A stretch of DNA of 63,988 nt. Origin: an uncultured cyanobacterium. Lineage in GTDB: Bacteria; Cyanobacteriota; Cyanobacteriia; PCC-6307; Cyanobiaceae. Below the pieces are notes generated by a model. The model had not been told where the DNA came from. It was given only the letters and a program-made list of their open reading frames with translations, and searched no databases. The DNA is taken from assembly GCA_963765575.1 (NCBI GenBank), contig CAVXWZ010000003.1, forward strand, positions 1 through 63,988. The letters run 5' to 3'. Positions 1 through 63,988 of this stretch are shown here, piece by piece. Both the position numbers and the translations under genes were made by a program. How positions within the stretch are numbered: the first letter of the stretch is position 1; each line of letters opens with the position of its first letter.

Positions 1-715
1 AAGGTTGATGGGCGGGAGCCAGTTGGGATCGACCCAGCAACCGCGGCCCTCTTCCCCGATCCTTCGAAGACTCCGAGACCGGCCATATCCCGAAAGGCTG
101 GACGGTCCAGCCCGTCGGAGAAATCGTCGATTGTGTAGGCGGCGGAACGCCGAGCACCGCCGAGGCGAAATATTGGGAAAGGCGGTACGCACCACTGGAC
201 CACGCCGAAGGACTTCTCCTCGCACGAAGCGCCCGTCCTCCTCGACACCGACCGCAAGCTCACCGACGCCGGCATCGCCAAGATTTCGTCCGGCCTGCTC
301 CCAGCCGGAACCTTGCTGCTTTCCTCCCGCGCCCCCGTCGGCTACCTCGCCATAGCCGCCATGCCCGTCGCCATCAACCAGGGCTTCATCGCGCTGAAGT
401 GTAACGAACGCGCCTCAAACTTCTTCATGCTGAACTGGTGCCAGACGAACATGGCCGAGATCGAAAGCCGGGCCACCGGCACCACCTTCGCCGAAATCAG
501 CAAAAAGAACTTCCGCCCGATCCACGTCGTGCTGCCAACGAAGGAACTTATGGCCGACTTCACCGACCAAAGTTGCGCCGCTCTATGCCCAAATCACCGC
601 TAACCTCCATCTATCCCGCATCCTCGCCACTCTGCGGGACACGCTGCTGCCGAAGCTCCTCTCTGGTGAGCTGCAAGTGCCTGAAGCGATCCGATTGATC
701 GAGGCCCAAGCATGA
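1..715 (+). CDS. hsdS: Type I R-M specificity subunit, C-terminal part (partial at window edge, frameshifted)
   Basis: Joined frames read ...[61 protein letters not shown]; +1 indels near 178 and 568; stop overlaps the next ATG (ATGA). Confidence 0.9.
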
Positions 716-1949
716 GCAGGAGAGTTTCCAACTCCAGCGCACCGGCGCGGATCGAATACCTCAAGGTCCGCAACTTCCGCGCCTTGCGCGACGTGGAGTT
801 CAAGGACCTCACGCCGCTCACGGTGCTGTTGGGGCCCAACGGCAGCGGCAAGTCCACGATGTTCGACGTATTTGCTTTCCTGGCCGAGTGCTTCGAGCTG
901 GGTCTGCGTCGCGCCTGGGACAAGCGTGGCCGAGCAAAGGAACTCAAGACCCGTGGTGGTGAAGGCCCGGTGACCATCGAGATCAAATACCGCGAGCGCG
1001 GCTTTCCGCTCGATCACCTATCACCTCGCCGTCGATGAACGGGCCGGCGCTCCGATCGTGGTGGAAGAGTGGTTGCGCTGGAAGCGCGGCAGCCACGGCC
1101 AACCGTTCCGATTTCTCGACTATCGCGAGGGCCTGGGAAGTGCTGTCAGTGGCGAGCTTCCCGATGAAGAGGATCAGCGGGTCGATACGCCGCTGAAGTC
1201 CGCCGATCTGCTCGCCGTGAATGCCCTGGGTCAGTTCGCCGAGCACCCGCGTGTGGCGGCGTTGCGCGATTTCATCACCGGCTGGTATGTCTCCTACCTC
1301 TCCGCCGACAGTGCTCGCGGCCAACCAGAGGCGGGCCCGCAAGACCGACTGAGCCGCTCTGGCGACAACATCGCCAATGTGATCCAGTTTCTGGCCGAGC
1401 AGCATCCGCAGCGACTGGAGCAGATCTTTGCTGTGCTGCGCCAGCGTGTGCCACGCATCGAGAGCGTCTTGTCCGAAACCATGCCCGATGGCCGGCTGCT
1501 GCTCCAGATCAAGGACGCCCCGTTTTCCCATCCGGTGCTGGCCCGCTTTGCCTCCGACGGCACCCTGAAGATGCTCGCCTATCTGGTGATGCTCAACGAT
1601 CCCTCGCCTCCCCCCTTCATCGGCATCGAGGAGCCGGAGAACTTCCTCCATCCGCGCCTGCTGCCAGAACTCGCCGAGGAGTGCCGCGCCGCCATCGCCC
1701 AGACCCAGCTCCTGGTCACCACCCATTCCCCCTTCTTCCTCAACGGCTTGCGGCCAGAGGAGGTGCGTGTGCTGTGGCGCGATGTGCAGGGCTACACCCA
1801 GGCCCAGCGAGCCAGCGATCTTCAGGGCGTTCAGGCGTTCGTGAGCGGAAGGTGCCCTGCTGGGCCAGCTGTGGATGGAGGGCCAGCTCGGGGTGGGCGA
1901 TCCCCTGGTGAACCAAGGCGCCCCAACGAGGCCTCTGGCTGGGCGATGA
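712..1949 (+). CDS. ABC/AAA_21-type ATPase (frameshifted near 1010 and 1850)
   Basis: Walker A GPNGSGKS, signature-like ASDGT, Walker B/D-loop [13 protein letters not shown]-loop VTTHSP. Confidence 0.85.
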
Positions 1950-2570
1950 CCGTGGCCGCCAGCCATCTGGAGTTCCTGGTGGAGGAACCTTCCATGGAAG
2001 CCTTCCTCCGCGCCCTGCTGCCGAGGCTGCTTCCTCAGGACCGCACCTTTGAGGTGCACCCGTTTCAGGGCAAGAGCGATCTGCTCGCCAAGCTGGAAGC
2101 AAGGCTGCGCGCCTATGCCAGTTGGCTCCCGCCCGATTGGCGCCTGGTGGTGGTGGTCGACCGTGACGATGACGACTGCCATGCCCTCAAGCAGCAACTC
2201 GAAGCGATCGCCACAGGCTCCGGTCTGCGCACCCGAAGTTCGGCAGGGAACGACACGTGGCAGCTCGTTAACCGCGTGGCGATCGAAGAACTCGAAGCCT
2301 GGTTCTTCGGCGATTGGGATGCGGTGCGGCAGATCTATCCACGCGCGCCCGCCAACCTGCCCAGCAGGCAGGGCTTTCGTGATCCCGATGCCATTGCTGG
2401 GGGCACCTGGGAAGCCCTCGAACGAGTGCTCCAACGACATGGGTATGTGCCCGGGCGGGCTGCGCAAGATCGACACCGCTCGTGCGATCGGTGCCGTCCT
2501 GGATCCACAGCGCAGCCGATCCGCCAGCTTCAGGGCCTTTCATCAAGCCGTCATCGAGGCTGTGGCATGA
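1946..2570 (+). CDS. DUF4276-like (TOPRIM-like) protein (frameshift near 2455)
   Basis: [34 protein letters not shown] motifs; ATGA-coupled to the ATPase. Confidence 0.75.
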
Positions 2571-2611
2571 CCGGCCTCAACGTCTCCATTGGCGGACGCG
2601 TCCGCCCCCGC

Positions 2612-3037
2612 TCAGGAACCTGCCGGCACAAACAGCCGTGGCGCGAGATTGAGCTGGCGGATGCGCCGCCCAAAGCCGCGATCATCAAACGACGCCATCG
2701 CCTCGCAACTGCGGCAGCTGGCATGGTGCAGGGCATCGGCGAAGTCGAGCCCGTTGCGCACACCGGCCACGGCCTGCTCCAGGGCTGGCCGGTCTTCTGC
2801 CGTGAGGCCGGGATGGGCCAGCAGGTGGTCGAACACCTGCAGCACCTGCTCCACCGGGAAGCCGTAGTACCCACGCAGCACCCACTCCAGCTCCAGGGCC
2901 ACCGTCTTGGCCAGGAACAGCGGCTGGCCGGATTCGATCAGATCGCGGGCGGCCCGGCGCTGGCGTTCCGTGGCCGCATCGGCATCGTCCTCCGCCACGA
3001 AGTAGCGGGCCAGCACATTGGTGTCCAGGCCAATCAC
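2612..3037 (-). CDS. vapC: PIN-domain VapC toxin
   Basis: [28 protein letters not shown]. Confidence 0.9.
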
Positions 3038-3282
3038 GGGCGCAGCAGGCTGGCGGGATCGAAGTCCGCCGGCACGGCTGGCCGGCTGGTCTTCAGCAAT
3101 CCGAACCCGCTCTCCGGCAGTGGCTGCTCCGGCTTCCAGGGGCGCAGCTCGATGTGATCCCCCACCAACGCGAAACTCACGCGGCTGCCCCTGGCCAGCC
3201 CGAACTGCTGCCGCAACGCCTTGGGGATGGTCACCTGCCCCTTGCTGGTGATCGAGCTGGTGATGGCATCGGCAGAGTCCAT
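3034..3282 (-). CDS. AbrB/MazE-fold antitoxin
   Basis: [19 protein letters not shown]; overlaps vapC start. Confidence 0.85.
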
Positions 3283-3393
3283 CGAAACTCGCTCCCGAGG
3301 CAGGGTATTACCTGGTAAGGCTAGCTGGGAGCGGCTCGCATGGGCACACCGGCCCTGTTCAACCACGCGCATGGGTCATCTGTCCTGTGGAGC

Positions 3394-3870
3394 TCACCCC
3401 AGCGTCCGCAGGATGTCCTTCATCAGCAGCACCAGGTGCAACGGGTCGGTGGGGGACGGCTCGAATTCCGGGATGAGATGCAGATAGAACGCCCGGGCCG
3501 ACGCGCTCTCGGCATGGACGAGCAACCCCCGGCAACCCACTTCGGAGCCGATCTGTGCCGTGCGGCTGATCACATCCGCCAGCAGAGCGGCACCGAGGCC
3601 CCGTCCTTCATGGTGAAGGTCAACCCCGAGCCGGGCCAGCAGGGGAACGGCCTGCGCCGGCGTGATGCTGGCCATGCACCAGGCGTAGTACGCCACCACA
3701 TCGCAGCCGCCCGCTTCGGTGACCACGAACACCCTGCTGGTGCCGCCACGGGCATGGGCCTGGCGGGCGTGCTTTCTCAACCAGATCGTCTGCTCCTCGG
3801 ACCGGCATTGGAAACCGTCGAGGCGATCGGCGGAGGCCAGCAGCCGGGGCGACAGGTAGCCGGCGCTCAC
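3394..3870 (-). CDS. GNAT acetyltransferase toxin (TacT/AtaT-like), possibly internally shortened
   Basis: FQC..LLARLGVD..GRGLGAALL..LVHA..ARAFY; paired with DUF1778 gene. Confidence 0.8.
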   Translation of the reverse strand: MSAGYLSPRLLASADRLDGFQCRSEEQTIWLRKHARQAHARGGTSRVFVVTEAGGCDVVAYYAWCMASITPAQAVPLLARLGVDLHHEGRGLGAALLADVISRTAQIGSEVGCRGLLVHAESASARAFYLHLIPEFEPSPTDPLHLVLLMKDILRTLG

Positions 3871-4175
3871 TCCTGAAACGGTGAGGGCCGATCCATCAGC
3901 GCACGCAGCCCCTTCAGCGGGCGTGCCGGCCGTTCGTTGATGCGCTCCCAGGCGTCGAGCGCCTCGGGGTCAAGGCGGAAATCCTCGCGGTCGGCCAGCA
4001 CCTGCTGGGCGGCCAGGCGCAGATGGGTGATCACGAACCCGGTGAGATCGGTGCCGGAAGCGATGACGGCCCGATCAATCAGTTGGCGATCTTCAGCCGT
4101 TGCCCTTACTTCGATGCGTCGATTGCGGGAACGGGTGCTGGCGGGGTCCAAGGGTTTGCCTCTCTGTACGGCCAT
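3867..4175 (-). CDS. DUF1778 RHH antitoxin (TacA-like)
   Basis: RIEVRAT..LIDRA..LTGFV..AAQQVLAD. Confidence 0.85.
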   Translation of the reverse strand: MAVQRGKPLDPASTRSRNRRIEVRATAEDRQLIDRAVIASGTDLTGFVITHLRLAAQQVLADREDFRLDPEALDAWERINERPARPLKGLRALMDRPSPFQE

Positions 4176-4367
4176 TGTACGGCCACTGACAGGCCATCAG
4201 GGACTGGCACGAGACCTGCCAACACCCCAGGCACCGTCTAGCCTCTGGCGAGTGGACGGCAGGGTTGCCAGGACCATGCTCAGCGTGGACGTCACCGGCA
4301 AGCCCTGGGCGGTGACCCCAGGGTGTTGAGGACGACACAGCTAACCTCGAACCAGCACGGTTGGGCC

Positions 4368-4595
4368 ATGTCCGAACAGGAACGCCAGCTTCAAGACCTC
4401 GAAAGCCGGTTCCCGCTGGCCTCCGGTGCGGCCTTCGCCGCCGCGCGTGCTCAGGTGCTCGCCTCTGGACAGAGCGTGTTGCAAACCGAAGGCGGCTTCA
4501 TCGTCCGGGTCTTCCCCGACGGGCGCAAGCAGCGGCTGAAGCCGGTCGAGCCTCCCACCCCGGTCACACCTGGCACCACCTTCACCATCCGGTGA
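4368..4595 (+). CDS. Small protein, putative antitoxin partner of the zeta-like ATPase
   Basis: 75 aa; stop overlaps the GTG of the downstream P-loop gene. Confidence 0.55.
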   Translation: MSEQERQLQDLESRFPLASGAAFAAARAQVLASGQSVLQTEGGFIVRVFPDGRKQRLKPVEPPTPVTPGTTFTIR

Positions 4596-5435
4596 TCGCG
4601 GCCACACCCAGGCTGCGGGTGTTCGCAGGGCCCAATGGCTCGGGGAAAAGCGTGCTCAAGGCGGTGCTGCCGCCGCCTCTGCTGGGGGTGTACATCAACC
4701 CGGATGAGATCGAGGCGAGCATCCGCCAGAACGGCTTCCTGGATCTGGGTGCCTTTGGCGTCAACACCACCGCAGCCGAGCTGTTGCCGGCCTTCACGGG
4801 CTCCGAGTTGCTGCGATCGGCAGGGTTGCTGGAGCCTGCGTGGCGGTTGCGCTTGGAGGGCGGGCGCCTGGTCTTTGCCGGCGTGGTGGTCAATGCCTAC
4901 TTCGCTTCGGTGGTGGCGGATGTTCTGCGCCAGCACCTGCTGGAGCGCCGGGCACAGCTTCACCTGCGAAACCGTCATGTCCCATCCCGGCAAGGTGGCG
5001 CTCCTGGAGCAAGCACAACGGCTTGGCTACCGCACCTATCTCTATTTCGTGGCTACAGATGATCCCGAGATCAATGTTTCGCGGGTGCGCAACCGCGTTG
5101 GGCTGGGCGGGCATCCTGTGCCGGAAGACAAGATCATCAGCCGCTACTACCGCTCGCTGGCGCACTTGCTGGAGGCCATCAAGCACACAAACCGGGCCTA
5201 CATCTTCGACAACTCAACCGATAGCGCCGACCCACAGCTCGCCTGGATCGCAGAAATCACCGATGGCCGGCGGCTGGAGCTCAAGACAGACCGGATCCCC
5301 GCCTGGTTCAAAAGGGCAGTGATTGAAAAGATTGCTGAGCTTCTAGTTCCTGCCAGGCCACAGTATCCTCCCGCTGACAGGATCTACGTCGATCAGCTTG
5401 AGTCTGCAAGGCGCCAGCCTGCCCGAGCCCCATGA
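4592..5435 (+). CDS. Zeta-toxin-like P-loop kinase/ATPase (frameshift near 4950)
   Basis: [43 protein letters not shown]. Confidence 0.75.
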
Positions 5436-8400
5436 CCCTCACCGAAGCCATGCGTCGAAGAGGCGCCCTCGGCTGGTTCCACGAGCTGGGCTATGCCGTG
5501 CTCCCCGGCCCCCAGCTGGCTCCCGGCGAACCGGCGGCGGAGCGGGAGTCGTTCAGCGATGTGGTTCTGGTGGGCCGGCTGCGCGAGGCCATCCGCCAGC
5601 TCAACCCCGCCATTCCTGAGGACGCCCGTGAAGAGGCCCTGCGCAAGCTGCTGCGCCTGGCCACGCCCTCGCTGGTGCAGACCAACCGCGCCTTCCACCG
5701 CCTGCTGCGTGAGGGCGTGCCGGTGGAATACCCCCGGCCCGATGGCAGCATCGCCGGCGACCATGTGCGGCTGGTCGACTTCGCAGCCGTTGCCGCCAAC
5801 GACTGGCTGGTGGTGAACCAGTTCTCCGTCAGCGATGGCCAGCACAACCGCCGGCCCGACCTGGTGGTGTTCCTCAACGGGCTCCCCCTCGGCCTGATCG
5901 AGCTCAAGAACGCCGCCGCTGAAGACGCCACCATCTGGAGCGCCTACGCCCAGCTGCAGACCTACAAAGCCGAGATTCCCTCACTCCTCCAGTACAACGC
6001 CGCCCTGGTGGTGAGCGATGGGCTGCAGGCCCGCATCGGCTCGATCACGGCCAACCAGGAGTGGTTCAAGCTGTGGCGCAGCATCGATGGCGAAGCCGAC
6101 GCGCCGGCCACAGCCCTGGAGCTGGAAACGCTGATTCGTGGCGTGTTCGCGCCGCAGCGCTTTCTCGATCTGCTGCAGCACTTCATCGTCTTCGAGGAAG
6201 ACCCGGATTCAGGTGCCCTGCACAAGATCATCGCCGGCTATCACCAGTTCCATGCCGTGAACGCGGCGGTGCAGGAAACCGTGCGCGCCAGCGGCATGGG
6301 CCCTGCGCGCCGCAGCCAGGGCGGCCGGCCGGGCGACCGCCGCGCCGGCGTGGTGTGGCACACCCAGGGCAGCGGCAAGAGTTTCACCATGCTCTTCTTC
6401 GCCGCCCGCATGATCCGCGCGGCCGCGATGCAGAACCCCACCCTGGTGGTGCTCACCGATCGCAACGACCTCGACGACCAGCTCTTCGGCCAGTTCCAGC
6501 GCTGCGCCGACATCCTCGGCCAGACACCCGTGCAGGCCGCCAGTCGCGAGCAGTTGCGCGACCTGCTCAACCGGGCCAGCGGCGGCGTGGTGTTCACCAC
6601 CATCCAGAAGTTCATGCCGGAACGGGGCGAAGCGATGCCCGAGCTGAGCGCCCGGGCAGAACATCGTGGTGATCGCCGATGAAGCGCACCGCAGCCAGTA
6701 CGGCTTCGGCGCCAAGGTGAACGAGAAGACCGGCGCCATCTCCTACGGCTTCGCCAGCAACCTGCGCGATGCCCTGCCCAACGCCTCCTTCATCGGTTTC
6801 ACGGGCACCCCGATCGAGCAGACCGACGCCAACACCCGGGCGGTGTTCGGCGATTACATCTCCATCTACGACATCCAGCGCGCCGTGGCCGACAAGGCCA
6901 CCGTGCCGATCTACTACGAGAGCCGCATCTCCAAGCTTTCCCTCAATGCCGCCGCGCTGCCCGGTCTGGATGCCGAGTTCGAGGAGATCACCGAAGGCGA
7001 GGAGCTCACGCAGAAGGAAAAGCTGAAAACCAAATGGGCCGCCCTCGAAGCCTTGGTGGGCGATCCCGATCGCCTCGCGCTCGTGGCCGCCGACCTGGTG
7101 GCTCACCTCGAGAAACGCCTGGAGGCGATGGATGGCAAGGCCATGGTGGTGTGCATGAGCCGCCGCATCTGCGTCGATCTCCACAACGCCCTGATCCAGC
7201 TGCGGCCCGAGTGGGCACACGACACCCTCAAGGTGGTGATGACCGGCAGCGCCGATGACGGCCCCGACTGGCAGCCCCACATCCGCAGCAAGGAAGCGCG
7301 CCGCCAGCTGGCCAACCGCTTCAAAGATGCCGCCGACCCCTTCAGGATCGTGATCGTGCGTGACATGTGGCTCACCGGCTTCGATGCCCCCTGCCTGCAC
7401 ACCATGTATGCCGATAAACCGATGCAGGGCCACGGCCTGATGCAGGCGATCGCCCGCGTCAACCGGGTGTTCCGCGACAAGCCCGGCGGCCTGGTGGTGG
7501 ACTACCTCGGCCTCGCCGATCAGCTCAAGCGCGCCCTGGCCAGCTACACCGAAAGTGGCGGCCAGGGCGACCCCACCTTCGACCCGGCCCAGGCCATCGC
7601 CGTGATGCTCGAAAAGCACGGCATCGCCTCGGATCTGCTGCACGGTTTCGACTGGTCGGCCTGGAGCAGCGGCACCCCCAGCGAGCGCCTGCAGCTCCTT
7701 CCCGCCGGCCAGGAGCACATCCTGCTGCAGGAGAACGGCAAGCAGCGCTGGCTGCAGGTGGTGGCCGAACTCTCCCGCGCCTTCGCCCTCAGCGCCGCCA
7801 GCGATGAGGCCACCGCCATCCGCGACGACGTGAGTTTCTTTCAGGCCATTCAGGCGGCCTTCTCCAAGGCAACCAGCGGCACCAGCCGGGCGCCCGAGCA
7901 GATCGACGCCGCCATCCGCCAGCTGGTGAGCAAGGCCATCACCACCGATGGCCAGGTGATCGATGTGTTCACCGCCGCCGGCCTGCCCAGGCCCGACATC
8001 TCCATCCTCAGCGATCAGTTCCTGGCTGAGGTGCGGGGTCTCAAGCACAGGAACGTGGCCGCCGAGCTGCTGGAGAAGCTGCTGAAAGACGAGCTCAAAG
8101 TGCGCTCCAAGCGCAACCTGGTGCAGAGCCAGGTGTTCTCCGAAAAGCTCAAAACCACCCTGAATGCCTATCACAGCCGCGCCATCACCACAGCCCAGGT
8201 GATCGAAGAGCTGATCGCCCTCGCCAAGGAACTCGATGCCGCCAGCAAGCGCGGCGAATCCCTTGGCCTCAGCCACGACGAAGTCGCCTTCTACGATGCC
8301 CTCGCCGCCAACGACAGCGCCGTGCAGGCGATGGGTGACGCCAAGCTCAAACTGATTGCTGCTGAGCTGATCACCCAGGTGAAGAAGAGCGTGTCGATCG

Positions 8401-8549
8401 ACTGGACCCTGCGCGAAAGTGCCCGCGCCCGGATCCGCGTGATGGTGAAGCGCATCCTCAACAAATACGGCTATCCCCCCGATCTGCAGGACGCCGCGGT
8501 GAAAACCGTGCTCGCCCAGGCGGAGCTGCTCTGCGCCGCCTGGGTGTGA
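5432..8549 (+). CDS. hsdR: Type I restriction endonuclease subunit R (indels near 5450 and 6655)
   Basis: RRPD..NGLPL..IELK nuclease motif, [40 protein letters not shown]-terminal YGYPPD. Confidence 0.95.
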
Positions 8550-8619
8550 CAGGCAGAGCCGAGCAGAGCGGTCGTTGGGACGGCGGTGGCATCCATCAGT
8601 GCCAACGCAACTCACCCCT

Positions 8620-9012
8620 TTGGCCACCCGCGCCGTTTACAGCTTCTGGGGCTTTGCCGCAAGGCCGCCCTGCCACCTCTATCTGCACCACGACGGCTAC
8701 CCCACCGGCGCCGCCTGGCGCTTCGCAGCCGCGCTGCGGGAAACAGCTGAGCCCCAAGACTTCCTCAGCAGCTTCCTCAGCACCCAGACCAGGGCCGAAC
8801 AGCTCACCAGCCCCCACCAGGCCGCCGATGCGGAGTACCGCTACCGGGTGCAACTGGTGAGCTCCCCAGAGGCCCAGGTTGCGGTGCAGTGGCAGCGACG
8901 GCTGCCTCGCTCCAGCCACTGGCAGCAGAGCTGGGGGCCGGTGCCCCTGCCGATCTTCATCCAGCGCTTCCTGCCCGGCGACACCCCGGCCTGCGCTCGG
9001 GCCGGGATGTGA
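8620..9012 (+). CDS. Hypothetical protein with YLHHDGYP motif
   Basis: ORF with (M)ATRA start, YxHxDGYP and AEYRY motifs. Confidence 0.5.
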   Translation: MATRAVYSFWGFAARPPCHLYLHHDGYPTGAAWRFAAALRETAEPQDFLSSFLSTQTRAEQLTSPHQAADAEYRYRVQLVSSPEAQVAVQWQRRLPRSSHWQQSWGPVPLPIFIQRFLPGDTPACARAGM

Positions 9013-9082
9013 TCGCCAGCCGGGGGCGGTTGCTGCCGTGCCGTGGAGCCGGTACCTTTCCGGCCTGTTCTCCTCTGCGGAG

Positions 9083-9475
9083 ATGGACTCGTTTGCTCTG
9101 CGCCTGGCTCGCCCGGCGTCCATCCTGCTGCTGGCGGCCCTGGGCCTGCTCGGCTCCTGGGCCGGGCCGCGCGCGCTGGCCAATGGGACTCCGCAGGCCG
9201 ATGCCCTCGCCGCCATCCGCCAGGTGTGGCCGCAGGAGCACATCCCCACCGCCATCCAGCTGGCCTTCAGCGAGAGCGGCCTGTCGCCCAGCGCCCGTGG
9301 CTGCGACGGCGATTGCTTCGGCCTGTTTCAGATTCACTTCAGCGCCAACCGGCGCCTGATGGCCTCGATGGGCATCACGCAACCCGAAGAGCTGCTCGAT
9401 CCTGTCGTCAACTCCACCGTGGCCTACCGGCTGTTCCGGATCGAGGGCTGGAGGCCCTGGGGGATCGAACCGTGA
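9083..9475 (+). CDS. Secreted lytic transglycosylase/lysozyme-like (SLT) protein
   Basis: Signal peptide, catalytic ESG, GLFQI, LLDP..N, GWRPW. Confidence 0.75.
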   Translation: MDSFALRLARPASILLLAALGLLGSWAGPRALANGTPQADALAAIRQVWPQEHIPTAIQLAFSESGLSPSARGCDGDCFGLFQIHFSANRRLMASMGITQPEELLDPVVNSTVAYRLFRIEGWRPWGIEP

Positions 9476-9484
9476 GCGGCTGAC

Positions 9485-9706
9485 TCAGCCCTCACCGCCC
9501 TCGCCACTTCTGCCTTCATCGCCCTCGCCCCCTTCGCCGCCTTCTCCCCCCTCGCCGCCCTGCTCCATCGCGTCGTCGTTGCTGCGTTCCATCACCGCTT
9601 CGCCCCCCTCGCCGCCGTCCATCCGTTCAGCGGGACGTCCGCAGCCCAGGGTGCCGGCCGCCAGGCCGGCGGTGGCCAGAAACAGGGCGATGCTGGGTCG
9701 GGCCAT
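9485..9706 (-). CDS. Small Gly/Glu-repeat (GGEG) putative lipoprotein
   Basis: Hydrophobic N-terminus with TLG-C lipobox-like site; GGEGGEGGEGGEG tail. Confidence 0.65.
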   Translation of the reverse strand: MARPSIALFLATAGLAAGTLGCGRPAERMDGGEGGEAVMERSNDDAMEQGGEGGEGGEGGEGDEGRSGEGGEG

Positions 9707-9797
9707 GACAACGGGTTAAAGCTGCACAAGTCTTGGCGATCCGGCGGCGACAGGGTCCTGCTTTGGTCACGCGCCGAGGTGCCATTGGTCACATCCC

Positions 9798-10463
9798 ATG
9801 CGTTTCGCCCTTGAACCCCTCCTGGAGGCGCCGCAACTGGCGGAGCTGCGCCAGGAGCTGCTCAGCGCCGCCGCTGCCTGGCTGCCGGGCGAAGCCACCG
9901 CCGGCTGGCATGCCCGCACCGTGAAGCGCAACCGCCAGCTGGATCGCGCCTCGGCCGCGCATGGCCGGCTGGCAACCGCCGTGGAGGCGGCCATGCTGCG
10001 CCACCCCCTGGTCCAGGCCGCCGCCCTGCCGCTGCGGCTGCATGGCCTGCTGTTCAGCCGCTGCGCGCCGGGGGAGGGCTACGGCCGCCATGTGGACAAC
10101 GCCTTCATGCCCCAGGGCCGCAGCGACCTCTCCTTCACCCTCTTCCTCAGTGATCCAGCCGACTACGGGGGCGGCGAGCTGGTGCTGGAATCGCCCGCGG
10201 CCGAGGAGGCGCTGCGGCTGCCGGCGGGCCATGCCGTTGTGTACCCCAGCAGCCTGTTGCACCGCGTCGAGCCGGTGAGCCGCGGCGAACGGTTGGTGGC
10301 GGTGGGCTGGATTCACAGCCGGGTGCGCCACGCCGATCAGCGCGAACTGCTGTTCGAACTCGACACCGCCCGCCGAACCCTGTTCCAGCAGGAGGGCAAG
10401 AGCGAGGTGTTCGATCTGATCAGCCGCAGCTACACCAACCTCCTGCGCCGCTGGGGCGAATGA
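9798..10463 (+). CDS. piuC: PKHD-type Fe(II)/2-oxoglutarate dioxygenase (PiuC/YbiX family)
   Basis: ATAG..A..VKRN.Q, YGRHVDN, RSDLSFTLFL, YGGGEL, LHRVEPV..GER, NLLRRW. Confidence 0.85.
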   Translation: MRFALEPLLEAPQLAELRQELLSAAAAWLPGEATAGWHARTVKRNRQLDRASAAHGRLATAVEAAMLRHPLVQAAALPLRLHGLLFSRCAPGEGYGRHVDNAFMPQGRSDLSFTLFLSDPADYGGGELVLESPAAEEALRLPAGHAVVYPSSLLHRVEPVSRGERLVAVGWIHSRVRHADQRELLFELDTARRTLFQQEGKSEVFDLISRSYTNLLRRWGE

Positions 10464-10551
10464 AGGCCGCCAGGGGGAAGCGCCAGCTTGCGGTCTGTGA
10501 ACAAGTTCGCCGTGTTGGCGGCTCCAAATCGATGCCTGGCTGGACTACCGC

Positions 10552-11514
10552 ATGATGGTCTGCTCCCTCCCAGCGCTGGTTGCGATGGTCCAACGCCCTG
10601 CTGCCTTCCGGGGGGCTCAGCCCCTGCGCCGCGCCCTCGCCGCCCTGCTGGGGCTGGCGGCCGGGCTGGCCCCCTCGCTTGCTCTGGCGGAGACGGCGAT
10701 CGAGCGCGCCGCCCGCACCGGGGAGCTGAGCCTTGGGGTGTATGCCGATATCCCCCCCTTCGTGAGCAGCACGTCCAACGGCGAGCTTGAGGGTTTTGCC
10801 ATCGATGTCAGCGGTCTGATCGCCGAGGAGGTGTCCACCTATCTGGGCCGGCCTGTGCAGGTGGTCGCCCAGTCCAGCGCCGATTCGGCGACGCTCTTCC
10901 GCCAGGTGCACACCGGCGAAGTGGACCTCCTCTGCGGTGCCCAGTTCACCTGGGAGCGGGAGATGTTCGTTGACTTCTCCATCCCCTTCGCGCTCTCCGG
11001 CATCCGCCTGCTGCGCCGCGACGAGGGCCTTGATGGCAGCCCGGAATCGCTGCGCGGCAAGCGCATCGGGGTGGTCGCGGGCAGCCTCGGCGAGGCCACG
11101 GTGAAGGGTCTGCAGCCGGCCGCCATCACCGTGGCCCAGCCCACCCTGGCGGCGGGCGTGGCCGCCCTGCGGGCCGGCCGTCTGGATGCGATGGCTGGCG
11201 ACACGCTGCTGCTGGGATCGGCGGCGCTGGGCTCCGGTTTCACCGAGGCCAGCCTCGTGCCCGAGCTGCCATACAACCGCTTCGCGGTGGCCTGTGCGAT
11301 GCCGGAGAACAACTCCACGCTGCGCAACTTGGTGAATCTGGCGCTGGCCAGAATGATGCAGGGCTACATCAACGGCGGGGAGCGCCAGCGCGAGATCGTC
11401 AACCGGTGGCTGGGTCCAGAGAGTGGGCTGGGATTGCAGGAGGAGATGATCAAGCTCTACTTCGCCTCCGTTCTGCTCAACCACGAGAGCCTCGACGTCA
11501 GCGCATCGCCTTAA
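10552..11514 (+). CDS. grrP: Extracellular substrate-binding-like orphan protein GrrP
   Basis: SBP family 3-like motifs (FTWEREMFVDFSIPF..SGIRLL) directly upstream of the Gly-rich precursor and rSAM genes. Confidence 0.8.
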   Translation: MMVCSLPALVAMVQRPAAFRGAQPLRRALAALLGLAAGLAPSLALAETAIERAARTGELSLGVYADIPPFVSSTSNGELEGFAIDVSGLIAEEVSTYLGRPVQVVAQSSADSATLFRQVHTGEVDLLCGAQFTWEREMFVDFSIPFALSGIRLLRRDEGLDGSPESLRGKRIGVVAGSLGEATVKGLQPAAITVAQPTLAAGVAALRAGRLDAMAGDTLLLGSAALGSGFTEASLVPELPYNRFAVACAMPENNSTLRNLVNLALARMMQGYINGGERQREIVNRWLGPESGLGLQEEMIKLYFASVLLNHESLDVSASP

Positions 11515-11563
11515 CCCCCCCACCAGCCCGATACCCAGGCCGCCCGTCTCCATCCCCCTCCCC

Positions 11564-11986
11564 ATGGCTTCCTCCCCGCGCTTCTCCCTGCTGGTTCTGC
11601 TGCTCGCCTTCGCGGCTCTGCTGGAGCCGGTGAGGGCGTCCAGCCACGTCAGCTCACCATCCCCCAGCGGCCAAGCCGCCCGGACGGCGGCAGCGCCGAG
11701 CACCCAGCCAGCCTGGGATCTCGAAGCCCGGCTGGATCGGATCAACCTGGCCCTGCGGGAGCGCTTCGGGCCCGAGCCCATGCCCGCCCATCTCGATGAG
11801 GCCGTGGCCCGCGGCTTCGCCAATGGTCCCCGCGGCGGCTTCGCCAACGCGGCCTACCGCGGCTTTGCCAACGGCCACCCCTACTACGGCGGACCCTCCC
11901 GCGCCTTCGTCAACGGCGGCGGTGGTTACAACGGCGGCGGCTTCGTCAACGCCCGGCCCCGGGGCGGGGGCTTCGTGAACTGGTGA
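11564..11986 (+). CDS. grrA: Gly-rich-repeat triceptide precursor (GrrA/OscA family)
   Basis: Hydrophobic leader, LEARLDRI motif, Gly-rich core with FAN x3 and FVN x3, ending FVNW. Confidence 0.85.
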   Translation: MASSPRFSLLVLLLAFAALLEPVRASSHVSSPSPSGQAARTAAAPSTQPAWDLEARLDRINLALRERFGPEPMPAHLDEAVARGFANGPRGGFANAAYRGFANGHPYYGGPSRAFVNGGGGYNGGGFVNARPRGGGFVNW

Positions 11987-11990
11987 GGCG

Positions 11991-13136
11991 ATGACTGCCG
12001 CGCCACCAGGCTTTGGTCCGATCCGGCTGCTGGTGATCCAGCCCACCTCCCTCTGCAACCTCGACTGCAGCTACTGCTACCTGCCCGATCGTCAGCGCCG
12101 CCTGCTGCTCGATCCAGCCCTGATGCGGCCGATCCTGCAGCGCGTGCTCGAAAGCCCGTTCCTGGGCGATGGCTTCACCCTGCTCTGGCACGCCGGCGAG
12201 CCCCTCACCCGTCCGCCGTCCTTCTACGACGGGGCCAATGCCGAGTTGCGCGCACTCCTGGCGGCTGCCCCCGGGGTGCGGGTCGAGCAGTCGCTGCAGA
12301 CCAACGGCACCCTGATCAACGACAGCTGGTGTGCCTGCTTTCTGCGCCACGGCATCGACGTGGGCGTGAGTGTGGATGGGCCCGCCTTCCTGCATGACAG
12401 CGTGCGCCGCAACCGCGCCGGCCGCGGCAGCCACGCCCAGACCATGCGGGGCATCGCCTGCCTCCAGGAGGCGGGGGTGCCGCTGTCGGTGATCACCGTG
12501 CTGACGCGGGAGTCGCTGCGCCATCCCGATGCACTGGTGGATTTCTACCTGGAGCACGGCATCGTCGAGGTGGGCCTCAACATGGAAGAGACCGAAGGCG
12601 TGAACGAGCGCTCAAGCCTCGATGCTGCCGGCACCGAGGGGCTTTACCGCCGCTTCCTTGAGCGCCTCTGGGACCGGGTGGCCGACAGCGGCGGCGCCCT
12701 GAGAATCCGCGAATTCGAAACCTTCTATTCCTTCGTGCGCACGGGCGAGCGCATTGAGCACACGGATCTCAACCGGCCGATGGCGATCGTGAGCGTGGAT
12801 CATCAGGGCCATTTCTCCACCTTCGATCCCGAGTTGCTCTCAGTGGAGACCCGCTACGGCCGCTTCAACCTGGGGCACGTGAGCCGCGATTCGCTCCTGG
12901 ACGCCTGCGCCACGGAGAAATTTCAGCGCATGTGGCACGACATGCGCGCCGGCATTGAGGCCTGCCGGGCCAGCTGCGGCTACTTCGGCATCTGTGGCGG
13001 TGGCGCCGGCAGCAACAAATACTGGGAAACCGGCAGCCTCGATGCCAGCGAGACCATGGCCTGCCGCTACCGCATCCAGCACGTGGCCGATGTGGCCATG
13101 GACCGGCTGGAGCGCGACCTGCAGCTGCCCAGCTGA
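11991..13136 (+). CDS. grrM: Cyclophane-forming radical SAM/SPASM maturase
   Basis: VIQPTSLCNLDCSYCY, WHAGEP, STFDPELL, SPASM CRASC.YFGICGGGAGSNKYWE. Confidence 0.9.
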   Translation: MTAAPPGFGPIRLLVIQPTSLCNLDCSYCYLPDRQRRLLLDPALMRPILQRVLESPFLGDGFTLLWHAGEPLTRPPSFYDGANAELRALLAAAPGVRVEQSLQTNGTLINDSWCACFLRHGIDVGVSVDGPAFLHDSVRRNRAGRGSHAQTMRGIACLQEAGVPLSVITVLTRESLRHPDALVDFYLEHGIVEVGLNMEETEGVNERSSLDAAGTEGLYRRFLERLWDRVADSGGALRIREFETFYSFVRTGERIEHTDLNRPMAIVSVDHQGHFSTFDPELLSVETRYGRFNLGHVSRDSLLDACATEKFQRMWHDMRAGIEACRASCGYFGICGGGAGSNKYWETGSLDASETMACRYRIQHVADVAMDRLERDLQLPS

Positions 13137-13181
13137 GGCGCTGGATCCCGGTACGGTAGGGGCTCAGTTCAGGGTTGGCCG

Positions 13182-13325
13182 GTGAAGCAGATCAGCGTTG
13201 CCGAGATGGTGGGCCGGTTCGTCGCCCGCTTTGCCGCGATCTCCGGTGGCATCGCCCTGGTGGTGTGGGTCACCTGGGTGATGCTCGACCTCAAGCACCT
13301 GCAGTCGGGCTTCACCCTGCCCTGA
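13182..13325 (+). CDS. Small single-TM hypothetical protein (not in the ORF track)
   Basis: Open frame from GTG 13182 (alternative ATG 13206): ..VARFAAISGGIALVVWVTWVMLDLKHLQSGFTLP. Confidence 0.55.
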   Translation: MKQISVAEMVGRFVARFAAISGGIALVVWVTWVMLDLKHLQSGFTLP

Positions 13326-13361
13326 AAACACCAACGCTCGTGATCGTCAGCAGCATGGAAG

Positions 13362-14171
13362 TCAGCGGCGGCCGTTGACGATGACCGCATTGCCGCTGGT
13401 ACCGGCCATGCCCGGCAGGGCCGGCACCACGGAGGTCTGGCCGTCCCACTTGTCCAGAAAGAGCTTGTAGAGAACCAGGTCGTCGAGGCTGGAGTTGAGG
13501 GTCTGGTAGCGCTTGGCCTCCTGCTCGGCGATCTTCACTTCCGTCTGGGCGCGCAGCAGTTGCTGTTCAGCGATCTGCTTCTGCTCGATCGCAGCACGGT
13601 ATTCCTCGGCGATCTGCAGTCCGGTGAGATCGAGGCCCTGCACATTGACGTAGCCGAATTTGCGCAGTTCCTCGGCAACTTTTTCCTGCACGATCTCCGA
13701 GATGCTGTTCCATTCGGTGGCAATGGTCACCAGCTCATACTGGGAAAAGACCGATTTGAGGGCCTTGAGCAGCGACGGCTGGATCACCCGCGGATAGATC
13801 TGCTGGTTGTCGGTGGCGATGGTTTCGTAGATCCGGCCCGCCTCGCTCGGCTTCATCGCGTACTTCACCGTGGCCGTGGCCTGGATCACCTGCAGATCCT
13901 TGGTGAGGGTGGAGAACTGCTCAGGCCGCACCTGGGTGCGCACGTCGAACGGGGCGATGTTCTGCACCAGGGGCAGCTTGAAATTCGCCCCCGGGCTGCG
14001 CGGCGCGCCAGTGACCTTGCCGAGGGTGGTGACCACGGCCACGTTGCCGGCGGGCACGATGAAGATGGTCTGGCTGAGCAGGATCACCAGCCCCAGCACC
14101 ACCGCCAGCACCAGGCTGAGCCCCACGCCAGGCCCATCCGGGCTGCCAGCGGAGCGAAGTGGCGATTGCAT
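13362..14171 (-). CDS. SPFH/band 7 (prohibitin-like) protein
   Basis: N-terminal TM, TKDLQ, AIEQKQIAEQ coiled coil, KWDG. Confidence 0.9.
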   Translation of the reverse strand: MQSPLRSAGSPDGPGVGLSLVLAVVLGLVILLSQTIFIVPAGNVAVVTTLGKVTGAPRSPGANFKLPLVQNIAPFDVRTQVRPEQFSTLTKDLQVIQATATVKYAMKPSEAGRIYETIATDNQQIYPRVIQPSLLKALKSVFSQYELVTIATEWNSISEIVQEKVAEELRKFGYVNVQGLDLTGLQIAEEYRAAIEQKQIAEQQLLRAQTEVKIAEQEAKRYQTLNSSLDDLVLYKLFLDKWDGQTSVVPALPGMAGTSGNAVIVNGRR

Positions 14172-14347
14172 GGCGGGAGCACGGGTGAGGTCGAACCCTA
14201 GACAGCCGCCCCGCAGCCAGGGAGCGGCGGTTGCGTGTGCGTCTCCTCAAGCGGGCATCGTCCTGTGCTCCAGCCCACAGCCAGCGGGCCCCAGGCTCTG
14301 CAGGATCGGCCCGATCCCCACTGCTGGCCGCTTTGCGGCCGCTCGTC

Positions 14348-14632
14348 ATGGCCTCGTACACGATCACCCTTGAGTCCGGCAAGAGCTTCAGCTGCGCCGA
14401 TGACACCTACATCCTCGATGCGGCTGAGGAAGCCGGTGTCGACCTCCCCTACTCCTGCCGGGCGGGCGCCTGCAGCACCTGCGCCGGCAAGCTGATCTCC
14501 GGATCGGTGGATCAGTCGGATCAGTCGTTTCTCGACGACGAGCAGATGACCGAGGGCTTTGCCCTGCTCTGCGTCAGCTATCCCACCACCGACTGCACGA
14601 TCCGCGCCGAGGTGGAGTCGGAGCTCGGCTGA
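14348..14632 (+). CDS. petF: Plant-type 2Fe-2S ferredoxin
   Basis: [35 protein letters not shown]. Confidence 0.9.
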
Positions 14633-14708
14633 GGCCCGCTCGCGGCGCCCGGCCACCGCGAGCTGCCACCGCGAGCGGCCTAGCCTCAGGCCTCCATCGC
14701 CCGGCCCC

Positions 14709-15863
14709 ATGACCGCCGCCCCCGCCGAGTGCAACCTGCGCACGATCCGCGTGGAGCTCAGCGCCGATCCCTACCCGGTGAAGATCGGCGCCGGCAGCCT
14801 GGGGCAGCTCGGCGAACTGATCGGCGCCCGCGGCTTCAGGCCCGGCACCCGGGTGATGGTGGTGACCAACCCGGTGGTGCATGAGCACTACGGCGAGGCG
14901 GCCCTGGCCAGCCTGCGGCAGGCGGGATTCGAGGCCAGCGAGCTGGTGGTGGAAGCCGGTGAGGAGCGCAAAACCCCCGCCACCGTGGCCCGCATCCACG
15001 ACGTCGCCTTCGCCCAGCGGCTGGAGCGCGGCTCGCTGATCGTGGCCCTCGGTGGTGGCGTGGTGGGCGACATGGCCGGCTTCGCCGCCGCCACCTGGTT
15101 GCGGGGCATCGCCGTGGTGCAGGTGCCCACCACCCTGCTGGCGATGGTGGATGCCGCCATCGGCGGCAAGACCGGCGTCAATCACCCGGGCGGCAAGAAC
15201 CTGATCGGGGCGTTCCACCAGCCGCAGCTGGTGCTGATCGATCCCACCACCCTCGCCACCCTGCCGGAGCGCGAGTTCAGGGCCGGCATGGCCGAGGTGA
15301 TCAAGTACGGCGTGATCGGCGACGCCGCCCTGTTCAGCGAGCTGGAGGCCGCCGGCGACCTCAGCAGCAGGGCCGCCGTGGGCCCGGCCCTGCTGCAGAC
15401 CCTGCTGGAGCGCTCCGCCGCCGCCAAGGCCCGCGTGGTGGCGGCCGACGAGCGTGAGGGCGGCCTGCGGGCGATCCTCAATTACGGCCACACCCTCGGC
15501 CACGTGGTCGAAACCCTCTGCGGCTATGGCACCTGGCTGCACGGCGAGGCCGTGGCCATCGGCATGGTGGCCGCCGGCGAGCTCGCCCTGGCCATGAACC
15601 TCTGGACCGCCGCCGACCAGGCACGCCAGAAGGCCGTGATCGCCGCCGCCGGACTGCCGCTGGCCTGGCCCCGGCTGGATCCCCAGGCCGTGCTGCACTG
15701 CCTGCAGGTGGACAAGAAGGTGCGCCAGGGCCGGCTGCGCTTCGTGCTGCCCACCCATCTCGGTGCCGTGCAGATCCGCGACGACGTGGACACCGATCGC
15801 ATTCTCAGCGTGCTGGCCGCCATGGCCGAGCAGGCCAGCGCGGCCGCTCAGACCTCCCCGTAG
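14709..15863 (+). CDS. aroB: 3-dehydroquinate synthase
   Basis: [45 protein letters not shown]. Confidence 0.95.
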
Positions 15864-16132
15864 CGATCCTCCAGGGCCGTCTCGAGGGTGGTGAGCAGCA
15901 GGGCCAGGGCGGCCCGCGACTCCAGATCCTGGCTGCTCACCGAGGCGATCCAGCGGTGGCAGAGCGCCTGGATCTGGTCGAACAGCGGCCCGCCCCGGCT
16001 GAGGCTGGCCATCACCCGCTCCAGCCCCAGCTCGTCCACCTCCGGCGGCAGACCCACCACGTAGCGGCGGCCGTCATCGCCCACGTAGCTGATCCGGCCC
16101 AGCTCATCGACGATCGGCGCGGCATGGGGCAT
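15848..16132 (-). CDS. Hypothetical protein
   Basis: Compact ORF ([19 protein letters not shown]...) convergent with aroB. Confidence 0.55.
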
Positions 16133-16273
16133 GACCGGCTCGTCGTTGCCACCTGTGCACTCACCGGCCATGGCCCTGTCCCCAGCAGTTGTCCTCCCAA
16201 GCCCACAGCTAGGCACGGCCGCGCCGATTGCCAAGGGTGAGAAGCACCCATTCAGGGCTGGAGCGCGTTGCGC

Positions 16274-17671
16274 TCAGGACTGGAGCGCATTGCGCGGTGG
16301 CTCGCCGCTGCCCCGCTCCAGCCCCCGTTGCCAGCGCCCCAGCTGACGCTCCAGCGCCAACAGCAGCAGCGCCGCGCCCAGACCCGACGCCAGCAGCAGT
16401 GCCGTGGGCTGCAGGCCCCCCAGCCACACCGCCGCCAGCAACAACAGCGGCAGCAGCACCACCAGCCCCTGCAGCCAGGGCCGCCAGCGGCGGATGCGGC
16501 CATGGGCCGCGCTGCAGCTGCGGCAATGGCGGCTGTGGGCCTCCCAGCGGTCCATCAGCGGCACCAGGCCCTGGCGGGGGGGCAGCGGCTGGCCGGGAAA
16601 GGGCTCGCCGCCATGGCCCACGATCCAGTTGTGCAGAGCCTTGACGTAGACATCGGCGCTGGTGGGCAGGTAGCAGGCCCGGGTGAAGTCGCTGCTGCCG
16701 CCGCGCTCGGCCAGGGTCCGCTCCTGCCCGTGCAGGAACACCTGGTCGTCTTCGAGCACGGTGTGGTTGCCGATGTGCTGCAGCCAGCGCGGCCGCAGCC
16801 CCACCAGCAGGCGCGGCAGCCGCGAGCGGAACTGGAACGGGAAGCGGGCGATCAGGCGGCAGGCCCCGCGCCGGGTGGGGGTGGCGTAGACCACCGTGAG
16901 GAAGCGGGCGAAACCGCTGGCATCGAGGTCGTGCCACATCAGCCCCGGCGCCTCGAAGGTGGTGAACTGGCTGCCGAGCTTGCCCCGCCGCGGGCCCTCC
17001 TTCCAGGCGGCGGTGAAGCCCTCGGGCCCGGAACCGGTGAGCTCGGCCTCCACCGGGGCGGCGTTCTCGCGGCGGCCCACGGTGCGGTGGTGGGTGAAGG
17101 GCACGTGGCTCACATCGAGCACGTTCTCCAGCAGGGTGAGGGCATCCATCGGCAGGTCGCGGAAGGTGTCCTGCACCAGCCAGCCCGGCTCCTCCAGCAG
17201 CGGCACCAGCGGCAAGGCCACCTCAGCCGCTCCAGCGGCCTCACCGGCGAAGACAAACAACAGCCCCTGACCCGTGGCGGTGGCGTAGGTGCGGCAGCGG
17301 GAGCGACCGCTGTCGCAGGCGGTGGCAGCCACCTCGGGCGGGGCCTGGGGGATGGCGGTGCAGCGGCCCTCGCCGTCGAAGCTCCAGCCGTGGTATGGAC
17401 ACTCGAGCTCACCGCCGGCGTTGAGACGTCCCTCGCTGAGGGGCACCAGGCGGTGGGGGCAGACGTCGGCGAAGGCCCGCCACTGCTCGCCGCCGGCGTC
17501 CCACCAGATCACCAGGTCCTGATCCAGCAGGGTGAAGGCGAAGGGGCGGCTGCGGTCGAGATCCTGCAGGCAGGCCACCGCATACCACCGCTGCAGCCAC
17601 TGCCGCTGCCAGCGCTCCTGCTGCTGGGGGGTGGGGGCTGGGGCGGCTGGGGCGGGGCTGGAGGTGGCCAT
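16274..17671 (-). CDS. Rieske oxygenase, pheophorbide a oxygenase (PAO/Lls1) family
   Basis: CPHR..CPYHGW Rieske motif, ENVLDVSHVPFTH, VLEDD, HSRHCRSC, C-terminal TMs. Confidence 0.9.
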   Translation of the reverse strand: MATSSPAPAAPAPTPQQQERWQRQWLQRWYAVACLQDLDRSRPFAFTLLDQDLVIWWDAGGEQWRAFADVCPHRLVPLSEGRLNAGGELECPYHGWSFDGEGRCTAIPQAPPEVAATACDSGRSRCRTYATATGQGLLFVFAGEAAGAAEVALPLVPLLEEPGWLVQDTFRDLPMDALTLLENVLDVSHVPFTHHRTVGRRENAAPVEAELTGSGPEGFTAAWKEGPRRGKLGSQFTTFEAPGLMWHDLDASGFARFLTVVYATPTRRGACRLIARFPFQFRSRLPRLLVGLRPRWLQHIGNHTVLEDDQVFLHGQERTLAERGGSSDFTRACYLPTSADVYVKALHNWIVGHGGEPFPGQPLPPRQGLVPLMDRWEAHSRHCRSCSAAHGRIRRWRPWLQGLVVLLPLLLLAAVWLGGLQPTALLLASGLGAALLLLALERQLGRWQRGLERGSGEPPRNALQS

Positions 17672-17754
17672 GGGGGTGGGGTGCCTGGCGGGATGATGGC
17701 GCGCCAGCGGGGTGGCCAACGGGTGTAGCTTCTCGACCCGGACAGCGGCGGCAG

Positions 17755-18444
17755 ATGGCAACGATTGCGGTGAGCGGCGCCAGCGGTAAGACCGGCTGGC
17801 GGGTGGTGCAGGAGGCCCTGCGCCAGGGCCACACGGTGCGGGCCCTGCTGCGGGCGGAGTCCCAGGCACCCGAGGGCCTGGAGGGGGCCGAGCTGATCCG
17901 CCTGGACCTGGGCCGCAGCGAGGCCCTGCAGCAGGCCCTGCAGGGCTGTGAGGCCCTGGTGATCGCCACCGGCGCCCGGCCCTCGGTGGACCTCAGCGGC
18001 CCCCTGCAGGTGGATGCCTTCGGGGTGCGCAACCAGATCCGCGCCTGCCAGGCGGTGGGCCTGCGCCGGGTGGTGCTGGTGAGCTCCCTCTGCGCCGGCC
18101 GCTGGATCCACCCCCTCAACCTCTTCGGGCTGATCCTGCTGTGGAAACGGGTGGGCGAGCGCTGGCTGGAACAGAGTGGCCTGGAGTGGACCGTGATCCG
18201 TCCCGGCGGGCTGAGCGAGCGCGAGGAGGGCCTCGAGGCCGGCCAGGAATCCGAGGGGGTGGTGTTCAGCGGCCCCGACCAGCAGGACAGCTCCAGCATT
18301 CCCCGCCGCCTGGTGGCCCGGGTGTGCCTGCAGGCCCTGGCCGATCCCCGCTCGAGCGGGCGCATCATCGAGATCACCAGCAGCGGCGAGCAGCCCGTCC
18401 GGGGCCTGGCCGACTGGCTTCAGGAGCAACCGGCGCCGGCCTGA
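17755..18444 (+). CDS. NAD(P)-binding atypical SDR oxidoreductase
   Basis: VSGASGKTG, LVSSL, IRPGGL, SIPRRLVA. Confidence 0.85.
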   Translation: MATIAVSGASGKTGWRVVQEALRQGHTVRALLRAESQAPEGLEGAELIRLDLGRSEALQQALQGCEALVIATGARPSVDLSGPLQVDAFGVRNQIRACQAVGLRRVVLVSSLCAGRWIHPLNLFGLILLWKRVGERWLEQSGLEWTVIRPGGLSEREEGLEAGQESEGVVFSGPDQQDSSSIPRRLVARVCLQALADPRSSGRIIEITSSGEQPVRGLADWLQEQPAPA

Positions 18445-18448
18445 CGCT

Positions 18449-20154
18449 TCAGGCCGCGGCAGCCAGGGCCTTGCTGAGGGCCTCTTTGCGGCTGAGGTCG
18501 AGGTGATCCTCAGGAACCTTGCTCAACAGCCCCAGCTTCTCGAGGCGCTGGCGGGTCTTGCCGGTGGCCCCCACCACAAACACATCGCGGCCGGCGTCGA
18601 TCGCCTCCTCCACGGCGTTCTCCACGGCCAGGGCGGCGGTCACGCCCAGGTGGGACACCTCGGAGAGGTCGAAGATCACCGCCCGGCACTCGCCGATGGC
18701 GTTGTGCTCGCGGCCGATGGCCTTGGCGACCCCGAAGATCATGGCGCCGGTGAGCTGGAACAGCAGCACCTGGCCCTTGGCCTCATTGAGCAGCGCCTTC
18801 TCATCGGCGGGGATCAGCAGATCGTCGTCACCGGTGCTCACCGAACGCACCGACTGGGTCTGGAGGCCCGACATCTTCTCGATCGTGAGGATGTTGGCGA
18901 TGAACACGCCGATGCCCACCGCGGCGATCAGGTCGACCAGCACCGTGAGGCCGATCACCAGATACATGATCAGAGCCCCCTTGAGGGAGATGCGGTGGGC
19001 GCGGCGCAGAAAGCTCCAGTCGACGATGTCGACCCCCACCTTGAGGGCGATGCCGGCCAGCACCGCCAGGGGGATGCGGGCCGCCAGGCCGGCGCCGGCG
19101 AGGATCACCACGATCAGGATCACGGCGCGGGAGATGCCCGAGAGGGCGCTGCGCGCTCCCGCCTGGATGTTCACCACCGTGCCCATGGTGGCGCCGGCGC
19201 CGGCGATGCCCCCGAACAGGCCGGAGATCAGATTGCCCAGTCCCTGGCCGATCAGCTCCTTGTTGGAATCGTGCTCGGTGCGGGTCAGGCTGTCGGCGAT
19301 CACTGAGGTGAGCAGGGCGTCGATGCAGCCGAGCATGCCCAGCACCGCCGCATCCACCAGCATCTCCTGCAGCTCCGACAGCGAGAACGTGGGGGTCTGC
19401 AGGCTGGGAAAGCCCGAGGAGAATTCACCGATCCGCCGGATGCCTTCGCCGGCGGCGGCGCCATCACCGAGGCCGGAGAGCAGGGTGAGCGAGAGGATGG
19501 TGCCCAGGATCAGGGCAATCAGCTGGGGCGGGGCGAGCTTCTTGATGCCTGAGGGCGTGAACCAGAGGATCGCCAGGGTGACCAGGGCCAGCACCACCTC
19601 GGTGGAGCGGGCATTGACGATCAGGCCAGGCAGAGCCTGCAGCGTGCCGATCACCCCACCCTTGGGACTGGCCTGGCCGAGGAAGGGGCCCAGCTGCAGG
19701 ATGATCAGGATCAGGCCGATCCCGCTCATGAAGCCGGAGATCACCGTGTAGGGCATCTGGGTGACGTAGCGCCCCAGCCGCAGCAGCCCGAACAGGATCT
19801 GAAACACCCCGGCCAGCATCACCACGGTGAAGGCCATGGCCAACCCGTTCTCGGGGTTGCGGGCCGTGATGCTGGCGATCACCGCCGTCATCACCACCGT
19901 CATCGGCCCGGTGGGCTCGGAGATCAGGGTGGGCGTGCCCCCGAACAGGGAGGCGAACAGGCCCACCAGCACCGCGCCCCAGAGCCCGGCCGCCGGGCCG
20001 GCGCCGGAGGCCACACCGAAGGTGAGGGCCATCGGCAAGGCCACGACTGCGGCAGTGAGGCCCCCGAAGAGATCCCCCTTGATGTTCTGGCTGCTGATGT
20101 GATTCAGAAGCCGGAAGGGCCGGGGCCCTGGGGGGGGGAAATAGTGGCCGTCAC
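18449..20154 (-). CDS. bicA: SulP-family Na+-dependent bicarbonate transporter (start inferred across a G9 run)
   Basis: KGDLFGGLTAAVVALPMAL, ISEPTGPM, GAGATMGT, C-terminal STAS domain. Confidence 0.85.
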
Positions 20155-20345
20155 TACATCATGCTGTGGTGGCCGAAACCTTAGGGGGCGGCGAGGAGGC
20201 TTTCGCGCCGCCAAGCGCCGCCAAGCGCCAGCCGCTGGCAAGGGCCGCCGGCGCTCTCCGGGTGCCAGCGCCCATGGGCACAGCCCACCCCCAGAGCTGG
20301 TGGCGATGGGTTACACCGTGCCGAGTCGATTGCCGCAAACCCGGC

Positions 20346-20516
20346 ATGTTGTTACTTCTTGTATTCGCCGCGCTCTGGCTGGCGCTTCGTGTGCTTTTGA
20401 TTTCAGTTCAGGTATGCCGGCATGGGCCAGAAGCCTCGCTGGCGCAGGAGTTTGAAGCTGAGCTGCTGCAACGGAGACTCGCGGATCGGCCCTTCAACAC
20501 GCCACCGGGACCGTGA
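20346..20516 (+). CDS. Possible small membrane protein
   Basis: MLLLLVFAALWLALRVLL hydrophobic start, 56 aa. Confidence 0.3.
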   Translation: MLLLLVFAALWLALRVLLISVQVCRHGPEASLAQEFEAELLQRRLADRPFNTPPGP

Positions 20517-20622
20517 TGATCACGGCTGCTGATCCCACTGATCACCACCACTGTCGCGCGGCCGTCGCCAGAACCGGCAGAACCGGCCCCGTCGCGCCTA
20601 GAAGTACGTTCCCCATCCCCCT

Positions 20623-21966
20623 TTGATGAACGTCCTGCCCTCGGTGCTGATGGAAATCAGCAGTCATCAGATTGAGGTCGCCGAAACCCTGATCGGTGTG
20701 GGCCGATTTCTGGTGATCTTCATCGCCGCCCGCGCCATCGCCGAGCTGATGGTGCGCCTGCAGCTGCCCACCATCCTCGGCGAACTCGTCGCCGGCGTGC
20801 TGATCGGCGTTTCGGGCCTGCATCTGGTGCTGCCTCCGGAGGCCCAGGCCCAACTCAGCGGTGTGGTGCTCAACCTGGTGGGTTCCCTGGCCGACGTGCC
20901 GACCGAGACGGTGGACGAGATCTATCGCGAGACCTTCCCCAGCCTGGAGGCGGTGTCGCAGATCGGCCTGTTCGCCCTGCTGTTTCTGACCGGGCTGGAG
21001 AGCGAACTCGATGAACTGATGGCGGTGGGGGTGCAGGCCGGCAGCGTGGCCGTGACCGGGGTGGTGCTTCCCTTCGCCCTCGGCACCGCAGGCCTCTACT
21101 ACCTCTTCCATGTGCCACTGATCCCGGCGGTGTTCGCGGGAGCCGCCATGACGGCCACCTCGATCGGCATCACTGCCAGCGTGTTCGGCGAACTGCAGTG
21201 GCTGAAGCGCAAGGAGGGCCAGATCGTCATCGGCGCCGCCGTGCTCGATGACATCCTCGGCATCGTCATCCTGGCGGTGGTCGTGTCCCTGGCCGGGGGC
21301 GGTGCCTTCACCATCGGGCCGATCCTGAAACTCTGCGCGGCCGCCGTGGTGTTCGTGGCCGCGGCCCTGTTCCTCAGCCGCACCGCCGCACCTGGTTTCG
21401 ACTGGGTGGTGGATCGCCTCAAGGCCCCGGGCGATGTGGCCGTGGCCAGTTTTGTGGTGCTCACCCTGAGCTGTTTCGCCGCCCAGGCCATCGGCCTGGA
21501 AGCCGCCCTCGGGGCCTTCGCCGCCGGCCTGATCCTCAGCGCCTCCAAGCACACCCACGACATCGACACGGCGGTGAAGCCCCTGGTGGCGCTGTTCGCC
21601 ACCGTGTTCTTCGTGCTGATCGGCACGGGCATGGATCTGTCGGTGCTGAACCCCTTCAATCCCGACAACCGGGAGGGACTGATCGTGGCCCTGTTCCTGT
21701 TGGTGGTGGCCGTGGCCGGCAAGGTGGCCGCAGGCTGGACCTACAGCAGCAAAGATCCCACCAACCGGCTTGTGGTGGGTCTCGGCATGATGCCCCGCGG
21801 CGAGGTGGGCCTGATCTTCCTGGGCCTCGGCACCCAGGCCGGCATCCTCACGCCCTCCCTGGAGGCCGCAATCCTGCTGATGGTGATCGGCACCACCTTC
21901 CTGGCGCCGATTCTGCTGCGGGTGGTGATTGGCGGTGGCAAGGAGGCCGCAGCACAGCCCTCCTGA
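20623..21966 (+). CDS. CPA2 Na+/H+ antiporter (NhaS3-like)
   Basis: ILGELVAG, TATSIGIT, AVLDDILG, GMMPRGEVG. Confidence 0.9.
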   Translation: MMNVLPSVLMEISSHQIEVAETLIGVGRFLVIFIAARAIAELMVRLQLPTILGELVAGVLIGVSGLHLVLPPEAQAQLSGVVLNLVGSLADVPTETVDEIYRETFPSLEAVSQIGLFALLFLTGLESELDELMAVGVQAGSVAVTGVVLPFALGTAGLYYLFHVPLIPAVFAGAAMTATSIGITASVFGELQWLKRKEGQIVIGAAVLDDILGIVILAVVVSLAGGGAFTIGPILKLCAAAVVFVAAALFLSRTAAPGFDWVVDRLKAPGDVAVASFVVLTLSCFAAQAIGLEAALGAFAAGLILSASKHTHDIDTAVKPLVALFATVFFVLIGTGMDLSVLNPFNPDNREGLIVALFLLVVAVAGKVAAGWTYSSKDPTNRLVVGLGMMPRGEVGLIFLGLGTQAGILTPSLEAAILLMVIGTTFLAPILLRVVIGGGKEAAAQPS

Positions 21967-22115
21967 GCTGAAGGCAGCAAGCGCGGGCTGCTCATGGCCC
22001 CCACTGAAGGAGTCGGCTGAAGGAGCCTGGTACTTGGGCCCAACTGGGGCGATGGCTTGCGGCTGGGCCTGCTTCTCATGGGTTGAGCGGGCGGGGCCCG
22101 CCACGCCGGAGCCAC

Positions 22116-22148
22116 AAAAAACCGCCTGAGGTTGGCCTTCAGGCGGTT
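22116..22148 (-). terminator. Hairpin with A-tract, putative intrinsic terminator
   Basis: AACCGCCTGA..TCAGGCGGTT inverted repeat preceded by an A-run. Confidence 0.5.
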
Positions 22149-22510
22149 GATCCCTCCAACGTCTCAATACTGGCAAATAACTTCATCAGTCTGCCGACGA
22201 TGCCGAACATGGCCCTGTATGCAGGACCACAAGCAGAAGGCGTTGATCATGCAGGCTAATGAATCCAATTTGGGATCCTGCAGGTGAAAGCCGACACAGT
22301 CTGATTGCCCGGCCCTATGGTTTGCAGATCGAGTTTAAGGAGCATTTCTTTCGACGAATGGGCATGGGATTCGGCGGCCCAAACATGGTCTATCAACCAC
22401 TGTCGTCGGCTGTTCCTGACCTTTGCGTAGGGTGATCCCACCCGATTTCCTGTGAACGACCCGAGGCATTAGGCCTCTGATTCTCTGCTTTCCTTGCCAT
22501 GGCCGTCTCC

Positions 22511-23074
22511 ATGTCACGTCGATGTCTTCGCTTGAGCCTGCGGGCCGGCGAGACGCTACCCGTCAACGTTTGCTGGCGAATTGAGCGCGGCTATCTCTGG
22601 CTGGCCCACTGGCGTGCGGAGGCAGAACCCCTGACCCTGGGCGTCTGGGGTCCGGGCGAAGTGGTGATTCCAGCCCTGATCGGTCTCTCCCGGCTGGAGC
22701 TGCGCACACTCTCGGCCGTGGTGGTGGAAGAAGACGAGCCCTCGAGTGGGATGGAGCGCGAGTTTCTTGAAGATCAGCTGCGCCAGGCCGCCATCCTGCT
22801 GTTGCTCAGCCGCGTGCGTCCTGCCGAATCCCGGCTGCTGCAATTGCTGGACTGGTTTGGCACCCGCTTCGGCACCATGACCACCCAGGGGGTGATGCTG
22901 ACCTTCGGCAAGAAGACGCTCACCCACCAACAGCTGGCGGAGATCGCTGGCATGACCCGGGTGACGGTAACCAAGGCACTCACCCACTACCGCCAGGCCG
23001 GCGTGATCGTGGGCCAGGGCGGCGGTTCATTGCTGCTACGGGTTCCATCATCGGAGCTATGGGAGTGTGGCTGA
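22511..23074 (+). CDS. Crp/Fnr-family transcriptional regulator
   Basis: TLGVWGPGE, AESRL..LL, HTH LTHQQLAEIAGMTRVTVTKAL. Confidence 0.85.
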   Translation: MSRRCLRLSLRAGETLPVNVCWRIERGYLWLAHWRAEAEPLTLGVWGPGEVVIPALIGLSRLELRTLSAVVVEEDEPSSGMEREFLEDQLRQAAILLLLSRVRPAESRLLQLLDWFGTRFGTMTTQGVMLTFGKKTLTHQQLAEIAGMTRVTVTKALTHYRQAGVIVGQGGGSLLLRVPSSELWECG

Positions 23075-23462
23075 TTCCCTGATGTTCCAGCTTATGCTTC
23101 ATTGGCCATGTTCTTGATTCTACAAAGGGGTCGTTCACCTCCCCAGTGCGGTATCGGCTCCAGCTGAGAGCCTCGGGCTCACGCCAACAGCACCAACCCA
23201 TGGACACCAGCGGGGATGTCCATTGATCTCTCTATCCCGCGCCCTTTTTCATCATTCCTGTCGCCATGCTGAAACGATGCCGTTCTGTGACTCTTGCCAG
23301 GAGCCACTCGTCTCAGGCTTTTGCTCTCAAAGGAGAGGACTTCAACAAGATCACATCGTCCAGCATGAGGAGTGTTGGAATCAATGAGCGCAGCCACCAG
23401 AAATCAGAGGCTACACATGCATGACGTCCCGACCCCCAAGATTTAACTAGAGGCATCAAGAA

Positions 23463-24464
23463 GTGGATTTTCTGTCTGATTTTTTCTCGACCTTTGTGTC
23501 GAAGCTCCAGTCGCCAACCCTGGGCTTTCTGATTGGTGGGTCTGGTTGTTGCCTGCCTGGGCAGCCGCTTGGTCATTCCCGAGCAAGTTTACAACTTCAT
23601 CGTCTTCATGCTGCTGATGAAGGTGGGCCTGAGCGGAGGCCTTGCCATCAAGGAGTGCCAATCTTGCTGAGATGGTTCTACCCGCTATCTTTGCTGTGGC
23701 AATCGGGATTCTGATCGTACTGATTGGGAGATGGACTTTAGCCAAGCTACCCAACGTCAAAGTCGTGGATGCGATCGCCACATGCAGGCTTGTTCGGTGC
23801 CGTGAGTGGCTCCACCCTGGCCGCCGCGCTGACTCTTCTGGAAGGGCAGAACATTCCCTACGAGCCCTGGGCTGCGGCGCTCTATCCCTTCATGGACATC
23901 CCAGCCCTGGTGATGGCGATCGTGCTGGCCAACATCTACGTCAACAAGATGAAAGGCACCCATGAAGATGTCAAGATCTGGCCGATCATCAAAGAGAGCC
24001 TGCAGGGCTCTGCCCTCTCGGCCCTGCTGCTTGGCATCGCTTTCGGCATTCTGATCAAGCCGGAGAGTGTCTATGAGAGTTTCTTCAACCCCCTCTTCCG
24101 CGGACTGCTTTCGGTGCTGATGCTGGTGATGGGCCTGGAAGCTGCGGCTCGGATCAGGGAACTGCGCAAGGTGGCCCAGTGGTACGCCGTCTATGCCGCG
24201 GTGGGTCCCCTGTTGCATGGCTTCCTGGGTTTTGGCCTCGGCATGATTGCCCATGTCACCACCGGATTCAGCCTTGGCGGTGTGGTGATTCTGGCGACGA
24301 TTGCCGCCTCCAGCTCGGACATCTCCGGGCCTCCGACCCTGCGGGCCGGTATTCCCTCAGCCAACCCCTCCGCTTACATCGGCTCGTCCACAGCTGTGGG
24401 CACACCGATTGCCATTGCGGTGGGGATCCCACTGTTTATTGCGCTTGCCCAGACGCTTGGGTAA
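23463..24464 (+). CDS. sbtA: Na+-dependent bicarbonate transporter SbtA (three +1 frameshifts: artefact or pseudogene)
   Basis: MDFLSDF..LQSPTLGFLIGG, GLFGAVSGST, ALYPFMDIPAL, SSSDISGPPTLRAGIPSANPSAYIG. Confidence 0.9.
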
Positions 24465-24516
24465 TCCCCAGTCTGCATGGTGATCATCACCAAGCCAAGC
24501 GGACCACAAACAGCAC

Positions 24517-24550
24517 AAAAAAAGCCGGGTTCACACCCGGCTTTCTTTTT
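24517..24550. terminator. Bidirectional intrinsic terminator between convergent sbtA and sbtB
   Basis: AAAGCCGGGT-TCAC-ACCCGGCTTT flanked by A and T tracts. Confidence 0.85.
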
Positions 24551-24581
24551 GATGTGGTGATGATTGGATAGTGACCAGGAG

Positions 24582-24929
<348 letters not shown>

Positions 24930-25025
24930 CTACACAGAAACTGGCTAAAACGTAGCATCGCAGGCACGCCAATAGAGCTGAATCGCAGCAATTCCATCCA
25001 CTTCGTCAAGGTGTCTACAAGGGGA

Positions 25026-25041
25026 TGTAAACGCACATACA
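25026..25041. promoter_or_regulatory. NtcA/CRP-type palindromic box upstream of sbtB
   Basis: TGTA-AACGCACA-TACA, i.e. TGTA-N8-TACA. Confidence 0.4.
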
Positions 25042-25128
25042 TGTTCTGCAAAACAGTCCCCATCACTGGGGCTGCTCATCACATCCAAGCAGCAGTGCCC
25101 CAGGGGCCAATCCCGCCCAGTCACTGGA

Positions 25129-25806
25129 TCAGAACAGGCCCCGGTAGCGCACCAGCAGTTGCACCATGGCCCACGAACCCAGGGTCACCTTGAGGGCCAC
25201 CAGCACATTCAGCAGCGGGATCCAGCCGCCGCTGGCAATGGCCCCGAAGCGCCCCGCCGTCGTGGGGCCCAGGCCTTCAAGGCTGAGGAAGGCCACCAGC
25301 AGAAACGCCACCACGGCGCCCTTCTCCCAGAGGTCGGCGCGGTAGCGGTTGTAGAAGCGATCCACCACCCGCAGCGAACCGCTGATCAGCAGCAGGCCGA
25401 TGGCCGTTCCACCGCTCACCCCGGCGGCAAAGCCACCACCGGGCGAGAGGTGACCGCGCAGGGCCAGCTCCACCGCCACCAGCGCGCACATCGTGGCGCC
25501 CAACTGGCAGAGCACCACCGATGGCGCATCGGCCAGGGCACGGATGCGCCGTTGCAGGGGATCACCGCTGAAGATCCAGCGCACACCGATCGAGGCCAGC
25601 GTGAACACCACCACCTCCGCCACCGTGTCGTAGAGGCGGGTGTAGAGGATCACCGTGGCCACCAGGTTGGGCACCCGACCGGCGGCCAGCAGCTCACTCA
25701 CCGTGGCGGTGACATCGGGCAGCGGCGGCAGGGCCAGGCCCAGGGGCACCAGGAACAACAGCACCGCCGCCGGTCCATAGATGAGCCGGAGCACCCCGCC
25801 GGTCAT
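25129..25806 (-). CDS. mrpB: Mrp/Mnh Na+/H+ antiporter subunit B
   Basis: PNLV..RLYDT..E, GHLSPGGGFAAG. Confidence 0.9.
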   Translation of the reverse strand: MTGGVLRLIYGPAAVLLFLVPLGLALPPLPDVTATVSELLAAGRVPNLVATVILYTRLYDTVAEVVVFTLASIGVRWIFSGDPLQRRIRALADAPSVVLCQLGATMCALVAVELALRGHLSPGGGFAAGVSGGTAIGLLLISGSLRVVDRFYNRYRADLWEKGAVVAFLLVAFLSLEGLGPTTAGRFGAIASGGWIPLLNVLVALKVTLGSWAMVQLLVRYRGLF

Positions 25807-26375
25807 CGGCCGGTCTCCGCCGCGCTCAAGCCAGCGGCTGCATCGGAGGAGCCGGGCGGCTCAGCGGCCGTGAACAGCTGCAGAGCACCATCGAGATCGC
25901 CCCAGCCGCCAGAGCGGGGCAGGGTGGCCAGGCGCCGCAGCAGTTGCGGATTGTGCAACGACAAGCGCAGCACGCTGGCGTCGGGTTGCCATTCGAGCAG
26001 GCCGTGGAGATCGCCCTCCTGGGGCCTCTCCACCAGCTCCAGCCGCAGGTTGAGCGGATCCAGCCAGGCCTGCAGCTGCTGGCGCAGGTCTGGCGGCAGG
26101 GCCTCGCCCCCCCCGGCTCGGGCCAGGCGCAGCACCATGGAGGAGCGCAGGGCCACGGCGTAGAGCGTGGTGGAGAGCAGCGTGCCCACCAGGGCTTCGG
26201 TGAGGGCCACGTCGGCGGCCCCCAGCAGCGCATAGATCAGGGCCGCCACAGCCCCGAGGATGCCGCGCAGCACCAGCGTCTGGTAGGGGTTGCTCTGCAG
26301 CACCACCAGGATCGCCGTGAGCGGCAGCAGGGCCGTGAGCGGCAGCAGCAGGGGCAGGTCGGTGCCGAGGGTCAT
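25803..26375 (-). CDS. DUF4040 Mrp-associated subunit
   Basis: LLGAADVALTEALVG. Confidence 0.85.
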   Translation of the reverse strand: MTLGTDLPLLLPLTALLPLTAILVVLQSNPYQTLVLRGILGAVAALIYALLGAADVALTEALVGTLLSTTLYAVALRSSMVLRLARAGGGEALPPDLRQQLQAWLDPLNLRLELVERPQEGDLHGLLEWQPDASVLRLSLHNPQLLRRLATLPRSGGWGDLDGALQLFTAAEPPGSSDAAAGLSAAETGR

Positions 26376-26382
26376 GGGCGGT

Positions 26383-26703
26383 TCAAGGGCGCCGGCGGGG
26401 CTGGGAGCAGGCCGCCAGCACGTAGCCGAAGATTGTGTTCCACACCACCAGCGACAGCAGCGCCAGCAGCAGCAGCGGCCACTCGCGCTGGAAGCGCAGC
26501 AGCAGGCCCAGCAGCATCAGGGCCGAACCGAGGGTGTCGGAGATGCCCAGGTAGTGGAGCTTGGTGAGGTAGCTGGCACGGCCCAGCAGCGGCCAGCTGC
26601 CGGCAAACCAGAACACCAGCCCCAGCAGCAGCAGCAGGGCGCTGGCGGCCTGGGCCAGGGCGCCCAGAACAGCCGGTGCACTGGCCAGCAGATCGCTGCT
26701 CAT
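26383..26703 (-). CDS. mrpG: Mrp subunit G
   Basis: KLHYLGISDTLG. Confidence 0.85.
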   Translation of the reverse strand: MSSDLLASAPAVLGALAQAASALLLLLGLVFWFAGSWPLLGRASYLTKLHYLGISDTLGSALMLLGLLLRFQREWPLLLLALLSLVVWNTIFGYVLAACSQPRRRP

Positions 26704-26948
26704 CCCTCCACCCCCTGCAACAGGTTGGCCAGCAGCATCACGGCGCCGTTGCCGACGCTGAGCACGATCACCCCCACCAGGCCCACCATCCAGTCGTCCC
26801 GAACGGTCGACACCACCAGCATCACCATCGCCACCTTGGTGGAAACGCTGGCGAAGGCGGCCAGACGGTGCCAGACGTCGGTGCGGCGGCACACCACCAG
26901 GATCGGCAGCAGCAGGGCCAGCACCATGCCGAACAGCAGCACGCTCAT
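26700..26948 (-). CDS. mrpF: Mrp subunit F
   Basis: 3-TM small ORF between E and G in the operon. Confidence 0.7.
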   Translation of the reverse strand: MSVLLFGMVLALLLPILVVCRRTDVWHRLAAFASVSTKVAMVMLVVSTVRDDWMVGLVGVIVLSVGNGAVMLLANLLQGVEG

Positions 26949-27352
26949 CGCCGCTTCTCCGGAATCACCAGCTGATGAACCCGGTAGCTGCGGCCGCTGG
27001 CGTCGAGGCCGAGGGCGATCGTGAACGGCGTGAGCGTGATCCGGAACACGTCCAGAAAGATCAGGGCGCTGGAGGGATGGCCTCTGGCCAGAACGGGCTC
27101 ATCGTGGAGCTCGCTGCGCTCCGCCCGCGGGTGCAGCAGCAGCTGGGCGGCCTCCCGATAGGCCTGGGGCAGGGCCCCGAGGCTGGCGGCGAAGGCGCGG
27201 GCCAGATCATGGAACGACAGGCGCCGCACCCGCCGGGGCAGGGGCAGGGCCAGGGCCACCGCCACACCGATGGCCACGTTGGCCAGGTCCAGGTCGGCAC
27301 TGAGCAGCAGCCAGATCAGCAGGCGCAGGGAAATCACGATCAACCGAGCCAT
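26945..27352 (-). CDS. mrpE: Mrp subunit E
   Basis: IWLLL..N..IG, ITLTP, VHQL. Confidence 0.8.
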   Translation of the reverse strand: MARLIVISLRLLIWLLLSADLDLANVAIGVAVALALPLPRRVRRLSFHDLARAFAASLGALPQAYREAAQLLLHPRAERSELHDEPVLARGHPSSALIFLDVFRITLTPFTIALGLDASGRSYRVHQLVIPEKRR

Positions 27353-28911
27353 GCCACCTCCCGCAAGGCCAGTTCCGCGCCCTCCGCCAGCTCGGTGCTG
27401 AGCGGCTTGAGGCGCAACAGGGCCAGCTGCAGCAGCGCCCCCACCATCGCCAGGGCTCCGAGCAGGTCCACCAGCCGTTCCAGGTTCGGCAGCGGCAGGC
27501 GCAGCCCCGGGGCGGGGCGGAGCAGCAAGCGCCGCAGGGCCTCCACGCCGGCGCCGGCGGCCAGCACCGCCAGGGCCTTGCCGGCGCCGGCGGCACTGAG
27601 GGAGCCAAGGGCAGCCGGGCGCAGCGGCCCCAGCAGCCCGGCCACCAGCAACACCACGGCCAGCAGCAGGGCCCCCGCCGACGGCACCTGCCAGCCCCCG
27701 GCCAGGGGCAGCCAGCACAGGCGGGCGTAGACGGCGGCGGTGCCCACCATCAGCAGCGGCAGCAGCCAGGCCGACACGGTCACCGGCAGGCCGGGCAGGC
27801 CGGTGATCGGCAGCTCCGTGAGGGTGGCTTTGGTGTAGTAGCCGAGCAGGGGCGGAGCGCCGGCGATCGAGAACGACCCCACCACCAGGGCCAGCCCCAG
27901 GGCAGGCGCCAGCGGCTGGCGGCCCCAGAGGCTGAGATCGCGGCTGGGCACCCGCCCGGCCGCCAGGAACAGACTGGCCTTGGCCAGGCCGTGGCCGAGG
28001 GCATAGAGCCCGCCGGCGGCGGGATTGAGCAAGGCGATGCCCATCTGGGACATCGTGCTCCAGGCCAGCAGGCGCTTGAGGTCGCCGTCACAGAGCGCAT
28101 ACACCAGCCCCAGCAGCACGCTGGCCAGCCCCACCCAGGTGAACACCGGCTGCAGGCCGGGCAGCAGCAGGGCCAGCCGCAGCAGCGGGCAGAGGCCGCC
28201 GGCCACCACCACCCCCGAGAGCAGCGCCGACACCTGGGCCGGGGCCTCGGCGTGGGTCTGGGGCAGCCAGAGACCGCTCAGGAACACCCCCGACTTGGTG
28301 AGCAGCCCCAGCATCACCAGGGCCAGGGCCACCGCCAGGGCCGGGTCGCCGGCGGGCAGCTGCTGCAGCGACTCCAGCCGGAAACTGCCGGTGTACAGAT
28401 ACACCAGCCCGGTGCCGATCAGAAACAGCGTCATGACGCCGTTGCCCACCAGCAGATAGCGCAGGGCGATCCAGAGCTGGCGGACCTCCCGGTTCTGGAG
28501 AATCAACAGGAAGGCGGAGATCCCCACCACCTCCAGGGCCACGTAGAGGCTCACCAGGTCGGTGGCCAGAAAGGCGGAGTTGAGCCCGCCCAGCAGCACC
28601 ATCAGCAGCAGCAGGAAGGGGCCCGGCGGCGGCGGCTGCCGCCAGCCGTCCACGAGCACCGCCAGCACCACAGCGCCATTGAGCAGCAGGAACGGCGCCG
28701 CCACGGCATCGAGCTGCAGCTGCACCCCCAGGCGACCGATCAGCTCGAACACGAGCTGGTGCTCCGGCACGCTCGCCCAGATCCCCCAGCCCAGGGTGAC
28801 CAGGGCACAGACCACGGCCAGGGAGCGTCCCAGACGCGGCAGCAGGGCGGAGCTGAAGGCGGCCAGGAAGGGCAGCAGCAGCCAGGCGATCAGCAGGTTG
28901 AGCACCGGCAT
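27340..28911 (-). CDS. mrpD: Mrp subunit D (NdhD/NuoM-like)
   Basis: DLVSLYVALE, WLPQTHAEAP..VSALLSG, LKRLLAWST, HGLAKASLF. Confidence 0.9.
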   Translation of the reverse strand: MPVLNLLIAWLLLPFLAAFSSALLPRLGRSLAVVCALVTLGWGIWASVPEHQLVFELIGRLGVQLQLDAVAAPFLLLNGAVVLAVLVDGWRQPPPPGPFLLLLMVLLGGLNSAFLATDLVSLYVALEVVGISAFLLILQNREVRQLWIALRYLLVGNGVMTLFLIGTGLVYLYTGSFRLESLQQLPAGDPALAVALALVMLGLLTKSGVFLSGLWLPQTHAEAPAQVSALLSGVVVAGGLCPLLRLALLLPGLQPVFTWVGLASVLLGLVYALCDGDLKRLLAWSTMSQMGIALLNPAAGGLYALGHGLAKASLFLAAGRVPSRDLSLWGRQPLAPALGLALVVGSFSIAGAPPLLGYYTKATLTELPITGLPGLPVTVSAWLLPLLMVGTAAVYARLCWLPLAGGWQVPSAGALLLAVVLLVAGLLGPLRPAALGSLSAAGAGKALAVLAAGAGVEALRRLLLRPAPGLRLPLPNLERLVDLLGALAMVGALLQLALLRLKPLSTELAEGAELALREVAWLG

Positions 28912-28916
28912 CGAGA

Positions 28917-29324
28917 TCAGGAGAGGCGCTGGGGCGCCGCCGCCGGGGAGGATTGCTGCAGCAGGCGCTCGAAGCTGCTGGTGTCGAGCAGGGGGTCGAG
29001 GCGCGAGAGACGGGCGATCACCACCAGCAGCAGGGCCTGGATCGACAGACCGATGACGATGGCGGTGAGGATCACGGCATGGGGGACGGCGTCGGCCCAG
29101 GCCATCGACGGCAGGGTCGCCACCGCCAGCTCACCGCGGGCCAGGATCGGCGTGCGCAGGCCGCTGCGCGCCGCCACCAGCACAAACAGGGCCACGGCTC
29201 CGGTGCCCATGACATCGAGGGCGAGGGCGCGCAGAAACAGGTTGCGGCGCCAGATCAGCCCCAGGAATCCCACCAGGGCCGTGAACAGCACCAGGGCCTC
29301 CAGCAGTCGGAAGGGATCGGGCAC
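28917..29324 (-). CDS. mrpC: Mrp subunit C
   Basis: NLFL..D, ADAVPHAVILTAIVIG. Confidence 0.9.
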   Translation of the reverse strand: MPDPFRLLEALVLFTALVGFLGLIWRRNLFLRALALDVMGTGAVALFVLVAARSGLRTPILARGELAVATLPSMAWADAVPHAVILTAIVIGLSIQALLLVVIARLSRLDPLLDTSSFERLLQQSSPAAAPQRLS

Positions 29325-29373
29325 GGCAGCGGCGGCAAGCGCCGAACGTTAGCCGCCCTTCTGCCGATCAGGG

Positions 29374-30561
29374 TCAGCCCAGCTGGGGCTCACGCAGAAA
29401 GCGGGGCCGCGGGGCCGGCGGCACGGCAGCCAGGCCAGGGTTGGCGCGGGCAAAGGCCAGCCAGCGGAACTCGCCGAGGGCGTGGGGATCCACCAGGCGC
29501 AGCAGGGCTTCACGCCGCGCCAGGGCGTCCGCCAAGGCCTCTCCCGGCAGCTGCTGCAGGCCGTGCAGTCGTTCGGCCAGGCCGAGGGCGAGCAGGGCCT
29601 GGCCCTGGCGGCAGTGGCCCAGGGCCCGCCAGCCGGCGGCGGCGGCGTCCCGCTCAAGGCTGTCGATGCAGAGGTGGGCGGTGAGGTCCCAGCTGCCGGG
29701 CTCAGCCAGGGGATCGGCGCTGGCCTGCTGGCCCCGGTAGGCCAGCAGGGTGCCGTCAGCGCGGGCCGGGGCGTAGTAGCGCCGGGCCTCCAGGGCGTAG
29801 TCGATCACCAGCAGCGGGCCCTCGGCCAGGGCGGCGGCCGCCTGCTGCAACCAGGGGGCGACGGCGGGGTGGAGCTCGCTGCTCCATCCCGGCGGGCGCT
29901 GGGGATCGGGCGGCAGCAAGCCGCAGGCTGTCAGCGGCGCCAGCAGATCCGCCTCCAGGGGCTCGCCCGGCGCCAGCCGCAGCGCGGGCCCGGCATCAGG
30001 CTGGTCCTGGAGCACCACCTGCTGGCGGCGCCAGAGCGCCCCGTCCCAGCTGAACCGCTCCACCGGCAGGGCATCGAGCACCTCATGGGCCAGCAGCACC
30101 CCGCGCAGCGGTGCCGCCGCCAGCTGCTCGAAGCAGCACCAGCGGCAGGCCAGGGGAGCGCCGGCCAGCCGCTGGCGCTGGCGCTCGCGCAGCCCCGGGC
30201 TGGGCTCCACCAGCACCAGCTCGCAGCGCTCCGCCAGCTGCGGCCAGCCGGCCGCCAGGGCGGCGGCCAGGTCGGCCGCCAGGCTGCCCTCACCCGGTCC
30301 GGCCTCCACCAGGGCCAGGGGCCCGGGCGCGGCCGCCGCCAGGTCGCTGAGCCAGTCGGCCAGCTGGGGGGCCAGCAGGGCGGCGAAATCGCTCCCCAGG
30401 GAGGGGGCCGTGGCGAAGTCCCCCCGGGGGCCGATGCGCAGCCGGCCACTGCCGTAGGCGCCGTGCTCGGGGTCGTGCAGCACCCAGCCCATGTAGGTGG
30501 AGAAGGGCACCGCCCCGCCGGCGGCGGCCAGGCGTCGTTGCAACCAGCCAGGAACGCTCAC
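29374..30561 (-). CDS. SAM-dependent methyltransferase, MidA/NDUFAF7 family
   Basis: GDFATAP, VEAGPGEG, HEVLDALP, IDY, DLTAH. Confidence 0.9.
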   Translation of the reverse strand: MSVPGWLQRRLAAAGGAVPFSTYMGWVLHDPEHGAYGSGRLRIGPRGDFATAPSLGSDFAALLAPQLADWLSDLAAAAPGPLALVEAGPGEGSLAADLAAALAAGWPQLAERCELVLVEPSPGLRERQRQRLAGAPLACRWCCFEQLAAAPLRGVLLAHEVLDALPVERFSWDGALWRRQQVVLQDQPDAGPALRLAPGEPLEADLLAPLTACGLLPPDPQRPPGWSSELHPAVAPWLQQAAAALAEGPLLVIDYALEARRYYAPARADGTLLAYRGQQASADPLAEPGSWDLTAHLCIDSLERDAAAAGWRALGHCRQGQALLALGLAERLHGLQQLPGEALADALARREALLRLVDPHALGEFRWLAFARANPGLAAVPPAPRPRFLREPQLG

Positions 30562-30705
30562 GTCGCGGTCGCCAACTCAGGGAGAATGCATCTTCTCCGC
30601 AGCGGATGCATGGGTGGCGTATCGGCAGCAGAGGCAAGGGCAACAGCAGCGGAGGCAGCCGGGGCCCCGCAGAGGCCGATCGAGCACCTGCTCAGCAAGC
30701 TGCGG

Positions 30706-31494
30706 ATGGGCCTGGTGGCGGCGGCGCTGCTGGTGCTGCTCGTCCTCGGCGCCTGGGCGCCGCCGGCCAGCGCCGCCGACAATCCCGAGCTGCTGCCCGA
30801 CCACCCCACCCCGGTGATCGACCTGGCCCGCGCCTTCACCGACAGCCAGCGCGCCGACCTGGAGCAGGAGCTGAGTGAGGTGGAAGCCGCCAGTGGCTGG
30901 AAGCTGCGGGTGCTCACCCAGTACGAGCGCACCCCCGGCCTGGCGGTGCGCGATTTCTGGAACCTGGACGAGCGCTCGCTGCTGCTGGTGGCCGATCCCC
31001 GCGGCGGCAACCTGCTCAACTTCAACGTGGGCGATGCCCTGTTCGCGCTGATGCCGCGCACCTACTGGGTGGAGCTGCAGACCCGCTTCGGCAACCAGTA
31101 CTACGTGCGCGACCACGGCGAGGACGGCGCCATCGTCGATGCCCTGGCGGCGGTGGAGCTCTGCCTGGATCGGGGCGGCTGCCAGGTGGTGCCCGGCCTG
31201 CCCCAGGAGCAGTGGGTGCTGACCCTGGCCACCTCGATTCTGGGGGGCCTGATCGTGGGCTTCGCCGCCTATCCGCGCCAGCCGGGACGCACGGTGGAGT
31301 GGACCTGGGTGCTGCTGCTCTCACCCCTGTGGGTGATTCTTTTCGGGATTTTCGGCGTGGCGCCGATCGTGACCCGCACCAGCGATCTGTTGCCGCTGGT
31401 GCGCAACGCCATGGGCTTCATAGGCGGAATTCTCACGGCCTACCTGCTGGCCCAGCGCACGGTGGGCCAGAGCCGGGGCGACAGCGGCACCTGA
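30706..31494 (+). CDS. TPM-domain thylakoid lumen/membrane protein (start uncertain)
   Basis: NPELLPDHPTPVIDLA, GWKLRVLTQY, ELQTRFGNQYYV, C-terminal TMs. Confidence 0.8.
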   Translation: MGLVAAALLVLLVLGAWAPPASAADNPELLPDHPTPVIDLARAFTDSQRADLEQELSEVEAASGWKLRVLTQYERTPGLAVRDFWNLDERSLLLVADPRGGNLLNFNVGDALFALMPRTYWVELQTRFGNQYYVRDHGEDGAIVDALAAVELCLDRGGCQVVPGLPQEQWVLTLATSILGGLIVGFAAYPRQPGRTVEWTWVLLLSPLWVILFGIFGVAPIVTRTSDLLPLVRNAMGFIGGILTAYLLAQRTVGQSRGDSGT

Positions 31495-31542
31495 AGCCTT
31501 GGGCCGGAAAAGGCCCTGGACCCGGGAGGGCCTGGAGCGACT

Positions 31543-32418
31543 TCAGACGCGGCCGGGCTGGGGGCTGGTGGAGCGGGGACCGACCTGATCGAGGGCCTCC
31601 AGACGGCAGCGCAGCGAATTTGCGGGCGTGCAGGACTCGACAACCTCAGCGGCAGAGGCGGCCTGCAGGGCCAGCAACGCTTCCTGCTGACGGGCCCGGA
31701 CCTGGGCGCGCAGCTGGTTGAGGTTGGCTTCGTAGAAGCGGCGCAACTCGTCGTAGCGCTTCACCGGCTGGCCGTAGAAGCTGCGGCCGGCAAGGGTGGG
31801 GAAGGAGGCCCACTCGGGAGCCAGGCGATTGGCCAGCTCGGGGCTGAACACGCCGCGGTCAGCGAGGTGCAGGGCGCCACGGCGCTGCACCAGGTAGATG
31901 GCGGCCTGGTCCTGGACGCGGGGCCCGAAGGCCTGGGGGCCGTGGGTGCGCAGACCGAGGGAGCGGGTGACCATCGCCCAGGTGGGCGGCATGAACTGGT
32001 AGGCGCCGGCCGCGGCACTGGCGTAGCGGGCGGTGCGGTTCACCCGGTCGGGGTGGCGATCGAGGGAGGGCATCAGCCCGCCGCCGAACATGATCCAGTA
32101 GCCCCGGTCCTGACCGTTGGCCCAGGTGCCCTCCGCGTAGCGGATGGTGTTGAGCAGGGCGCGACGCTCCGGGGTGATGGCGTAGATGCTCGGGCCCGGC
32201 GGGGGCAACGGCACCGACAGGGCGACACGGTTGTCAACGGCAGAGGCGTTGGCGATGCGGCCGTTGGCCACCTCATCCACCTGCAGGGAGCTGGGCAATC
32301 GGTAGGTGCCAGACCCGGGCTGGGATGCCAGAGCCGCGGGGGCCATCACCAGGGGGAGGGCCGACACGGAGGCGGCCATGCCCAGAATTGCTGTTGCCTT
32401 GGCGAAGAAGTGAACCAA
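31543..32418 (-). CDS. GH104 (lambda-type) muramidase
   Basis: ALLNTIRYAEGT, SAAAGAYQF, QDQAA, EWASFP, YGQP. Confidence 0.85.
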   Translation of the reverse strand: MVHFFAKATAILGMAASVSALPLVMAPAALASQPGSGTYRLPSSLQVDEVANGRIANASAVDNRVALSVPLPPPGPSIYAITPERRALLNTIRYAEGTWANGQDRGYWIMFGGGLMPSLDRHPDRVNRTARYASAAAGAYQFMPPTWAMVTRSLGLRTHGPQAFGPRVQDQAAIYLVQRRGALHLADRGVFSPELANRLAPEWASFPTLAGRSFYGQPVKRYDELRRFYEANLNQLRAQVRARQQEALLALQAASAAEVVESCTPANSLRCRLEALDQVGPRSTSPQPGRV

Positions 32419-32613
32419 AAGTCACAACAAATTGTTGCGCAGCAATTTGGCTAACCCTGGAGACATTCTGGATTGCATATGTGCCAATCGCACAGGCGTC
32501 CACTCGTATCAACAATGACGCCAAACGGTTGAACTCACTGTCAACACAGGAAAGTTGCTCTCTTGAGCAACAGAAACACCGATCACCCAGGGGTGATTGA
32601 TCGAATCTCCTGA

Positions 32614-33699
32614 TCACCCCTTGCGCGCCCCTGCGCTGCTGTCCCCCAGGGTGGCGATCGCCGCGGCGGCCTGCTGGGCGCCATCGCCCGGCAGCGGGGC
32701 CCGCCGCGGGGCCAGCAGCGGCTGGTCGAGCTCCCAGTCGCCACTCAGCAGCTGGGCCTGGCTGAGCAGGCGGTGCCAGCCATGGCGCTGCAGATCGCGC
32801 TCCAGCACTGGCGCCTCGGCGAAACCCCGCCGATGCACCAGATGGATCCCCACCCCGTAGCGCATGGCCTCACAGAAGCTGCTGTAGCCGGGTTTGGTGA
32901 TCAGCCGGCCGCAGTGGCCCATCAGCTCCAGGGGACGCACCGAGGCCGGCAGCACGCGGCCATTGACCGCCGCGCCCAGGGCCGGGTCGTGGCCCACAAA
33001 GCGGTGGCCGGGCCAGCGGGCCAGCAGGGCCGGATCGAGGGCCAGGCCCAGGCCCCCGAAGCTGATCAGCACGTTGCGATCGCGCTCGGGGAGCAGCCCC
33101 AGCTCTGCGGCCAGGGCTGCGCCGTCGAGGCGGGGCTCGCCGGCCGTGAGGCCGATGGCGGTGGCCGGCAGCCCCCAGGGCATCGGCAGGGACAGCGGAC
33201 AGCGCAGCAGCAACTGGCCGCGGGCATAGAGGTCGCGGCTGTGCTCCACCCAGGGGGCGAAGGCGGCGCCGAAGGGCTCATAGATGGCATCCCAGCCGAA
33301 GCTGGCCAGCCAGATCAGGGGGGCGTCAACGCCGGCGGCCAGCAGGGCGGCCGCCGGCGGCACATCCCCCAGCACCAGCACGGGCTCGCCCTGGCGGCGC
33401 AGCCAGGCCAGCTCCCGCTCCAGCTGGGCGGGCAGGCGGCGCTCCAGGGCCTCCAGGGCCCTCAGGGTGGCCGCCGGGTCAGAGCCCAGGGCGTCGGCCT
33501 GCAGCACGCCCACATCCCACTGGCAGGGACGGTGCAGCACCGGCACGGGCCCGAAGGCGGTGGCCAGAAACTCCGGGGACAGGGCGGTGGAGAGCACCAG
33601 CCGCCAGTGGGGGCGGAGCCGGTGCAGGGCGGTGAGCACGGCGGCGGTGCGGGAGCCGTGGCCGAAGCCATGGCTGCTGATGCAGGCGAGGATCAGCAC
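32614..33699 (-). CDS. GT-B-like protein
   Basis: ISSHGFGHGSR, ITKPGYSSFCEA. Confidence 0.7.
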   Translation of the reverse strand: MLILACISSHGFGHGSRTAAVLTALHRLRPHWRLVLSTALSPEFLATAFGPVPVLHRPCQWDVGVLQADALGSDPAATLRALEALERRLPAQLERELAWLRRQGEPVLVLGDVPPAAALLAAGVDAPLIWLASFGWDAIYEPFGAAFAPWVEHSRDLYARGQLLLRCPLSLPMPWGLPATAIGLTAGEPRLDGAALAAELGLLPERDRNVLISFGGLGLALDPALLARWPGHRFVGHDPALGAAVNGRVLPASVRPLELMGHCGRLITKPGYSSFCEAMRYGVGIHLVHRRGFAEAPVLERDLQRHGWHRLLSQAQLLSGDWELDQPLLAPRRAPLPGDGAQQAAAAIATLGDSSAGARKG

Positions 33700-34574
33700 G
33701 GCAGGGAGGCCGCCAGCGGAGCCTGGTGCAGGCGCTCCTCATAGAGCAGTTGTCCATCGAGGCCATACCAGCGGTGGCTGGCGTGCACGACCCGGGCCCG
33801 CAGGGGGTCGGCCACCTCCAGCTCCACCCAGCTGAAATGACGCAGCTCCCGGCCGGCCGGATCGCGGCCATGGCGCGGCACGCTGGCGGCATTGAAATAG
33901 ACGGTGCCGGCGCGATCCAGACAGAGGCTGCGGCGCACGCCCTGGCCGCGCCGCAGCTGGTGGTGCATGTGGCCGAACACCACCAGCGGCAGGGGCCGCC
34001 GGCTGCGGATGCGCCGGATCGCCAGGGCCAGATCCTGGTCGCCCCAGTCACAGGCGGGTTTCTTCCAGTCGCGCCCGCAGGGATCTGCGGCGGCGCTGCC
34101 CAGACCAGCCGGACCGCAGTGGGCCAGCAGCACCAGGGGCAGGGCCGGATCGGCCGCCAGGGCCGCCGCGGCGATGCGCTCGGCCGACTCCTCCAGCCCC
34201 ACGGGCCCATACACCGAGGTCACCGCCTGCGACAGCTGGAAGCCGCCGCCGGCACTGCCGGGCCGACCGCCGACCACGGCCAGCCCCGGCGGTCGCAATT
34301 CCCGCAGGCCCCAGCCGCAGTGCAACTCGCCGAGGGTGTTGAGCTGGCGTTGCAGGGTGCGGCCGGAGGAGTCCTTGCCGGTGTCGTGGTTGCCGAGGAT
34401 GCAGGCCAGCGGCAGCTGCAGACGGCGCAGATCGGCAGGGATGCGTGGCTGGCCGTCGCTGAGGTCACCCACCACCAACAGCGCATCGGGCGCCACCCGC
34501 TCGAGCAGGGCGGCGTCGCTGCCATCCCAGGCTCCATGCGGATCCCCCACCACCGCCAGCCGCAGGACCGGCAT
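33693..34574 (-). CDS. Metallophosphoesterase (TIGR04168-like)
   Basis: GDPHG, VGD, GNHD, AH.GP, FGHMH. Confidence 0.85.
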
Positions 34575-34620
34575 CGAGCTCTGCCTAGGCTTGGCCCATC
34601 CTGCCCGCCGAGGAGCCCGG

Positions 34621-35595
<975 letters not shown>

Positions 35596-36088
35596 CGGGC
35601 TAGCTGGAAACGCCACCAGGGCGACCAAACCCATGCCGCCGGGCCACGACCTTTGCGACAAAGCCTTGCGATGGGGGCGGCGGTAGCCCTTGCTGCTTGC
35701 CGGCCTTTAGATTTCCTTTAGAAATAGTTCAGATGGGTTTTTGGCCATGGCTTTTTCGGGTCTGCCGTCCCTGCTCGCGCTGGCGGGTCTGGCCGGATTC
35801 ACGCTGGTTCAGGTGGCCCTGCGGCTGGGTGTGCTCTGAAGCGAGCGCTCATCGAGATCAGGCTCGATTCCAGAGTGAATGGGATCGCCTTGAGAGCGAT
35901 ACCGGTACGTCATCAACGCTTGGCTTGTGGTGGGCGAGCAGATTGTGGTGAGCGAGCAGGATGTTGTCCATAGCGACCTAAATGTCCTTAGCGACGTAGA
36001 CAATCTTTGGCAGGCCATCCATCTCTGGGTGGCGTGGCCGTGGCTTCAACTTCGCTGCAAACCCAGCAGCTGCCGCTCCCCCAGACAA

Positions 36089-37171
36089 CTAGTAGCTGTA
36101 GTTGGCCTCGAACAACGGCGTGCCGTCGGAGGGCTCCGAACCGGCCACGTAGAACCCCTGGGCGGCCTGGCCGTTGGCCCGGGCCCGGGCCAGCAGGGCC
36201 TGCTGACCCGCTGCCACGTCGTGGCCGGCCCAGTGCTTCAGGCATGACTGCTGCATCGCGCGGCCATAGGAAAAACCCAGATGCCAGGGCGCCGGCGAGA
36301 TGGCCCGGTTGATGCCGTTGAGATAGACACTGGCCTCCTCCTCGCTGAGTCCGCCGGAGAGGAACAGCACCGCCGGCACGCTCACCGGCACGGTGCGCTC
36401 CAAGGTGCGCAGGCTGAATTCCGCCACCTGGTCCGGGCTGGGCGGGGTGGCGCAGGCCATGCCCGGCAGGGTCATGGAGGGCTTGAGCAGGCTGCCCTCG
36501 AGAAACACGCCGTTGTGGCTGAGGGCCTGGTACACCGTGCGCAGCACCCATTCCTGCACGGCGGCGGTGGTCTCGATGTCGTGGTCGCCATCCATCAGGA
36601 TCTCGGGCTCCACGATCGGCACCAGCCCCGCCTCCTGCACGGTGCGGGCGTAGCGGGCCAGCCCCCAGGCGTTCTCGCGCACGCACAGCTCCGACGGGCA
36701 ACCCTGCGGCGAGATTCTCAGCACCGCGCGCCACTTGGCGAAACGGGCACCGCGGCTGTAGTAGCGCTCGGCCCGCTCCTGCAACCCCTTGAGGCCGGTG
36801 CACCAGCTTTCGCCGGGCAGACCGCCAGCCAGGGGGGCGATCCCCTGATCCACCTTGATGCCGGGCACGATCCCACCGTCCCGGAACAGTTCGATGATCG
36901 GCGCACCGGGCCGGCCGTCAGCGTCGACACTGTCCTGGAAGAGGGTTTCCTCGAACAGGATCACGCCGCTGATGGCCTCATCGAGATCCGGGGTGGTGGC
37001 CAGCAGGCTGCGGTAGGCGCGGCGGTTCGCCTCACTGTTCTCGACGCCGATGGCGGCGAAGCGTTTGCCCACGGTGCCATTGGACTCATCGGCGGCCAGC
37101 AGGCCCTTGCCCTGGGCCGCCAGGGAGCAGGCGGTGGCCGCCAGCTCATCGCGATACGTGTCGAGTGCCAT
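36089..37171 (-). CDS. Class I fructose-bisphosphate aldolase
   Basis: GKGLLAADES, GIKVD, FAKWR, VPIVEPE, LLKPSM, FLSGG, FSYGRA. Confidence 0.95.
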   Translation of the reverse strand: MALDTYRDELAATACSLAAQGKGLLAADESNGTVGKRFAAIGVENSEANRRAYRSLLATTPDLDEAISGVILFEETLFQDSVDADGRPGAPIIELFRDGGIVPGIKVDQGIAPLAGGLPGESWCTGLKGLQERAERYYSRGARFAKWRAVLRISPQGCPSELCVRENAWGLARYARTVQEAGLVPIVEPEILMDGDHDIETTAAVQEWVLRTVYQALSHNGVFLEGSLLKPSMTLPGMACATPPSPDQVAEFSLRTLERTVPVSVPAVLFLSGGLSEEEASVYLNGINRAISPAPWHLGFSYGRAMQQSCLKHWAGHDVAAGQQALLARARANGQAAQGFYVAGSEPSDGTPLFEANYSY

Positions 37172-37276
37172 GGAACTGGGCAGCGGCTACCCCATGGCTA
37201 GGCGGGATGGCGTGGCCCCGTCAACAGAGCAAGGTGGAGGTGTGCACCCCAGGCTCTCGGTCACCAGCGCAGCCCC

Positions 37277-37440
37277 ATGCAGAACCCCATGTGCTGGAGC
37301 CGAGCCCTGACGACCTGGCTGCTGATCATGGCGGCCGAAACCCTGCACGGGATCCTGCGGCGCTGGTGGATCAGCCCATGGCTGGCCGATCAGGCGGTGG
37401 GACAACTGGGTGTTGGGGTGGGGTGGTGGATCGGCAGAAG
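37277..37440 (+). pseudogene. N-terminal fragment of a membrane protein at the islet edge
   Basis: WLLIMAAETLHGILR..QLGVGVG then loss of hydrophobic character where composition changes. Confidence 0.35.
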
Positions 37441-37690
37441 ACGAGGCCACGGGAGACGCTCGATCAGGGGGCGACTACGCAGCAAGGCGGAACAACGGAG
37501 GGTCAAAGCAGAGAATCACAGCTGCCCTAAAGAAATGCAATTCCGCGTACGGTGACTGCCAGAAGAGAGCACCTCCCGCGAATTTTTTGGCAGCAAGGAG
37601 TTCGCAAAGAACAATGATGGTTATCGCTGGCTAGGGAGCACCAGAATCTACGGGAACGAAACAGAAAGCAATGCATGGAACAGGAAAGCA

Positions 37691-38020
37691 ATGCATCCGC
37701 TCGATCGCTACAGGCTGCGCTTTGCCCCGGGCCCGTACCCACCGGTTCACGCCTTCTGGTCGCTGACGATGGTTGACTTGCCACAAAGCCTGCTGGTGGC
37801 CAACCCAATCAACCGCCACCTGAACAACTCTCCGATGCTGGCTCAGATGAAACAAGATGCCGATGACGGGCTCACGCTCTACATCCAGCACGAGTCTCCT
37901 GGTGAAGAGCTGGAGTCCAATTGGTTGACCGCGCCCAAGCCCCTTCGCAACGTATATGCGGCCCTATTGGCCCAAGGAAGCGGCACTGGATGGTTCCTGG
38001 ACCAAGCCAAAGCTGATTAA
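37691..38020 (+). pseudogene. DUF1214 C-terminal remnant
   Basis: PPVHAFWSLTM..NPINR..DGLTLYIQHESPG..NWL; no N-terminal domain; frameshift near 37945. Confidence 0.75.
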
Positions 38021-38091
38021 GACAAAGTGAATCAGATTTTAGACGTTTTAAATCCCTGAGTTAGAATATCAACAAAGCTCCAGCTTTCAAG

Positions 38092-39168
38092 ATGAGAACA
38101 CACATGTCAGCTAGGCACATCACACTGGTCCGCACAGTTGGCTGTGCGCTTGGTTGCGCACTGGCCATGGCGCCACCAGCGGCAACAGCAGCAGGCAAGG
38201 TAGATTTAGAAAGTCGCGAGGCCATAATCGTGAACGTCGATAACTTCAGTCATGCCCAAGCTGACTACGAGTTCTCAGGCATTCTGAAGATGAGCGGGGG
38301 AATCAACAAGCTGCACCACAACCGCACGCCGACACCGATCGACAAGCAGAATGTGATCCGCATGAATCGAGATACACTCTACAGCTTAAGTGTGGTCGAT
38401 ATTTCAAAGGGTGCTGTAGTCACGTTACCCGATGCCGGAAAGCGTTACATGTCATTGATGGTTATCAATAATGAGGGGTATGTCAATAAAGTGTTCTACG
38501 GCGGTGGCTCCTACAGACTCACCACTGAGCAGTTCGACACCCCATTTGTGGGTCTGGTCATTCGCACGCTTGCCGATCCAGAAGACAACACTGATCTGGC
38601 CGCAGCCCACAAGTTGCAGGACTTGATCAGAATCACTGCAGGCTCTGAGCAACCCTTTGTGCTGCCGAAGTATGACAAGGCAAGCTACGAGGCGACCCTT
38701 GAACCCATTCTTGATCTTGCCAAGGGTCTGAAGCGTTATCTCAACACCTTCGGTTCCAAAGCAGAGGTCAATCCAGTCCATTTCCTCATCGGTAGTGCTT
38801 CAGCCTGGGGTGGCTTGCCAGACAAGGCAGCCGTTTACGTGAATGTGCAGCCAGATCTTCCAGTTGGCAAGTACGAACTCGAGGTCAAGAATGTTCCAGT
38901 CAAGGGCTTCTGGTCAATCAGTCTCTATAACGCTAAGGGCTATTTCCAGAGGAACGACCTGAATGCCTACAGCCTGAACAACATCACTGCCAAGCCGAAC
39001 AGCGACGGTTCATACACGCTCCGCTTCGGAGGTTGCACACCAAGCACGGAGAATTGTCTGCCAATTATGGACGGCTGGAACTACGCTGTACGCATGTACG
39101 AGCCAGCCCAGGCAATCATCGATGGCACATGGGTGTTCCCAGGGCCACCGAGACCGCGCAACAATTGA
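38092..39168 (+). CDS. Secreted DUF1254/DUF1214 protein
   Basis: Signal peptide, VIRMNRDTLYS, VPVKGFWSISLY, WNYAVRMY. Confidence 0.85.
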   Translation: MRTHMSARHITLVRTVGCALGCALAMAPPAATAAGKVDLESREAIIVNVDNFSHAQADYEFSGILKMSGGINKLHHNRTPTPIDKQNVIRMNRDTLYSLSVVDISKGAVVTLPDAGKRYMSLMVINNEGYVNKVFYGGGSYRLTTEQFDTPFVGLVIRTLADPEDNTDLAAAHKLQDLIRITAGSEQPFVLPKYDKASYEATLEPILDLAKGLKRYLNTFGSKAEVNPVHFLIGSASAWGGLPDKAAVYVNVQPDLPVGKYELEVKNVPVKGFWSISLYNAKGYFQRNDLNAYSLNNITAKPNSDGSYTLRFGGCTPSTENCLPIMDGWNYAVRMYEPAQAIIDGTWVFPGPPRPRNN

Positions 39169-39237
39169 TAGGCATCAATGCAGGGCAGCGGCTTGATTCG
39201 CATTTGGCTCAACAGCATCAAACACCTACGGAACTAA

Positions 39238-40161
39238 ATCACGAAACGCAACCTGCAATGCCTTGCCTTTTTCGCAGCACTCGCCATGGTGCCACTGTCA
39301 ACCGCTGAAGTAGCGGAAGTTAGCAAGGCGAAGTTGGAATCGATTTCTTTACCTGAGAATGTCGAAACACCGATTGTCACCCTGCAGTTTTTTGATGGGG
39401 TGCCGACTGATGCGACGATCGACAGGGTTTAAGACAACCTAGATCGCATGCGTGGTGTCGGGGTATTCCTTGACAACGTCGGTGCTGTTTTGATGAACAG
39501 CGTGCGCAAGGGACTTGCTGGGCCGGTGCCGAAGGCGCCAACAGGATGCCGTGTTTGCACAGCTGATGGATTCGCAGACCTTGGTCGTCACTGCGAATAC
39601 ATCAACTCTTTATGCCTATACCTACACTGACCTCGCTGATGACGGCCCAACTGTTATCGAGGTTCCGCCCGGTATGCTCGGGTTTCTCAATGACGGCTGG
39701 CAACGGTTTGTCGGCAACATGGGGGTCACAGGACCGGACAAGGGCAAGGGTGGAAACTATTTAGTGCTGCCGCCCGGCTACAGCGGTGATGTGCCAGAGG
39801 GCTATTTCCCCATGAGGCCTCCGACCAATCGCCATTTCATGTTTCTGCGCGGTTCAATTGCAAAGGGACTCCAACCAGCGGTCGCCAATATCAAGGGAAA
39901 CCTAAAGGTTTATCCTCTCAAGAACGCAGCGAAACAGATCAGCAGTTTCCGAGCATCGGCAGCAAGAACAAAGACATCGTCATCAAGGCCGACGGTTCGG
40001 TGGATGTCTGGTTTGGCCCTACGGCCCCCAAGGGGCATGAAGCAAACTGGGTTCAGACCGTGCCCCGCATGGGCTGGGGCGTGATCCTGCGCCTGTATGG
40101 CCCCGAGAAGAGCTGGTTTGTCATAACCTGGAAAGCGGGTGAGTTTGCATTGCAGAGTTAA
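39238..40161 (+). pseudogene. DUF1254/DUF1214 pseudogene
   Basis: FFDGVP..RV*DNLD nonsense codon at 39430, frameshift near 39520, jump from the N-domain to C-terminal DGSVDVWFGP near 39940. Confidence 0.8.
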
Positions 40162-40668
40162 TCCGCTGGGCCACATCACTCCTGGAGTCGCAGTGTTTTT
40201 GCACCTGATACTTCGGATCGATCGATGTTGCCCAGCTCTACGGCAGCCTCGGGGTCAGGCCCGGCATCCCCATCTCTCTACTGGGGGCCTGCGCGGGCGT
40301 GAGCGGTGCCCTGCGTGAGGTGTCGACCGGTCAATAAAGTCTGCCTGAAACGCCACGAATCAACGATCAGAGTTGATGCTTGGTTGAAGAGGCCTAACGT
40401 TCATCTTCCTGGCCTATTGAGGATCTATCACAGCGTAAGTTTGTGCGTCTCAGCAAGTCCGAGATTGGCATGACTCACCACAGGCAACTCTGCTAGCGAA
40501 TCGCGTCGTGGACCTGTAGGGGGTTGGCCTGGGTGATGGCCACCATCATCGGCCTGGATGGCTGCAGCGGGCCATTGCAGGCCAAGCCACAGGATTGTTG
40601 CGAATGCTGATGGACAGCATCGCCAACGCGTTCACTGACAGCCTGGCCCCATCGCTCCAGCCCGCTCG

Positions 40669-41376
40669 ATGCCCCTGCCCGCCCAACCGATCCTGATCCT
40701 CGGTGGCTTTCTGATCAGCCCACAGGCCTACGCGCCGATGGTCACCCGGCTGGAGCAGCTGAGTGGCCAGCCGGTGCAACTCGTGCCGGTGGGCAAGCCC
40801 GAATGGCTGCTCACCGTGTTCGCCTTCGCCTGGGCGCGCATCCTCGACCGGGTGAGCAACGCGGTGAGCGAACTGGCCCGCGATTCCCCCACCGGCAAGG
40901 TGACTCTGATCGGCCACAGTTCCGGCGGCATCATGCTGCGGCTGCTGCTCGATCAGGCGCCGTTCCAGGGCCGCAGCTACAACGGCAAGGCCCTGGCCGA
41001 CACCCTGGTGATGCTCGGCAGCCCCCACACCGCCCTCAAGGCCACGGTGTTGCGCCAGATGGTGGCCCAGCGGCTGCCGGGCGCCACCTTTGCCGATCAG
41101 GTGACCTACATCTCCGTGGCCGGCGACCTGGATCTGCAGACCGCCACCCCCATGGCCCAGCGCCTGGCGCCCACCGCCTACCGCAACAGCACGGGCGATC
41201 GCCACGACCGCGGCGATGGTCTGGTGCCCGTGAGCTCGGCCCTGTTGGAGGGCTCCACGCCCCTGGTGCTGCCGGGGGTGGCCCATGGCGGTGCCTTCGG
41301 ACCCAGCTGGTATGGCAGCCCGGAGGTGGTGGAGCGCTGGTGGGGGCTGGTGCAGGAGGCGGGAGCCAGTGGCTGA
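40669..41376 (+). CDS. Alpha/beta hydrolase (esterase/lipase)
   Basis: LGGF, IGHSSGG, LGSPH, GDGLVP, VAHGG. Confidence 0.85.
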   Translation: MPLPAQPILILGGFLISPQAYAPMVTRLEQLSGQPVQLVPVGKPEWLLTVFAFAWARILDRVSNAVSELARDSPTGKVTLIGHSSGGIMLRLLLDQAPFQGRSYNGKALADTLVMLGSPHTALKATVLRQMVAQRLPGATFADQVTYISVAGDLDLQTATPMAQRLAPTAYRNSTGDRHDRGDGLVPVSSALLEGSTPLVLPGVAHGGAFGPSWYGSPEVVERWWGLVQEAGASG

Positions 41377-41463
41377 TCCGGCAGCGGGGGCCACGAACGC
41401 ACGTCCTGCCGAACTCGAAGGGTCCCGCGCTCTGCCAGGATCGCTGCCCTGCGCCCCGCACCG

Positions 41464-41706
41464 ATGTCGCGCCAGCACTGGCTTCTGGCCCTGCTCGCCG
41501 CAGCTTCAGGCGCCATCGCCGGGGGCACCAGCCTGCCCGCCCTGGCCCAGGGCGCTCAGAGGGCACTGTTCGACACCAGGGCTGAGGCTGAAGCCGCCGC
41601 CAGGCACTTCAACTGCCAGGGCGCCCACCGCATGGGCAACCACTGGATGCCCTGTGCCCGCCACGGCAGTCCAGCCAGCCAGCACGCCAAGCCAACAACT
41701 CCCTGA
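41464..41706 (+). CDS. Secreted DUF3721-like protein
   Basis: Signal peptide + AEAAA..CQGAHRMGNHWMPC. Confidence 0.75.
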   Translation: MSRQHWLLALLAAASGAIAGGTSLPALAQGAQRALFDTRAEAEAAARHFNCQGAHRMGNHWMPCARHGSPASQHAKPTTP

Positions 41707-42182
41707 TGCCCGAGCCCACCCAGACGGATTCCGCAGCACCACCGGCGCCGTCGATGTGCGGCGGCAAGCCGAAGATCGTGGCCATCGGCATCGCCCCCCT
41801 CGGGATCATCTCAATCGGCATCGTGCCCATGGGGGTGGTGAGCATCGGCGTGGTGCCGATGGGCGTGCTCAGCATCGGTGCCGTGGCGATGGGTGTGATC
41901 AATGCCTCGGTGGTGGGCATGGGGATCGTGATCGCCGGCGTCAATGTGATGGGCGTGTGGTGGGCCGGGGTCGAAGGCATGGGCCCCTACCGGCTCGGGG
42001 GCCAGCAGCAACAAGGCCACCAGCACGGCTCCAGCCAGCAGAACCTCTACGCCTACCCCGACCGCGCCACCGCCGAGCGCAAAGCCCAAGAACTCGGCTG
42101 CGAAGGCGTGCATGCCATGGGTTCGCTCTGGATGCCCTGCCAGGAGCACCCCGAAGCCGAGGCCAACCCACCCAGCCGCTGA
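41706..42182 (+). CDS. Hydrophobic 10-aa-repeat protein with C-terminal DUF3721-like domain
   Basis: GIVPMGVVSI-type repeats; CEGVHAMGSLWMPC. Confidence 0.75.
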   Translation: MPEPTQTDSAAPPAPSMCGGKPKIVAIGIAPLGIISIGIVPMGVVSIGVVPMGVLSIGAVAMGVINASVVGMGIVIAGVNVMGVWWAGVEGMGPYRLGGQQQQGHQHGSSQQNLYAYPDRATAERKAQELGCEGVHAMGSLWMPCQEHPEAEANPPSR

Positions 42183-42351
42183 ACTGCAGCCGCTGAGCTG
42201 GAGCCGCTCAACCGCCGAGCCGCCAAGCCCGCGCGATCGCTCAAGAACGGTGACACCCGCAGGCCCCCTGGCGCTGCAGCCGCTGGGTCGCGCTAGCGCT
42301 GGGACCGTGGTGCCGCGACCCCTGGGCTCCGCTGATCTCCCCGGTACCGCC

Positions 42352-44769
42352 ATGGCCACCGCCAAGAAGCCCAGCAGCCGCCGCACCAGCAGCACGACAA
42401 CCGGCACCACCGCCACCGCCACAGCACAAGCCACCGGCACCGCGCTCGCCGCCGCCCGCACGGTGATCTACTGCCACGGCATCTCCAACATGCCCACCGA
42501 GCCGCAGCTGCGCTCGGAATGGGACCAGGCCCTGTTCGGCGCCGACCAGGGGGAGCGCACCCGCATGGCCTACTGGGTCGACCGCGAGCGCTATCCCCAG
42601 CCGGCGAGCGTGTCGATCCGCTCGATCGGGGACGAGAACGCACTGCTGCAGCCCCAGGCCGACAGCCTGCTGGAGGCCTCCATCAAGGGCAGCGACTCCC
42701 CCGCAGACTCAGCGGCCTTCGTGGCGGCGATCACGCAGCAACTGGAGCAGGCCGCCCAGGAGGCGGCCCGGCAGGACGCCGCCATGGGCGGGCCGGCGGT
42801 GTTGTCGATGGAGGCCAAGGGGCTGTGGAGCCCGGTGACGGCCCTGTTCACCAAGGCCTTCCTGGCAGATGTCAACGACTTCCTGTTCAACCAGGGCAAA
42901 CGCGCCCGCATGGTGCAGACGGTGAAGGACCGGGTGAGCACCGGCGGTGGCCCCTTCGTGGTGATCGGCCACAGCCAGGGGAGCATGGTCACCTACCAGG
43001 CCCTGATGGAGCTGGCCGAGGAGCTGCCCGAGCTGGAGGTGGACCTCCTGCTCACCATCGGCTCCCCCCTGGGCCTGCCCCAGGTGACCGACGTGCTGCA
43101 CCAATGGCACGGCAAAGCGCTGCCGATCCCCGCCGCCGTGAAGCGCTGGGTGAACATCGCCCAGGACGGCGACATTGTGTGCCTGGATCAATCCCTGGCC
43201 GACGAATACAGCACCAAGGGCAAACCTCCTGTGCTGGATGAACGGGTGAAGGGGGTGGTATGGCCGCCCAGCAAGGCCCACGCCGCCAACCGCTACCTGG
43301 CCCGCCCGGACACCCAGGTCACGGTGATGGGCGCGGTGGACCGCTCCCGCTTCCAAGCCATCAGCCCGGTGACGGTGGCGCGCAACCTGGCCGACTGCCT
43401 CGATGCCGACGCCAGGGCGCGGGTGCCGGTGCTGATTGAACTGCTCGATCGCCCCACGGCCACCGTCAGCAAGGCCGCTGCCAGCCAAGCCGGCGGCTCC
43501 CTCCAGGGCACCAGGGACACGGTGCTGGCCTGGATTCACAAGCACGTGCTGAAGGGTCCGATCAGCGCCGACACGGTGGCGCTCGAAGACCAGCTGGAGC
43601 GCTACGTGGCGGTGAACCTCACCCGCGCCGAAGTGGAAACCCTGGCCTGTGACCTCAGCCAGCACTACGGCGCCGCCTCACCGGCGGTGTACCGGATGTT
43701 CAGCAACAGCCAGAAGCGGGCCCTGATCCGCGACTCGATCCACACGGTGCAGGCCCGCACCGCCCAGCTCGGCTACAACGCCCTGGGCCAGGGCATCACC
43801 TGGGCCGTGCTCGACACCGGCATCGACCGGCACCATCCCCACTTCCACAACCCGTCCTTGGCGCCAGACGGCAGCATCGCCGCCGACTGGGACTGCACCG
43901 AGCGGGGGCCGGTGCTGCCGGCCAGCGGCGATGACGCCAACGGCCACGGCAGCCACGTGGCCGGCGTGATCGCCGGGGGCTTGCCGGCGATGGACGGCGG
44001 CGAACGGCCCGAGATGCTGGCCATGGCACCGCAAGCCCGCCTGGTGACCTACAAGGTGCTGGCCGACAACGGCAGCGGCTACGACGCCTGGATCATCAAG
44101 GCCATCGACCACATCTGGCAGCAGAACCAGAGCGGCCGCCGCCTGGCGATCCAGGGGGTGAACCTCAGCCTCGGGGGGGCCTTTGATCCGGCCAGCTTCG
44201 GTTGCGGCGATTCACCGCTGTGCGCCTCGCTGCTGCGGCTGGTGCGCCAGGGGGTGCTGGTGGTGCTGGCCGCCGGCAACGAGGGCAGCGGCGACATCGT
44301 GGTGAATGGCGCCAGCTCCACCCGCTCCTTCGACCTCTCGATCGGCGATCCCGCCAACCTGGAGGAAGGCATCGCCGTGGGCTCCGTGCACCCCACCCTG
44401 CCCCACCGCTACGGCACCTCCTATTTCTCCTCCCGCGGGCCCACGGCCGATGGCCGCCTCAAACCGGATCTGGTGGGTCCGGGCGAGCGCATCCTCTCCT
44501 GCCGCAGCAGCAGCGACCAGGCCCGCAGCCCCGCGCGCGACGCCAGCAAGAGCCTCGATGAGCTCTACATCCCCCTCTCGGGCACGAGCATGGCGGCGCC
44601 CCACATCTCCGGCGTGCTGGCCGCCTTCCTCTCGGTGCGTCCGGAGTTCATCGGCTATCCCGAGCGCGTCAAGCAGATCCTGCTGGAGCACTGCACCGAC
44701 CTCAAACGCGACCGCTACCACCAGGGCGCCGGGCTGCCCAATCTCTCCAAGATGCTGCTCAACACCTGA
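42352..44769 (+). CDS. Alpha/beta-hydrolase-S8 subtilase fusion protein
   Basis: N-domain CHGI, GHSQG, TIGSPLG, DGDIV, H; C-domain AVLDTG, HGSHVAG, AAGN, KPDL, SGTSMAAPH. Confidence 0.85.
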   Translation: MATAKKPSSRRTSSTTTGTTATATAQATGTALAAARTVIYCHGISNMPTEPQLRSEWDQALFGADQGERTRMAYWVDRERYPQPASVSIRSIGDENALLQPQADSLLEASIKGSDSPADSAAFVAAITQQLEQAAQEAARQDAAMGGPAVLSMEAKGLWSPVTALFTKAFLADVNDFLFNQGKRARMVQTVKDRVSTGGGPFVVIGHSQGSMVTYQALMELAEELPELEVDLLLTIGSPLGLPQVTDVLHQWHGKALPIPAAVKRWVNIAQDGDIVCLDQSLADEYSTKGKPPVLDERVKGVVWPPSKAHAANRYLARPDTQVTVMGAVDRSRFQAISPVTVARNLADCLDADARARVPVLIELLDRPTATVSKAAASQAGGSLQGTRDTVLAWIHKHVLKGPISADTVALEDQLERYVAVNLTRAEVETLACDLSQHYGAASPAVYRMFSNSQKRALIRDSIHTVQARTAQLGYNALGQGITWAVLDTGIDRHHPHFHNPSLAPDGSIAADWDCTERGPVLPASGDDANGHGSHVAGVIAGGLPAMDGGERPEMLAMAPQARLVTYKVLADNGSGYDAWIIKAIDHIWQQNQSGRRLAIQGVNLSLGGAFDPASFGCGDSPLCASLLRLVRQGVLVVLAAGNEGSGDIVVNGASSTRSFDLSIGDPANLEEGIAVGSVHPTLPHRYGTSYFSSRGPTADGRLKPDLVGPGERILSCRSSSDQARSPARDASKSLDELYIPLSGTSMAAPHISGVLAAFLSVRPEFIGYPERVKQILLEHCTDLKRDRYHQGAGLPNLSKMLLNT

Positions 44770-45130
44770 GCGCTGGCAGGAGCTGGAGGAGAGTCCATCA
44801 GCTCAAGCAACTGCGGCCAATGGCTGAGTTGGCAACGGTGGATCTGCGGGATTGTGCGTTGCGACCAAGACGACATCGTTTTGATCATCAGACAAGAAAG
44901 AGCAATGACGATAAACTCAACCAAGACCAAGCTTGGAGAGACCTGGCTCACACCCTGGCCCCAAACAACTCAGGACTGGGTTCGCAAGACCATGGGGCTG
45001 GCGAGATTAGTTTTGTGATGAGCTGGCCCTACAAACGAATGATTGTCTGCTGATGGGAAGGATAGCCAGATTGGAGGGATGGTTACCCTGTAGACTGGTT
45101 GATCAAACCAACGCTTGACGGCTCTCTTCC

Positions 45131-46249
45131 ATGCTCCACGTTGACATCCCCACCCGGGCCGAAATCGAAGCGCTGATGCTCAATCATGGCCCGGCAAGAG
45201 TCAGCCTGGTGCTGCCGACCACACCGCTGACCCAGGACGCCCAGGCCGACCGCATCGTGCTCAAGAACCTGGCTGGTGAGGCCGTGGAGCAGTTGCATCT
45301 CGCCTCCCACGACAAGCGCGAGGTGCTGGCGATCGAGGAGCTTCTGCACGACCTCATCGACGACGATGACTTCTGGGAGGTCCAGGCCAACAGCCTGGCG
45401 GTTTTCGTCTGCCCGCAGAGCCTGCGCAGTTTCCGTCTGCCCAACCATCTCAAGCCCGCCGTTGAGGTCAGCGACCGCTTCCACGTGCAGCCCCTGCTGC
45501 GCACGGTCACCGTGCCCCAATCCGCCTATGTGCTGGCCCTGGCCCAGAACAATGTGCGCCTGGTGGGGGTCTCCTCCGACCTGCCGGCGGTGGAGCTCAA
45601 TTTGAACGGCATGCCCAAGGACGTGGCCAGCTCGGCCAGGAAGTCGTCGATCAAGGATCGCTCCCCCAGCGGCCGTCTGCAGGGCTCCGAGGGCATGAAG
45701 GTGTACCAAGCCCAGTTTGCCCGCAAGATTGATCAGGCGCTGCGGCAGTTGCTGGTGGGCAAGGAAACGCCCTTGATCCTGGCGGCGGCCGAGCCGATGC
45801 AGTCGATTTACCGCGAACTGCAGTCGTATCCCCACCTGGCCCGCACCGCAATCCAGCACAATCCCGAAACCCAGAGTGATGCTGAGTTGGCGGCAAGCGC
45901 CCGTACCGTTCTCGATGACTTGTTCCGGGAAGAGCTCGCTGAGATCCACTCCCTTTACGCGCTGCGCAGCAGTCAGGGGCGCACCACAGCGGATCTGGCC
46001 CATGCCGCCCGCGCCGCCACCTATGGAGCCATCCAACTGCTGTTGATTGACATCGACGATGTGACCCCCGGCACGGTGGATGACGAAGGAGTGGTGACCT
46101 TTGCCGATGCAGCTGGTGCCGAAAGTTACGGCATCGTTGATGAAATTGCCAGCCGCGCCCTGATCATGGGAGCCAAGGTGATGGGGGTACGCAGGGGTGA
46201 CATCCCTGGCGAGCAAAGTCTGGCGGCGATCCTGCGCTATCCGTTCTGA
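45131..46249 (+). CDS. Bacterial archaeo-eukaryotic release factor (baeRF)-like protein
   Basis: VSLVLPTTP, VSDRFHVQPLLR, YVLAL, C-terminal AAILRYPF. Confidence 0.75.
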   Translation: MLHVDIPTRAEIEALMLNHGPARVSLVLPTTPLTQDAQADRIVLKNLAGEAVEQLHLASHDKREVLAIEELLHDLIDDDDFWEVQANSLAVFVCPQSLRSFRLPNHLKPAVEVSDRFHVQPLLRTVTVPQSAYVLALAQNNVRLVGVSSDLPAVELNLNGMPKDVASSARKSSIKDRSPSGRLQGSEGMKVYQAQFARKIDQALRQLLVGKETPLILAAAEPMQSIYRELQSYPHLARTAIQHNPETQSDAELAASARTVLDDLFREELAEIHSLYALRSSQGRTTADLAHAARAATYGAIQLLLIDIDDVTPGTVDDEGVVTFADAAGAESYGIVDEIASRALIMGAKVMGVRRGDIPGEQSLAAILRYPF

Positions 46250-46299
46250 AGCTCAGCAGTGGGGCCAGCGGGTGATCGCTGGCCGCGAGGTCCCAGATC

Positions 46300-46608
46300 T
46301 CAGCGTGGCAGCAAACACTCCAGTTGCCGCAGCCGAGTTTCCAGGGCCTCGATTTTTTCCAGATAGGTGAGCGCCAGGGCCATGCCGGGGGGATTGAGCC
46401 CGAAGGACTCGCGCAGCTTCACCACCCGCCGCGCCTGGTGCACCGCCCGGGAATGGAAGCACCAGCCCGTGGCCACCTCCTTGAATTCAAGGACGCCGAA
46501 CTCCACCAATTCCACCAGCTCCTCGTGAGCCAGGCCGGAGGCCGCCAGCAACTCCGCCGATTCCACCAAACTGTCGGCATCCACAGGGATCAGCAGATCG
46601 TCATCCAT
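46300..46608 (-). CDS. cbpM: Chaperone modulator CbpM
   Basis: LVELVEFGVL..LRESFGLN..GMALAL..LEKI; downstream of cbpA. Confidence 0.8.
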   Translation of the reverse strand: MDDDLLIPVDADSLVESAELLAASGLAHEELVELVEFGVLEFKEVATGWCFHSRAVHQARRVVKLRESFGLNPPGMALALTYLEKIEALETRLRQLECLLPR

Positions 46609-47515
46609 CGCTCGACCCTCCGGCGAACTGGGGACGGGGCTGGAAGCTGGACGCCGCCGCCAGCTCACGATAGAGCTCCTGTTCTCGCTCGCTGATGGGC
46701 GTGGGCATCACGATCTGCAGCACCCCATAGAGATCACCGGCTCCCGCCCCCCGCTTCGGCAGTCCCTTGCCAGCCAGCCGCAGTTTCTGGCCCGCCTGGG
46801 CGCCGGGCTTGACGGTGACCAGCACACGGCCCTCGAGGCTGGGCAGCTCGATCTGGGCGCCGAGGGCGGCCTCCCAGGGGGTGAGCGGCAGCTCCAGGTA
46901 GAGGTCATGGCCCACAGCGCGGAACAGCTGGTGCGGCAGCACCTGGATCTGCAGATACACATCCCCGGCGGGGCCACCGCCGCTGCCGGGGCCACCGCGG
47001 CCTGGGATGCGCAAGCGCTCGCCGTCGGTGACGCCCTTCGGCACGCGGATACGCACACTGCCGCCCGGCCGCTCCAGGGTCACCTGGGTGCCACGGGACA
47101 CCTCGTCGAGGCTGAGCCGGGCCACGACCTCCAGATCCTGGCCGCGGATCGGAAAGTCGAAACCTCCCGCCTGGCCCCGGCGCTGGGAGCTGCGGAATCC
47201 CATCTGCTCGAACAGCTCGGAGAGGTCCACCTCCTGCTGGCCCTGGCCCCTGGAGAAGCGGGTGTCCCAGCCCGCTGGCGGCCGAAACTCCTCGCCGGGG
47301 TCATGGCGACCCAGCTCCTCATAGGCCTGGCGCTTCTCCGGATCGGAGAGGGTCTGGTAGGCCTCGCTGATCTCCTTGAAACGCTCCTCGGCGCCGTCCT
47401 CCTGGGAGATGTCCGGGTGGCACTGGCGGGCCAGGCGCCGGTAGGCCTTCTTGATCTCCTCCTGGGTTGCTCCCCGCTCAACGCCGAGAGCCTCGTAGTA
47501 GTCCTTGAACTTCAT
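46601..47515 (-). CDS. cbpA: DnaJ-class curved DNA-binding protein
   Basis: KDYY J-domain with HPD, no Zn finger, DnaJ_C domain. Confidence 0.85.
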   Translation of the reverse strand: MKFKDYYEALGVERGATQEEIKKAYRRLARQCHPDISQEDGAEERFKEISEAYQTLSDPEKRQAYEELGRHDPGEEFRPPAGWDTRFSRGQGQQEVDLSELFEQMGFRSSQRRGQAGGFDFPIRGQDLEVVARLSLDEVSRGTQVTLERPGGSVRIRVPKGVTDGERLRIPGRGGPGSGGGPAGDVYLQIQVLPHQLFRAVGHDLYLELPLTPWEAALGAQIELPSLEGRVLVTVKPGAQAGQKLRLAGKGLPKRGAGAGDLYGVLQIVMPTPISEREQELYRELAAASSFQPRPQFAGGSSDG

Positions 47516-47538
47516 CGGGCGGTTGCGGTGGGCGGCGT

Positions 47539-48558
47539 TCAGGCCAGGTCCTGGACCAGCACCACCCGGTAGCGGGCCTGGCCGGAGCGCAGGTGCTCAA
47601 GGGCGTCATTGGCCCGCGACATCGGGAAGGCCTGGACGGTGGGGGCGATGCCGTGGCGGGCAGCGAAATCGAGCATGGTGGCCACGGTGGCGGGGCTGCC
47701 GAGCGGGGAGCCCGAGAGCGACTTCTGGCCCTGGATCAGCGAGAAGGCCCCGAGGGCGATCGGATCGGCCACGGCGCCCACGGTGTGCAGGCGACCGCGG
47801 GGCTTGAGGGCCGCCATGTAGGCGCCCCAGTCGAGGGTCACATTGGTGGTGTTGAGGATGAAATCAAAGCTGCCGGCGGCCCGGGCGAGCTCCTCGCCAT
47901 CGCGGGAGTTGAGGGTGCTGTGGGCGCCGAGCTCCAGGGCTTCGCTGCGCTTGGCCTCGCTGCTGGTGAAGGCCACCACCTCGCAGCCCCAGGCGCGCAG
48001 AAACTTGAGGGCCAGATGGCCGAGGCCGCCGATGCCGATCACGCCAACGCGATCGGTGGGCAACACGCCGAACTGCACGATCGGGTTGAACACGGTGATG
48101 CCGCCGCAGAAGAGCGGGCCGGCCGTGATCGCGTCGATGGCGGCCGGCAGGGGGGTGAGCCAGCTCCAGTGGGCCCGCACCCGGTTGGCGAAGCCGCCGT
48201 GGCGGCCCACGATCGTGCCCTCGGCCGTCAGGCAGAGGTTCTGGTCGCCCGAGAGGCAGTGGGAGCAGCAGCCGCAACTGCTTGAAAACCAGCCCAGCCC
48301 CACGCGATCGCCCAGCTGCAGCCGCTTGGTGTGGCCGCCGAGGGCCACCACCCGGCCCACCACCTCGTGGCCGGGCACCAAGGGGTAGCTGGTGCCGCCC
48401 CAGTCGTTGTCGAGCATGGAGAGGTCGCTGTGGCAGAGGCCGCAGCTCTCCACGGCGATCTCCACCTGCTCGGGGCCGAGCTCCGGCGGGGTGTAGCTGA
48501 ACGGCTGCAGCGGCTCGCCGGCCGCGAGGGCGGCCAGGGCCTGGATCGGAGCGCTCAT
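47539..48558 (-). CDS. Zn-dependent NADPH aldehyde reductase (Ahr/CAD family)
   Basis: CGLCHSD, PGHE, structural Cys cluster, GIGGLG. Confidence 0.9.
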   Translation of the reverse strand: MSAPIQALAALAAGEPLQPFSYTPPELGPEQVEIAVESCGLCHSDLSMLDNDWGGTSYPLVPGHEVVGRVVALGGHTKRLQLGDRVGLGWFSSSCGCCSHCLSGDQNLCLTAEGTIVGRHGGFANRVRAHWSWLTPLPAAIDAITAGPLFCGGITVFNPIVQFGVLPTDRVGVIGIGGLGHLALKFLRAWGCEVVAFTSSEAKRSEALELGAHSTLNSRDGEELARAAGSFDFILNTTNVTLDWGAYMAALKPRGRLHTVGAVADPIALGAFSLIQGQKSLSGSPLGSPATVATMLDFAARHGIAPTVQAFPMSRANDALEHLRSGQARYRVVLVQDLA

Positions 48559-48621
48559 GGCGGCGGTGCTCAGCTCGACGATCACGCTACGGGTGAGGCC
48601 GGCAGCCCTAGCCTCGGCCCC

Positions 48622-48795
48622 ATGAGCCCCCTCTTCCCCTGCTCAGGTTGCGGCGTTCAGATCGAGCGCTCGGTGCGCCTCTATCTGCAGCTGAAAGGAC
48701 GGGTGCTCTGCTCCACCTGCAAGGACCGGCAAGACATGGAAGCCGCGTCTGCACCCCAGGGCGAGCCGGGGGATGCGGCAGCAGGCCCGGACTGA
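48622..48795 (+). CDS. Possible small zinc-ribbon protein
   Basis: CSGC..CSTC in a 57-aa ORF; overlaps the ogt 3' end convergently. Confidence 0.45.
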   Translation: MSPLFPCSGCGVQIERSVRLYLQLKGRVLCSTCKDRQDMEAASAPQGEPGDAAAGPD

Positions 48796-49340
48796 GGGAT
48801 CCACGGGCCGATCCAGCCGGCTTCGCGCTCCAGCAGCGCCCGCTTGCGCTCGACGCCCCAGCGGTAGCCCCGCAGGGAGCCGTTGCTGGCGATGACGCGG
48901 TGGCAGGGGATGGCCAGGGCGATCGGGTTGGCGGCGCAGGCCTGGGCCACGGCGCGCACCGCCTTCGGAGCACCGAGCCGGCGGGCGAGTTCGGCGTAAC
49001 TGATGGTGCTTCCGGAGGGGATCAGGCCCAGCTCCTGCCAGACGCGCCGGCGAAAGGGTGTGCCGCGCAGATCAAGCGGTGGGGGCGGCTGGGCTGCCAC
49101 CGCCGCTGAGGCGGCGGCGTCGCTGGTGGCAAGGACCTGAACCAGCCAGGCCTCGAGCTGGGGATCGTCGTTGACGAACTCGGCCGCGGGATAGCCCAGG
49201 CGCAGCTCCTGGGTGAGCGTTTCGGGCTGATCGGCAAGGCTGATCGCCACCAGGCCCCGGGTTGTGGCGGCCAGCAGGATCCAGCCCAGCCAGCACGGCC
49301 GGAGCAGGACGCGAACGCTGTCGGAATCCATCGCCGCCAC
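48681..49340 (-). CDS. ogt: Methylated-DNA-protein-cysteine methyltransferase
   Basis: GTPF..VW, SYAELA, RAVAQAC..NP, IPCHRV. Confidence 0.9.
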   Translation of the reverse strand: MAAMDSDSVRVLLRPCWLGWILLAATTRGLVAISLADQPETLTQELRLGYPAAEFVNDDPQLEAWLVQVLATSDAAASAAVAAQPPPPLDLRGTPFRRRVWQELGLIPSGSTISYAELARRLGAPKAVRAVAQACAANPIALAIPCHRVIASNGSLRGYRWGVERKRALLEREAGWIGPWIPQSGPAAASPGSPWGADAASMSCRSLQVEQSTRPFSCR

Positions 49341-49348
49341 GATGCTGC

Positions 49349-49594
49349 TCAGGGCAGGAAGCCCAGATCCTCGAAGTGGGGAACCAGCCAGGCGGGGATG
49401 CCGTCGCTCTGCCAGCTCCAGAAATCACCCCGTCCCAGGTACACCGGATGGCCGTTGCGGTAGGCCTGCGCCACAACCGCCAGATCGAGGTCCTGAAGCG
49501 CATCGACCCGGCTCACCCGTCTGCTGCGCTGGGCCGGAGAGCGCTTGGTTGCCAACAGACGGATCCGGGAGTTTGGGCAATTCAGGCTATCCAT
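49349..49594 (-). CDS. Hypothetical protein
   Basis: Short ORF co-oriented upstream of ogt; no motif recognised. Confidence 0.35.
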   Translation of the reverse strand: MDSLNCPNSRIRLLATKRSPAQRSRRVSRVDALQDLDLAVVAQAYRNGHPVYLGRGDFWSWQSDGIPAWLVPHFEDLGFLP

Positions 49595-49679
49595 GGCCGG
49601 CATGGGGCACCGGGGGACAGCACAGCTCTTCACCAGAGCCTGCTGCTGCGGAGCTCAGGGGCGGGGCTGGCCGTGGGGC

Positions 49680-50084
49680 ATGGGCATCGTCCTGACCGCC
49701 TGCAACGGGGCCAACGTCACGGATGTGAACCAGCTGGGGCCTGGACTGGCGATCGCGATTGCGCCGATCCAATGCAAGGAGGAGTACGTGCGTCTGTCGG
49801 CGGCGATCAAGGAGGCGCTGCCCACCCTGAGCCAGCAGGAGTTTCAGGCGGCGTCGGCCCTGAAGGGGGCTTTTCGCCTGATCCTCCAGAACGCCACGAT
49901 CAGCCCGGGGATTTCGGAGGATGCTGTGGAGTTGCGACGCCAGATTTTCCGTGACTTCGGTGTTGAGGCCAAGCAGCACATCAATGTCCATGCCGACAAG
50001 GCCAGAGCGGCGGCCAGCCTGATGCTGAAGGGTATGGATGATCAGGAACTCGAAGCGCTGGATTCGGCTATCGCAAGTGCGTGA
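49680..50084 (+). CDS. Hypothetical protein
   Basis: Open frame with protein-like composition; no motif recognised. Confidence 0.5.
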   Translation: MGIVLTACNGANVTDVNQLGPGLAIAIAPIQCKEEYVRLSAAIKEALPTLSQQEFQAASALKGAFRLILQNATISPGISEDAVELRRQIFRDFGVEAKQHINVHADKARAAASLMLKGMDDQELEALDSAIASA

Positions 50085-50228
50085 ACCGAGCATGGTGGAC
50101 GGCACCGCGCCGCCATGGCCTGGCACATCCGTGGCATCACCGCCCTGGCGATCGCCTTTGTGGTGGTGGGTGCACTGATCCGATTGGGCGGGCTGGGTCA
50201 CAGTGGCGGTGGTACAGGCACGGTGGGC

Positions 50229-51047
50229 ATGGCCCCAATCGCAGTCACCATCGCCGGCTCGGACAGTGGCGGCGGCGCCGGCATTCAGGCCGACCTCAAG
50301 ACCTTCTCGGCGCTGGGGGTTTACGGCGCCAGCGTGGTGACCGCCCTGACGGCACAGAACACCTGCGCGGTGACCCTGGTGGAGCCCGCCAGCCCGGCGA
50401 TGATCGCCGCACAGATCACGGCGGTGTTCGCTGATCTGGATGTCCGCGCCGTGAAAATCGGCATGTTGGGTGATACCGCCACGATCAACACGGTGGCCAA
50501 CGCTCTTCTCGCCGACCCTCTGGCCGGATGTTCGCTGCCCCTGGTGCTCGACCCGGTGATGGTGACCAAATCGGGTGATGCCCTGTTGACGCCAGACGCT
50601 GTCGCCTGCCTGCGCACACGCCTGTTGCCCCTGGCGCATCTCATCACCCCCAACCTTCCCGAGGCGGCCGCGTTGCTGAACGCTCCGGTGGCCACCAGCG
50701 AGGAGGCGATGCTGGAGCAGGCCAAGGCCCTGATCAACCTTGGCGCGCCGGCGGTGCTGATCAAGGGAGGACGTGGCGAGGGTGCCGAATGCCTGGATCT
50801 GTTGGTCACGACCAGCACCGTGCTGCGCCTGGCGGCGCCGCGGCAGGTGACCAGCAACACCCATGGCAGCGGCTGCACGCTCTCAGCCGCCGTTGCCGCC
50901 GGTCTGGCGCAGGGGATGGAGCTGGCCGCCGCCGTGGGCCGCGCCCATACCTATCTGCAAGCTGCGATCGCCGCCGCTGATGGCCTGGCCGTGGGGCATG
51001 GGCACGGACCGGTGCATCACTTCCACAGCATCTGGCCTCGGGTCTGA
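50229..51047 (+). CDS. thiD: Hydroxymethylpyrimidine/phosphomethylpyrimidine kinase
   Basis: TIAGSDSGGGAGIQADLK, VKIGML, ITPNLPEA, THGSGCT. Confidence 0.95.
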   Translation: MAPIAVTIAGSDSGGGAGIQADLKTFSALGVYGASVVTALTAQNTCAVTLVEPASPAMIAAQITAVFADLDVRAVKIGMLGDTATINTVANALLADPLAGCSLPLVLDPVMVTKSGDALLTPDAVACLRTRLLPLAHLITPNLPEAAALLNAPVATSEEAMLEQAKALINLGAPAVLIKGGRGEGAECLDLLVTTSTVLRLAAPRQVTSNTHGSGCTLSAAVAAGLAQGMELAAAVGRAHTYLQAAIAAADGLAVGHGHGPVHHFHSIWPRV

Positions 51048-51059
51048 GCGGGGCGCTGC

Positions 51060-51620
51060 TCAAGCGGTGCGCCAGTCGAGCCACGGCAGGTGGGGAATGA
51101 TCGCCGCAGTGGAGGCCCGGTAGGCCGCGTAGTCGGGGTGAACCGCAACGAGCCTGGCCTCCTCCCGCCGCGCCTTGTTGCCTAACACCACCACAAACGC
51201 CAGCAGCAACCCCAGGTGCAGCAGGCTGCCGAGGGCGATGGCGACACCCAGGGAGCAGACCAGCAGCGATTGGTACAACGGATGCCGGCAGCGCCCGTAG
51301 GCGCCCTCCGTGACGAGAACGGCGCCGGGCATGGGCTCCGGCAAGGGGCTGAGACTCTCGCCCAGGCTGAAGGTGCCCTGGGCGCCAAGGACGAGACCCG
51401 CCACCACGGTGATGCCGCCCAGCACGCGCAACGCCATCGGCCAGTGCAGTCCCAGCGCAGCCGGGGAAGGGGTGGGCGGCAGCCAATGGGCACTGATCAG
51501 CAGCATCTGCGCCAGCAGCCACCATTCGCCGTGGCGGTTGTCCCGCAGGCCCTGCCAGGAGAACCCCCAGGCCTGAAGCCGTTCGGTCAGCTCGTTCTCC
51601 ATGATCGCCAACCCATCCAC
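51060..51620 (-). CDS. ICMT/PEMT-family membrane methyltransferase
   Basis: LVTEGAY..RHPLY, REE..L, Y..Y. Confidence 0.85.
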   Translation of the reverse strand: MDGLAIMENELTERLQAWGFSWQGLRDNRHGEWWLLAQMLLISAHWLPPTPSPAALGLHWPMALRVLGGITVVAGLVLGAQGTFSLGESLSPLPEPMPGAVLVTEGAYGRCRHPLYQSLLVCSLGVAIALGSLLHLGLLLAFVVVLGNKARREEARLVAVHPDYAAYRASTAAIIPHLPWLDWRTA

Positions 51621-51719
51621 CAGTACACCTTTATGCTACTTGCCGCATGAAGGCATGGCCTTGTCCTTGACCATCGAGCCGCTGCAGGGCCTTGGATGGG
51701 TGCACTGCCCCAAGGCCCC

Positions 51720-53870
51720 ATGCGCGAGCACCAGCACGCCCCTGGCGAGCAGACGTTCCGGATCGCCTCGATGGATTGCGCCACCGAGGAAAACGAGATC
51801 CGCCACGCCCTGCGCGGGCTGCCGCAGATTCGCTCCCTGCGCTTCCTGCTGGCGCAGCGGATTCTGGCCATCGATGCCGCCCCCGACGTGGTGGATCGGG
51901 CTGTGGCGGCAATTCGTGGCCTGGGCTTCGAGCCGGAGGCGATCAGCAGCGCCAGCAGCCCAGCGCCTGCACTGAGCCAACGCCAGGAACGCCGCCATCT
52001 GGTGCGGCTGGGGGCCTCGCTGCTGCTGGCGATTGCCGCGGAATTGGTCAATGGTTTCGCGCCTGAGGCCCTCGGCTACGAGCTGGTGGAGATGGGGCTG
52101 GCGATCGGTGCGATCGCACTGGTGGGCCTGTCGATCTACCGCAAGGGCCTCGCCGCCCTGCGTCAGGGCCGGCTGAACATCAACGCGCTGATGAGCGTGG
52201 CGGTCAGCGGTGCCTTCCTGATCGGGCACTGGCCGGAGGCGGCCATGGTCATGGCCCTCTATGCGCTGGCTGAAACCATCGAGGCCAAGGCGGTGCAGCG
52301 CGCCCGCCAGGCCATTGCCGGCCTGATGGCGATGGCGCCGGAGCTGGCCGAGGTGCGGCAGGGGGATGGCCAGTGGCTGCGCCTGCCCTGCGCCCAGGTC
52401 GCCGTGGGCGATGTGATTCGGATTCGCCCCGGCGAGCGCCTGCCGCTCGATGGGGCCGTGATCACAGGGGTGAGCAGCATCGACCAGGCGCCGGTCACCG
52501 GCGAGAGCCTGCCGGTGGAGAAGGGCCCCGGGGATGGGGTGTTTGCCGGCACCGTCAACCAGGGCGGAGCCCTGGAGATCCGGGTGAGCGCCCCGGCCTC
52601 GCAGAGCACCCTGGCGCGCATCATCCATGCCGTGGAGGAGGCCCAGGCCACGCGGGCGCCCACCCAGCGCTTCGTGGATCGCTTCGCCGCGCGCTACACG
52701 CCGGCGGTGTTTCTGCTGGCCTGCGCCGTGGCTGTGCTGGCGCCGTTCCTGCTGGGCGTTGCGCCCCTTGAGGCGATCTACAAGGCCTTGGTGCTGTTGG
52801 TGATCGCCTGTCCCTGCGCCCTGGTGATCGCCACGCCGGTGACGGTGGTGAGCGGTCTGGCAGCGGCGGCCCGCAGGGGCATCGTGATCAAGGGTGGGTT
52901 GTACCTGGAGCAGGCCAGACGCATTCAGGTGATGGCCCTCGACAAGACCGGCACGATCACCGCCGGCAAGCCGCAGCTCGTTGCCTTTGAACCCACCAGA
53001 ACTGAGGCCAATCCGGGGGCGTTGAAACGCCTCGCCACCAGCCTGGCCGAACGCTCCGATCACCCCGTGTCCAAGGCCATCGCCGCCGGACTGGATGGGG
53101 ATCGACTGGCTGTGGAGGCGTTCGAAGCGCTGCCGGGGCGGGGTGTGCGCGGCAGGATCGAGGGCCGCGCTCTGCAGCTGGCCAACCATCGCTGGATCGA
53201 GGAACTGGGGCTCTGCTCACCGCCCCTGGAGGCGGCGATGCTCCTCCATGAACAGCAGGGCCGCAGTGTCTCGCTCCTGGCCGACACGACCACGGTGCTG
53301 GCGATGGTCGCCGTGGCCGACACCGTCAAACCCTCATCCCGCCAGGCGATCGCGGCGCTGCGGGCCCTGGGCGTGCGGCCCGTGATGCTCACCGGCGATA
53401 ACGACGCCACCGCCCGCACCATCGCCGCCCAGGCCGGCATTGACGACGTGCGCAGCCTGTTGCTGCCCGACGACAAGCTCCAGGCCGTGGTGGAGCTGCA
53501 ACAGCGTTATGGCTTCACGGCCATGGCCGGCGACGGCATCAACGACGCGCCAGCCCTGGCCCGCAGTGACCTCGGCATGGCCATGGGCGCCGCCGGCAGC
53601 GACACGGCGATGGAAGTGGCCGATGTGGTGATCATGAACGACGATCTGATGCGGCTGCCGGAGACCATTGCCCTCTCGCGCCGCACGTTCACGGTGCTGT
53701 GGCAGAACATCGCCCTGGCCCTTGGCATCAAGGCCCTGTTTCTGCTGCTCACGGTGCTGGGCAGCACCACGATGTGGGAAGCGGTGTTTGCCGACATGGG
53801 CACAAGCCTGCTGGTGATCGCCAATGGCCTGCGGCTGATCAGAAGGACTCCAGGGCCGGCAGCGGCCTAA
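51720..53870 (+). CDS. Heavy-metal P1B-type ATPase (ZntA/CadA-like)
   Basis: MDCATEE N-domain, TGES, CPC, DKTGT, HP, GDGIND, ALGIK and FADMG. Confidence 0.95.
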   Translation: MREHQHAPGEQTFRIASMDCATEENEIRHALRGLPQIRSLRFLLAQRILAIDAAPDVVDRAVAAIRGLGFEPEAISSASSPAPALSQRQERRHLVRLGASLLLAIAAELVNGFAPEALGYELVEMGLAIGAIALVGLSIYRKGLAALRQGRLNINALMSVAVSGAFLIGHWPEAAMVMALYALAETIEAKAVQRARQAIAGLMAMAPELAEVRQGDGQWLRLPCAQVAVGDVIRIRPGERLPLDGAVITGVSSIDQAPVTGESLPVEKGPGDGVFAGTVNQGGALEIRVSAPASQSTLARIIHAVEEAQATRAPTQRFVDRFAARYTPAVFLLACAVAVLAPFLLGVAPLEAIYKALVLLVIACPCALVIATPVTVVSGLAAAARRGIVIKGGLYLEQARRIQVMALDKTGTITAGKPQLVAFEPTRTEANPGALKRLATSLAERSDHPVSKAIAAGLDGDRLAVEAFEALPGRGVRGRIEGRALQLANHRWIEELGLCSPPLEAAMLLHEQQGRSVSLLADTTTVLAMVAVADTVKPSSRQAIAALRALGVRPVMLTGDNDATARTIAAQAGIDDVRSLLLPDDKLQAVVELQQRYGFTAMAGDGINDAPALARSDLGMAMGAAGSDTAMEVADVVIMNDDLMRLPETIALSRRTFTVLWQNIALALGIKALFLLLTVLGSTTMWEAVFADMGTSLLVIANGLRLIRRTPGPAAA

Positions 53871-55357
53871 GCGATCGCGGTGTCACCACGGCGGTGAATT
53901 TCGCGGGCGTAGTCGGTCCAGACACCCTGACCCCAGTAGCGAAAGCAGCTGGTTTCCAGCAGCAGCAGGTGCAGCAGGGCCTCCTGGTAGCGGGCGGTTT
54001 GAGTGACAGCGGGATCGGCCGCCACCAGGGGATCAAACAGCTGGTGGAAACTGGCGCTGAGCTGGTTCATCGGCTCCAGCACATTGCCGTAGCCCTCCAC
54101 CCAGCTGAGGTTGTTGGTCCACGACGCTCCCTTCATCGAGAACTGGGGGTCGTTGGCCTGGAGCTCGGCGATGGCGGCTGCGGTGGCTTGCGGGGTGGGC
54201 GTCCTGATTTTGGATTGTCCACCAGACGATTGAACGCCGACTTTCTGCCACAACTTGTGCTGCTGAGTTGCCTGAATGTTTGGGTAGTTGGCTGGGTTCA
54301 GACCAGCGGCTTCCAGCAACTCCAGATATTCGCTGCCATTGATCGCCACCGTGACTGAGTCGCCACTTCGTTCGCTCCCCATGGCAGCAATCTTCTGATG
54401 GGCCTGGATGAAGGCGGAGGGGAATTCATTCATCATCACGCCGCCGTTTTCGCCATCGGCAATCTGAGACACGAGCGCCGGGATCGTGGTGTCTCCCAAC
54501 GCTTGCCGGCCCAGCCCCAGGGCTTCGTAGCAGGGCTGCATCTGACCCACCAGCTTGGTGTCCGAGCCCTGGGTTTTGATCAGGGCCGTGATCGACACCG
54601 TCTCGCCGCTGGAGTTGCGCGCCAGCAGCTGGTTGGGGATGTACCTCTGTTCCTGGCTGAGGCTGGAGCCATCGAGATTCTCCACGCTGTGCTCCTGCAC
54701 CAGCAGCCACCGGTAGCCGCACTCACGCAGGGCCTTCACCAGTTCATAGAGGGTGTCGGGGTGGTTGGGCAGGGCCATTTCCGGCGGCGAGAAGCCCTTC
54801 ACCCGTTGCAACGCCTCGGCGCCAAAGAGGGCGGCGAAATGCTGTTGCCAGGCCAGGATCTGCAGCTTGAGGTCGGGAATCGGCGTGGAGGGGGCCACGG
54901 CATGGCTCCAGAAGCTGCCCAGGAATTCCACATGGGGCTGCAGGGCGGGATCGCAGGCGAGCTTGTTGAGGGCCTCGAGGATGTCGACACGGCCCATCTG
55001 CTCAAATCCCCAGAGCAGATTGCCTGAGTAATCCAGCATGATCCGAGGATTGCAGCCCTCGGAGATCAGCTGGGGGATGATCTCGGCAAGGCGTTTGTAG
55101 CAGTGGGCAAAGGGTTCGGCGTTGTGGTTATCGCCCTCGCCGGGGTGCTCCAGCATGTACTGAAGATGGGAGATGAGTGCTCCATCGGCCCCGGCTGGAA
55201 TCGTGGGCTGGTGCATGTGCAGGGCGCAGGCAAAGCCGGAGCGGATCTGCGCCGGATTGAGATTGGTGCGCGGCAGAAACACCGGGCCGGCCTCTTGCAT
55301 CAGGGCGAGGATCTCGGCTTCGCGGCCGGCGATGGGCGGCAGGGTGGGGTTGGTCAT
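53867..55357 (-). CDS. Glycoside hydrolase family 57-like protein
   Basis: ALHMHQP, GFSPPEM, DGENGG. Confidence 0.85.
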   Translation of the reverse strand: MTNPTLPPIAGREAEILALMQEAGPVFLPRTNLNPAQIRSGFACALHMHQPTIPAGADGALISHLQYMLEHPGEGDNHNAEPFAHCYKRLAEIIPQLISEGCNPRIMLDYSGNLLWGFEQMGRVDILEALNKLACDPALQPHVEFLGSFWSHAVAPSTPIPDLKLQILAWQQHFAALFGAEALQRVKGFSPPEMALPNHPDTLYELVKALRECGYRWLLVQEHSVENLDGSSLSQEQRYIPNQLLARNSSGETVSITALIKTQGSDTKLVGQMQPCYEALGLGRQALGDTTIPALVSQIADGENGGVMMNEFPSAFIQAHQKIAAMGSERSGDSVTVAINGSEYLELLEAAGLNPANYPNIQATQQHKLWQKVGVQSSGGQSKIRTPTPQATAAAIAELQANDPQFSMKGASWTNNLSWVEGYGNVLEPMNQLSASFHQLFDPLVAADPAVTQTARYQEALLHLLLLETSCFRYWGQGVWTDYAREIHRRGDTAIA

Positions 55358-55678
55358 GGCGGTGGTGTGGCGCCCGCGCGCTGGGCAGGTCGTATGGGGT
55401 CAGTCTGGGGGTCAGGCTCAGCCCAGGGCCGCTTCTGGGCGGCCATCGGTCATGGCTGAGACGACTCCTGAACAGAAGGTGCACGCGATGGAGTGAGGAT
55501 TCCTGCAAGTGATGAGCCCTCCTTTCTCCTGTTCAGGCTGCAGCGTCCAGATCGAACGGTCGATGCGCCTCGATCGGTAGCAGAAAGGGACGGTGCTCTG
55601 GTCAACCTGCAAAGACAAACTGGAGGCGTATCAAGCTGCTTCACCGGGGACAACAGATCAAGCCCCATGTCCACGGCA

Positions 55679-55878
55679 TCACGCAAGCCCCAGCTCATCG
55701 ATCGAGCAGTCCAGCTGAGCGGCCACGTCTTTGAGGATCTGCCGCGTCATCGTCACAGGGCCAGCAGTTCCTGCCTCACGTGGAGGGTGCCGGCGTCGGT
55801 GTCGATCGCGGCAGCGGCTGCACTGGCCCGGAAGGAGCCAGCCTCCGCTTCCTTCACCACGAACAGGATGTCCTGCAT
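55679..55878 (-). pseudogene. Internally deleted HicB-like antitoxin (55753-55878) and HicA-like toxin (55679-55756) remnants
   Basis: MQDILFVVKEAE.G.F.A..LHVRQELLAL, then a GTGA-coupled 25-codon ORF ..RQILKDVAAQLDCSIDEL. Confidence 0.55.
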
Positions 55879-55940
55879 GGCGCCCGCCAGTGGCCTAAGT
55901 GTTGCAGTGGTGGGCGGGATGCTGCCCCTGGCTGTGCAAA

Positions 55941-56030
55941 CGGACTTGGGCGGCACACCAACACCCGCAGCCGGGTTGGCTGCAGCCGTCAGGCGATCAC
56001 GCCAGAGGGAAACCCAGCAGGGGCGATGGC
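55941..56030 (+). repeat. Spacer repeat family B, copy 1
   Basis: ACACCCGCAGCCGGGTTGGCTGCAGCCG..GCCAGAGGGAAACCCAGCAGGGGCGATGGC. Confidence 0.8.
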
Positions 56031-56414
56031 TCACACCACCAAGCCAAGGATCTGCCCCACAATCGCCAACACCTCCTCCAGCTGGGAGTGCTGCAGTCGC
56101 CCGACCGGATGCGGGCGAGCGCCCCTGGCGCGCCAGTCGAACGATTTGAGTTGCTGGCACAGCACGTAGCTGTGGGCACCCGGCCGATCGGGAATGGGAC
56201 CCAGATCCACGGCAAGGGTGGAACCACGGTTGTAGGGGGCTGAAGTCATCGCACAACCGACGACCAGGCCCACGGTGGAATGGAAGGAAGCGGTGGAGAG
56301 CACCACAAAAGGATGGTGATCCTTGATCTCGCGGCCGGCCTGGGGGTTGTGGTCGATCCAGATCACGTCGCCGCGATCGGGCACCCAGCCTTGGACGGCA
56401 TGGCGGGGACTCAC
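56031..56414 (-). CDS. mazF: MazF/PemK toxin
   Basis: PDRGDVIW.D..PQAGRE..HPFVVLS, SFDWRAR. Confidence 0.9.
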   Translation of the reverse strand: MSPRHAVQGWVPDRGDVIWIDHNPQAGREIKDHHPFVVLSTASFHSTVGLVVGCAMTSAPYNRGSTLAVDLGPIPDRPGAHSYVLCQQLKSFDWRARGARPHPVGRLQHSQLEEVLAIVGQILGLVV

Positions 56415-56671
56415 TCGATGACCTCAGCACCAACCGGACGGAAGGCCATGGCCTCGGTGGGTTCGCCAGCCATGGGCTCGTAGGCCGCCAGCCGTTCGGC
56501 CAGGGAAAGGCGAGGCTGCACCGGCCGGATCATCACGCCTCCGTCCACAACGGAGAGTTCCACGGCCTGATCCACCTGAAGCTGAGCCTCACGGGCAATG
56601 GAGGCGGGCAAGCGGATGCCGAGGCTGTTGCCCCAGCGGCGCAGGGCCTGGCGGGAAGGGGTGGCAGCCAT
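56411..56671 (-). CDS. mazE: MazE antitoxin
   Basis: RRWGNSLGIRLP. Confidence 0.9.
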   Translation of the reverse strand: MAATPSRQALRRWGNSLGIRLPASIAREAQLQVDQAVELSVVDGGVMIRPVQPRLSLAERLAAYEPMAGEPTEAMAFRPVGAEVIE

Positions 56672-56700
56672 GGGACTCAGGCGTATAAACGAGAAGGATA

Positions 56701-56811
56701 GACACCCCAGGCCGTAGCCGCAGCACGCCCACGCCAGAAGGGATTCCAGCAAGAGCGATGGCCTGACGGGCCGCCCAAAACCGACCCTGGCACAGGCGCC
56801 CTTCTGGATAG
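56701..56811 (+). repeat. Spacer repeat family B, copy 2
   Basis: CACGCCAGAAGGGATTCCAGCAAGAGCGATGGCCTGACGGGCCGCCCAAA. Confidence 0.8.
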
Positions 56812-56828
56812 GAGTCGCTGCTCTGCGC

Positions 56829-57059
56829 TCAAGCAGACGGCCGCTGCTCCAGCCGCGCCGCCAGCCACACCTTGATGATCGACTGACGGGTGACACCGAG
56901 ACGGCTGGCCTCACGATCGAGCTGGTCGATCATCCACACGGGGAAATCAACATTGACGCGTTTCTGCTCCAGCCGACGGCGGCGGGCACCGCCGAGGTCG
57001 AGGGCCTCGAGCACGGACTCGCCGTCATCGAAACGTTGATCGAAATCAGAACTGTTCAT
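56829..57059 (-). CDS. brnA: BrnA/CopG-like antitoxin
   Basis: FDQRFDDGE..KRVNVDFPVWM..LD.EA.RLGVTRQSIIK. Confidence 0.85.
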   Translation of the reverse strand: MNSSDFDQRFDDGESVLEALDLGGARRRRLEQKRVNVDFPVWMIDQLDREASRLGVTRQSIIKVWLAARLEQRPSA

Positions 57060-57309
57060 AGAGCTCCACCTCTTCTGGTCTGGACCGCCGAACGGAAATC
57101 AATCGGATGCACTGGTCGCGGTAGGTGATCACGGCCGACCAGTGCTTGAGGCCAATCCTGCCGATCACCAGAAATCTTGGCTCTCCGGTGGTGCGGGCCG
57201 GAAGCTCCAGGAGCTCCGAATCGTTCCAGAGCTGCTGGGCAGCAAGGAAGTCGATGCCGTGCTTGGCAAGGTTCGAGTCACTCTTGAGCGGATCGAACGC
57301 GAACTCCAT
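57046..57309 (-). CDS. brnT: BrnT toxin
   Basis: FDP.KS..N..KHGIDF, EPR, IRLISVRR. Confidence 0.9.
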   Translation of the reverse strand: MEFAFDPLKSDSNLAKHGIDFLAAQQLWNDSELLELPARTTGEPRFLVIGRIGLKHWSAVITYRDQCIRLISVRRSRPEEVELYEQF

Positions 57310-57472
57310 ACGGTGCTGATTCTATACCTTTTCGGCTCTCAGGGTCATTTCCGAATCAGAAAGCCCTCGTCCTCGGGACAGGCTGTTGGATCCTGGTTCT
57401 CTGCCTTCTGCCTGCCGTCCACCCTCACAAAGCCGGACCCTGCCCCACACCGCGTTTGAGAGCTCGGGTCGG

Positions 57473-57621
57473 GGACTAGGGCGAGCCACCCACACCCGGC
57501 GCCGGGTTGGCTGCAGCCGCATCACTGCCAAGCCAAAGGGGATCCCAGCAGGGTCGCCAACCTGACGGGCCGCCCAAAGCCAGACCTGGCCCGGTCGCCC
57601 GGCAGCCGCCAGCATCACTCC
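57473..57621 (+). repeat. Spacer repeat family B, copy 3 (leader of an HNH-HIT stub)
   Basis: ACACCCGGCGCCGGGTTGGCTGCAGCCG..AGGGATCCCAGCAGGG..CCTGACGGGCCGCCCAAA. Confidence 0.8.
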
Positions 57622-57989
57622 ATGGCCAACAGCCCCTCTGCCGCCTTCCTTCGCCTGCGGCAGACCATCGCCAAGCGCATGCGCATGAGCCACATCGATC
57701 AGCCCCTGATGCTGATGGAACTGCTCGGCCGCCGCAGCCCGGCCCCTGAGCAGGACGTGGCCCAGCGAATCCTGGGAAGCGCATGGTGGGCCGGGTTCAC
57801 CTTCAACGGCATCACCGCCGATGGCGATGGCCACGACAGCCTGATCGGTGGCGAAGAGTTGAGCGATGGCGGTACCTGGCCGAAGGCCAGCGTGGCGGAG
57901 CCACGACGCGACGAGCTGCTTGAGCTCTGCCGGGAACGTCTCGACGCATTCCGAGGCCATTGGCATGCTGCAGGCCCTGTTCTTCGGCC
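57622..57989 (+). pseudogene. Truncated copy of the HNH-HIT gene 5' part
   Basis: IAKRMRMSHIDQPLMLMELLGRRSPAP matches the gene at 61248. Confidence 0.85.
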
Positions 57990-58298
57990 TCATGGAGAAG
58001 GCCGAGTCGCCCCAAGGCGAGCGCGAATCCAGATCGGATCGCGTCGACAATCGAGGATGGCGTAGATGTCGATGCTCGTCGCCTCCATCACGTCGTAAAG
58101 CGCAAAGGGAAACCGCCTGATCAACATGCGATGAAACCCATCGACCTGAAGATGAATGCCGCCATAGACAGTCAATGATTGAACATCAGCTTCGACGGCA
58201 TCCAGAAAGCGATTGCCCAGCCCCGGTGCCTGAAGTTCGTAGAACAACCAACCGTTCCGGAGATCATCGGTGGCCGCATCAAGGAGCCTGATATCCAC
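57990..58298 (-). CDS. RelE/ParE-family toxin
   Basis: A..DL..G..FYE..GLG..F, RRFPF, ILDCRRDP. Confidence 0.85.
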   Translation of the reverse strand: MDIRLLDAATDDLRNGWLFYELQAPGLGNRFLDAVEADVQSLTVYGGIHLQVDGFHRMLIRRFPFALYDVMEATSIDIYAILDCRRDPIWIRARLGATRPSP

Positions 58299-58512
58299 GA
58301 AGCTCGGCCTTGAGGTCAGTCATGGCGTCGTTCCAAGACTGAAACCGGGCGGAACCCTGCTCCAGCTGGTTGCGGCGCCGCCGTAATTCATCGCGATGCC
58401 AATCAGGCGATACGATCTGATCGGGTGTGGTGGAGAGATCCGCCCATAGGACTTCCATCGCCTCAAGTTTGTCTTCCAGACTCATCTGGCCCAAGGGAAG
58501 ATTCGCCGCCAC
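58279..58512 (-). CDS. Addiction-module antitoxin
   Basis: MSLEDKL..ME.LWADL..SPDWH..EL.RR..W. Confidence 0.85.
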   Translation of the reverse strand: MAANLPLGQMSLEDKLEAMEVLWADLSTTPDQIVSPDWHRDELRRRRNQLEQGSARFQSWNDAMTDLKAELRGYQAP

Positions 58513-58613
58513 CAGCCGAGGCCTCCAAAGGGGCATGGCATGGATTTTAGAGCCAATGCAGTCAGCAAAACGAAGCAGGCCAGAAGTCCAGAGGGCTGTT
58601 GTCCTCCTGACAG

Positions 58614-58685
58614 GTGCCACCCCCGTCACACCGCAGCCAGGATGCCCCCATGCCCCCGCCCCCCTCCGCCACCTCCGAGGGCTTG
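58614..58685 (+). repeat. Spacer repeat family A, copy 1
   Basis: GTGCCACCCCCGTCACACCGCAGCCAGGATGCCCCCATG + short HNH-HIT stub. Confidence 0.9.
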
Positions 58686-58707
58686 AGAACCGGTGTCGAG
58701 TCCACGT

Positions 58708-58920
58708 TCAAGCCGGAACAACGATCTGCTGTAGACCGACGAAATCGCTCTCCAGGCTCGGCTCGGCGCCCTCCAGCAGCATGGCGATCACCTCCTGGAG
58801 ATTGGCCTGCAGCTCGTCGAGCGTCGCCCCCTGGCTGTGGGCGCCGGGGAAGCCAGGCACATGGCCCACAAGCAGACCTGTCTCGCTGCAGCGTTCGATC
58901 ACGGCGGAGTAGGTACGCAC
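58708..58920 (-). CDS. hicB: HicB antitoxin (cognate HicA reduced to a stub at about 58668-58704)
   Basis: VGHVPGFPGAHSQGATLDEL..NLQEVI. Confidence 0.85.
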   Translation of the reverse strand: MRTYSAVIERCSETGLLVGHVPGFPGAHSQGATLDELQANLQEVIAMLLEGAEPSLESDFVGLQQIVVPA

Positions 58921-59020
58921 GATCTGGCCGGCCTTCACTGGTTGCATCGTAGGTACCGCGGCTGGGCTTGCCGATTGGTGTGGGACGTCCATCGGAGGGT
59001 GATGCTCTTCTCGTCTACAA

Positions 59021-59270
59021 GTGCCACCCCCCGTCCCAGGCGGCCAGGATGCCCCCATGCCCTCGCACCCCTCCCCCACCTACGAGCGCCTGAGGCACAC
59101 CATCGCCAAGCAGATGCGCATGAGCCCCATCGACCAACCGCTGATGCTCATGGAACAGCTGGGCCGCCACAGCCCGGCCCCAGCGCAGGACGTGGCTCAC
59201 CGGCAACGGCATCGCGGCGATCATCAGCATCCTGCAGGCGCTCTGCTTCCGCTGCAATGCCGACAAGCCA
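59021..59270 (+). repeat. Spacer repeat family A, copy 2, with multiply deleted HNH-HIT stub
   Basis: GTGCCACCCCCCGTC..GCCAGGATGCCCCCATG, then MRMSPIDQPL.., TGNGI and LQALCFRCNA segments. Confidence 0.9.
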
Positions 59271-59338
59271 TGGCCATCGTTGGTCTCAGAGTTGCACCGG
59301 CAGGGATTGACTCAGATGGCTGGAATCTCATGCCACAC

Positions 59339-59689
59339 CTACACAGCTTCAGATTGGATCTCAAGCACGCGATTGATCAGATCAGTGTCTTTCCCGTGTT
59401 GGATCAGCTGCAGAGCTGATTGGACCCGGAGCCACTGCTGTTCCGCACTCAAGCCAGCCTCCCTGAGGGCGATCACCCCAGGGTGCACCTCCATGGTGGC
59501 GGCCAAGCGAATGAAATCGCCCACGTTCACCGTGACCACAATCTGATCGCGGGCCAGGGCATGGGCGAAGACCGCGTCATCCTTGGCGCCAGCAAGACCG
59601 ACATGCACAGCCGCCTCTGCCGGAATTTCCTGTTCACAGGCCCAGCGGGCCAGGCGCGGACTGAGATTTTCGTCGATCAACAGCCTCAA
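59339..59689 (-). CDS. DUF5615 PIN-like toxin
   Basis: LLIDENLS, GAKD, VT.N..DF, H.GVI. Confidence 0.85.
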   Translation of the reverse strand: MRLLIDENLSPRLARWACEQEIPAEAAVHVGLAGAKDDAVFAHALARDQIVVTVNVGDFIRLAATMEVHPGVIALREAGLSAEQQWLRVQSALQLIQHGKDTDLINRVLEIQSEAV

Positions 59690-59700
59690 GGCATGATCCT

Positions 59701-60333
59701 TCAGCCGCGTTGCAGGGCGAGGGGGCGCCGAGGGCGGCCGGGAGGCTTGGGCAAGCGTGCCTGGATCTGCGCGTAATCGAGGGCCTGCCGGCTGAGCTGG
59801 GGGAAATCCTCTTCCAGCGTGCTGCGGCTGACGCCGGAGCGAAGCTGCTCCACAACCACGGCCACGGGAATCCTTGTGCCCCGGAACACAGGCTGCCCAG
59901 AACAGACGGCCGGATCGCTCTCCACCAGGGAATGGGGCCGCCTGTAGAGCCGATAGCGGTAACGCAGGTCCCGGCTCACGCCGAGGAGGTCGAAACGGAA
60001 GGGAACGGCACCTGTCTTGCGCAGCTCACCGGGGCCACGGGACCAGCCCCCTTGGGCTACCTGTCGCCGGGGCAGGCCCTCAGGCAACCGGTGAGTCTTC
60101 ACGGTCAACACACGGAAAACCTCACGCTTCTGGTCAGGGGAGAGCTGCAGGCCCTCGGCGCTCAGACTGCTGACCACCTGGAAGTAGAGGAGCTCGCGAA
60201 AGCCAAGCCGCAACGGGCCTGCAGAGGAAGGCGATCCCGATGGAGCCAGCACGCGGCGGTATTCCTGAGCGAGCAGGCGGGCATCTGCTGCGAGCAGGGC
60301 GGCACCGACGGCGGGGGTGAGGTCAGAAGCCAT
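59701..60333 (-). CDS. DUF433 antitoxin with N-terminal extension
   Basis: DPAVCSGQPVFRGTRIPV..EDFPQL. Confidence 0.85.
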   Translation of the reverse strand: MASDLTPAVGAALLAADARLLAQEYRRVLAPSGSPSSAGPLRLGFRELLYFQVVSSLSAEGLQLSPDQKREVFRVLTVKTHRLPEGLPRRQVAQGGWSRGPGELRKTGAVPFRFDLLGVSRDLRYRYRLYRRPHSLVESDPAVCSGQPVFRGTRIPVAVVVEQLRSGVSRSTLEEDFPQLSRQALDYAQIQARLPKPPGRPRRPLALQRG

Positions 60334-60456
60334 CGCAAAACCATGGTTCAGCCTGAAGCAGAGTATAGACACTCAGGACTGGCGGGGGTGCTGGTGAGCA
60401 AAGGCCGGCCTGAGGGGGCCGGCATGCCCAACCGAAGAGGGGTCCTCAAGACATCA

Positions 60457-60505
60457 GTGCCACCCCCGTCACACCCGCCTGGATGCCCCCATGTCTGCCC
60501 CACCC
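60457..60505 (+). repeat. Spacer repeat family A, copy 3
   Basis: GTGCCACCCCCGTCACACCCGCCTGGATGCCCCCATG. Confidence 0.9.
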
Positions 60506-60913
60506 TCACGCCGTACCCCACAACCGGAACTCCACCTGCTGAGAGGCTGCCTGAAAGTCCTTGTCGGTTGTCAGCAGCGTCAGCTCGTAGCGCTGGCAGA
60601 GTTGAACAAGCAGGGCATCGATGGTGCCGATCTGGATCCCTCGGCGGCGGCAGACATTGCGGATTTCGGCTGCTGCAATGTGGTCCTGCTTGTCAGGCTG
60701 GAGGAAGGCGAGGGCGGAAAGGCGCTCCACGAGCTGCTCTCGGTTTTTGGGGCCGGAAAAACCCTGGAGGACCTCCTGGAGCACCAATCCCGTGGTGAAG
60801 ACCTGCTCGGCACCCTGGAGAGCGGCACGAAGGGCGACCACCTCAGGCACGCCTGGCTGGCCATCACGGCGAAAGGCCAGCGACCAGACCGAGGTGTCGA
60901 CCAGCAGGCTCAC
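60506..60913 (-). CDS. vapC: PIN-domain VapC toxin
   Basis: LVDTSVWS, QEVLQG, IDALL, LTTDKDF. Confidence 0.9.
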   Translation of the reverse strand: MSLLVDTSVWSLAFRRDGQPGVPEVVALRAALQGAEQVFTTGLVLQEVLQGFSGPKNREQLVERLSALAFLQPDKQDHIAAAEIRNVCRRRGIQIGTIDALLVQLCQRYELTLLTTDKDFQAASQQVEFRLWGTA

Positions 60914-61113
60914 CGCTGGCGTTCCCGTTCGGCCTTGACGTCGTAGCCGGGGTCCCACTCGAGCTTGCCGAAGAGCTCGGCAACCTGTCGCTGCTCCCGG
61001 CGCGCGATGAACTCCTGAAGGGCACGGGTCACGGCGGCCTTCTTTGTGGGCTCACCGCTCACACGGAAGGCGTGATCGAGCAGATCCTGATCGAGAGCGA
61101 GATTCGTGGCCAT
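60910..61113 (-). CDS. vapB: VapB RHH antitoxin
   Basis: MATNLALD..LL..A..TKKAAV..AL.EFI. Confidence 0.9.
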   Translation of the reverse strand: MATNLALDQDLLDHAFRVSGEPTKKAAVTRALQEFIARREQRQVAELFGKLEWDPGYDVKAERERQR

Positions 61114-61211
61114 GTGTGACCTCCTTGTGAGGTTCCTACACATTAGTTCCTTCGGGCTGGTTGAGGGGGCAAGCAAAGGCATGGCACCTGGCATGGGCTT
61201 CTCCTCCACCA

Positions 61212-61250
61212 GTGCCACCCCCGTCTCACCCCGGCCAGGATGCCCCCATG
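61212..61250 (+). repeat. Spacer repeat family A, copy 4 (leader of the long HNH-HIT gene)
   Basis: GTGCCACCCCCGTCTCACCCCGGCCAGGATGCCCCCATG. Confidence 0.9.
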
Positions 61251-62202
61251 CCCCGCACCCCCTCCGCCACCTACGAGCGCCTGCGCGACACCATCGCCAA
61301 GCACATGCGCATGAGCCCCATCGACCAACCGCTGATGCTCATGGAACTGCTGGGCCGCCGCAGCCCGGCCCCAGCGCAGGACGTGGCCCGGCGGATCCTG
61401 GGCAGCGGATGGTGGGCAAGGTGCTCACCGGCAACGGCATCACCCGCTGCGGCAACGGCGCCTACACCCTGATCGGCGGCGACGAGCTGAGCGACGCCGA
61501 GCGCGACGGCTGCAGCAGCTGTGCCGCCAGCGCCTCGATGCCTTCCGCGAGCAGCGCGGCGAGGAGGTGTTTGCCCACCGCAGCCGCCACCGCAGCCCGG
61601 GGCCGCTGCGAGTGCTGCGGCGCCCACGAGCACCAGCGGGCCCTGGAGGTGGACCACATCATCCCCAGAAACCAGGGCGGCTCCGACGCCATCAGCAACC
61701 TGCAGGCGCTCTGCTTCCGCTGCAACGCCGGCAAGCGCGACGGCTGTTTGCCTACGCAAGAGGGCGCACCGACTTCCGCGGTGTGCAGGCCAGCTACGGC
61801 CACCGCGAAGCGGGCTGTGTGTTCTGCGCGCTGGAGGGCAGCGGCCGGGTGCTGCTGGAGAACGAGCTGGCGCTCTGCATCGCCGATGCCTATCCGGTGA
61901 GCGAGGGGCACAGCCTGGTGATCCCGCGTCGTCATGGGGCCGACGGGCTGGAGCTGCACCAGCCGGAGTGGAACGCCGTGGTGGAGCTGCTGAAGCTGCG
62001 GCGGGAGCAGCTGCAGTGCCCAGGACGCTCGATCAGCGGCTGGGCTGGTTTGCTCAACGCAAGAGGGGGGCTGAACTCAGGCGAGGCGGCGGGGCAGACG
62101 GTGTTTCATGCGCACTGGCATCTGATTCCGAGGCGGGAGGGGGATTGTGAGCAGCCGAGGGGTGGGGTGCGGGGGGTGATCCCGTCGAGACGGGCCTACT
62201 GA
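61248..62202 (+). pseudogene. HNH endonuclease-HIT hydrolase fusion, frameshifted
   Basis: CECCG..LEVDHIIP..GGSD..NLQALCFRCNAGK; CVFC..YPVSEGHSLVIP..AGQTVFHAHWHLIPR; spread over several frames. Confidence 0.85.
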
Positions 62203-62252
62203 AGACAGCCAGCCCCACCTCGGCTACAAAGAGGCAACTACTGGCCGGATCC

Positions 62253-63194
62253 GTGCCCTCCTACTGGTGGGTGAACCACAAACAGACCTACCGGCAGGAG
62301 ACCGACGGCGGCTACATCTGGTCGCCGAAGGCCAATGCCAACGGCGCCCGCAACGTGACCTACGACAACCTCACCCGCTGCCAGCGGGGGGATGTGGTGT
62401 TCAGCTATGCCAATGGGCGGATCAGCCAGCTCGGCCTGGTGGAAACGGCGGCGGTCACGGCCCCCAAGCCGCCGGAGTTCGGCTCAGCGGGGGAGAACTG
62501 GAGCCAGGAGGGCTGGCTGGTGCGGGTGAACTGGCAGCCGCTGCGCCAGGCGCTGGTGCCGCAGACGTTCTTTGCGCTGCTGCAACCGCTGCTGCCGGAG
62601 CGCCACAGCCCGATCAGCACCAGCACAGGCCGGGGCAACCAGGGGGTGTACCTGGCCGGGCTGAGCGAAACCCTTGGACCGCTGTTGCTCCAGCTGATCG
62701 AGGAGCACGCCGATCCGGCGGTGCGGGTGCACCTGGTGGTGCTGGCGGAAGAGGGGGAGTACACCGCCGCACTGCTCGATGACATGCAGCGGTTGCGGGA
62801 GGTGCCCAGCAGCACCGAGCGCGATGCGCTCACCAAGGCGCGACTGGGGCAGGGGTTGTTTCGCCATCGGGTGTCGGAGCTGGAGCCGGCCTGCCGGGTC
62901 ACGGGACTGGCGCGGCAGGAGTTCCTGGTGGCCAGCCACATCAAGCCCTGGCGCGATTGCGACAACAGCGAACGGCTGAGCGGATCCAATGGCCTGCTGC
63001 TCTCCCCCCATTTGGACAAGCTGTTTGATCGCCACTGGATCAGCTTCGACTCAGGCGGCGAGCTGGTCTGGCAGCACGAGGCGGCAGGAGAGGCCTTGCG
63101 CTGCTGGGGAATCGAGGGGGCGAACCTGATTCGGCCGTTCAGCCGGGAGCAGGAGAAGTTTCTGAGTGCCCATCGGGAAGGACTGCGACGTTAA
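62253..63194 (+). CDS. EVE/PUA-HNH modification-dependent restriction endonuclease (VcaM4I-like)
   Basis: N-domain YWWVNHKQT..GYIWSP..GD.VFSY..NW..GW..NQG.YL; C-domain ARLGQGLFR, ASHIKPW, NGLLL..DKLFD. Confidence 0.75.
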   Translation: MPSYWWVNHKQTYRQETDGGYIWSPKANANGARNVTYDNLTRCQRGDVVFSYANGRISQLGLVETAAVTAPKPPEFGSAGENWSQEGWLVRVNWQPLRQALVPQTFFALLQPLLPERHSPISTSTGRGNQGVYLAGLSETLGPLLLQLIEEHADPAVRVHLVVLAEEGEYTAALLDDMQRLREVPSSTERDALTKARLGQGLFRHRVSELEPACRVTGLARQEFLVASHIKPWRDCDNSERLSGSNGLLLSPHLDKLFDRHWISFDSGGELVWQHEAAGEALRCWGIEGANLIRPFSREQEKFLSAHREGLRR

Positions 63195-63372
63195 GCGCGT
63201 GGCTGATTAGGTGTGATTGCCAAGGGGCCAATTCAATGATCTCAATTTCACTTAGCTCTAGCAGTTGTTAATGTACATCGCCCACTCCACCTGCCTTGGT
63301 TGAGCCCCAAGAGCATGTTCGTACTGTTGACTGTTGCCATGGCCAAGATTACCTAATCACCGGACAGATGAA

Positions 63373-63948
63373 ATGAAGCCATTCAGAACACTCATCGTTA
63401 TCAGCCTGGCCGTGATCGCGGCCAACTGGGTGCGTGTTTCAACCACGCCTGGCGATCCGGCTACGATTGTCTCCATCACTGATGGTGACACCGTAAGGCT
63501 AAGAAATCAACAAGGTAAAGATATTCGAGTGCGCTTGGCCTGCATCGACGCACCTGAATCCGGAGCGAAGCATGGGAGCACAGCCACCCAGCGTTTGGCA
63601 CAGTTAACACCCGAGGGGTCCATGATTCGATACCAAGACTTGGGAAGCGGGGGATTCGGCAGACGTGCTGGGGAACTTTTTACAGGGACTTGGCCTCTGT
63701 ATTCATCCGCCAACCGCACTCTCGTTCTCGAAGGTAAGGCGGTGGTGTATCCGCAATATGTGAGCAAGTGCGACAGGGTGGCCTTCTGGTGGGACGAGAA
63801 GTGGGCACGCCTCTGGCGACGCGGGGTTCACTCAGACCCACATTTTTGTCCACCATGGCTGGATCGCAGAGGGGCATGCCCTAGTGAAGGCCGATGGGCC
63901 TTCACCTCTTGGATGGAAGCATTGTTGATGAATCCATGGGCCAAGTGA
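63373..63948 (+). CDS. Thermonuclease (SNase-like), secreted or membrane-anchored
   Basis: DGDT, VRLACIDAPE, FGR, N..LV.EG.A. Confidence 0.85.
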   Translation: MKPFRTLIVISLAVIAANWVRVSTTPGDPATIVSITDGDTVRLRNQQGKDIRVRLACIDAPESGAKHGSTATQRLAQLTPEGSMIRYQDLGSGGFGRRAGELFTGTWPLYSSANRTLVLEGKAVVYPQYVSKCDRVAFWWDEKWARLWRRGVHSDPHFCPPWLDRRGACPSEGRWAFTSWMEALLMNPWAK

Positions 63949-63988
63949 TCCCAACTACGGAGGCATGATCAGGCTTGGAGTTCCCCTG

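Follow-up and report, generated by a model that had tools for sequence, protein, structure and literature searches.

Seven type II toxin-antitoxin (TA) modules alternate with pieces of the leader and 5′ end of an HNH-HIT nuclease gene at positions 55679..62202 of the window, by which we mean the whole stretch of 63,988 nucleotides of an uncultured cyanobacterium analyzed here. Such arrays are widespread among small freshwater-type cyanobacteria, spanning six or more genera of a single family, and about 24 common TA cassettes recur in them in random order. The best explanation, which we hold to be probable with considerable room for doubt, is that TA cassettes are exchanged by homologous recombination through direct repeats derived from the HNH-HIT gene. 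A literature search gave no description of this arrangement, in line with the initial annotation; an earlier mention of TA clustering is possible.

The array and its modules

The array and the gene that follows it consist of:

55679..55878, minus strand: HicAB-type remnant, an internally deleted HicB-like gene and a scrap of hicA (by homology)
55942..56030, plus strand: repeat copy, leader B alone, ending at the mazF stop codon
56031..56671, minus strand: MazE-MazF module, whole (PF04014 and PF02452)
about 56701/56710..56805, plus strand: repeat copy, leader B without its start
56829..57309, minus strand: BrnT and CopG/BrnA-like antitoxin, whole (PF04365; PF12441 below cut-off)
57473..57959, plus strand: repeat copy, leader B and HNH-HIT nt 1-347, which carry a deletion and a short insert
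57990..58545, minus strand: addiction-module antitoxin and ParE/RelE-like toxin, whole (PF09720; toxin via homologues)
58614..about 58682, plus strand: repeat copy, leader A and about 30 nt of the gene, joined inside hicA (judged by comparison with intact hicA)
58683..58950, minus strand: HicB-like antitoxin, whole (PF15919 just below cut-off), and hicA stub
59021..59268, plus strand: repeat copy, leader A and HNH-HIT nt 1-142 and 524-571
59339..60372, minus strand: DUF433/DUF5615 module, whole (Pfam; the upper coordinate marks the first start that the ORF allows)
60457..about 60507, plus strand: repeat copy, leader A alone
60506..61113, minus strand: VapB-VapC (PIN) module, whole (PF09957 and PF01850)
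61212..62202, plus strand: leader A and terminal HNH-HIT gene, full length, frameshifted (alignment, Pfam)
62253..63194, plus strand: HNH_2 nuclease gene downstream of the array (PF13391)

Alignment and profiles confirm the two repeat families, A and B, at the positions first proposed for them. The seven modules of the initial annotation are present, but only five are whole pairs, and in the other two hicA is cut. The copies had been said to keep their left end and often to stop right at the stop codon of the next toxin. The former does not hold for the copy at 56701, which lacks the start of leader B. The latter is true of mazF, where the distance from repeat end to stop codon is about 1 nt, but the other distances are about 24, 31, -172 (inside hicA), 71 and 10 nt, all resting on profile boundaries good to roughly +/-20 nt, and the gene adjoining the repeat end at 56805 is an antitoxin, not a toxin.

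As expected of type II systems, toxin and antitoxin genes of known families adjoin. Pfam names MazF, MazE, BrnT, the addiction-module antitoxin, DUF5615, DUF433, PIN, VapB, HNH, HIT and HNH_2 in the window; the CopG/BrnA-like and HicB matches fall below their cut-offs, and the ParE-like ORF and the leftmost HicB remnant, which have no Pfam match there, are named through homologues. The toxin at 57990..58545 groups with ParE-positive homologues. The leftmost remnant has an 81% DNA match to a leader-B cassette of the second array of this genome, in a cassette cluster (cluster 4) with an intact member that carries HicA (PF07927). In the stub at 58683..58950 the toxin is 19% covered. Such damage is one-sided: among 150 cassettes scored, with the HigB count corrected, 38 toxins are broken vs 3 antitoxins. 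Toxins decay and antitoxins stay. Cassette families were set by per-cassette annotation, as single-linkage protein clustering merged families.

Could strain variants have been assembled into a chimeric array? The assembly comprises 11 contigs, a distance of 2 kb separates the end of the array from that of a contig, and among the mapped assembled contigs none covers the entire array. On the other hand, repeat copies within the array are 75-91% alike, contigs from other metagenomes bridge two internal repeats (one spans 57900-59053), and arrays are found in seven single-contig genomes (G077, G093, G106, G118, G143, G146 and G235). We give a chimera almost no credence. Joints in mapped assembled contigs that go back or skip were considered as circles and rejected, as they are due to repeat cross-mapping.

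The HNH-HIT gene and its leaders

The terminal HNH-HIT gene is broken: it aligns to an intact homologue in three frames, and HNH and HIT are in separate ORFs. Of the near-full HNH-HIT copies, 6 of 32 are intact within arrays, vs 6 of 9 where the locus holds no more than two copies. The best explanation is that the HNH-HIT protein is dispensable in cis, and that its DNA is the platform.

Leaders A and B are unrelated in sequence. In this genome, strong matches to the leader profiles are limited to the array in the window (contig C3) and a second array with different cargo on contig C1, the best match elsewhere having an E-value of 0.003; the repeats are not dispersed genome-wide, in keeping with the initial annotation. 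Conservation rises sharply at the start of leader A, where there is an imperfect inverted repeat with a spacer of varying length. Two hexamers lie 16-19 nt apart in 70 of the 81 copies of leader A that were parsed (162 copies in all), and our guess is that leader A is the HNH-HIT promoter; a scan for sigma-70 promoters and terminators gave matches at chance level. Reading leader A as N-terminal coding sequence was rejected, as by eye it is out of frame in two intact genes. Short hairpin-like inserts were likewise rejected as dispersed mobile elements: in this genome five patterns occur once each and one is absent.

An Rfam scan of 53000-63988 gave 0 matches at E-values up to 1. HNH-HIT has 3663 homologues. 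For it, PADLOC gives no more than weak domain matches, a plasmid collection has HIT-domain-only matches in 3 records, and a phylum sample of 251 genomes, with few members of the family, has single-domain matches only, own genome aside. Gene stubs are absent at 18 distant HNH-HIT loci, many of which have little upstream DNA. The commonest downstream neighbour is the HNH_2 gene, at 34 of 87 HNH-HIT 3′ ends.

Cassettes in related loci

Three or more repeat copies are present in 48 of 67 related loci, closed genomes among them. Cassette content and order differ between strains across the 67 loci, as in integrons, which bears out the proposal of an integron-like modular TA platform that varies between relatives. 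For loci picked by best match, and with many of the counted pairs not independent, the order concordance is 0.512, compared to 0.508 +/- 0.027 in 500 shuffles; both orders are seen for 84 of the 131 cassette pairs seen at least twice, and 122 of 145 adjacencies are distinct. A cassette is duplicated within a locus in 1 locus only. The cassettes form a shared pool in random order.

As an example, the DUF433/DUF5615 cassette is 99.6% identical in one related locus (L116), where both of its neighbours differ, and the repeat at 59021..59268 has a near-identical copy in that locus behind another cassette.

Vertical inheritance of a single long array from an ancestor, with later thinning through deletions between repeats, would explain the limited cassette pool and the conserved flanks (a dCTP deaminase-like gene in 25 of the 67 loci and GH57 in 21), but order is not conserved, and cassettes that are 99% identical have different neighbours. 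Given the order test, only heavy reshuffling rescues this history, which is then homologous cassette exchange again, and we consider it very unlikely.

Junctions and exchange points

The left junction of a cassette is common to another genome or locus in 143 of 239 cassette occurrences. In pairs with the same junction, the cassette to the left differs in 136 of 145 and the leader type in 80 of 145. The initial annotation tied each TA module to the leader on its promoter side, and the type of the right-hand leader does match the majority for its cassette in 192 of 216 cases, vs 124 of 216 for the left-hand leader. Junction and right-hand leader are fixed per cassette lineage. Since junctions are inherited and the right-hand leader is kept, exchange occurs inside the repeats.

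We used the cassette pairs at 97% or more identity (n=33) to map where identity ends. Right ends range from before the leader to 7-12, 26-33, 50-75, 113, 256 and 385 nt into the repeat, and recent tract ends fall mostly within the first 70 nt; taking all pairs together, linkage with the cassette on the left drops to background within about 10-15 nt of the leader start. Exchange points are scattered inside the repeats, with no single fixed crossover point.

The routine addition of cassettes, each with a fresh illegitimate junction, had been the initial proposal. As the main process, serial addition at the terminal gene (anchored by homology on one side and joined illegitimately, at a new junction, on the other) is rather unlikely: junctions recur behind other neighbours and leaders, toxin decay along arrays has no polarity (rho -0.10, p 0.32), and mean identity to relatives is not highest beside the terminal gene. 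In its favor, repeats lengthen toward the terminal gene (rho -0.26, p 0.0006), a weak trend, cassettes close to that gene rank slightly nearer to their relatives (rho -0.16), and common cassettes have 2-10 junction variants, with 96 of the 239 occurrences unshared. Serial addition may account for the origin of the first junctions, for the junction variants and for the weak polarity.

Integron sites and recombinases

That the array is free of integrase was true of the locus, which has neither integrase nor attC, but not of the genome: an intact integron integrase gene (intI) is on contig C2, with ordinary attC sites, away from the two arrays. Neither intI nor attI, as a complete integron would have, lies beside the array. 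Two scans found no attC between cassettes, at the repeats of the window or of the 67 loci; the scans recover the canonical attC of the genome's own integron, and the stricter one missed some attC seen by eye. The leaders show no excess of folding over shuffles (z from -1.4 to +0.9, compared to -3.8 and -4.0 for a true attC). The genome has three PF00589 and zero PF00239 recombinase matches, none at the arrays; one contig (C8) carries a weakly matching tyrosine recombinase. Tandem integrative islands at tRNA att sites would have a tRNA or tmRNA target and an integrase of their own; no tRNA was found in the window or in 15 loci, and no such integrase at the arrays.

A recombinase acting in trans, either IntI at non-standard sites or the C8 tyrosine recombinase, could act at a short leader site, for instance the inverted repeat of leader A. 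The jump in conservation and the abrupt loss of linkage at the leader start, together with exchange through very short repeats, are what one would expect of such a site. The intact intI also speaks for it, as do intI matches above cut-off in 75 of 301 family genomes and intI pieces in the fetched stretch of 3 of the 67 loci, where they lie on the far 3′ side. In addition, 7 of 87 HNH-HIT gene ends have an attC site that starts 5-9 nt past the stop codon, and inspection by eye points to a few more. However, leader A, the unrelated leader B and junctions without a leader are freely intermixed, tract ends extend far into the repeat, the repeats have no attC pattern or hairpin, the inverted-repeat spacer varies, the genome's integron uses ordinary attC, and some array genomes (e.g. 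G039) hold weak intI matches only. We find this possibility doubtful.

Proposed mechanism

Under homologous exchange, the mobile unit would be the right part of a repeat, the fixed junction, the TA operon with its promoter region, the fixed leader, and the left part of the next repeat. A repeat-TA-repeat fragment would carry two homology arms to the same sequence, and so could insert into any single repeat or take the place of a cassette that lies between two of them. If neighbouring repeats recombined with each other, the cassette between them would be lost, an outcome that addiction would oppose. New junctions would be rare, arising when an illegitimate or microhomology deletion shortens the repeat as far as the last gene of the cassette or into a toxin. 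Incoming DNA, probably taken up by natural transformation, most likely enters the array by ordinary homologous recombination; the competence genes comEC and dprA are present.

Some observations sit less easily with homologous exchange. Some repeats are about 40-55 nt of leader A only, which is short for efficient homologous recombination, yet one junction (cluster 13) is found behind five different known left neighbours. The abrupt linkage loss at the leader start would also fit a site, and recent tract ends are concentrated in the first 70 nt. Finally, duplicated cassettes would be expected from unequal exchange between sister copies, but few are seen.

A bolder and improbable reading is that of an active platform, in which HNH-HIT genes would be a recurring cross-domain base of defence-cassette arrays, a leader site or nuclease cleavage supplied in trans would trigger exchange, and the whole would be another system of the integron-like kind, with a recombination signal of its own and the ability to join true integrons end to end at the HNH-HIT stop.

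Across the population, the arrays amount to a shuffled pool of about two dozen TA cassettes that is kept without integron sites. This offers a concrete account of TA gain and variation in TA-rich picocyanobacteria and a general route by which the duplicated front end of a dead gene becomes an insertion platform. Tools that seek attC would overlook such arrays, which provide a list of candidate anti-phage TA modules.

Comparison with known systems

The array may resemble pdif modules, in which 28-bp dif-like sites for XerC/D flank the modules.

Estuarine and freshwater Synechococcus/Cyanobium are TA-rich (PMC5498466; review PMC12413379), and these are the same organisms and TA families as here. 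As far as the accessible text of these sources goes, TA pairs in genomic islands are reported, with pairs counted and expression measured; there, the words "repeat", "HNH" and "integron" are absent from PMC5498466, and "integron", "hotspot" and "clustered" from the review.

Sedentary chromosomal integrons and CALINs, in the accessible part of bioRxiv 10.1101/2024.07.02.601686, likewise have small cassettes in variable order and are TA-rich, and their TA modules can stabilise the array by addiction. Unlike them, the arrays here lack attC sites between cassettes, have neither intI nor attI alongside, and show no single crossover point; direct repeats of 40-1000 nt that derive from a gene serve as their spacers.

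Similar in layout, from what the accessible portions of these papers describe, are the orphan cassette arrays of polymorphic toxin and T6SS loci: the effector-immunity orphan arrays of V. cholerae (PMC8189183), for which serial addition with an illegitimate junction was proposed, and the mafB-CT cassettes of Neisseria (PMC4287609). Both share with our arrays a full anchor gene with truncated homologous stubs, variable toxin-related cargo, and construction by homologous or homology-facilitated recombination with no dedicated recombinase. In contrast to both, the cargo here is whole, self-contained type II TA operons, mostly antisense and unrelated to the anchor, instead of alternative toxin tips or immunity genes that belong to the anchor's own system; the anchor is usually a pseudogene, with the stubs upstream of it, junctions are reused, and order is random.

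An array of TA cassettes

The layout that the initial annotation describes at 55.7-62.2 kb is confirmed: on the minus strand lie seven TA-type modules, which alternate with seven repeat copies on the plus strand. Every copy in this array consists of leader A or leader B (two unrelated DNA stretches that precede the HNH-HIT gene), with or without part of that gene after it, and a TA module between two copies is what we call a cassette. Using Pfam matches and intactness scoring, five pairs in the window are whole:

MazEF
BrnT with a CopG/BrnA-like partner
addiction antitoxin with a ParE-like toxin
DUF433/DUF5615, which we take to be a TA pair
VapBC

In each of the two HicAB modules most of hicA is gone. 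The terminal HNH-HIT gene, which is full length, is a pseudogene because its alignment to an intact homologue requires three frames. Hairpin-like inserts of 20-30 nt break HNH-HIT copies at about 61741, 62041 and 57870-57905, as well as in L001 (the array on contig C1 of the same genome). The same short inserts, together with the same SHIY-to-SPID change, are found again in 20-36 loci, and the inserts are single-copy in the genome.

The genome amounts to 2.7 Mb in 11 contigs, and the window is the whole of one of them, contig C3, whose remainder outside the array carries metabolic, transport and restriction genes. At the contig start (1058-8549) there are an AAA_21/DUF4276 gene and the hsdR gene of a type I restriction system, the latter divided between two ORFs, and 8613-8981 is similar to DNA beside the C1 array. 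The left edge of the window array (55512-55616) is matched 7 kb upstream at 48622-48726, as a 105-nt repeat with 80% identity.

Arrays elsewhere

A second array is found at 405-413 kb of C1, in the same frame as that of the window (GH57 gene, array, HNH-HIT remnant, HNH_2 gene) and with a different cargo: Gp49-HTH, TacA-GNAT, Fic, HicB-like, ParE and MNT-HEPN. Strong leader-profile matches occur in these two arrays only, so that genome-wide dispersal of the repeats, named at the outset as grounds against the proposed platform, is not seen. The C1 array seems to extend past its HNH_2 gene, where a BrnT/BrnA remnant is joined by a degenerate leader A and by a PIN toxin (L001 5900-7100, about 404-405 kb of C1).

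A query of the leader plus the 5′ part of the gene has matches in 100 of 301 family genomes at E-values up to 0.001, and by our count from the match table 23 of the 100 match only at E-values above 1e-10. Our map comprises 67 loci: besides the window and L001, these are loci with a gene match, after removal of 13 duplicates. At least three closely spaced repeat copies are present in 48 of the 67, with a maximum of 19 in 20 kb, frequencies that are biased because the loci were picked by best match. Genomes with arrays carry six genus labels (g1, g39, g52, g55, g57, g64), and seven of them are single-contig; five genomes (G193, G278, G273, G223, G080) have a single copy without an array. Metagenome contigs hold further arrays. 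Contigs from other metagenomes span window positions 57900-59053 and 56422-57340, none of them covering the entire array, and their DUF433 cassette has 2 or 3 differences over >1200 bases. The TA cassette array is real, and it is widespread. The loci reached through the HNH_2 neighbor have record titles that are mostly Synechococcus and Cyanobium.

dCTP deaminase-like genes are known anti-phage genes; one adjoins the left flank of the array in 25/67 loci (for instance L001 16047-16571) and is missing at the flank in the window.

The HNH-HIT family has 3663 proteins at E-values up to 1e-40. A search for gene stubs at 18 distant HNH-HIT loci found none. At two distant AT-rich loci, 75-90 nt from upstream of the HNH-HIT gene recur 1.7-2.4 kb downstream:

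L247, 4164-4238 and 6010-6084: repeated stretch
L263, 5317-5406 and 7816-7905: repeated stretch

Cargo and order

The 284 spacers of the 67 loci fall into 74 clusters, 24 of which have at least four members, and TA-type Pfam families are present in the representatives of 23 of these 24. Three clusters (16, 18, 22) are on the plus strand, and clusters 2, 12 and 23 merge spacers holding several modules. For the commonest cassette (cluster 0), a DUF6883/DUF4926 pair as in L114 9574-10239, we infer a TA role, and we propose it as a candidate uncharacterized TA or defense module. Cluster 0 is nearly always intact, and it is the most frequent neighbor of the terminal gene (6/31).

Cassette order is random. 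Both orders are seen for 84 of the 131 cassette pairs that occur at least twice, distinct adjacencies number 122/145, and order concordance is 0.512 vs. 0.508 ± 0.027 in shuffles. The initial annotation had also counted an invariant TA set in relatives against its reading; across the 67 loci content varies as well as order.

Hybrid repeats and cassette exchange

What is it that moves? The leader on the promoter side of a cassette is of that cassette's majority type in 192/216 cases, and the leader on the other side in 124/216. The left junction, where a repeat ends against the last gene of a cassette, is common to another locus in 143 of 239 cassette occurrences (35 clusters, with four non-cassette clusters left out). 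In junction-sharing pairs the left cassette differs in 136/145 and the leader type in 80/145. The leader is thus tied to the cassette at its left and the junction to the cassette at its right, and therefore the repeats are all hybrids, in which the start goes with the left cassette and the end with the right one. Serial displacement, which would make a new junction each time, we regard as quite improbable.

The DUF433 cassette of the window and that of a relative (L116) are 99.6% identical, with different neighbors on both sides; the identity covers the whole left fragment and stops close to the right leader's start codon. In other recent cassette pairs the changeover lies near gene nt 1, 118 or 350-420. 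In 33 pairs at ≥97% identity, the right-hand limit of identity varies: some limits precede the leader, others lie as far as 385 nt inside the repeat, and most are in its first 70 nt.

We think it probable that the repeats serve as homology arms for cassette exchange. Incoming repeat-TA-repeat DNA would insert into one repeat, or would swap out the cassette between two repeats; cassette pop-out would be countered by addiction, and new junctions would come from rare illegitimate events. The genome has comEC and dprA. Two observations argue against a purely homologous reading, and for a trans-acting recombinase that exchanges cassettes at the leader: when all pairs are taken together, the left cassette is linked no more than at background level by 10-15 nt from where leader A starts, and a number of the exchanged repeats measure only about 45 nt. 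We consider such a recombinase unlikely.

Leader B directly follows the stop codon of a complete HNH-HIT gene, with no cassette between, in 7/87 gene ends, an arrangement that resembles an empty site or that may hint at where leader B came from:

L040, 5090; L123, 14531; L120, L135, L137 and L218: leader B at the HNH-HIT stop

Selection and decay

Among 150 scored cassettes (16 clusters; cluster 0, with toxin and antitoxin roles unassigned, was left out), 38 have a broken or absent toxin and 3 a broken or absent antitoxin; a whole toxin beside a doubtful antitoxin occurs in only 2. The median distance from the junction to the stop of the last gene is about 20 nt; five junctions reach >40 nt into a gene, all in toxins, and in the window the hicA junction coincides with a short stretch in which hicA and the HNH-HIT gene match. 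As sequence patterns, the decay bias and junction positions fit working addiction modules and repeats trimmed by deletion. Near-full HNH-HIT copies are intact in 6/32 cases in arrays vs. 6/9 in loci with one or two copies, and thus the HNH-HIT protein does not seem to be required in cis. There is weak polarity: the repeats close to the terminal gene are the longer ones, and toxin decay is ungraded.

Integrons and other known systems

The reported absence of an integrase from the window was confirmed, with none among 80 long ORFs scanned. The sole strong tyrosine recombinase of the genome is an integron integrase on contig C2 (TIGR02249, 464 bits; cut-off 265), in a complete integron at 324.9-328.3 kb (L155 12870-16330) with an intact intI followed by same-direction cassettes, including MazEF, and canonical attC. 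Contig C8 has a weak tyrosine recombinase match, and a search of the genome for serine resolvases found none. Lone attC sites lie at 556.8 kb of C2 and at 394.5, 395.1 and 664.8 kb of contig C11, and a short intI scrap follows a glutamine-synthetase-like gene at 347.6 kb of C1 (L154).

No attC was found at the repeats of the window and the 67 loci, and the folding of the leaders is not stronger than that of shuffled sequences. An attC begins 5-9 nt past the HNH-HIT stop in 7/87 gene ends. Loci with attC sites in this position, where integron cassettes are thus piled up against the TA array's end, are:

L034, 11233; L132, 13058; L128, L188, L194, L206, L212 and L232: attC just after the HNH-HIT stop

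These attC sites differ, are on the opposite strand and often have the same few linking bases. Pieces of intI are found further along in 3/67 loci. A true integron abuts the array in some strains, which speaks for a trans-acting recombinase and would allow IntI a part in the array; the array is still not a CALIN.

A literature search, supplements aside, found no description of this arrangement. The TA richness of these cyanobacteria is already known, from the parts consulted of PMC5498466 and PMC12413379. By the defining tests, as far as the sections seen of PMC8189183, PMC4287609 and bioRxiv 10.1101/2024.07.02.601686 give them, the TA array is neither an orphan array of T6SS and polymorphic-toxin loci nor an integron array, but it works like the former (PMC8189183, PMC4287609) and looks similar to integron arrays with many TA cassettes (bioRxiv 10.1101/2024.07.02.601686).
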